Virus record (IMG/VR): IMGVR_UViG_3300037467_000377
Span: 1 to 25,818 of that record
Reading direction: 5' to 3' (one strand)
DNA from: a virus
Lineage: Duplodnaviria; Caudoviricetes
Length of the DNA: 25,818 nucleotides
Both the position numbers and the translations under genes were made by a program. A model generated the notes under the pieces. That model ran no database searches. It saw only the letters and a list, made by a program, of their open reading frames with translations, and was not told where the DNA came from. This document shows positions 1-25,818 of the stretch, one piece after another; within the stretch, counting starts at the first letter, position 1, and each line of letters starts with the position of its first letter.

Positions 1-123
1 TGTACCTGCGTCGAGCAAGACACCGCGACAGAGACTTATAGCGTGGACAATGATTGCCCAATCCACGGGATGGCTGCGTTGGCCGCCATCGTTGGAAATG
101 GACCGAAGGAGGATGACGAGTGA
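1..123 (+). CDS. 3' end of a small protein with CxC...CPxHG motif (partial, runs off the window)
   Basis: Manual translation of frame 1: CTCVEQDTATETYSVDNDCPIHGMAALAAIVGNGPKEDDE*. The Cys/His spacing suggests metal binding. Not in the ORF track. Confidence 0.5.
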   Translation, partial: CTCVEQDTATETYSVDNDCPIHGMAALAAIVGNGPKEDDE

Positions 124-281
124 TCAACCAGGTTTTCCCTCTGCCAATCGCAAGTCTTGACGATAAGGGCCGCGTCTCTCGATTGGAGACGACAGATAGG
201 ATCAGGGCGCCGGTTGTTGTGCGACGAGTAGTATCACGTGATGAGGCTAAGCCTTCTCGCCGTACTCCAGCTCCAAAATGA
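120..281 (+). CDS. small hypothetical protein (53 aa)
   Basis: GTG at 120 overlaps the upstream TGA (GTGA), AGGAGG lies at 108-113, and the frame is open to TGA at 279-281. No family recognised. Confidence 0.35.
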   Translation: MINQVFPLPIASLDDKGRVSRLETTDRIRAPVVVRRVVSRDEAKPSRRTPAPK

Positions 282-498
282 GTTCGCAAGTATGGATGAT
301 CTTGCGAATGTCATCCGCGCCGTTCTTGTCCTTGTGGCGGGTCGCGTAATAGATGATTGAGCCTTCCAGATAGCCAATATTGTTTGCGTGGACGAATTGC
401 GCGGGCTGGATCTTCAGCTTCCGATAATGGTCTCCGCCAACCTGTTCTTTGAGGCTCGGGGCCAAGGCATTTCCTTCCGGCACGCGCACTCCTTCCAT
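247..498 (-). CDS. DUF3310 (SaV-like / T7 gp1.7-related) protein
   Basis: Motifs QVGGDHY, IQP, GYLEGSIIYYATR..DKNG.DDIRK are typical of DUF3310. The start is uncertain (ATG 498, or GTG 483 behind AAGGAG); the ORF track extends to 564. Confidence 0.8.
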   Translation of the reverse strand: MEGVRVPEGNALAPSLKEQVGGDHYRKLKIQPAQFVHANNIGYLEGSIIYYATRHKDKNGADDIRKIIHTCELILELEYGEKA

Positions 499-623
499 AT
501 CATCAGCACGGACCACTCCCCGTGTTGAGTGTCTGACAAGTCCGCTGTAGGCAACCATCCGCACCTCAAGAAATCTTCAGCCTCATGAAACCTGACAAAC
601 GCTGCTGTTTCCTCAAGCCGCAT
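414..623 (-). CDS. small phage hypothetical protein with C-terminal CxC
   Basis: MRLEETAAFVRFHEAEDFLRCGW...HGEWSVLMIWKECAC. ATG at 623 overlaps the end of the upstream gene, and the ORF also overlaps the DUF3310 ORF. Confidence 0.5.
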   Translation of the reverse strand: MRLEETAAFVRFHEAEDFLRCGWLPTADLSDTQHGEWSVLMIWKECACRKEMPWPRASKNRLAETIIGS

Positions 624-798
624 CGGAATCTTTGAACTTCCGGTGAACGAGAATTTCAGCGGCAAGCAAATCAATCATGTTCTCTTCAAGGATCATGAAG
701 ATAGCATTTCCCTGCACATTCGTGGCCCGCAGTTGCGGTTTACCCGCCGTATCCACAATGGCGAATGCGATGGGTGTAAACTCGCGAGGAATGCTCAT
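613..798 (-). CDS. hypothetical protein (61 aa)
   Basis: ATGA-coupled to the upstream gene (795-798) in the operon orientation. Confidence 0.55.
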   Translation of the reverse strand: MSIPREFTPIAFAIVDTAGKPQLRATNVQGNAIFMILEENMIDLLAAEILVHRKFKDSDAA

Positions 799-998
799 TT
801 CCGTTTCTTGCCTCGGCGCACTGCGGCTGTAGCGCGCGCATCCTGACGAGCGCGAAAATAAATGCCGTCCGGCTTTACCTTGAAATCAACGACGTGAACA
901 AGACCGCAGGCGCAGCACTGATCACAAAAACCGCGATGGCGGATAGGCCCATACCACTCACCGTCCTTAACCTGCTCATACTTATCAATCGCGATCAT
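795..998 (-). CDS. small putative zinc-binding protein (CCxCGLVH)
   Basis: Contains FCDQCCACGLVH. The likely ATG at 998 immediately follows the phosphoesterase stop. Confidence 0.65.
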   Translation of the reverse strand: MIAIDKYEQVKDGEWYGPIRHRGFCDQCCACGLVHVVDFKVKPDGIYFRARQDARATAAVRRGKKRK

Positions 999-999
999 T

Positions 1000-1968
1000 T
1001 CAGACCTTGATGATCTCGCCACGGAATTGGACGTGCTTATCGTCCCAAACCTGCACCAACTCAGGCATCAGAAGCTTGCCGTCCTTGAATGTCAGGACGC
1101 CGAAGCCGGAACGCCAGTTGAGAGGGTTTGCTTCCGTGTAATCAATGAATGCCTTGGCGGTCGGGTCGGCTAAGCAACCCGTATCGACGCCATAGCGTGT
1201 GCCGTTGTAGTCGGTTGTCGGGGTGACACGGGCGGAATGCAGATGGCCCGTGACCATCGTCTTGCCGGATTTGACGGCGTTGTTATAGGTCGCGTGATCG
1301 CCGCCCTTGTAACGGTGCTTCACCGCTACGTCGTCGTTAATGTCGCAGCGCCAGCACGCCGACCATGCCGGGAAGTAATCCTTGAGATGGAAGCCGTTCA
1401 GGCGGGCATACTGCGGAGCGACGGTCGCTAGCCGAGTCTCGAACCGGCTGTCATGATTGCCGAGCGTCCAGACCAATTTGCAGGCGCGCGGCGTGGCTAG
1501 TTCGATCTCGTGAAGCTGCTCTTGAGCCGCCTCGATCTCCTGCCAGATTTCGGGGTGGCCTTCCCAGCCGATCGGCGGATGGCGCGAGACTTGCGGGAAG
1601 TCCATCACGTCGCCGTTCATCACGACAACGGAGGGCTTCATGTCCTTGCAGAATTTGACGAAGGCGCGCATCCCCGTGGTCATATCGCCCGGCCAGATAT
1701 GAGCATCCGAGCCGATCAGGACGATGCCGTTTTTGACTTCCGTTTGGATAACCGCCGCGTGGTCTGAGGCGCGGCGCGTGGCGCGGCCCGTCATGTCCGG
1801 CGCTTTGATCTGGGAACCGTACAGGCGCTCAAGGTGCTCACGCCGTTTGTAGATGTTCCTGATATTTTGGCCTAGCTGGCGCGCTAACTCATGCGGGCCG
1901 TGTTGCTGGAACATACGGATAAAGTCGGCATCAGTCGTTGCCGCTTGGGCGTAGTTCTGTCTAGGCAA
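1000..1968 (-). CDS. calcineurin-like metallophosphoesterase with N-terminal HTH-like extension
   Basis: Full set of metallophosphoesterase motifs: SDAH, NGDVMD, LGNHD, H(RYKGG), TGHLH. TTG start preceded by AGGTGA. Confidence 0.9.
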   Translation of the reverse strand: MPRQNYAQAATTDADFIRMFQQHGPHELARQLGQNIRNIYKRREHLERLYGSQIKAPDMTGRATRRASDHAAVIQTEVKNGIVLIGSDAHIWPGDMTTGMRAFVKFCKDMKPSVVVMNGDVMDFPQVSRHPPIGWEGHPEIWQEIEAAQEQLHEIELATPRACKLVWTLGNHDSRFETRLATVAPQYARLNGFHLKDYFPAWSACWRCDINDDVAVKHRYKGGDHATYNNAVKSGKTMVTGHLHSARVTPTTDYNGTRYGVDTGCLADPTAKAFIDYTEANPLNWRSGFGVLTFKDGKLLMPELVQVWDDKHVQFRGEIIKV

Positions 1969-1975
1969 TCGTCAC

Positions 1976-2155
1976 CTATGCTTTCCGATAAATGATCTGA
2001 TGCTTGCAGGGCTTCATGTACGGAGCGCCGGCAACCGCCATGCCGGGAACAGCGCAGTACGATATTGATGGCTTGGGAGAAGGCGTCGGCGCGGTCAGAT
2101 GGACATAGGCAAGAGCGGCTAGTGATAGGATGACCGCCGCTGCCGTGAACTTCAT
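1976..2155 (-). CDS. small exported/membrane protein (59 aa), not in ORF track
   Basis: Manual translation MKFTAAAVILSLAALAYVHLTAPTPSPKPSISYCAVPGMAVAGAPYMKPCKHQIIYRKA*. ATGA overlap with the upstream stop, signal-like N-terminus, and it fills the gap in the operon. Confidence 0.6.
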   Translation of the reverse strand: MKFTAAAVILSLAALAYVHLTAPTPSPKPSISYCAVPGMAVAGAPYMKPCKHQIIYRKA

Positions 2156-2406
2156 GGCTCTTTGCGAATGAGCCGCTTGATTTCGACAATGCCGTCCTTC
2201 ACCACCTCGATATTTACCTCAAGGCGGGTGATGCGATCGGCTTGTGGGGCGGTTGCGTCCTGCCGCTTCTCAAGAACAGAAACGCGCTCCGTCAGGCTTG
2301 ATGCCCACCAGACGATTCCAATAGTTTGAATGACGATGGTGAGGATCAAGGCCAACGGGACACGGCGGTCCAGGTGCCATTGCTCGTCGTGATCGCGGGC
2401 ACTCAT
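2152..2406 (-). CDS. single-TM plus coiled-coil lysis-cassette membrane protein
   Basis: Hydrophobic VPLALILTIVIQTIGIVWWA followed by heptad-like RITRLEVNIEVVKDGIVEIKRLI. ATGA-coupled to the holin. Confidence 0.75.
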   Translation of the reverse strand: MSARDHDEQWHLDRRVPLALILTIVIQTIGIVWWASSLTERVSVLEKRQDATAPQADRITRLEVNIEVVKDGIVEIKRLIRKEP

Positions 2407-2801
2407 TTCTTGCCAGCCACGGCTTTGGCAATATCAACGCCTGACTTGCCGAGAATGTACGCGCCGATGCCGTAAGCGGACAGCGACCAAAGTTGCTCCG
2501 GGATCGCCGTGACTGCCTTGATCGTCGCATCCTGAAGGCCGAAGATCGGAGCAATGACAACCCATGTCATCATCGCGAGGCACCAATAGACCGTCATCGG
2601 GCGCGCGTTGCGGGTCATCCAGCCTTCGCTTGCCGCGTCAGCGACCATTACGTCTTTCATCGCGTTGGTAAGCTGGCCCTGACTTTCGATCAGGAGCTTG
2701 GTGATCTCCTGCTGGATTTCCATTCGCTTGTTCGCGTCTGGAACGGCCTTGCCGATGATGTTGATGATTGAGGGGACCAGCCCCAGTAGCGCTTCAAGCA
2801 C
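2403..2801 (-). CDS. holin, 3-TM (GTA-type holin family)
   Basis: N-terminal hydrophobic helix, ADAASEGWMTRNARP motif, two further hydrophobic segments, basic C-terminus. Directly downstream of the endolysin. Confidence 0.8.
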   Translation of the reverse strand: MLEALLGLVPSIINIIGKAVPDANKRMEIQQEITKLLIESQGQLTNAMKDVMVADAASEGWMTRNARPMTVYWCLAMMTWVVIAPIFGLQDATIKAVTAIPEQLWSLSAYGIGAYILGKSGVDIAKAVAGKK

Positions 2802-2803
2802 GG

Positions 2804-3508
2804 CTATTTCCCCCTGAACAGCGCGACCAGCGCCTTGATGAGAGCAACAAAAAACCCGCCTGTCGGGGCGGGCTGCGGAACGGGATCGGCTCCCGGCGCG
2901 GGACCGGGCTTTGGAATATCGGGCGGCGGCAAGGGCGATGCCTGCCCGTCGAATCTGATGGACGGGTCAAGCGCCTGCATCGCGAGGATCAGGCCAGCAC
3001 AGCCAAGCTGCTTATCGACAATGCTGGGGTCGAACTTGCCATCGGCAACATATTTGCCTTTGACGTATTGATCGGTGCCCGACCAGACATAGGGCGATGG
3101 AATGCCGCGATTGGCATAACCAAGGCCGTTATATTGTTCGAGCAAGGTCATGGTCCCGGCCGGCGACCAATCCTTCCACTTGCTGGCATAGGGAGGGCAG
3201 ACCGAAAGAGCATCGATCGCCGCATCTTCCCAATTCTTGAATGGCCCCCTGCCCTTGGGAACGTGAACCGAGACCTTATTCCAGGGATCGCCCTGCGCCA
3301 GACTGCGCGAGAAGTCCTGCGAGGATTCCCGCTGATGAATGACGGCAATCACGAACCAAGGCACGCCCGACTTGGCGGAGACGATGCTGTAACGCGGCTT
3401 TGCTGCGACAAGGCTTTTGGCGACGGCCTTCAGCTCAGAGCCGCGCGTGATCTTGGCTGCTTTCCATCGCTCGCCGTTCTTTTTAGTGAGCGCAGCAAGG
3501 TCCGCCAC
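2804..3508 (-). CDS. endolysin, lysozyme-like (COG5526-type)
   Basis: IAVIHQRESS (candidate catalytic Glu), YNGLGY, PSPYVWSGT.QY..GKYVADG, then a Pro-rich linker and amphipathic C-tail. Probable GTG start at 3508 (TAGTG overlap); the ORF track gives 3544. Confidence 0.85.
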   Translation of the reverse strand: MADLAALTKKNGERWKAAKITRGSELKAVAKSLVAAKPRYSIVSAKSGVPWFVIAVIHQRESSQDFSRSLAQGDPWNKVSVHVPKGRGPFKNWEDAAIDALSVCPPYASKWKDWSPAGTMTLLEQYNGLGYANRGIPSPYVWSGTDQYVKGKYVADGKFDPSIVDKQLGCAGLILAMQALDPSIRFDGQASPLPPPDIPKPGPAPGADPVPQPAPTGGFFVALIKALVALFRGK

Positions 3509-3681
3509 TACAGCAGAACCTTCAGACCGGATGCCAGCGAGCAAATGGCGCCGGTGCCCGCGAGCGAGAACCAGGTAACGGCCTCGAGGTCATATTCCTT
3601 GTGATGAATCCGGTAGTCGTTCAGCACAAAGAGGAGGATCGCCGCCCCGAAAAGGACGGCGCCGATGGCGAGGATGGACAT
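3508..3681 (-). CDS. small two-TM membrane protein (57 aa), candidate second holin/antiholin; not in ORF track
   Basis: MSILAIGAVLFGAAILLFVLNDYRIHHKEYDLEAVTWFSLAGTGAICSLASGLKVLL*. GGAGG RBS at 3688-3692, and its stop overlaps the endolysin GTG. Confidence 0.7.
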   Translation of the reverse strand: MSILAIGAVLFGAAILLFVLNDYRIHHKEYDLEAVTWFSLAGTGAICSLASGLKVLL

Positions 3682-3763
3682 TTAAAGCCTCCGGTAGACC
3701 ACCTTGCACTTTCAATCGCAGGGTGGTTGAATCAGGCGTTGCTACCGCAGGGAGGGATTACCC

Positions 3764-3949
3764 ATGGGTGCGGATAGAGACGCCACTTTGGCGGTGATGG
3801 AGATGGCCGCAGAGATTACAGCCGCGATCATCCGAGCAGATAAGGCGATAGACACGCACGGACGGGGCTACGCATCAGCCGCTCTAGCGGTTTACGACCA
3901 ACTGCACGGCCATCTCATCTATCGGTACGAGAACACTCAGAAGCGCTGA
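3764..3949 (+). CDS. small moron-like hypothetical protein (61 aa), opposite to the late operon
   Basis: GGAGGGA RBS at about 3750-3756. Fits the gap between tail fibre and lysis genes. Possible promoter TTGCAC(3704-3709)-17 nt-TTGAAT. Confidence 0.65.
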   Translation: MGADRDATLAVMEMAAEITAAIIRADKAIDTHGRGYASAALAVYDQLHGHLIYRYENTQKR

Positions 3950-3954
3950 ACTCA

Positions 3955-5991
3955 CTACGGAACGATCAGTTCAACGCAATAGCCTTCAAGGTTCACCGAC
4001 TCCGCGCTGTTGGTCAGTTGGCCGGTGATGACAAGATCGATCGCACCCGTGGTGTCCTGGGAGGCGGTGTTGATTGTGCCGGTGCCTAGACCGGATGATA
4101 CGGTCATTCCGCAAACCTGTGAGTTCGTCGCGTTCCGGTTCTGAACGAAGCATTCCGAACCGAAAGCTGCCGTTGTCGTGACGCTTTGCGAAGAGCAAAC
4201 CGTTCCAGAGCTTCCGCCCCAACGGACACGAAGTGATTTGCTGTTGGCGCTGTTGGTGTAAGTCCAATGGGTCAGAATCCGCAGACGACCATTCGCCCCC
4301 ATCGAGTTTGCGGGAATGCTGATTGTCGCCAGAACAAACTCTGCCGTATCGCCGGTATGGGTGACTTGGACGCCCGATGACGCGAGGACGTATGGCACCT
4401 TGAGCGCGCCAGCAGCGGCCCGCGCGGTCGTCGCCCCGGTTCCGCCACGGGCCACGGCCAGCGTACCGGCAGATACATTGCCTGCGTCAAGCCCCGTGAT
4501 GTTCGCGCCGTCGCCGTAAAAGCCGGTGCCGCTGTAAATCTTCTTCGCTGCGGCAATACCGCCGGCAGACTTCAGAGGCGCGCTTGTGGAAGAAGTAGCG
4601 TCCGTCGTATCGGCAATCGAAACGGTGTTCCCGCTGGCGACAGCAACAGCGCCGGACGTGAGCGAGATCTGGTCGGTGCCTAGACCGTTACCACTCAAGC
4701 CAAGTGTGCTGGATTGGATGCCCAAGGCAGCGAAGCCAGCCACGGCGCTACTGGTGTAAGTCACAGACTGAAGAGAAGGCGCGCCGCCGGAAGCGGTCCA
4801 CCGCCAACCCGTACCGGATGCTGCTGTCCCGGTAAGAAGGCCGGTCTGCGCATCGCTGGTGAGCGGCGCCCCGTTAATCGCCACCTTGCTGATAAGCGAG
4901 ATGCCAGAACTTGTGATCTGAACCGAGGCTGTCCCGGATGCACCAAGATAGACGGAGCTGCCATAGAGTGCGAGGACTCGATAGGCATTCTGGGCCTTGT
5001 TTGTTGCCTCAATGCGGACTTGGCTAGACAGGTATGCAGAGCGGATACCGTTATCAGCCTCAACAAGCCACTGAAACGGCGAGGTCATCGGCGCGCCGGA
5101 AAACGCGCCACCGCCATCGGTCAGGAATGGGCCGCGCACGCGATAATCGACAATCGGCAAATATTCGTAGGTGCCGTTCGTGTCGCCGGGAAAATAGGTG
5201 TCCGGGTCTTCTCCGACATTGCCAAGGTCGATGTTACAGACGTTGTGGAATAGAAACCGCTTGCCAGTGCCGCTGCCGGTGAACGATGCGCCAATGCGCT
5301 GAACGTCTGCGTTATTTACGCCGATCCAATAGGCGGAACACGAAGGTGAACCAACCAAGTCTAGGTCATAGTTGTCGTTTAGAATCGACTGCTTATGCGC
5401 GTGCCAATGCGCCACGCGGGCACCAGCGACCGAATTAACAGCCACAGCCTCGGCCTTTGCGCCGTCAAACACATTTATCGAATAGTTCGCGCACGCGCCG
5501 AACTTCACGTTCCCGTAATAGACTTCGGTACCCGCACCCCACGCATAGATACCGGAACCACTGGTTGCCGCGCGAAGCTCGCAATCCTTGATCGTGACCT
5601 TTGCGCCGCCAGTCAGATTGATACAGTTCGCGCTTGTAACGGAGATCAGCACATCGGTTGCTGTGGGAGACACCCCGGACTGCTTGAAGATCACGCCAGT
5701 CGCGGCGGGGTTAACCCACGGCTTTGAGAGCGTCACGCCATCCGCATATGTGCCAGCCTCCATCAGGACGGTGACTGTCTTTCCGTTATGGTCAATCGCC
5801 ATCGCCGCGTCTGCTGCGGCTTGCAAGGTTTTAAATGCCGCACCAGACGAAAGGCCGTCACCGCTATCGTCAGGTCGAGAGGCATCGACGTAATATGTCC
5901 GATCAGCAGTCAGTTTAATGCGAAGAGCAACATCCAGAATCGCATCTTGCAAAAGAGCGGTTACCAGCGGAAAGGAAGTTACGGTTCCCAT
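3955..5991 (-). CDS. tail fibre / tailspike (receptor-binding protein)
   Basis: N-terminal TADRTYYV..DDSGDGLS...AFKTLQAA motif typical of beta-helix proteins. G/S/T/A-rich, with the fibre motif GTLAVARGGTGATTA near the C-terminus. Follows the tail-collar gene. Confidence 0.8.
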   Translation of the reverse strand: MGTVTSFPLVTALLQDAILDVALRIKLTADRTYYVDASRPDDSGDGLSSGAAFKTLQAAADAAMAIDHNGKTVTVLMEAGTYADGVTLSKPWVNPAATGVIFKQSGVSPTATDVLISVTSANCINLTGGAKVTIKDCELRAATSGSGIYAWGAGTEVYYGNVKFGACANYSINVFDGAKAEAVAVNSVAGARVAHWHAHKQSILNDNYDLDLVGSPSCSAYWIGVNNADVQRIGASFTGSGTGKRFLFHNVCNIDLGNVGEDPDTYFPGDTNGTYEYLPIVDYRVRGPFLTDGGGAFSGAPMTSPFQWLVEADNGIRSAYLSSQVRIEATNKAQNAYRVLALYGSSVYLGASGTASVQITSSGISLISKVAINGAPLTSDAQTGLLTGTAASGTGWRWTASGGAPSLQSVTYTSSAVAGFAALGIQSSTLGLSGNGLGTDQISLTSGAVAVASGNTVSIADTTDATSSTSAPLKSAGGIAAAKKIYSGTGFYGDGANITGLDAGNVSAGTLAVARGGTGATTARAAAGALKVPYVLASSGVQVTHTGDTAEFVLATISIPANSMGANGRLRILTHWTYTNSANSKSLRVRWGGSSGTVCSSQSVTTTAAFGSECFVQNRNATNSQVCGMTVSSGLGTGTINTASQDTTGAIDLVITGQLTNSAESVNLEGYCVELIVP

Positions 5992-5993
5992 GA

Positions 5994-6878
5994 TTACGCC
6001 CCCGCGAAGATGATGTAATTGCAGACGATGCCGGGCGGCAGGTTGTTGTGTGCTTCGCCGCCGCCTGCGTTGTTGACGGTGATGCCGGTCGAGTTCGCAA
6101 CAACACCAAAATTGCCGGCCGCATTCGGCGTCACGAAAGCTGTTGCAGCGCCAGCGCCGTTGTTGAGATTCAGAACGGCAAACGGCTGCGTTACGCTGTT
6201 GTATTGGAGCGAATGCGAGTGGCCCGGATCAGTGAGCGCATGATCGTGTGCAGCCAGCTGCGCTTCGGTTAGGGTGTGCGTTTCCGCGCCACCCGTTGCG
6301 CCGAGCGTGTCGCCGTTCCAACCGCCGGATTGATTAGTGATGCGGTTCGCGGACGTGCCGCCCATATCATCCTTACCGAAAGACGCACGACCGCGCTTAT
6401 CCGGCAAGTTGAAGGTAGTCGATCCATCACCCGTGCCGTGAGTCGTGCCGATGGCATCGAACAGCGCGGCGTAAGTCGTGCGCGATACAGCTTGGCCGTA
6501 TGCAAACAGCCAACCTGCCGGAGCGGTCGTTCCCCAGAAGTCAGTACCGGAGCCAATGGGAGGACCGCCCGAGATAAGGCCCTTCGCGCCAAACTCCGCG
6601 ACCTGAGAGCCGTTGACCGCAACGCCGATGCCGTTGGCGGTTTTAAAGAAGCCGAAGTTGGTTGCGCCGGTAAACGCAAGACCAGGAGCCGCAGCCGAAC
6701 CCTGCACCGCTTTGAACTGCCCGGTCATCGAAGCGATGCCGCTACGGAGAACCAGGCCATTAAGGGCCGCCTGCACGTCCTCTAAGGGCGCATTGTGCTG
6801 TGTGTCTTGAATCGTTGTGCCGTTTTCCGCGTGATAAACGGTTGGCAGCGAGTAATTCCCGCCACTATCAAAGGGCAT
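5994..6878 (-). CDS. tail fibre protein with phage tail-collar domain
   Basis: Collar signature PIGSGTDFWGTTAPAGWLFAYGQAVSRTTYAALF.AIGT..G.GDGSTTFNLPD.RGR and C-terminal AHNNLPP. ATG at 6878 behind GGAG; the ORF track starts at TTG 6890. Confidence 0.92.
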   Translation of the reverse strand: MPFDSGGNYSLPTVYHAENGTTIQDTQHNAPLEDVQAALNGLVLRSGIASMTGQFKAVQGSAAAPGLAFTGATNFGFFKTANGIGVAVNGSQVAEFGAKGLISGGPPIGSGTDFWGTTAPAGWLFAYGQAVSRTTYAALFDAIGTTHGTGDGSTTFNLPDKRGRASFGKDDMGGTSANRITNQSGGWNGDTLGATGGAETHTLTEAQLAAHDHALTDPGHSHSLQYNSVTQPFAVLNLNNGAGAATAFVTPNAAGNFGVVANSTGITVNNAGGGEAHNNLPPGIVCNYIIFAGA

Positions 6879-6887
6879 TAGCCTCTC

Positions 6888-6923
6888 CAAAAGAAAAGAG
6901 GCCCGGATCGCTCCGAGCCTCTT
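6888..6923 (-). terminator. intrinsic terminator closing the Cas7-like operon
   Basis: Minus strand AAGAGGCUCGGA-GCGA-UCCGGGCCUCUU (12-bp stem, GNRA loop) followed by UUCUUUU. Confidence 0.85.
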
Positions 6924-6927
6924 GTTA

Positions 6928-7060
6928 GCCTTCGTCGCCTCGCCTGCCTCACCGAGGCCTGCCCAGACCCGCCTTGATCAACGCGCCTCGCCTGGCCTGC
7001 CTAGACAATCCAGACCATGCGTTGCTAAGCGTTGGCTTGCCTTGCCTGCCGTTCCGTGCC
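6928..7060 (-). ncRNA. periodic GGY-NN array 2 (putative guide RNA tract)
   Basis: Minus strand: ggc ac gga ac ggc A ggc aa ggc aa gcc aa cgc tt agc aa cgc at ggt ct gga tt gtc ta ggc A ggc ca ggc ga ggc gc gtt ga tc aa ggc gg gtc tg ggc A ggc... It shows a 5-nt period with GGCAGGC phase breaks and degenerates toward the terminator. Expression as RNA is inferred. Confidence 0.75.
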
Positions 7061-7067
7061 TACTCGT

Positions 7068-7577
7068 TTACGCAGCTTCCGTTTTGCTCGGCGCCTTTAC
7101 GCTCTGCAATTCGGATGCAAGGCGCTCAATTGACTTTGTTGAACCCTCGACGTGCAGCAACGCTGCTTTGTATCGGTTCATCCAAGACAACAGAGCTGTA
7201 CCCGCTTGCCGACAATGCTCTGCGATGTGCTCAGGGTCATTGGGATCGGTAAGCACATAGCCACCGCCATCCTTTCGACCCGCCACAGGCGAGATCACCG
7301 CCGGCATTTCAGTCGTTTTCACGGTAACAGCGCCGGAACGGCCGACTTCCTCAACCGTGAAACTCACTCTTAAATCCTTGGCAAACGAGCGTGCCTGCCA
7401 AAGTTGATGCTCCTGTGCCGCCTTAGACTGGTCCCACTCGAACCAATCGTAAGCCGGATGATCCTTGCCCTTCTCTCGAACCTCTTTGAGAAAAAGGGCT
7501 GGATCGTACAGACCGTTATGACGACGCGAGAAGTCTTCAACGATCTGTTGCCGCAACTCTTTCGTGAAGCGTGACAT
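7068..7577 (-). CDS. accessory protein of the Cas7-like/array locus (169 aa)
   Basis: ATG 7577 behind AAAGGAG (7584-7590). Motif HPAYDWFEWDQSKAAQEHQLWQAR resembles a phage hypothetical family. Lies between the two arrays; function unknown. Confidence 0.85.
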   Translation of the reverse strand: MSRFTKELRQQIVEDFSRRHNGLYDPALFLKEVREKGKDHPAYDWFEWDQSKAAQEHQLWQARSFAKDLRVSFTVEEVGRSGAVTVKTTEMPAVISPVAGRKDGGGYVLTDPNDPEHIAEHCRQAGTALLSWMNRYKAALLHVEGSTKSIERLASELQSVKAPSKTEAA

Positions 7578-7598
7578 CAACATCTCCTTTGTTGTGAT

Positions 7599-7777
7599 GC
7601 CTGCCACGCCTCGCCAAGCCGTGACCCGTCCAGCGCCGCCATGACTGCGTTGACGCGCCGCAACTAGCCGTAACGGGACTCACCGTCCCGCGCCTAGCCC
7701 CGCCAGCCAAGCCTAACTCCGACGCTCCGTCCCATATCCCGCCGGGCCGTAACGCACCCCGCCTTGCCTGCCGTGCC
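7599..7777 (-). ncRNA. periodic GGY-NN array 1 (putative guide RNA tract, three units)
   Basis: Minus strand parses without slippage as triplet+NN. Unit 1 is 7768-7706 (12 NN), unit 2 is 7704-7647 (11 NN), unit 3 is 7645-7603 (8 NN), separated by single-nt breaks. Triplets are mostly GGC/GGT/GTC/GTT. Confidence 0.85.
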
Positions 7778-7790
7778 AAAAACGCCGCGA

Positions 7791-8546
7791 TCAGGCCGCG
7801 CGGCGCCTCACTTCCGCTTCGTAAAACTCCATTAAATCGACAGTGTCTTTGTCGGCGTATTCTGGACTGTCCAGAGCCGCCAATTGCTCGGCCCGGCCGT
7901 GATGCGCAACCAAATCGTTCCACTCCGCGTCATCCTCACCTTCGCCAAGAACTCGGAACGAACCGAATGCGCCCTTCCCCTTCTCCTGCCGGAAGTCACC
8001 GACACCGATCAGAACCCCGGCATTACAGAGCAGCGCGACAACCGCAGAGACGGAAAGTTGCGGCACGACGAAGTTGATATCCACTTCAGCGCCCCACCTC
8101 GGCAGATAGCACCGCGAGCGAATGTCAGGCGTCCGATTGATGTCCGCACTGCGCACCACGTCCATTCGGAGTTGCGGCGTGCCGTAAAGCGGCACGAAAT
8201 CACCGGGCATGAAAAGCAACCGCTGCGCAGAGCTTTTCGTCAGACCGGGAGTTTCCAGCGCGGCCGTTGCCATCGCAGCCTTCACCGCCACGACCCGCAA
8301 CCCGAGAGCCGTGGGGCCGGCCGGCAAGATTTCCGCGCTGTTGCGATATTCCTCAAGCGGATTGTGTTTGATCTTCGCCCGGTCGGCTTTGCCCTTCTTC
8401 TGGCCGCCGACCAGCAATTGCTCCTTTGCCTTGTTCGCCATCCTATTTTGGAACAACGGCGTTGTGCCGATGATCCGCAGCTTGACCGATGCTCGCTTGA
8501 GCGGTTGCACCGAGATTTCAGCAGTCTCTTGCTTCTTCGTAGCCAT
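7791..8546 (-). CDS. stand-alone Cas7/RAMP-like RNA-binding protein (Vipr-like)
   Basis: N-terminal strand VKLRIIGTTPL, central helix AVKAAMATAA, W.AEVDINF strand, and C-terminal Gly-rich loop LLCNAGVLIGVGDFRQEKGKGAFGSFRV, as in RAMP-superfamily RRM proteins. RBS GGAGA at 8553-8557. The fold call is from motif recognition only. Confidence 0.8.
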   Translation of the reverse strand: MATKKQETAEISVQPLKRASVKLRIIGTTPLFQNRMANKAKEQLLVGGQKKGKADRAKIKHNPLEEYRNSAEILPAGPTALGLRVVAVKAAMATAALETPGLTKSSAQRLLFMPGDFVPLYGTPQLRMDVVRSADINRTPDIRSRCYLPRWGAEVDINFVVPQLSVSAVVALLCNAGVLIGVGDFRQEKGKGAFGSFRVLGEGEDDAEWNDLVAHHGRAEQLAALDSPEYADKDTVDLMEFYEAEVRRRAA

Positions 8547-8560
8547 GTTCAGTCTCCATC

Positions 8561-8665
8561 GGCACCCGGCCTGCCAAGCCCGAGCGCATAGGGGTTCGTT
8601 TTCACGAACGCCGGGGCCGATGAAGCCTCGAAACGTTCGCGCTCAATCCCGTTGGCAGACGGGAA
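8561..8665 (-). promoter_or_regulatory. structured 5' leader of the Cas7-like gene
   Basis: Hairpin UCCCGU-CUGCCA-ACGGGA (8664-8647). Stem GAGCGCG/UGCGCUC (8644-8638/8588-8582) encloses a GUUCGU-GAAA-ACGAAC hairpin. A competing hairpin next to the RBS has loop UUGGCA. Confidence 0.55.
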
Positions 8666-8935
8666 TCAGTTTTTCGATAATTCGACCGACGCCGCAGCGT
8701 GTTGCCGCTGCCAGAAGTCATCGAAATCGCTAATGCACTTCCTCAACTGCGACACGAGATAGGCAATCTGGGTTGCCTAGATGGTGTCGCGTGATAGATC
8801 GTCCGCAACCTTGTCAGCGATACCAGAGAGGATCACCAACTCATCAATGCGGTTTTCCATATCCAGGGCCGCGCGGCCCCGGACAAACTGAGCATTTTTC
8901 AGTACCGTCTCAGGCATGCGAAGGACACTGCTCAT
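8666..8935 (-). pseudogene. small gene interrupted by an in-frame TAG (8777-8779), or a 52-aa CDS; not in ORF track
   Basis: ATG 8935 behind GAGG: MSSVLRMPETVLKNAQFVRGRAALDMENRIDELVILSGIADKVADDLSRDTI*ATQIAYLVSQLRKCISDFDDFWQRQHAAASVELSKN*. The frame stays open and helical-looking after the amber codon. Confidence 0.55.
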
Positions 8936-8942
8936 GGTGCCC

Positions 8943-9311
8943 TCAATTCAGGTCTTTTGGTGCAGGCTTCGCAGCGATTGCAGCAATATCGCGAAGCATC
9001 ACCGCTTCGCTCTCGCCGCACTCATCCGCGTAATCGACAATCCGGGCCATCGCCCGGCTGCGGGTATACTTGTCGATTGTCTTAAGCGATTTGATCTTCG
9101 CGATAATCTGGTCTTGCGCGACGTCGCACCGCTCAAGCTCGGCTTCGATAAGCTTCAGCGCGCTATCCTGACAGCGCGGCTGATTAATGATCGCGAGATA
9201 GCCGTAACGAGCGGCACCGTAGGCGTCATAAAGTGCCAGCAACCCGGCGGCATCGTCGGGCAGTGTTTTCGGTACCGATTTTACGATAAGGTCGGCAGCA
9301 GCCTGCGCCAT
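8943..9311 (-). CDS. hypothetical protein, first gene of the leftward accessory operon (122 aa)
   Basis: ATG 9311 (MAQAAADLIV...) behind AAGGGAG (9321-9327); the ORF track extends to 9359. Confidence 0.75.
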   Translation of the reverse strand: MAQAAADLIVKSVPKTLPDDAAGLLALYDAYGAARYGYLAIINQPRCQDSALKLIEAELERCDVAQDQIIAKIKSLKTIDKYTRSRAMARIVDYADECGESEAVMLRDIAAIAAKPAPKDLN

Positions 9312-9339
9312 GGTCTTCGACTCCCTTGGCAGTGGGTTA

Positions 9340-9421
9340 GGGTCGGTTAGGCGCTCCAACGCCTTTCCGGCCCGACGAATTCATGATATCCGTAATTATG
9401 ACGAAGTCAATACGGGATATC
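9340..9421 (-). promoter_or_regulatory. candidate sigma70-type promoter, operator-like inverted repeat and leader hairpin
   Basis: Minus strand TTGACT (9410-9405), 16 nt, TATCAT (9388-9383). Imperfect inverted repeat GATATCCGTA (9385-9394) / TACGGGATATC (9411-9421). Hairpin at 9340-9373 just downstream. Confidence 0.55.
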
Positions 9422-9637
9422 CCGAAAAAACGTGGTCGTGGACGACCGAAGACAACCGGCCGTGGCGAGGGGATACTTTTGCGCCTTCAGCCCGATTTGC
9501 TTGACCCCTTGGACGAGTGGCGAAAGACGCAAGACCCGGTTCCCAGCCGGCCAGAAGCGGTCAGGAGGGCCCTCACCGACTGGCTGACCAGCTTGGGGTT
9601 GATACCGCTAGACTCAGACCGGAAGGGCAAGCAATGA
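9383..9637 (+). CDS. ribbon-helix-helix (CopG/Arc/MetJ-like) transcriptional regulator
   Basis: KKRGRGRP basic arm, strand ILLRL, helix DLLDPLDEWR, and SRPEAVRRAL helix. Divergent from the accessory operon. The start may be ATG 9398. Confidence 0.85.
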   Translation: MISVIMTKSIRDIPKKRGRGRPKTTGRGEGILLRLQPDLLDPLDEWRKTQDPVPSRPEAVRRALTDWLTSLGLIPLDSDRKGKQ

Positions 9638-9665
9638 TCCCCGGCGTTTAAGGCTGGAGGAACAT

Positions 9666-9833
9666 ATGGCTGAACAAGTTTATCCGGATGGAGACTTCGC
9701 GAAGGCAGCGATCTCACTCGCTGAACAGTATTTGTTCGTTCAAGGCAAAAAGAAACGCGATCAGGTCAACGGTGAAGAGTATCTGAAGGCGGTTGCTCTT
9801 TCTGTTCGTGCTCTTCGTGGGCTTGACCCGTGA
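9666..9833 (+). CDS. small hypothetical protein (55 aa), not in ORF track
   Basis: GGAGG at 9656-9660, ATG 9666: MAEQVYPDGDFAKAAISLAEQYLFVQGKKKRDQVNGEEYLKAVALSVRALRGLDP*. Confidence 0.65.
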   Translation: MAEQVYPDGDFAKAAISLAEQYLFVQGKKKRDQVNGEEYLKAVALSVRALRGLDP

Positions 9834-10068
9834 CAAACGCATAATACTTCTGGGCCGCCTCGATTATGATCGAGGTGGCCATTCCGGTACGTTGAGCCAA
9901 TTCGATGCATTTCATACGCAGCTCTGTGTCGGTCATGATCCATCTCCGATGTTCTTCAGCTTCTTCCCTGCTCGCTTTTTCGTATCCGGGGCGAACTCGC
10001 CAGACCTTCTTGTCAATGTCGGTCCAAACGGGATGCTCCCATTTCATCAGCGTCCAGCCTTCGCTCAT
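9766..10068 (-). CDS. hypothetical protein (start 10068 or 9936)
   Basis: The C-terminal half MTDTELRMKCIELAQR...IIEAAQKYYAFVTG resembles small phage helical proteins. GGAG precedes ATG 9936. Overlaps 9666-9833 convergently by 68 nt. Confidence 0.5.
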   Translation of the reverse strand: MSEGWTLMKWEHPVWTDIDKKVWRVRPGYEKASREEAEEHRRWIMTDTELRMKCIELAQRTGMATSIIIEAAQKYYAFVTGQAHEEHEQKEQPPSDTLHR

Positions 10069-10386
10069 ATCTGCCCCCGAGGTTGGCCGTGGATGAACTG
10101 CTGAACGCGACCGCCGCATCCAATCTGGTCAGCGCATCGATATTGTCTGCGCTAATGGTCGCGCTTCGTGAAAAGGGCATTCTCACGCAAGATGAGGTTC
10201 GTGAGGTTTACGAACGTTCGCTTCTCTCGATTGAGACTGCCCAGACCCAGTCACCCCACTCTGCCGATCTATTTGAGGCCGCTCGCGAGCTGATCGAAGA
10301 ACATCTGCGGGCTGAGCGGCCAGCGAGTGGACCGATTTGATGACGCTGAGATATTCCTTGCCAGTCATATCTGCCTCTGAGGTTGG
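10065..10386. repeat. 22-bp direct repeat pair, 300 nt apart (10065-10086, 10365-10386)
   Basis: TCATATCTGCCCCCGAGGTTGG versus TCATATCTGCCTCTGAGGTTGG (2 mismatches). Confidence 0.85.
10089..10340 (+). CDS. small helical hypothetical protein (moron)
   Basis: GAGG at 10079-10082 then GTG 10089. Contains ILSALMVALREKGILTQDEVREVYERSL. Confidence 0.75.
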   Translation: MDELLNATAASNLVSASILSALMVALREKGILTQDEVREVYERSLLSIETAQTQSPHSADLFEAARELIEEHLRAERPASGPI

Positions 10387-10653
10387 ATGATGAAATCTCG
10401 CCTCTACCAATGGGCGATGCGACTCATTCAGATTGGGCTGATCGGACTTGGCATCCTTGCCGAATACAATTTCTCCCAAGAAACCGGAGAAAAACCGCGG
10501 CCGGCAATCGGAATATTGTTTGGCGTTATTTTGGCCGCAGCCTTCACCGGCCTTGTCCTCTTCGTCCAGAACACTTCAACGCGATTGAAGCTGTGGCGCC
10601 AACGCCGGCTCCATCAGCAACAATTGGCGCGCGACACGCTCGACCCCAGGTGA
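10387..10653 (+). CDS. two-TM inner-membrane protein, candidate superinfection exclusion
   Basis: Two hydrophobic segments (LIQIGLIGLGILA; AIGILFGVILAAAFTGLVLFV). GAGG RBS lies within the repeat. Convergent with the last ejection gene, like P22 sieA. Function is inferred from position. Confidence 0.65.
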   Translation: MMKSRLYQWAMRLIQIGLIGLGILAEYNFSQETGEKPRPAIGILFGVILAAAFTGLVLFVQNTSTRLKLWRQRRLHQQQLARDTLDPR

Positions 10654-12237
10654 AGCGGCCTGCGGGAATTTCGAGTTACTGAGATACCACTGCATCGGAC
10701 GGGACATAAGAACGCGACCGAAAGCGCCGGGGGCCGCCGCGCCCGCAACCGCGCCCGCTGCCCCGCCGACGCCACCAGTCAAGAACCCGCCTCCTCCGCC
10801 TCCAATAGCTGCGGAAATCGCAGTGATGAGTTGTCGCTGAGCCGTACCGGAGTTGGGCAGCGGTGCCATCACGCCAGAACCGGCGCGGGAAAGTTCTGAA
10901 AATTGCCCCTGTCCCCTAGCATAAGCTCCACGGTTCTCCGCTGAAGCGGCGTTACGAAGATTAGCCGGCACAATCTGCCCCTCAGCGGTCGCCTCACCGG
11001 CACGGCTTGCCGCCTTCTCAATGGTCTTCTGTGCGCTATACTGCCGCCGCGCCTCGCGCCACAACTCGGCATCTCCAGATGTGGCAGGGATAGACCGCTC
11101 CATCGCCTTATCCAGCGCGTTGCGGGTGTCGCGCAAAGCCTCGGACAATGAAGGGTCGCTATTGCGAAGGCTATTGGCTTGGCTCGAAAGCCGCGACCGC
11201 ATCTCCTGATACATAGGGCCGGGCATCTGACCCGCATTCACATGCGGAACAATATCGTCAATGTAACCTTGAATCATCGCTCGCTGTTGAGATTCAGGCA
11301 CGTTGCGATAATTGCGAACAGCGCGCGTCAGATCGGTGATGAACTGGTTATCTGGAATGAGGTTGTTTCGAGCGGACAAATCCCGGAATTGGTCACCAAG
11401 TCTTTGGCTGTTTTCTGCCAACACTTCAGGAGCCGCGTTCGGCCCTGCGCCAGCTCGGCGCATTGCGGCCTCAGTAAATTGGCGCTGGCCCTCCTGCTGA
11501 ACGCGCGAAGCCGATCCGCCCGCGCCAGGAGCATCACCCAGGATCGATTCCGCATACTGCAGTGTTTTGGAGCCAGTCTTTTGGCCGGCCGTAAGGCTCG
11601 TCACACCTTCTTTGTTGAGGATATCGACCAACCGCTGCCGCTCGGAGGAAATGCCAATTGGCGTGGCGATTTTCTGGAGACCGCCCGGCAACCCGCCGCC
11701 AACTATAGCGCCGCCGACACGAGCAAATGGCTCGGCCGCCGTGCCTTCTGTCAGTTGACCCGCGCCCTCGCTGGCGATACCACCCAACATCGCTTGCGCC
11801 ACCTTGCGCACAGCGCCACCGGGACCTGATATAACGGCGGGCGCAAACTCGCCCACGGTTTCCGCGTATTTACCGGCCGTGGTTTGGGGCTTGTAGAACT
11901 CGCCGGTAACGCTCTCGATGCCTTTCTGAACGGCACCCGAGCCGATCTTGCTCGGCGCATCGTAAATCTTCGTGTCAATCTCTGGCTGTCCGATGGCACG
12001 TAGGATTGGGTTCGATACATACTTATCCCGCGCTAGCCCGGCCAGCCTGCCTAGATCGCCAGGCAAGCCAACCAGACCCGCAACTCCTTTGCCGACACCC
12101 GCCGCTGCCGACTTCAACACATCGGCCGTTTGAGTAGTGCCTCCGCCGTTCAATTGAACGGCCTTGAGCGCGGTCGCGCTATCAGGCGCTTCCACCTCGA
12201 AAGATCGGCCATTGGCTTCAATCTCGAATGTCTGCAT
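10576..12237 (-). CDS. internal virion / DNA ejection protein
   Basis: 553 aa, Ala/Gly-rich helical protein with hydrophobic Gly-rich segments and a PLPNSGTAQR motif. Last of three ejection-type genes, TAATG-coupled. Confidence 0.75.
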   Translation of the reverse strand: MQTFEIEANGRSFEVEAPDSATALKAVQLNGGGTTQTADVLKSAAAGVGKGVAGLVGLPGDLGRLAGLARDKYVSNPILRAIGQPEIDTKIYDAPSKIGSGAVQKGIESVTGEFYKPQTTAGKYAETVGEFAPAVISGPGGAVRKVAQAMLGGIASEGAGQLTEGTAAEPFARVGGAIVGGGLPGGLQKIATPIGISSERQRLVDILNKEGVTSLTAGQKTGSKTLQYAESILGDAPGAGGSASRVQQEGQRQFTEAAMRRAGAGPNAAPEVLAENSQRLGDQFRDLSARNNLIPDNQFITDLTRAVRNYRNVPESQQRAMIQGYIDDIVPHVNAGQMPGPMYQEMRSRLSSQANSLRNSDPSLSEALRDTRNALDKAMERSIPATSGDAELWREARRQYSAQKTIEKAASRAGEATAEGQIVPANLRNAASAENRGAYARGQGQFSELSRAGSGVMAPLPNSGTAQRQLITAISAAIGGGGGGFLTGGVGGAAGAVAGAAAPGAFGRVLMSRPMQWYLSNSKFPQAASPGVERVARQLLLMEPALAPQLQSR

Positions 12238-13937
12238 TATTTTTTCTCACGAATGCGGACGCCACCACCCATATCCTGCCAACCATCAACGTTAGCAGGC
12301 TTTGCCGCAGCCGAGAGGGCGCTCGCTTTCTCGGCCAAATCGCCAAATACGTTTCGTTGAGATAGCTCTTTTCTCCATTGGCGCTCAAATTTTTCGTAGG
12401 GAATTTTGTTTTCGCGCGCTTCCGCCCACTTATCAGCCCGCTCAATAGACAACTGGGCTTCTCGCGCTTTAGCCTCAAGCAGAATTTGGTTGGCCTCTGG
12501 GCGATTTGCCAAACTCGGCTGAATGCGAGTGATAAAATCGCGGTCAGTGTTGGAAAAGTTGTTCGCCGGCATCCCACCTTCGCCGCCGATTGACCCAAGC
12601 GTGAATTTATTGATGAGAGCCGTAGCCGCTTCCGCCGTTGCAGGTAGCGCCGGATTGATACGAATCATGGCCGGGTCGAGTCCAACCGACTGCATCCAAG
12701 AACCTATCGTTGCACCAGTCTGAGCGAGCTTACCTGTTTGAATGTCCGTCAAAAGGCGATTCAACAGACCAATGTTTTGAATATCCGTCGCCGCCTTATC
12801 GCCGCTGGCTATGACAGAAAGGGCGCGCTTGCCCATTCCTTGGCCATATTCCTTTTCGAACTCATCGGGGGCACGTTGATCAATCGTCGTGACGGGCTTG
12901 CCGGCCTCTTTTAGTTTTGTCTGATATTCAAGCAGACCAAGCGGCGCTTCGCCTCGCCCCTTGCGTTCAGCATTGATCGCAGCAAGCTCTCTCATATCAT
13001 TCGTGGGAACCGAGTCCTTAAGCTGGTTCTGCAACAGGATACCCAGCACCTTCTTCGTACCGTCAGACACATAGGGCGAGGCCATGCCACGGATGAGTGC
13101 CGGATTGAGGGCGGGCTGCTGGGCTTGCGCGACTTGTACTGGAGCCTGCGTCGGCTGTGCCTGCGCATTTCCACCAGGAGTCGGTAAGCCTCGCGCGATG
13201 CTGCCAACCTTGTTTGCATATCCAGGATCACTGGCGTAGCCACTCGCCCCTAATGCCGCGATTTGGCTTTCAAGGTCCGGTGCCTGCTTCAGCGCCGCAT
13301 AGCGCGGATTGCGATTGATGAAATCAGCATAATCATTCACGCTATCGGCCGGCGAAGCATACGCGCGAAAGCTGTCGGTCGTTTGCACCGGTTGTCCGTT
13401 CACAACTTCACTGGTTGGCAAGACATTGCCGCCCGGCTGGCCATGTGATTTGATGCCGAACAAATTCCCGCCCGGCGCAGACTTGCCCCAACCACTCTCA
13501 ACGGCGGCCTGCGCGATGATGACGCGAGGATCTACGCCCGTTTTCGCGGAGGCTTCCTGAGCGAGCGGCATTAGGCCAGTAACAAAGTCTTCCTTGCCTA
13601 CCGGAATCTTAGTCTGTCCCATCGGAGCGGAGACGGGGGGGATACCAGCCGCCGGCTCGGCCGCAGTTGAGGCGGCTGGCGCAGGAACGGATTGCCCCAT
13701 CATCGCCGCGATAAGCTTATTGTTGGTTTCTTCATTGGCGCGCGAAGCTTCATTCGCCTCGCGAGCCAGCAAACCGCCCGACATAGCCTGCGCAACACGA
13801 GCTGCGCCCTGTGTCCAGTGCTTCACAGGGTCATAAGACGAACCTGCCTGCATCATCGATTGCGCGACTTTGCGCTGAGATGCGATTTCTTCCGGCGTCA
13901 GTTGCGCGCCGCCACTTCCCCAAATGAAGCCGGCCAT
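12237..13937 (-). CDS. internal virion protein with GH73 (FlgJ/glucosaminidase-like) peptidoglycan hydrolase domain
   Basis: IAQAAVESGWG, NLFGIK, FRAYAS..DS..DY..FI..NPRY, GYASDPGYANK. Confidence 0.9.
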   Translation of the reverse strand: MAGFIWGSGGAQLTPEEIASQRKVAQSMMQAGSSYDPVKHWTQGAARVAQAMSGGLLAREANEASRANEETNNKLIAAMMGQSVPAPAASTAAEPAAGIPPVSAPMGQTKIPVGKEDFVTGLMPLAQEASAKTGVDPRVIIAQAAVESGWGKSAPGGNLFGIKSHGQPGGNVLPTSEVVNGQPVQTTDSFRAYASPADSVNDYADFINRNPRYAALKQAPDLESQIAALGASGYASDPGYANKVGSIARGLPTPGGNAQAQPTQAPVQVAQAQQPALNPALIRGMASPYVSDGTKKVLGILLQNQLKDSVPTNDMRELAAINAERKGRGEAPLGLLEYQTKLKEAGKPVTTIDQRAPDEFEKEYGQGMGKRALSVIASGDKAATDIQNIGLLNRLLTDIQTGKLAQTGATIGSWMQSVGLDPAMIRINPALPATAEAATALINKFTLGSIGGEGGMPANNFSNTDRDFITRIQPSLANRPEANQILLEAKAREAQLSIERADKWAEARENKIPYEKFERQWRKELSQRNVFGDLAEKASALSAAAKPANVDGWQDMGGGVRIREKK

Positions 13938-13939
13938 TG

Positions 13940-14920
13940 TCAGCCCCCCACCACGCGGGAGTAATCGACCATGCGATAGCCTTGATGATCGATCGCGACA
14001 GCATCAGGAATCGCCACCTCAACCTCATCGGCCATAACGCCAAGTTCGGTTTCTCCGCCAATCTTGTAGACATAGACCGGCAGGCCATTATCAAGAGCGC
14101 CGACGCGGCGAATATCAGACTTCAAGCGGCGGTCGGAATACTTATAAATGCCCATCCCGCCAATTGTGCCGCCAAGGCCGAACAGACCACCCATCATCGC
14201 GTTCTGCTGTCCAAGCTGGGCATTATAGCCTTGCATCTGCGCATTGTAGTTGTCGCGCACGAGGCCCGTATAATCGACTCCGGCAACGGGCGTCTGAGGC
14301 GTATTGACGAAATTCGGGTTGCTCACCTGCGAGCCGGACATAAGCGCGGAGATTTCGTTGATGGGCGCGTTACGCTCCGCCATCAGTTCTTGGTTCGCCT
14401 GCCCGCGCCCGGTCAGCAGCAGTTGATTATAAGCATCGTTCCGCCCGCTATCGAAGTCGCGCATCGCTGCGGTATAAGCCGCAGACCCTTGCTGAATCCC
14501 CTTGTTGGCAAGGTTCGCTTCAAGTTGCTGCTGACGCTGTGCGAACATTGGGTCAAGGCGCTTGGAACCAAGCTCAAACAACCGAGACTCCGTAGCCTCG
14601 TTTCCAAGCTTGATTGGCGTTCCGAGCAAGTCACCGATACGAGCAGACTGGTCCTTGCCGATATTGGCAATGTTTTGCTTGGTGATTTGGTTGGTATTGA
14701 AAATCTTCTGGGCTTCAGGCGTAAGCGAAGTAGTCGCCGTGAAGCGCGGAGTGCCGTCAGCCCAGGTTCCGTTCTGCGAATAGGTCAGCGATCCGTCTGG
14801 GGTGATTTGGTTAGTCGCGTTGAGGCCAGCTTGGGTGATGGCGGTCTCACGATTCATCGTCGCTTGCGCGTTAGCCGTAGCTACCGGATCGGGCGCGGGA
14901 GGCGGATCAGGAGAGTCCAT
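13940..14920 (-). CDS. internal virion/pilot-type protein with C-terminal peptidase S74 (intramolecular chaperone) domain
   Basis: Gln/Asn/Ala-rich body, Gly-rich hydrophobic stretch, then YSDRRLKSDI...GVMADEV...PDAV...GYRMVDY. Confidence 0.85.
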   Translation of the reverse strand: MDSPDPPPAPDPVATANAQATMNRETAITQAGLNATNQITPDGSLTYSQNGTWADGTPRFTATTSLTPEAQKIFNTNQITKQNIANIGKDQSARIGDLLGTPIKLGNEATESRLFELGSKRLDPMFAQRQQQLEANLANKGIQQGSAAYTAAMRDFDSGRNDAYNQLLLTGRGQANQELMAERNAPINEISALMSGSQVSNPNFVNTPQTPVAGVDYTGLVRDNYNAQMQGYNAQLGQQNAMMGGLFGLGGTIGGMGIYKYSDRRLKSDIRRVGALDNGLPVYVYKIGGETELGVMADEVEVAIPDAVAIDHQGYRMVDYSRVVGG

Positions 14921-15310
14921 CTAGAATTTCCAGTCTTCGCGAAGAATACCAAGGATCATGCCGTCCCGGCCTTCGCCAAAATGGTTGCGTTTGCGGCCTT
15001 CGGTCTGAGCGCCAAGCCGATGAAGAAGGTCAACAACGTGGGACTGTTCGGTCGTAAAAGACGCTCTAAGACAGCCCATCTCGCGGAATACATAATCCGC
15101 AATCCGCCGGATGAACGCGCGAGTAAAGGCGCGCTTTTCGCCGGCAATTGTCAGTTCAACGGCGCAGCCGTTATATCCATTGAACACGATACCCGCGATC
15201 ATCTCACCGTCGCATTCCAACCCCATCGCTACGAGCGGTGGCCAGAACCGCAATCCCGTCCGCTGCTCCACATACAGGACCGGCTCTTGTCCGGTCACGA
15301 TGCGCTTCAT
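14921..15310 (-). CDS. GNAT-fold acetyltransferase-like morphogenesis protein (P22 gp14 position)
   Basis: YVFREMGCLR, LLHRLGAQTEGRKR, GILREDW resemble RimJ/RimL-type GNATs. Position between tail hub and ejection genes. Confidence 0.8.
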   Translation of the reverse strand: MKRIVTGQEPVLYVEQRTGLRFWPPLVAMGLECDGEMIAGIVFNGYNGCAVELTIAGEKRAFTRAFIRRIADYVFREMGCLRASFTTEQSHVVDLLHRLGAQTEGRKRNHFGEGRDGMILGILREDWKF

Positions 15311-16977
15311 GTAACGGTCGGCGCGAGTTCGTAAGTCAAGTCAGTCTGGATCAATTCGGCGCTTGGCACCTGAATCGACCCCGACGTGATCTGAGTTGCG
15401 ACAGACACCGAATAACCCTGTCCAGGAGCGGATTTCCATGTCTGGAAAGTCTGCTTGGCCGCCTCATCACCCCAGAGCGATTCACCCCAGACCGCTGTGC
15501 CCCACAGGGCACCTGCCGGTACGGACGTGTCGGACGGAGCCGCCGGCAACCGGATGCGATAATCGGTTTGAAGTGAGAGGCGCGCCGTGACGGGACTATT
15601 CGCCCGTAGCACAGCGCGAGCCTGCAAGCCGTTTTTCTGCGAAGCCGGGGTTTTCAGCGGATCGAAAAGCGGAACGCAAGTCGCCGTATACGTTAGCGCC
15701 TCATCATAACCGGTAACTTCAGCCTCGATAACGCGACCTTCCGAGGTTCCAAAAAACAACCTATCTCCGAAAAGGCCAAGGCACGTTGGTGCCCAACCAT
15801 AGAACTCTGACCATGCGCCAGTACGAGCGTTGGCGACATAGATAATGGGATCATCGCCACTCGACCTTGGGAACGATACTAAAACCATCTGCTTGGTCGG
15901 CCAGACCTCGCACTGCCATTCCGTGGTTGGGCGATCCTCCACAATTTGGTTCCACGCAGTTTCGATCTTGTACGAAATAGCAGCGGGCGACAGAGCGGCG
16001 TAGTCGCGCTGAACAGCGGTCGAAAGCGGCACAAAACCCACGTCCGTAGCAATCACAAGATCGCCGCCCGCATGGATGAATGCCTTCGGACCACGCGGTT
16101 TGCCGATGCGATATACGCCAACCTTTGTCCAGCTATCGGCGCTGCTAGGATCGTCGCCTTGATAGACTGCCGCCTCACCTTCAGTGGTGATAAAGACGCA
16201 CTGCTCGTTCAAGCCGTTCCCAGTTTCGATCGACCACGTTGCGCCAAGCATCAGCGAACCGCCGCGCGTGAACACACCACCAAGCGGTAACTTTACCGCT
16301 GCGCCGCCGATGCTATCGACCGGCAGATACCAAGCGTCGAGGCTATCGCGCTCGATAAAGAACAACCGGCGCTTATAGGCCCAGACGAATTTCAGTGCGG
16401 TCGGATCGGTAATTCCCGTGATGGCCGGTGCCGTATCCCAGTCAGCGCCGTCATACAACAAAGGCGTGTCGGCACCGTTGACAGCTCTCAGAAACACTCC
16501 GCCCGAGGTTGCGAATTGCACAACCGACCAGCGCCCATCGGTTGACGAAATGCCAGGTTCAGCCGGGTTACTTCCGGAAAGAACGATGAACCTACCCTCA
16601 TCGTCAACGAGGAAATTCCCATCATCATCAACGAGAAATTGATCTTCAGAGTATGCGACTGTCGTAATGTCGTAGATTCCGCTATCATTGGCGGCAAAGA
16701 AATGACGATTGTTGCCGTTGATGTAGCTAAACAGGGACCGAACTGGCGCACCCTCGGCGCCGATAATCGCGTATCGCTGCGACCCGCCGCGCATGCGGAT
16801 GCCCGTCGCGGTCGGAAACCAGTTTCGCAGCATCGCCGCACCGTAGATACGGCTGCCGTCCGGCGTACGCGCGTTCGGAACAGCAAGATTCTCGTTCACA
16901 ATCCACCCACTGACCGGGGCCGGAAAGCTGGCGAGCTTGGCCACCTGCGGCTTGGTCTTCTGAGCGGGGGTGCGCAT
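15307..16977 (-). CDS. tail hub / packaged-DNA stabilisation protein (P22 gp10 / tail tubular B-like)
   Basis: 556 aa beta-rich protein following the adaptor gene, with N-terminal FPAPVSGW and NWFP motifs. Call relies on podovirus synteny. Confidence 0.75.
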   Translation of the reverse strand: MRTPAQKTKPQVAKLASFPAPVSGWIVNENLAVPNARTPDGSRIYGAAMLRNWFPTATGIRMRGGSQRYAIIGAEGAPVRSLFSYINGNNRHFFAANDSGIYDITTVAYSEDQFLVDDDGNFLVDDEGRFIVLSGSNPAEPGISSTDGRWSVVQFATSGGVFLRAVNGADTPLLYDGADWDTAPAITGITDPTALKFVWAYKRRLFFIERDSLDAWYLPVDSIGGAAVKLPLGGVFTRGGSLMLGATWSIETGNGLNEQCVFITTEGEAAVYQGDDPSSADSWTKVGVYRIGKPRGPKAFIHAGGDLVIATDVGFVPLSTAVQRDYAALSPAAISYKIETAWNQIVEDRPTTEWQCEVWPTKQMVLVSFPRSSGDDPIIYVANARTGAWSEFYGWAPTCLGLFGDRLFFGTSEGRVIEAEVTGYDEALTYTATCVPLFDPLKTPASQKNGLQARAVLRANSPVTARLSLQTDYRIRLPAAPSDTSVPAGALWGTAVWGESLWGDEAAKQTFQTWKSAPGQGYSVSVATQITSGSIQVPSAELIQTDLTYELAPTVT

Positions 16978-17669
16978 CAGCCAAGCGGTCCGGGATAGGC
17001 TGGCATAGCCCCAACGGGTATGCGCGTCAGACCAACAACCAGCGTCCGCGATCCCTTGTCGCGGGCAATCTCCTCCGAAAGCGCAATTTCATAGTTGCGG
17101 AGGTCTTCCGCGTATTCGTAACGCTTTTGCGCCCGCCAGCGCCAAATAAGCGCGAGCTTAATCAATCGCTCTGGCAGAACAAAAGAATCATCATCGGCTG
17201 TGAAGGTCGCTTTGAGCGCACCAGTGCTGGGACGGACAATCGTATTGCGCACGTAATAGAACTTTGCCGAGGTGTCGGAGCCTAGAGCTGGCAGCACCTG
17301 CATCTGCCCGCCGATGATGATCCAGTAGCCAGGAGCACCCGACACGCCACGAATCTGCATATCAAGCCAGAAATCCAAATCACGCGCTTTTACCAGTGGC
17401 ATCGCGAATTGCGTGGTCATAACCGCGCCCTTTGCTGGCATCCGGTCATAGTCGGACGGCAGGTTGAACGCCGTGGTTGAGCCGTCACCTGCCATCGTGT
17501 TCAGGGAGGTGAGCGCCTGCCAGTCATGCGCCTTGGCAATCGCGGTCGCTGCCTCATTGGCGAGCGTACGCAATTCCTTGGCGAACGGCTCGGTGCTGGT
17601 GAACACGGACGAAAGATCGTCCTGGTTCAAGACAACCGAAACGTCCTGACAGACGCTCAGAATGGTCAT
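16977..17669 (-). CDS. head-to-tail adaptor (P22 gp4 / tail tubular A-like)
   Basis: MTILSVCQDV, HDWQAL, FNLPSDYDR, LIKLALIWRWR; size and synteny fit. Confidence 0.8.
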   Translation of the reverse strand: MTILSVCQDVSVVLNQDDLSSVFTSTEPFAKELRTLANEAATAIAKAHDWQALTSLNTMAGDGSTTAFNLPSDYDRMPAKGAVMTTQFAMPLVKARDLDFWLDMQIRGVSGAPGYWIIIGGQMQVLPALGSDTSAKFYYVRNTIVRPSTGALKATFTADDDSFVLPERLIKLALIWRWRAQKRYEYAEDLRNYEIALSEEIARDKGSRTLVVGLTRIPVGAMPAYPGPLG

Positions 17670-18361
17670 GCAGCGGCTTTCTGTTTAAGCTCAGCGTTGA
17701 CTTCATCCGCCCGCTTGACCAGCGTGGCGTGGCTTGGATTGCCCTTCGGACGCTCGCCCGTGGCCTCCTCGATCCAGTTTTTGATGTCGTCCGCTTCCAT
17801 CTGCTCGAACGGGGAAGCGCATTCAGCAGTCGGCGCGACTTTTTCGCGTAACGCCTTGTTCTCAGCCTCAACGGCAGCGAGACGGCGCAACAGTTCGGCA
17901 TTGCCGGCGCTGCCCTTGGCAACGTCGAGATAGGCCTGAGCCTGCGTCTTCAGATCGCGCCCGCCCATACCAAGCTGCTTGAGCGCATTGCCATCAAGAG
18001 CGGCAAGCGTTTCCGCAGTATAGATGCTGAGCGCCTTCAGCTCATGGCGCTTGGCTTGGGTCAGGAACGGCAGTTCCTCAATCGGTGTGCCTTCCATCGC
18101 CTGTGCGCTGCCAGCCTTGAATCTTTTGTACTGTTCGGGGAAGCGCATCGCATAGGTGATTTCCTGACGGATGCCGTCAATGTCACCGATCTGCCAGACC
18201 TCGTGCGCGGGGAAGACCGCAAGGGTTTGCTTGTTCGCGGCAGTGCGGATTTCAACGCACTCGATATCCTTGAAGATCGGGCGGCCCTCTTTCTGAGAAG
18301 CCTTCTTGTCTTCAATGGTGTGAATGAAAAAGCGCGGGACAACGAGGTCTTTATCGGACAT
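17666..18361 (-). CDS. conserved phage head-module hypothetical protein
   Basis: 231 aa with an HhH-like segment (PIEELPFLT..KRHELKALSIYTAETLA), a coiled coil and a short C-terminal helical domain. RBS AGGA. Confidence 0.75.
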   Translation of the reverse strand: MSDKDLVVPRFFIHTIEDKKASQKEGRPIFKDIECVEIRTAANKQTLAVFPAHEVWQIGDIDGIRQEITYAMRFPEQYKRFKAGSAQAMEGTPIEELPFLTQAKRHELKALSIYTAETLAALDGNALKQLGMGGRDLKTQAQAYLDVAKGSAGNAELLRRLAAVEAENKALREKVAPTAECASPFEQMEADDIKNWIEEATGERPKGNPSHATLVKRADEVNAELKQKAAA

Positions 18362-18390
18362 GGTTCCTGTTCCGTCTGAGGGAGTGCTAA

Positions 18391-18420
18391 AGGAAAAGGG
18401 GCGACCCGAAGACCGCCCCT
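18391..18420 (-). terminator. intrinsic terminator after the decoration gene
   Basis: AGGGGCGGUC-UUCG-GGUCGCCCCU followed by UUUCC; cUUCGg tetraloop. Confidence 0.8.
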
Positions 18421-18439
18421 CAAAGTGTCTGGAGAGAGA

Positions 18440-18940
18440 TTACGCCGCGAGCGCGTCGTCCATCCAAGGACGGCTGATTTCGAACTCGGCAAGACCCGCC
18501 GAAGGAGTGTCAACAGCAGAAGCGCCCTTGGCATTCTTCACGCGGTCGCCGGCAACAACGGCGTCGTCAACGCTGCCGGCGGTTGAAGTGGCATAAACGT
18601 TGGCATCGTCCGCAAAGCCCGTCAGAGCCTTGCCAACCGCCTTGCCGCTGATTTGATACCAGCCATATTCGCTAGCCACACAGGCCGACATGGCGACGGC
18701 AACCGGGCCGATCGCATTGGCGGCAAGCAACGTGGTCGAATAGTCGTCCGTGTTGTAGGTCACCCACGACCCAACGCCCGTGCTGGCCGCGCCCTTGAGA
18801 TAGATGAACTCACCCACCCCATAGGTCGGATCAACCGCACGAACGATATCACCCAGTTTCCACGGAGAGGCGTAACCGGCCGCGAGGTGGTCGGCAATTG
18901 CCGGCGCACCAACCTGCGGCGTCATGAGAGTGTAAGCCAT
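18440..18940 (-). CDS. capsid decoration / cement protein
   Basis: 166 aa, Ala/Gly/Val-rich, motifs GEFIYLKG and YGWYQISG. Directly after the major capsid gene, RBS AAAGGAG. Confidence 0.7.
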   Translation of the reverse strand: MAYTLMTPQVGAPAIADHLAAGYASPWKLGDIVRAVDPTYGVGEFIYLKGAASTGVGSWVTYNTDDYSTTLLAANAIGPVAVAMSACVASEYGWYQISGKAVGKALTGFADDANVYATSTAGSVDDAVVAGDRVKNAKGASAVDTPSAGLAEFEISRPWMDDALAA

Positions 18941-18962
18941 AAGATGGCTCCTTTCTGCGAAT

Positions 18963-18997
18963 GGAAAAGAAAAGAGCCGAGCATGAGGCCCGGCTCC
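18963..18997 (-). terminator. intrinsic terminator after the major capsid gene
   Basis: GAGCCGGGC-CUCAU-GCUCGGCUC followed by UUUUCUUUU. Confidence 0.8.
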
Positions 18998-19012
18998 TAT
19001 TGATGCGTTGGA

Positions 19013-20032
19013 TTACGACGCGGTGTCGCTGTCGTAGAACTTCCAGTTGAACAGCGGGTTCACCATGGTCAACTCGCCCATCCAGCCGATGTACTGGACA
19101 ATCGCGTCCTGATTGATCGGCTTCATACCCTCGCCCTCGAACAGCTTGGAGAAGTTGCGGTTCGGGTTGTAGCGAATGCGGAGCGACTGAGTGTCGATTC
19201 CGTAGGTGACGTTCGCCGGCATGTTGGAGCCAATGCCGCCGTCCTGAACGATCTCAGCCTGGCGACCGGCGCCGAAATACTTGAGCGACTGGAAGCCGAG
19301 CTTGCCGAGGCTGGTTTCGTCCGTGATGCGCTGGATCGCTACCGTGGCCGCGTCATACGCCGCATAGTGTTCCGGCGACATGAGAAGCAGATCGGCGCCT
19401 CGCTTGCCGCGCGACCGTTGTGTCATGATGCGGTTGAGCATCGGACGAATCGTGGTGGACGTAACCTGCGTACCGATATCCGGGAAATCGTTATCGGCAT
19501 CGAAGGTGGACGTGCGCCAGATGGCATAGCTGGAACGCGAGATGCCGCCGTACGTGCCAGAGTTGGTCACGGTCGGAACTGCGACTTTCAGACCGCCGAG
19601 CTGCTTGCCACCATTGGCCGTACCATCCGAGTGGATAGCAGCATCCATGGTGTCGTTCAGCGAGCGTTCCGCCGCCTCGATATACGAGCGCATCACCGCG
19701 CGGAGCTGGTTTTCGCCCTGGTTGTTCAGAATCTCCTCGTAGGAGAGCGTAACCGGGACGGCGACCATCTTCGGGGTGAAGTACGCATCGTTGAACAGCT
19801 CAACGGGCGGCGCATCGAGGAAGTCATAACCGTTGTACCACTGCCCATCGGGTTTATCGATTTGCAGGGTTTCGCGAATGCGAGGGCCGGAATATTCCTG
19901 CCACAGATTCTTGCGGTTCATCACCGCGAGGAGCGCATTGCCGTTGGACACAAGGTCCTGATAGCCCTTGGAACGATCTTCCAGAGCCATCGACAAGACC
20001 TGCTGATAGGCCTCTGCCGAGTTGATAGACAT
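19013..20032 (-). CDS. major capsid protein
   Basis: 339 aa after the scaffold gene and followed by a terminator. Motifs DLVSNGNALL, WYNGYD.L, GTYGGISR, LGFQSLKY; strongly biased codon usage. Confidence 0.88.
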   Translation of the reverse strand: MSINSAEAYQQVLSMALEDRSKGYQDLVSNGNALLAVMNRKNLWQEYSGPRIRETLQIDKPDGQWYNGYDFLDAPPVELFNDAYFTPKMVAVPVTLSYEEILNNQGENQLRAVMRSYIEAAERSLNDTMDAAIHSDGTANGGKQLGGLKVAVPTVTNSGTYGGISRSSYAIWRTSTFDADNDFPDIGTQVTSTTIRPMLNRIMTQRSRGKRGADLLLMSPEHYAAYDAATVAIQRITDETSLGKLGFQSLKYFGAGRQAEIVQDGGIGSNMPANVTYGIDTQSLRIRYNPNRNFSKLFEGEGMKPINQDAIVQYIGWMGELTMVNPLFNWKFYDSDTAS

Positions 20033-20050
20033 TATTCTAGTCCTTTGAGA

Positions 20051-21202
20051 TTAGGACACCCGCGCGAATGCTCGCTTCAGGGCGTCATCAATTGTGGTGG
20101 ACGGCTCTGTCCGTGCCTGCGGAGGTGATCCGCGCGACGGAGCGCCGCTGATTGATTTCGTGCCTTTGGTGTGAGCATCGGCAGGAGCCGGGATGACCGG
20201 CGCAGGATTAGGCTCATTCTTTTGCGGTGCGGGGTTGAGCCGTTCCGCCAGGGAATAAGCTTCGGGCAAATCTTTGGCGCGACCCGACTTCATGAAGAAG
20301 GCGATATCATCGGCCAGTTCGTCAAAGCGGGGATGATCCGCTGCGAATTTCGTAACCTCATTCAGCGTGGCTTGCTGCTGTTGCTGCTGGATCGTCTGCG
20401 TCACGCCGCCGATCTGCTGCGTCAGTTGCTCCACCTGCTGCCGCAGTTCGCGAATGGTCGCGTCCTGCTTGCTCGAAACGTCTTCGGGCGTCTGGCCCAT
20501 GATATGCGCCGCAATATCGCGCAGCGACAGACCCAGACGATTAGCCAGTGTTTCAAAGCCACCAATCGGGTCTTTGCGGAGCGCCTGCTCCATCTGGTAA
20601 TATTCACGGAATACGTCCGCGCCCTTCTTGCCGAAGGACTTGGCGAGGTCGTCTAGCTCGCGGTAGGACTCATAAGCCTCCGCACTGGCGCGGTGCTTCT
20701 CGTAACCCTGCGTAAGCTCGCGCTCCATGCGCGCCACTTCGCCCCGGACGTTCTCAGGCACCGTGGCCCAAGCAGCCTTTGCATCGTCGGAGAACCGCTT
20801 GGGCGCGTCGCCAGCCGTGTAGCTCGGCTTAACCGGCTCCGCGTTCTGTTGCGGCTGTTCCTTCGGGGCGAACTTCCCGCCCTCACCACGGGGCTGCGCC
20901 GGCTTATCCGTCTCGACCGTTGCGGTCTTCGGTTCGGCCTTCACCTCTACGGGCTTGGCTGCTTCCGCCTTTTTCGCTTCCTGCTTTTCGCTGACCTTGG
21001 CGAAAGCCTTTTTCAGCGCCTCGTCCGGAGTCTTGGACACCTCGGACTTGACAGGCTCGCTCTTTACCTCTTCCGGCGCCTCCTGATTGATCTCAGGCCC
21101 GCCCGATTCAATCGGCGTTACCGTGTTCGCCGGGGCTTCCGAAATAGGAGCAAGATTAGCTGCAGGCGCAGCATCAGCCGCGCCCGTAAGAGCGTCCGTC
21201 AT
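20051..21202 (-). CDS. capsid scaffolding protein
   Basis: Charged Ala/Glu/Pro/Lys-rich N-terminus with RGEGGKFA, coiled coils, FAADHPRF, LPEAY..A. Between portal and capsid genes. Confidence 0.8.
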   Translation of the reverse strand: MTDALTGAADAAPAANLAPISEAPANTVTPIESGGPEINQEAPEEVKSEPVKSEVSKTPDEALKKAFAKVSEKQEAKKAEAAKPVEVKAEPKTATVETDKPAQPRGEGGKFAPKEQPQQNAEPVKPSYTAGDAPKRFSDDAKAAWATVPENVRGEVARMERELTQGYEKHRASAEAYESYRELDDLAKSFGKKGADVFREYYQMEQALRKDPIGGFETLANRLGLSLRDIAAHIMGQTPEDVSSKQDATIRELRQQVEQLTQQIGGVTQTIQQQQQQATLNEVTKFAADHPRFDELADDIAFFMKSGRAKDLPEAYSLAERLNPAPQKNEPNPAPVIPAPADAHTKGTKSISGAPSRGSPPQARTEPSTTIDDALKRAFARVS

Positions 21203-21236
21203 GGTCGTGTCCTGTCTGAGAGGGTGCTAGTAGGGC

Positions 21237-21578
21237 TTACGCCCGCTTCTGTTGCGGCCTTGCGCCGCTCTTGAATTGATCAAATGCCCGGTCAACAGCC
21301 GAGGCTATGGCCTTCTTATCCGGCGATGACCGTTTAAACGGCTTATGCCGCGCCGGATCGTTCCCGACCTCAATCATGCCAAGCCGCTTGTATTCCGCGC
21401 GGATAGCACTCTTGCTGGTGTAGACCTCACCGGAGGCCATGCTCTGCGTCTCCGGCATCTCATCGCTGAAGACGAGCGGACACGGCAGGCTGGAACGCTT
21501 GGGCGCTACTTTCGGCTTACGCACAATCTCGATTGGCTTGGACCAATCAATGAGCTTGTAGTTTTCCTTATAACTCAT
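21237..21578 (-). CDS. small protein between portal and scaffold
   Basis: ATGA-coupled to the portal gene; motif SMASGEVYTSKSAIR..YKRLG.IEVGND. Confidence 0.75.
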   Translation of the reverse strand: MSYKENYKLIDWSKPIEIVRKPKVAPKRSSLPCPLVFSDEMPETQSMASGEVYTSKSAIRAEYKRLGMIEVGNDPARHKPFKRSSPDKKAIASAVDRAFDQFKSGARPQQKRA

Positions 21579-23881
21579 GCGTCCGCGCGTTCCGCCTGCT
21601 GTGCCTTGATCTCGACGCCGCGCTCGGTCGCCGCAATCCCCGCATTCGTGGATGCTATGGAATTGTCGGTTTGTGTATTGGTCTGTTCGATCTTGGCGTG
21701 CGTTGCCGCAACCGTCGCGTTTGTCTTGACCTTGACGCCCTCTATCTCAAGCTGGAGCTTTTGAATTTGAAGAGCACCAATATCCATTTCCTGAGCGTGT
21801 TTCTGCGCCTTCTGTTGCATCTCAAGACCAGCCGTCGCGCGCTTCGCATCAAGATCGGCCTGGCGGGCCTGCGATGCGTCTAGGGCTTCCTGCTCGCGGA
21901 TGCGGCGGTCTAGCTCGTCGTTCTGCGCCTGAGACTGCGCATCAACCATCTGCTTCTGCGCGTCGGCCTGAGTTTTCATCGCCGCAGCCTGTGCGGATTG
22001 CGCCTCGCTCTGAGCCTTGACCTGCTCAGGATTCGGCGGCTTGGGCGCCTTGGCCAATTCCTTCATCTGCTCGGCAAACTCGTCAATCGAGCCTTCAAGC
22101 TCGCGCCCGGCGCGGAACTGGCTAGACACAAACTTCAGCGCGTCCGACATGAGCGGCGCGGCCTGCGGCACGGTCTGGATCAGCGGGAGAGCCTGATTCA
22201 TGAACCCGCCCAGCGCCGTCATAAACTCGGTCGCGCGTTGCTTCTGTGCATCCTCATCCGGCGAGATGGTCGAATCCGTCTCAATGTCCAGCACGAAGGG
22301 GCGTAACCGCTGCTCACGCAGCAGAGACATCACCTTCTCAACAGTCGGCTGTTCCTTGGCCTTCTGGACCTTGGCGTCCGTCGCCTGCGAGAGTTGAGCA
22401 AGCGCCTGCTCGGCCGCTTGGGGATTCTGTTCTGCCTGCGCTCGCAATTCCGGGTTCTGAAGCGCTTGAGCCGCTTGGGCCTTCGCCTCCTCAATGATCT
22501 GCGTAACCTGCTGCGCTAGATCCGCCTCAGTCTTCAGGTCGTCAACCTGACTCATTTCCAGCAAGGTCTTTGGCGTGAAGTTCTCCGCCATGATCTCCGC
22601 TGCAATGCGGGTGATATCGCGTGAGAACCGGACGATCTCTGCCTGCCGATCGCGAATGCGGATCGAGCCATACTGGCTCTTGAGCTGTTGGGCCGTGGCC
22701 GTCTCGCTCGCCTCAGTCGAGCCGCGCATAATATCCGACAGGCCCGTGATCTCGTACACGTCCTGAATAAGCTCTTTGCGCAGCGCGATAAGCTGCGTCA
22801 CCGTCTCCGCGATCATGTCTAGCGGCAGCCAGACGATCATATCCTTGAACGCGCCACCGCCGAAAGCAGCCCAATTGCTGATCGGGATCAGGACTTGGTT
22901 ATTCTCAACCTTCTTGATCGCCGCCTCAACAGCGTCGCCAATCTCGCCAGCGCCAGCCGGATAGAAACCGCGCACCTTCAGTGCCTCGGTCAACGCCGAG
23001 AGCCGCGCCGTGATCTCGTTCAGTTCTTCCAATTGATCCTTATAAAACAGCACATCCGGCACGGGGATGAGCGAGCGGCGCTGTACCGTTGCATAAGCCG
23101 GGCGCGGACACGGATAGAAACCCTCAAGCGTCAGATGCGGCTTATCCTCATCCAGCACCTTATCAACGCCGGGCGTCACCCAGATAACCTTGCCCTCATC
23201 CTTGTGCCAGATTTCCCAAACGCCGGCCTTGTTCTCGCTTGTGGCCGCGCCGCGCGTCTTATCGTCCTTCTGGACCTGATATTCAGCGTCGAGATAGGCG
23301 TCACCGCTCGTTTCCTTAAAGCGGTCTTCCATCTCGTCCTTGGTCAACCATGCACGCTTTGCGACCCACGGGACCTCCTGCCAGTTGCGGGCAAGGCCGT
23401 GCAGGAAATCGCGGCGGTCGGTATGTTCAATGCAGACCTTCTCGCCGTACTTGGTGTCATAACGAAGCCACGCCTGACCCCGCGCCTGAATCACCATGTC
23501 ATCGCGGACCAGCCGCATCACATGATCAATGTCGTTCTGCTCAAAGCAGACGATGGTGGAGCGTTCCAGAACCTCTGAGGCTTTACGCGGAACCGGCCGG
23601 CGATCACGGAAGCGCGGCATCACCACAGGGACAGGCGGCCGACTGTAAATCGATGGCTTCAGAACCTCGATATTCGCCCAGAACATCTGGAACTGGCGAT
23701 CACGAACGGTCGCGGCCAGTTTCGACAAATCAGCATACAGCTTGTCGATATTGTCGGCCTTCTCCTGATAATCGCGAAACGCCTTTTCCGACTCCTCTAT
23801 CGCATCAAGATATGGTTTGGACGAATTGGCAGGCTCGGACGAATAGTCGTCCTGCACGCCCTGGGTTTCGTCTTCAACCAT
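21575..23881 (-). CDS. portal protein (P22-like, long C-terminal coiled-coil barrel)
   Basis: 768 aa directly after terL, with ITGLSDIMRG...ETATAQQLK motif and Gln/Ala-rich C-terminal helices. Confidence 0.9.
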   Translation of the reverse strand: MVEDETQGVQDDYSSEPANSSKPYLDAIEESEKAFRDYQEKADNIDKLYADLSKLAATVRDRQFQMFWANIEVLKPSIYSRPPVPVVMPRFRDRRPVPRKASEVLERSTIVCFEQNDIDHVMRLVRDDMVIQARGQAWLRYDTKYGEKVCIEHTDRRDFLHGLARNWQEVPWVAKRAWLTKDEMEDRFKETSGDAYLDAEYQVQKDDKTRGAATSENKAGVWEIWHKDEGKVIWVTPGVDKVLDEDKPHLTLEGFYPCPRPAYATVQRRSLIPVPDVLFYKDQLEELNEITARLSALTEALKVRGFYPAGAGEIGDAVEAAIKKVENNQVLIPISNWAAFGGGAFKDMIVWLPLDMIAETVTQLIALRKELIQDVYEITGLSDIMRGSTEASETATAQQLKSQYGSIRIRDRQAEIVRFSRDITRIAAEIMAENFTPKTLLEMSQVDDLKTEADLAQQVTQIIEEAKAQAAQALQNPELRAQAEQNPQAAEQALAQLSQATDAKVQKAKEQPTVEKVMSLLREQRLRPFVLDIETDSTISPDEDAQKQRATEFMTALGGFMNQALPLIQTVPQAAPLMSDALKFVSSQFRAGRELEGSIDEFAEQMKELAKAPKPPNPEQVKAQSEAQSAQAAAMKTQADAQKQMVDAQSQAQNDELDRRIREQEALDASQARQADLDAKRATAGLEMQQKAQKHAQEMDIGALQIQKLQLEIEGVKVKTNATVAATHAKIEQTNTQTDNSIASTNAGIAATERGVEIKAQQAERADA

Positions 23882-23882
23882 C

Positions 23883-25256
23883 TTAAATCCTGATCCTGTT
23901 GCCGCTTACCGTTGGGATCGGCGGCGGAATGATCTTGCCCTTCGGGGCTATGCGCGGCTGCTCTGCAACCACTTCCGGCACATGCCGCCACGACAGCGCG
24001 AGGTAGCGGAATGCGTCGGCCAAATGGCTGGTCCAGTCGTGGACCTCGCTCGCCTTGAATGTCTTTTTCTCGTCGTCCCATTCGCGCCGGTATTGCTCCA
24101 GCGCAGATATGCCTACCTGCTCGCAACGCGGGTGAAACACCGCTGTCTTGAGCGTGGTGCGCGCCGCCTGAATGCCGTCGAGCTTGGATACGTTTGGAAC
24201 AAGCTGCGGGTCCAGCCGCAACGCCTGCATCGTCTCAACGCGAGTTCGACCCGTACCCCACTCCTTCACCTTCGCGTCGTGGGGGACGAAATCGAACCCC
24301 GGCGTATAGGGCTTGCCGTGAACCACCTCGGCGTAATGATCGACGCCAGCGCCAGAAGCCGTATAGCAGTCAATAATGTAGGGACGCCCGGCGATAACCT
24401 GGAACCACCAGATGCTCGTATCGTCGCGAACGCCAATGTCCCAAGCTCTGTGAACCGGCTTATTCGGTACCGGCTCAAATTCCCTAATCCTGCCGTCGCT
24501 GCGTAGCGCCAGCATCTCACGGGCATAAAACGCACCCAGGATCGCCGCATTGAAGGAGCAGAGATATTCCTGCTCGTACTGCGCACGGCCTATATCCTCG
24601 CCGTATAATGCGGCGTAGTCCTTAATCGCCTCGTCCAATTGCTCTTGTGTCAGAGCGCCCGTGTCGTGGATGGTCGAGACTTCCGCAAACCAGCGCGGAT
24701 TATCCTTCGCCATGTCGTACATGGACTTGGCGTGATTACGACCGCGAGGCGTCGTGATGAACGAAGCCCAGCCGTTGTTCTCCTCAATCATCGGGCGGAT
24801 GAAGCCCCACGCAGAGGGGTTCGCCAGTGCCCATTCAGAGAAGGTCACGCCGGCAATACCAGCGCCAACAAGGCTATTGTACCGATCGGACCCGATAACC
24901 TGCCACGTCGAGCCATTCTTGAAGCGGATGAACATTTGCTGCTCATCCTTGCTGTCGCGGATCTCCGGCGGGAACGCCTCGTCAATCCGCCGCTTGCCCG
25001 TATGCGGGTTAACCGCTGTCCAAATAGCCTTTCGCGCTTGCTCGTATTCAGGCAGACAATGCCAATAACTCGCGACACGCTCATGAGCGGCTATCGCCGT
25101 GCGGTGCAGGACAACATCATCCTTGCCCCAACGTCGATGGGCTATTTCAATCGCGCGCTTGCCGCCGCCCTCTAGATAATCCCATAGCCTTCGCTGATAT
25201 GGCCGGGGTTGCCAGCCATTCGGAAGGCTAACCCGCAAACCGCTTGATCTCGACAA
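23883..25256 (-). CDS. terL: terminase large subunit
   Basis: PRPYQ, Walker A-like HRRWGKD, Walker B-like VTFSEWA, FITTPRGRNH, nuclease AWDIG..D and SHLADAFRY. No ATG near the 5' end; start is TTG 25256 or TTG 25238. Confidence 0.95.
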   Translation of the reverse strand: MSRSSGLRVSLPNGWQPRPYQRRLWDYLEGGGKRAIEIAHRRWGKDDVVLHRTAIAAHERVASYWHCLPEYEQARKAIWTAVNPHTGKRRIDEAFPPEIRDSKDEQQMFIRFKNGSTWQVIGSDRYNSLVGAGIAGVTFSEWALANPSAWGFIRPMIEENNGWASFITTPRGRNHAKSMYDMAKDNPRWFAEVSTIHDTGALTQEQLDEAIKDYAALYGEDIGRAQYEQEYLCSFNAAILGAFYAREMLALRSDGRIREFEPVPNKPVHRAWDIGVRDDTSIWWFQVIAGRPYIIDCYTASGAGVDHYAEVVHGKPYTPGFDFVPHDAKVKEWGTGRTRVETMQALRLDPQLVPNVSKLDGIQAARTTLKTAVFHPRCEQVGISALEQYRREWDDEKKTFKASEVHDWTSHLADAFRYLALSWRHVPEVVAEQPRIAPKGKIIPPPIPTVSGNRIRI

Positions 25257-25518
25257 TCACAGGCCCGCCATCCTCGCCGGATACCTGCATTGGCAAAACC
25301 TTGCCGAGAAGCGACATGAACGGCCCAGGATTTGCCTTGGCCTGAATCTCCAGATATTCGGCAATGCCGTCTTCGCCGCCGCCACCCGCCGCCTGTGCAG
25401 CCTTGAGAATGGCATCCTTCAATAGCGCCGTTGTCTTGTTCGGCACACCCTTGACCCGACCCTTCCCGGCATTAGGCGGCTTGACAGTAGACCTCACTAC
25501 TTTGCTGAATTGATCCAT
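25228..25518 (-). CDS. terS: terminase small subunit (probable)
   Basis: GKGRVKGVPNKTT..LKDAIL.AA and FMSLLGKVLP.QVSGEDGGPV motifs; immediately upstream of and overlapping terL. ATG 25518 chosen over the ORF-track start at 25668. Confidence 0.75.
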   Translation of the reverse strand: MDQFSKVVRSTVKPPNAGKGRVKGVPNKTTALLKDAILKAAQAAGGGGEDGIAEYLEIQAKANPGPFMSLLGKVLPMQVSGEDGGPVIVEIKRFAG

Positions 25519-25732
25519 TGCTCTTTCCCCGGTCTGAGCGGGAGCTGATAACTTTGGCCCTTTGCCGTTTCTTGCGGTTATCCGGGATGAATCCCGGTCA
25601 GCACTTCCGACCAGCGGTTGAGGCTGAGGGCTAGGGCGGTGCACTGCCCTGTTAAAGTTGACCACCACCCCAAGTGGTTGATCTGATTCAATTTTCGTCC
25701 TGAAAGCGACGGTTTGACCACCGGCCTAAATG

Positions 25733-25768
25733 AAAAAGCCGACCAAGGACGAATGCCCCTGATCGGCT
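25733..25768 (-). terminator. intrinsic terminator upstream of the packaging genes
   Basis: AGCCGAUCAGGGGC-AUUC-GUCCUUGGUCGGCU (14 bp including GU pairs) followed by UUUU. Confidence 0.7.
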
Positions 25769-25818
25769 GTAGATCGCAATCCAGCGGGAGTCTTTCGATT
25801 GCCGCCAGACGCTCAACG

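Follow-up and report, generated by a model that had tools for sequence, protein, structure and literature searches.

The one-base breaks that interrupt the two repeat arrays of a phage VIPR cassette are conserved four-base junctions that split the arrays into predicted guides, and we infer that they are likely the sites at which the cassette RNA is cut. The cassette lies within a 25,818-base virus record, analysed over its whole length and referred to here as the window. The system is a phage VIPR with the staggered layout already described in a 2026 preprint (10.64898/2026.04.26.720920), and the general idea being in print, the surprise is limited. In that work, Yoon et al. 2026 describe 'staggered' arrays whose guides are taken from positions with a one-base overlap, each guide's end marking where the next begins (legend of fig. 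S18). RNA confirmation of the staggered arrays, proposed there in 2026, is absent from its text, which gives RNA sequencing for the ribozyme and single-guide layouts only and not for staggered arrays (10.64898/2026.04.26.720920). The strings GGCAGGC and GGCGGTC are likewise absent from the main text and supplement text, and figure S18 and data S3-S4 may hold junctions. No further publication on staggered arrays was found in the literature searched. What is added here is a clade-specific junction motif, a boundary test on three targets, and the swapping of segments. The locus is thereby a compact test case, offering a junction of defined sequence, three adjacent predicted guides whose targets are named, and signs that guides turn over as whole modules.

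Results

Cassette layout and proteins

The minus-strand genes of the window resemble a terminase-portal-capsid-tail cluster, most of the names being our own reading; Pfam named few genes of the virion cluster, the tail-collar gene being among those with independent naming. The nearest relatives of the gene under study lie in alphaproteobacterial genomes. The cassette sits between the virion cluster and a tail-fibre gene and runs in the order promoter-like site, short open reading frames, vipr, array 1, accessory gene, array 2 and terminator-like hairpin (Table 1), which is a minimal form of VIPR locus, vipr plus accessory gene, carried by a phage. The sigma-70-like match could drive the whole cassette as a single transcript. 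A ribbon-helix-helix-like gene (window 9383-9637, plus strand), divergent from the cassette and overlapping the promoter-like site, encodes a possible regulator.

Table 1 Features of the VIPR cassette (window coordinates; a vertical bar in a motif marks the break).
Feature	Position	Strand	Remarks
Sigma-70-like promoter match	9383..9410	-	10/12 of consensus, frequency about chance
Conserved structured leader upstream of vipr	8554..8664	-	Predicted kissing loop, second pseudoknot, stem over ribosome-binding site
vipr gene; product of 251 aa, RAMP/Cas7-like, having thumb and G-loop	7791..8546	-	Profile, model, conserved residues
Start of array 1: GGCAC as lead-in unit, then junction GGCA|GGC (break after 7769) and first guide unit	7761..7777	-	
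Array 1 segment 1, 12 pentamers + GGCT	7705..7768	-	Predicted guide against SLT domain in a related phage's virion-cluster gene
Array 1 segment 2, 11 pentamers + CGCA	7646..7704	-	Predicted guide against glucosaminidase motif GYATDPTYAAK
Array 1 segment 3, 8 pentamers + GGCA	7602..7645	-	Predicted guide against other-clade vipr genes
Terminal junction GGCA|GGCAT, directly before accessory-gene ribosome-binding site	7597..7605	-	
Accessory (vap-like) gene, 169 aa	7068..7577	-	Beside vipr in most relatives (tblastn); phrog_15946
Array 2 start: GGCAC GGAAC, junction GGCA|GGC (break after 7047)	7039..7060	-	
Array 2 segment 1, 9 pentamers + GGCA	6998..7046	-	Variable bases A/T-rich
Array 2 segment 2, irregular	6935..6997	-	Shift near 6979, junction 6945 (or 6960), two trailing units
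Intrinsic-terminator-like hairpin ending the cassette	6896..6923	-	12-pair stem and T run

A profile built from 53 Vipr relatives returned SUSP1 Vipr (36PP) as its sole PDB match (E 5.8e-5), and an AlphaFold model of Vipr (pLDDT 86) found its best Foldseek matches in Csm and type VII CRISPR complexes. Residues R145, D184 and R186 are invariant among the relatives and F185 nearly so; in alignment these four fall on R138, D177, R179 and W178 of SUSP1 Vipr, its GGY-reading residues (10.64898/2026.04.26.720927). In the thumb, D135 and D141 are invariant as well. A Pfam search assigned no family to Vipr and gave no significant match for the accessory protein, and an ESM Atlas search returned unnamed viral clusters only. 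The accessory protein is modelled with a pLDDT of 94 and has no clear fold match (Foldseek best E 0.24, VIA-align best Z 4.0). Profile, model and fold searches of the cassette proteins identified no nuclease fold or catalytic residue; for the accessory protein, the absence of a match to the predicted fold speaks neither for nor against a nuclease.

One-base breaks are conserved junctions

Both arrays are non-coding tandem GGY/NN pentamers adjoining vipr, with a degenerate scaffold, and were not reported by Tandem Repeats Finder; folding of the array segments gave no shared hairpin or common fold across segments. An HMM parse, in which units of 3, 4, 6 and 7 bases are penalised alike relative to pentamers, recovers breaks at 7769, 7705, 7646, 7047 and 6998, to which the terminal GGCA|GGC adds the one at 7602. 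Four of these six read GGCA|GGC (7769, 7602, 7047 and 6998), the others being GGCT|GGC at 7705 and CGCA|GTC at 7646. The original prediction had listed these six breaks, which hold, together with a seventh at 6960, which is doubtful: the parse keeps register there (GGCAG-GCCTC-GGTGA) and shifts instead at about 6979 (GTTG|ATCAA, irregular) and at 6945 (GGCA|GGC, absent from the earlier list). Parsed in this way, segment 2 of array 2 comprises ten units, one base having probably been lost near 6979, and is possibly a damaged guide.

We compared the unit boundaries across 98 loci (97 relatives and the window; L098, a partial match, was dropped), 96 of which have arrays, giving 115 unique arrays. 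Close relatives, with at least 64% identity, make up 33 loci with 46 arrays, and distant ones 48 loci with 67 arrays. The four-base breaks recur across these homologous arrays, with 668 of the 715 non-pentamer units in the 115 arrays being four bases long in the HMM parse and a median of nine repeats lying between breaks; on the opposite strand, five arrays only were called. Spacings of 8-13 repeats account for 79% of 148 segments and 66% of 382, where random placement would give 20%. The breaks are thus far beyond chance. In close relatives 121 of 196 breaks read GGCA|GGC, and in distant ones 331 of 465 read GGCG|GTC. A junction follows after one or two units at the array start in 27/45 and 34/67 arrays, and 47 of 110 arrays end in one. 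More arrays were expected to end in a junction when a gene follows than when a terminator does, which was not so (23/39 versus 10/18, from crude pattern calls).

A second Vipr clade (L135-L161, 15 loci) has proteins of about 200 aa with 22-29% identity where aligned. GGCAGGC junctions are also present in arrays of some of its loci (L147, L159).

Target matching ends at the breaks

Targets were read with the VIPR one-base-skip code, the skipped base falling at the wobble position, and all matches are computational. Each of the three adjacent segments of array 1 matches a different gene carried by rival phages, the three genes being unrelated; the matches are codon-aligned and end at the breaks. 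Segment 1 matches at 23/24 in L117 and L134, which share the same site and are probably near-identical phages, and at 21/24 in L104, on the sense strand and in frame with the skipped base at the wobble position, where 300 shuffles reach at most 19/24. The site is the SLT domain (PF01464, lytic transglycosylase) in the counterpart of window gene 13937-12237 (minus strand), which itself has a glucosaminidase domain where the counterpart, L117 15488-17389, carries SLT. Exact scans for segment 1 found no site in viral contigs or metagenomes, and a site with three mismatches is present in 1 of 401 genomes, in the same gene family as the L117 target.

Segment 2 matches at 22/22 in five viral contigs, all sense and in frame, at the GYATDPTYAAK motif, which is widespread; the pattern occurs in 0/5 host-like genomes. 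The phage's own copy at 13241 matches at 17/22 and the best copy in a related phage at 18/22, so that the five contigs are candidate targets rather than a pinned-down true one. Array 1 holds one predicted guide for each alternative form of the cell-wall hydrolase domain, glucosaminidase and SLT. Segment 3 matches at 16/16 in 27 viral contigs, against 9/16 in its own vipr, and 15 of the 27 sites lie in frame at the G-loop end of other-clade Vipr homologues (HMM E 1e-13 to 1e-19). The best self matches in the 25.8 kb window are 16/24, 17/22, 11/16 and 12/18, and a self-target of at least 80% is absent there.

That the breaks define unit boundaries, as originally predicted, is supported by adjacent segments matching unrelated targets and by the loss of matching across the breaks. 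Inside segments matching is 193/198, and just outside it drops to 9/64 and 17/72 (12/46 and 11/54 with the short unit skipped), counted over nine non-independent sites, which belong to segments 1 and 2 and to a segment of one relative. The codon before the site starts with GG in 15/15 vipr targets, a place at which the guide side has AA or AG. Past segment 2, the second codon beyond the site is matched by the opening NN of segment 3 in all five contigs (non-independent), and the segment 3 site is followed by AT in 6/15; from these repeated AT matches, the guide may extend one unit beyond the junction.

A predicted guide of a relative, L077, finds its match in the terminase-like gene of other, related VIPR phages at 20/20 and 19/20, while its own copy scores 16/20 (coordinates of the sites: L077 4145 versus L075 4441 and L080 5252), and the matching stops at both breaks. 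When 319 and 372 segments of relatives were scanned in bulk against a limited DNA set, no excess over shuffles appeared bar one perfect match, at 20/20 in a terminase-like gene. For array 2, segment 1 had no match in 134 loci or 121 genomes, and segment 2 had no convincing target, its 12 metagenome matches being scattered and the single recurring gene not wobble-aligned.

Proposed cutting or filament reset at the junctions

By analogy with known VIPR systems, each GGY-NN repeat would be bound by one Vipr subunit, and the guide would pair with DNA while skipping every third base, leading to silencing of the gene. At GGCA|GGC the next GGY would arrive one base early, so a single filament could not be expected to run through the junction; the short unit would end one filament and begin the next. 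Signals for RNA processing or for filament start and stop, as first suggested for the breaks, are thus plausible and agree with the published model. The junction would be read by its sequence, and the RNA then cut or trimmed there. Its reader is probably the system's own protein, because the fixed sequence changes with the Vipr clade. At the start and the end of an array, the lead-in junction and the terminal one would release the outermost guides from the coding RNA beside them, and the predicted guide length is about 8-12 repeats between junctions. With the arrays divided into separate predicted guides, three of them with matches to unrelated genes, the slips likely mark the cutting of a long RNA.

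The junctions could instead only reset the filament, with Vipr filaments lying side by side on uncut RNA, each with its own target. The target and spacing results would fit this equally, and the terminal junctions, which are independent of what comes after the array, agree with it, as does the one subunit per repeat seen in the published structures (10.64898/2026.04.26.720927). A pure register stop, however, needs neither a fixed fourth base nor a clade-specific sequence, and other VIPR types make separate short RNAs (10.64898/2026.04.26.720920), so a reset alone appears unlikely to us. The guides are embedded in a predicted mRNA, which makes cutting the likeliest outcome, ahead of a filament reset without cutting.

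Turnover of whole guides

Whole guides are also gained, lost and swapped at these junctions. The 78 blocks that related arrays share have 122 internal edges, of which 45 lie exactly at a break in both arrays; after de-duplication this becomes 22 of 64, compared with 9% and 18% in two simulations. The segment that follows a shared segment is unrelated in 28 cases and the same in 41, and L003 differs from L001 by one whole extra segment between two GGCACGGCA copies. From the edges of the shared blocks and the differing next segments, whole guides therefore turn over at junctions. The earlier suggestion that the breaks are recombination points for guide shuffling stands as far as this excess over simulation goes, and falls short in that most edges are not exactly at breaks; selection against chimeric guides could be another source of the same edge pattern.

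The edge counts, the unrelated next segments and the extra segment of L003 would also suit junctions that serve mainly as recombination or slippage points for whole guides and have no role at the RNA level. We regard this as improbable, since it leaves the constant shortening by exactly one base unexplained, and the edges from which it draws would be the same under selection against chimeric guides.

Cutting and turnover may meet in one element: a tentative proposal for this large branch of VIPR is that the system's own protein both reads and cuts the clade-specific four-base junction (GGCA|GGC or GGCG|GTC) and that the same junction is the site of guide insertion or exchange. If so, a one-base frameshift of the scaffold would do both jobs of a CRISPR repeat without a repeat, Cas6 or Cas1, as a minimal forerunner of the CRISPR array. 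Self-processing at the junction would, for its part, yield a multiplexed guide array of very small size and offer a model of how CRISPR repeats originated.

The start of the arrays

The 14-mer ACGGCAGGCAAGGC occurs at 7774-7761 and 7052-7039 on the minus strand and nowhere else in the window. As first noticed, it is identical in both arrays and comes shortly after stop codons, starting 17 and 16 positions past the last stop-codon base of vipr and of the accessory gene, respectively. It begins with the AC of the lead-in unit, continues through the junction into the first guide repeat, and closes with another GGC. With 9 of its 14 bases belonging to the scaffold and the same 14-mer carried by 2/24 relatives, the identity is weaker than it looks. 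Among close-relative array starts, ACGGCAGGC is present in 9/24 and the full 14-mer in 2/24 (about 5-8% per array). The array 2 lead-in is the same in L008/L086 and L087.

A dedicated leader, a signal for transcription start (promoter) or for loading that differs in kind from the remaining junctions, would account for the identity between the arrays and for the enrichment of AC before the first junction. Its AA, however, is guide information, a position that in array 1 matches the target codon AAT and that varies among relatives (the two bases next after the start junction being GA in 9, AA in 6 and others in 9 of 24), and the first 14-mer is not common to the array pairs of other relatives. 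Such a leader is thus very improbable, and the predicted shared 14-nucleotide leader does not stand as a distinct element; the region is a genuine start junction, conserved over about nine bases and followed by the first guide repeat. The last explanation, in which a decaying repeat has lost single bases at random and the breaks are the result, has next to no likelihood: the shift near 6979 does resemble such damage, but shifts are almost only minus-one with a fixed sequence, regular spacing and intact targets on both sides, and for the canonical junctions it is refuted by the dominance of four-base units and their regular spacing in the 115 arrays.

A second type of array start consists of GCG(A/G)A, a hairpin and then TGGC(A/G)(A/G)GGATC(A/T)CGGC ahead of the first junction. 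It is found directly past the accessory gene in L005, L009, L010, L014, L016, L020, L022, L038, L081, L084 and L088.

Comparison with known systems

In class 1 CRISPR, one precursor contains many guides, the repeat is cut by Cas6, and a RAMP filament forms on each guide. The arrays described here would be alike in the one precursor, the many guides and the RAMP filament per guide, and both have a fixed motif at each boundary. Unlike class 1 CRISPR, they are without 23-47 nt repeats, contiguous spacers, a shared junction hairpin and adjoining cas genes, and the boundary consists of 7-9 bases of the scaffold itself in place of the CRISPR repeat. A CRISPR array was rejected on the period of five bases, two of them variable, and on the absence of any Rfam CRISPR repeat on the arrays.

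With the staggered VIPR arrays (10.64898/2026.04.26.720920), the locus has in common vipr and one accessory gene in a phage, GGY/NN repeats, one-base offsets, and wobble-aligned targets in rival phages and other VIPR systems. With type II VIPR (SUSP1 and a Pseudomonas fulva prophage), it shares a homologous Vipr with GGY-reading residues and the one-base-skip code. Type II guides are about 100 nt, each with a structured 3' tail that is a pseudoknot in SUSP1 (10.64898/2026.04.26.720920, 10.64898/2026.04.26.720927), whereas the segments here abut without a 3' tail and their scaffold is more degenerate (GTC, GGA, GTT, CGC). TIGR-Tas, for which an 18-base periodicity is reported (10.64898/2026.10.15.759431 or 10.64898/2026.10.21.760802), was rejected because the period here is five and the protein is RAMP-like rather than Tas.

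Leader RNA of vipr

The structured leader upstream of vipr shows two-sided changes at 20 of 34 pairs in 17 relatives, the structure having been derived from the same sequences. In its predicted kissing loop, the hairpin loop CTGCCA (8658-8653) is complementary to TGGCAG (8576-8571), and the loop has a complement of at least six bases in 17/20 loci, versus 21% across loci. The leader is also present in L002, L004-L010, L012-L014, L020, L022, L081-L084, L086 and L087. No family reached the gathering score in an Rfam scan, and no description of this RNA was found in the literature searched. It is possibly a translational switch for vipr. A GGCAGGC at 8575, within the leader, was rejected as a conserved junction because its loop co-varies with the pairing partner.

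Upstream of the leader, a 52-codon open reading frame (window 8935-8666, minus strand) remains open further beyond a single TAG at 8779-8777 and looks like a single gene with a premature stop. Elsewhere in the window, positions 16738-24197 are identical to the viral contig L108 across 7,460 bases.

Follow-up and report, generated by a model that had tools for sequence, protein, structure and literature searches.

VIPR systems form a family described in 2026 preprints (10.64898/2026.04.26.720920), whose accessible text provides the following background. The Vipr protein coats an RNA whose NN pairs read DNA by skipping every third base, usually the wobble position, and this binding represses transcription on either strand with no PAM (10.64898/2026.04.26.720920). 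Natural targets were accepted in that work at a cut-off of 80%, and no self match above it is reported there for three VIPR sets. Assembly of Vipr along the RNA proceeds from 3' to 5' (10.64898/2026.04.26.720927), and guides directed against the guides of other phages have a poorer match to their own locus (10.64898/2026.10.15.759431). The three preprints are designated below by their last six digits; data on mismatch tolerance were not found in the accessible parts of 720920, 720927 and 759431. The other system of concern is the GH73 family of hydrolases. Its signature is named YATD in the accessible text of one source (PMC9108991) and given as YA(S/T)D in that of another, where AtlE carries Ser and the replacement of Ser/Thr by Ala lowers activity (PMC7170848).

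The DNA analysed here, referred to as the window, is the whole 25.8-kb contig (25,818 nucleotides) of a soil phage whose terminase, portal, capsid, ejection and tail genes lie on the minus strand. As far as the accessible text allows comparison, its locus resembles the staggered VIPRs of 720920 by a RAMP-fold vipr with one accessory gene in a phage and by GGY/NN pentamers. It resembles the VIPRs of that work in general by a 1-nt skip on the wobble, a phase shift between units and a self match below 80%. The targets reported there are satellites, lysis-lysogeny regulators and other VIPRs, whereas here a motif of an enzyme encoded by the carrier itself is concerned. With the SUSP1-family phages (759431, accessible text) the locus shares a self match lower than the match to rival relatives, read there as avoidance of autoimmunity, and targets lying on codons of conserved enzyme residues. 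The spared self is non-coding guide DNA in 759431, unlike the coding signature motif found here, changed from Thr to Ser. Coding targets are also said there to be unable to escape, whereas the sister prophage L015 described below has synonymous Ser/Leu/Arg swaps at codon positions 1-2. VIPR itself, the wobble alignment, enzyme-motif targets and lower self matches are already in print in the accessible portions of these sources. Guides directed at kin through a virion gene family that the carrier shares, together with an altered self allele, were not found in the literature as accessible; the supplementary target lists (data S3) may include targets of this clade.

The VIPR locus and its guide array

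The features of the locus and of the gene matched by its second guide unit are collected in Table 1. A profile built from 33 relatives of vipr retrieved a sole PDB sequence match, the SUSP1 Vipr (36pp), with an E value of 4.7e-4 over the G-loop. The single-sequence search gave a best E value of only 0.14, and when this protein alone served as query for related loci, only 3 distant matches were obtained. The structure model of Vipr reached a pLDDT of 85.8 and its top fold matches were chains of type III Csm complexes (E ~1e-4); the fold obtained from the single sequence had a pLDDT of 34. The G-loop, G177-G195, is invariant. The locus is a VIPR: as judged from sequence and model, its Vipr is homologous to known Viprs and has the predicted RAMP fold and G-loop.

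Table 1. Coordinates of the VIPR locus and of the GH73 gene in the window.
Feature	Position	Strand	Description
Second GGY/NN array	6925-7060	-	More degenerate; then terminator-like hairpin (6923-6896)
Accessory (vap-like) gene	7068-7583	-	phrog_15946 (E 7e-7)
Guide unit 3	7602-7645	-	8 NN
Guide unit 2	7646-7704	-	11 GGY/NN pentamers (7650-7704) and 4-nt junction
Guide unit 1	7705-7768	-	12 NN
vipr gene	7791-8546	-	Predicted RAMP-fold effector, 251 aa; phrog_4652
GH73 gene	12237-13937	-	566-aa GH73 peptidoglycan-hydrolase protein; PF01832 at residues 124-249 (E 2e-29)
Self near-match	13209-13241	-	GYASDPGYANK, residues 233-243, within the GH73 domain

The vap-like gene probably starts at the ATG at 7583, preceded by GGAG, and its homologue adjoins vipr in most related loci. 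Both genes are intact open reading frames and form a minimal two-gene locus within the virion region of the phage, in keeping with the definition of a VIPR locus. Neither a CRISPR array nor cas genes were detected at the locus, the repeat families shown include no CRISPR-like one, and no Rfam family reached the gathering score in 6000-11000. The nearest Viprs in named genomes (74-82%) belong mostly to Rhizobiales and other alphaproteobacteria; the host of the carrier therefore likely comes from these groups.

Several observations concern the surroundings of the locus. The vipr leader (8545-8630, minus strand) would form a long branched hairpin reaching the ribosome site (z -3.7), and no Rfam match was obtained for it. 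A 2951-base contig, present at high depth in all three runs considered below, matches only 8551-8625 of the window; the leader element is therefore also present elsewhere. In the window (5994-8546) and in L010, L012, L015, L016, L100, L103 and L104, the VIPR module directly precedes a tail-collar gene, and this shared position despite differing other genes points to a preferred insertion slot. The small genes at 8943-10682, between vipr and the ejection gene, resemble an inserted accessory block and include a ribbon-helix-helix gene on the plus strand (9383-9637). Guide-like units in L009 (5625-5718, minus strand) and L011 (5783-5852, minus strand), some 5 kb away from vipr and on the other strand, may be solo guides.

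VIPR guides are recognized by tandem GGY/NN pentamers, 9-16 per guide; with 12, 11 and 8 pentamers, the array of the window was assigned to this type. The NN pairs vary among the 552 parsed guides of relatives. Those of unit 2, which starts at 7704 on the minus strand, read GG TA GC AC GA CC AC TA GC GC AA and correspond to codon positions 1+2 of GYATDPTYAA(K/N), a motif of GH73 hydrolases. Five exact 22/22 sites for unit 2 were retrieved from IMG/VR, all of them in frame in GH73 genes, as expected of a 1-nt skip with the skipped base at the wobble position; other skip lengths were compared within the window. The best self matches of unit 1 (15/24) and unit 3 (11/16) are at chance level, pentamers 2-11 of unit 1 have no exact match in IMG/VR, and the 3.4 Mb of fetched loci yielded no convincing target for units 1, 3 and 4. 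Among the 552 guides, unit 2 recurs in no other carrier (best 13/22), and PF01832 occurs in 0/5 Vipr-bearing virus records.

A parse of unit 2 into 12 pentamers was rejected, as its terminal 'AG' belongs to the 4-nt junction of a putatively staggered array. Junctions of this 'AG' type terminate most units in related loci, and 4-nt junctions agree with the staggered array form as worded in the accessible legend of fig. S18 in 720920. No structured 3' tail is evident between guide units. The scaffold of unit 2 is irregular: 6/11 triplets are canonical GGY, which places it among the lowest 18 of 161 guides in a clade whose median is 0.75. The commonest variant triplets across the clade are GTC, GTT and GGA. 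Taken alone, unit 2 is predicted to fold as a hairpin (z -2.6) that the non-canonical triplets help to form and that could limit loading.

The GH73 virion gene and its match to unit 2

The gene at 12237-13937 lies in the virion gene block between those of a phrog_6121 virion protein and a phrog_26400 DNA ejection protein, and Sulfitobacter phage NYA-2014a has the same gene order following its S74 gene. From this context, its product is likely an ejected virion protein. The GH73 domain is recognized by the invariant E147 and E177, the candidate catalytic Glu residues, and by the motif YASD. The first-pass annotation had named the product a virion muramidase; GH73 is a glucosaminidase/FlgJ-type family. 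The domain and motif are those of GH73 (PF01832; FlgJ, AtlA, AtlE), and Ser is natural in AtlE according to the accessible text of PMC7170848. Unlike in FlgJ, AtlA and AtlE, the domain belongs to a 566-aa protein in a virion block, and Ser is found in only about 1% of sampled viral motifs and in 0/129 homologues. A separate 246-aa open reading frame (2804-3544, minus strand) precedes holin-like small genes. It has no Pfam or PHROG match and a 60% homologue in L285, and it may be the true endolysin.

The near-match to unit 2 claimed in the first-pass annotation was recomputed with the same result. The codons GGC TAC GCC AGT GAT CCT GGA TAT GCA AAC AAG agree with the guide at 8/11 units and 17/22 nt, and the mismatches fall on unit 4 (AC/AG, Thr to Ser), unit 7 (AC/GG) and unit 10 (GC/AA), so that the longest perfect run is 3 units. 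This site is the best 1-nt-skip match in the window (runner-up 15); a 0-skip site elsewhere in the window also scores 17, and the self match becomes 17/24 when 12 units are counted. Upon shuffling of the unit order, at least 17 nt were matched within the window in 63/2000 cases with 11 units and in 340/2000 with 12 units; 8 whole units were reached in 3/3000 shuffles. The score of 17/22 by itself is only modestly unusual. The match is regarded as non-random because it coincides, in frame, with the signature motif of GH73.

The self site is identical, with no other letters, in the contigs of 3/3 runs from 3 studies, each run being possibly the source of this DNA. An assembly error behind the Ser is unlikely, given this identity in the three runs. 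No better-matching allele co-occurred in them at 80% likeness. Since the motif allows Ser or Thr while Ala lowers activity, Ser would constitute a cheap exit from the guide.

Alleles of relatives and the sister prophage L015

Homologues of the GH73 protein were collected as the best 120 of 323 matches, comprising the window's own, 113 others with the motif and 6 without PF01832. Among the 112 Gly-starting homologues of these listed matches, 10 score 21/22 against unit 2 and none 22; the closest full-length orthologue listed, P0002 (46%), is one that scores 21/22. A tree of 126 homologues was built from the sequence upstream of the motif, the motif being excluded. It places the carrier in a clade of 25 (support 0.976), of which the carrier scores lowest: the rest range over 18-21, one of them at 17-18. 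All of the 30 nearest homologues on the tree have best-case scores above 17, and 15 score at least 20; in the wider family, a best-case score of 17 or less is found in 40/126 homologues. For 160 GH73 loci compared as DNA, scores range from 15 to 21; 8 loci reach 21 and 34/160 remain at 17 or less. Fifteen of these loci are syntenic, and three of the fifteen (L196, L197 and L262) reach 21/22 with no vipr or vap match in the fetched flanks. Neither gene was found in the fetched flanks of any of the 160 loci, many of these flanks being short.

A search of 401 order-level genomes for unit 2 sites with no more than 2 mismatches gave 2 genomes (control 1). The site of the first lies in a syntenic prophage of a Rhizobiales-order genome and matches at 21/22; that of the second lies in a partial homologue of the carrier's GH73 virion gene. 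A perfect orthologue for unit 2 was found in 0/112 listed proteins, 0/160 loci and 0/401 genomes. The 5 perfect IMG/VR sites occur in unrelated contigs that have nothing beyond the GH73 domain in common with the window; the genes in the two examined encode free-standing lysins of 152 aa, with an Rz-like spanin next to one of them. All 120/120 sampled GH73 sites score 17-21, for a search pattern that fixes at least 15 of the 22 letters. The objection that no relatives match better fails, because kin alleles reach 21/22. The better-matching alleles that the first-pass annotation had proposed to look for are thus found, in P0002 and in syntenic phages, with the carrier lowest of 25.

The usual conservation of the Thr, also asserted at first pass, is borne out: Thr occupies this position in 129/129 homologues (113 listed and 16 further), though the queries carried Ser, and loci seeded by a Thr-containing pattern were left out of the count. 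Ser236 is the sole departure of the carrier at 30 columns invariant in the 113 homologues. At the other two mismatched positions, Gly at motif position 7 occurs in 1/112 and Asn at position 10 in 7/112 of the listed matches. The AGY-Ser form was retrieved from IMG/VR in 1 stretch, on a contig without a vipr match within 8 kb; L289 likewise bears Ser with no vipr match within 8 kb. TCN-Ser was found in 1/120 sites sampled from about 1800 in IMG/VR, and a relaxed motif gave 2 matches in 401 family-level genomes, both with Thr. Six of the 30 invariant columns fall inside the footprint of the guide; 8/114 sequences have some singleton departure, one other of which lies inside the footprint. A locally faster divergence over the footprint was considered and discarded (rank 19/140 windows, not outstanding). 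As far as sequence comparison goes, the carrier's Ser amounts to one event against a background near 1%, which is suggestive and not proof.

The sister prophage L015 (Vipr 81%) carries guides at 11379-11477 and 11650-11697 directed at neighbouring codons of the tail-collar gene, which lies 200 bases further downstream. The targeted site occurs in 8 copies in 351 genus-level genomes, 1 in a VIPR carrier and 7 in non-carriers, whose upstream 1.5 kb contain no vipr, vap or array. The match of guide B is 18/18 in 3/7 non-carriers, and that of guide A 18/18 in 1/7 and 17/18 in 3, against 16/18 and 15/18 for the tail-collar gene of L015 itself. In 3/4 mismatched units the self difference is synonymous (Arg AGA, Ser AGC, Leu TTG). 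Among the 7 non-carriers AGA is found in 0, AGC in 3 and TTG in 1; because AGC and TTG also occur in non-carriers, the recoding of L015 is only partly carrier-specific. L015 is a cleaner test case than the window.

The self matches of the near Vipr clade were surveyed with 161 distinct guides from 33/41 loci, the window included; this subset was picked after a first survey, and its loci are not independent. No perfect self match was observed (0/161). Self matches at p<=0.01 were found for 6 guides (1.6 expected) and at p<=0.05 for 16 (8 expected; binomial ~0.006), and 13/16 of the strong matches lie in frame in ORFs of at least 250 aa versus 24/96 of the weak ones (Fisher 3e-5). Eleven such ORFs were scanned and 7 match tail, head or virion-type families, the loci lying amid structural genes anyway. 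A cruder first survey of a wider Vipr set had detected no excess of self matches (5/211 at p<=1/41, about 5 expected). Self matches of at least 80% are shown by 12/161 guides of the clade, unlike the three sets of 720920, for which none is reported in the accessible text. Guide 10815 of L104 matches its own site 5572 at 18/20 and guide 11275 of L102 reaches 19/22, both above the cut-off of the preprints; either self is already spared by 1-2 mismatched units, or the two guides serve self-regulation.

Competing explanations and the proposed course of events

Unit 2 probably targets the virion hydrolase gene of kin phages, the carrier's own mismatched copy being spared. The first-pass annotation had proposed a guide aimed at the orthologue of rivals with a diverged self copy; the better kin alleles and the pattern of L015 agree with it, but no perfect orthologue was found in the proteins, loci and genomes searched. 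The actual target might instead be the GH73 lysin of an unrelated phage, with a self match that is a by-product of the family-wide motif and involves no selection. All 5 perfect sites, two of them in small lysins, are located in such phages, and any GH73 gene scores 17-21. This explanation is rather unlikely: nothing ties the perfect-site contigs to the likely host of the carrier, syntenic kin and Rhizobiales-order prophages bear 20-21/22 sites, and the rare Ser and the kin-matching guides of L015 would be left unexplained. A chromosomal flgJ-type gene of the host, the motif of which is shared by FlgJ proteins (P0136), is practically out of the question as a target. PF01832 is present in 0/5 genomes bearing the closest Viprs, and the only 2/401 order-level genomes with a site at 2 mismatches or fewer contain the syntenic prophage and the partial virion-gene homologue mentioned above; the candidate was rejected on these scans.

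Unit 2 could also be a decayed or folded-shut relic, possibly directed against an ancestral allele, next to which the self site drifted. Decay of this sort would fit the 5/11 non-GGY triplets, the predicted hairpin and the lack of targets found for units 1, 3 and 4, and substitutions of GGY ended silencing in SUSP1 according to the text of 720920 and the legend of its fig. S12. A relic is unlikely, however, in view of the 11 NN pairs, which still spell a natural peptide found exact in 5 contigs, whereas drift would strike NN and scaffold alike; moreover GTC, GTT and GGA are the commonest clade variants and vipr and vap are intact. The guide could also bind the self site weakly and thereby dampen or time its own late operon, as the first-pass annotation had offered in the alternative. 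The self site is indeed the best in the window, some clade guides match self at 86-90%, and REP sites down to 0.72 identity are counted in the accessible text of 759431. This proposal nevertheless receives little support and is very unlikely, as kin fit unit 2 better than self does and the other units have no self match. The 77% of the self site is below the natural-target cut-off that no self match passed in the three VIPR sets, as accessible in 720920. No more than 3 units in a row are matched, and both letters disagree at unit 10, which lies close to the 3' end, the starting point of SUSP1 assembly in the accessible account of 720927.

If unit 2 targets kin phages, its RNA would be made and loaded on Vipr, and the guide would pair with the template strand of the late gene of the rival and block late transcription, by analogy with the described systems. 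A rival among the related alphaproteobacterial phages would then produce fewer infective particles, at co-infection or while resident as a prophage. In the carrier, the evenly spaced mismatches at units 4, 7 and 10 would leave runs of at most 3 units, with both letters of unit 10 mismatched near the 3' end. Selection against self-silencing may keep the guide and the carrier's own gene apart. It is quite possible, without being favored, that the carrier gene moved away from the guide, a gene-side escape through the Thr to Ser change, which GH73 enzymes tolerate; that the guide was kept since the gene already differed is an alternative within kin targeting.

VIPR has no PAM, and on self-avoidance the accessible text of the preprints reports only lower self matches. 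The locus bears on the claim that wobble-skipping denies coding targets any escape, since the carriers have natural changes at codon positions 1-2 by which the protein is altered little or not at all. It also offers a natural graded series for one guide, with 17, 18, 21 and 22 of 22, which would measure mismatch tolerance. Natural 18/22 sites are present in Rhizobium phage RHph_Y1_10 and Sulfitobacter phage NYA-2014a, 21/22 sites in L197 and L279, and a 22/22 site in L002. A broader reading can be put forward tentatively: in this clade of alphaproteobacterial phages, VIPR may be a kin-exclusion weapon directed against essential virion genes of their own family, the carriers having recoded these genes to survive. 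The exits would comprise Ser/Leu/Arg codon-family swaps and, in the signature motif, the replacement of Thr by Ser. If this were true, VIPR would push the alleles of sibling phages apart into self and non-self, and escape would be open to its targets.
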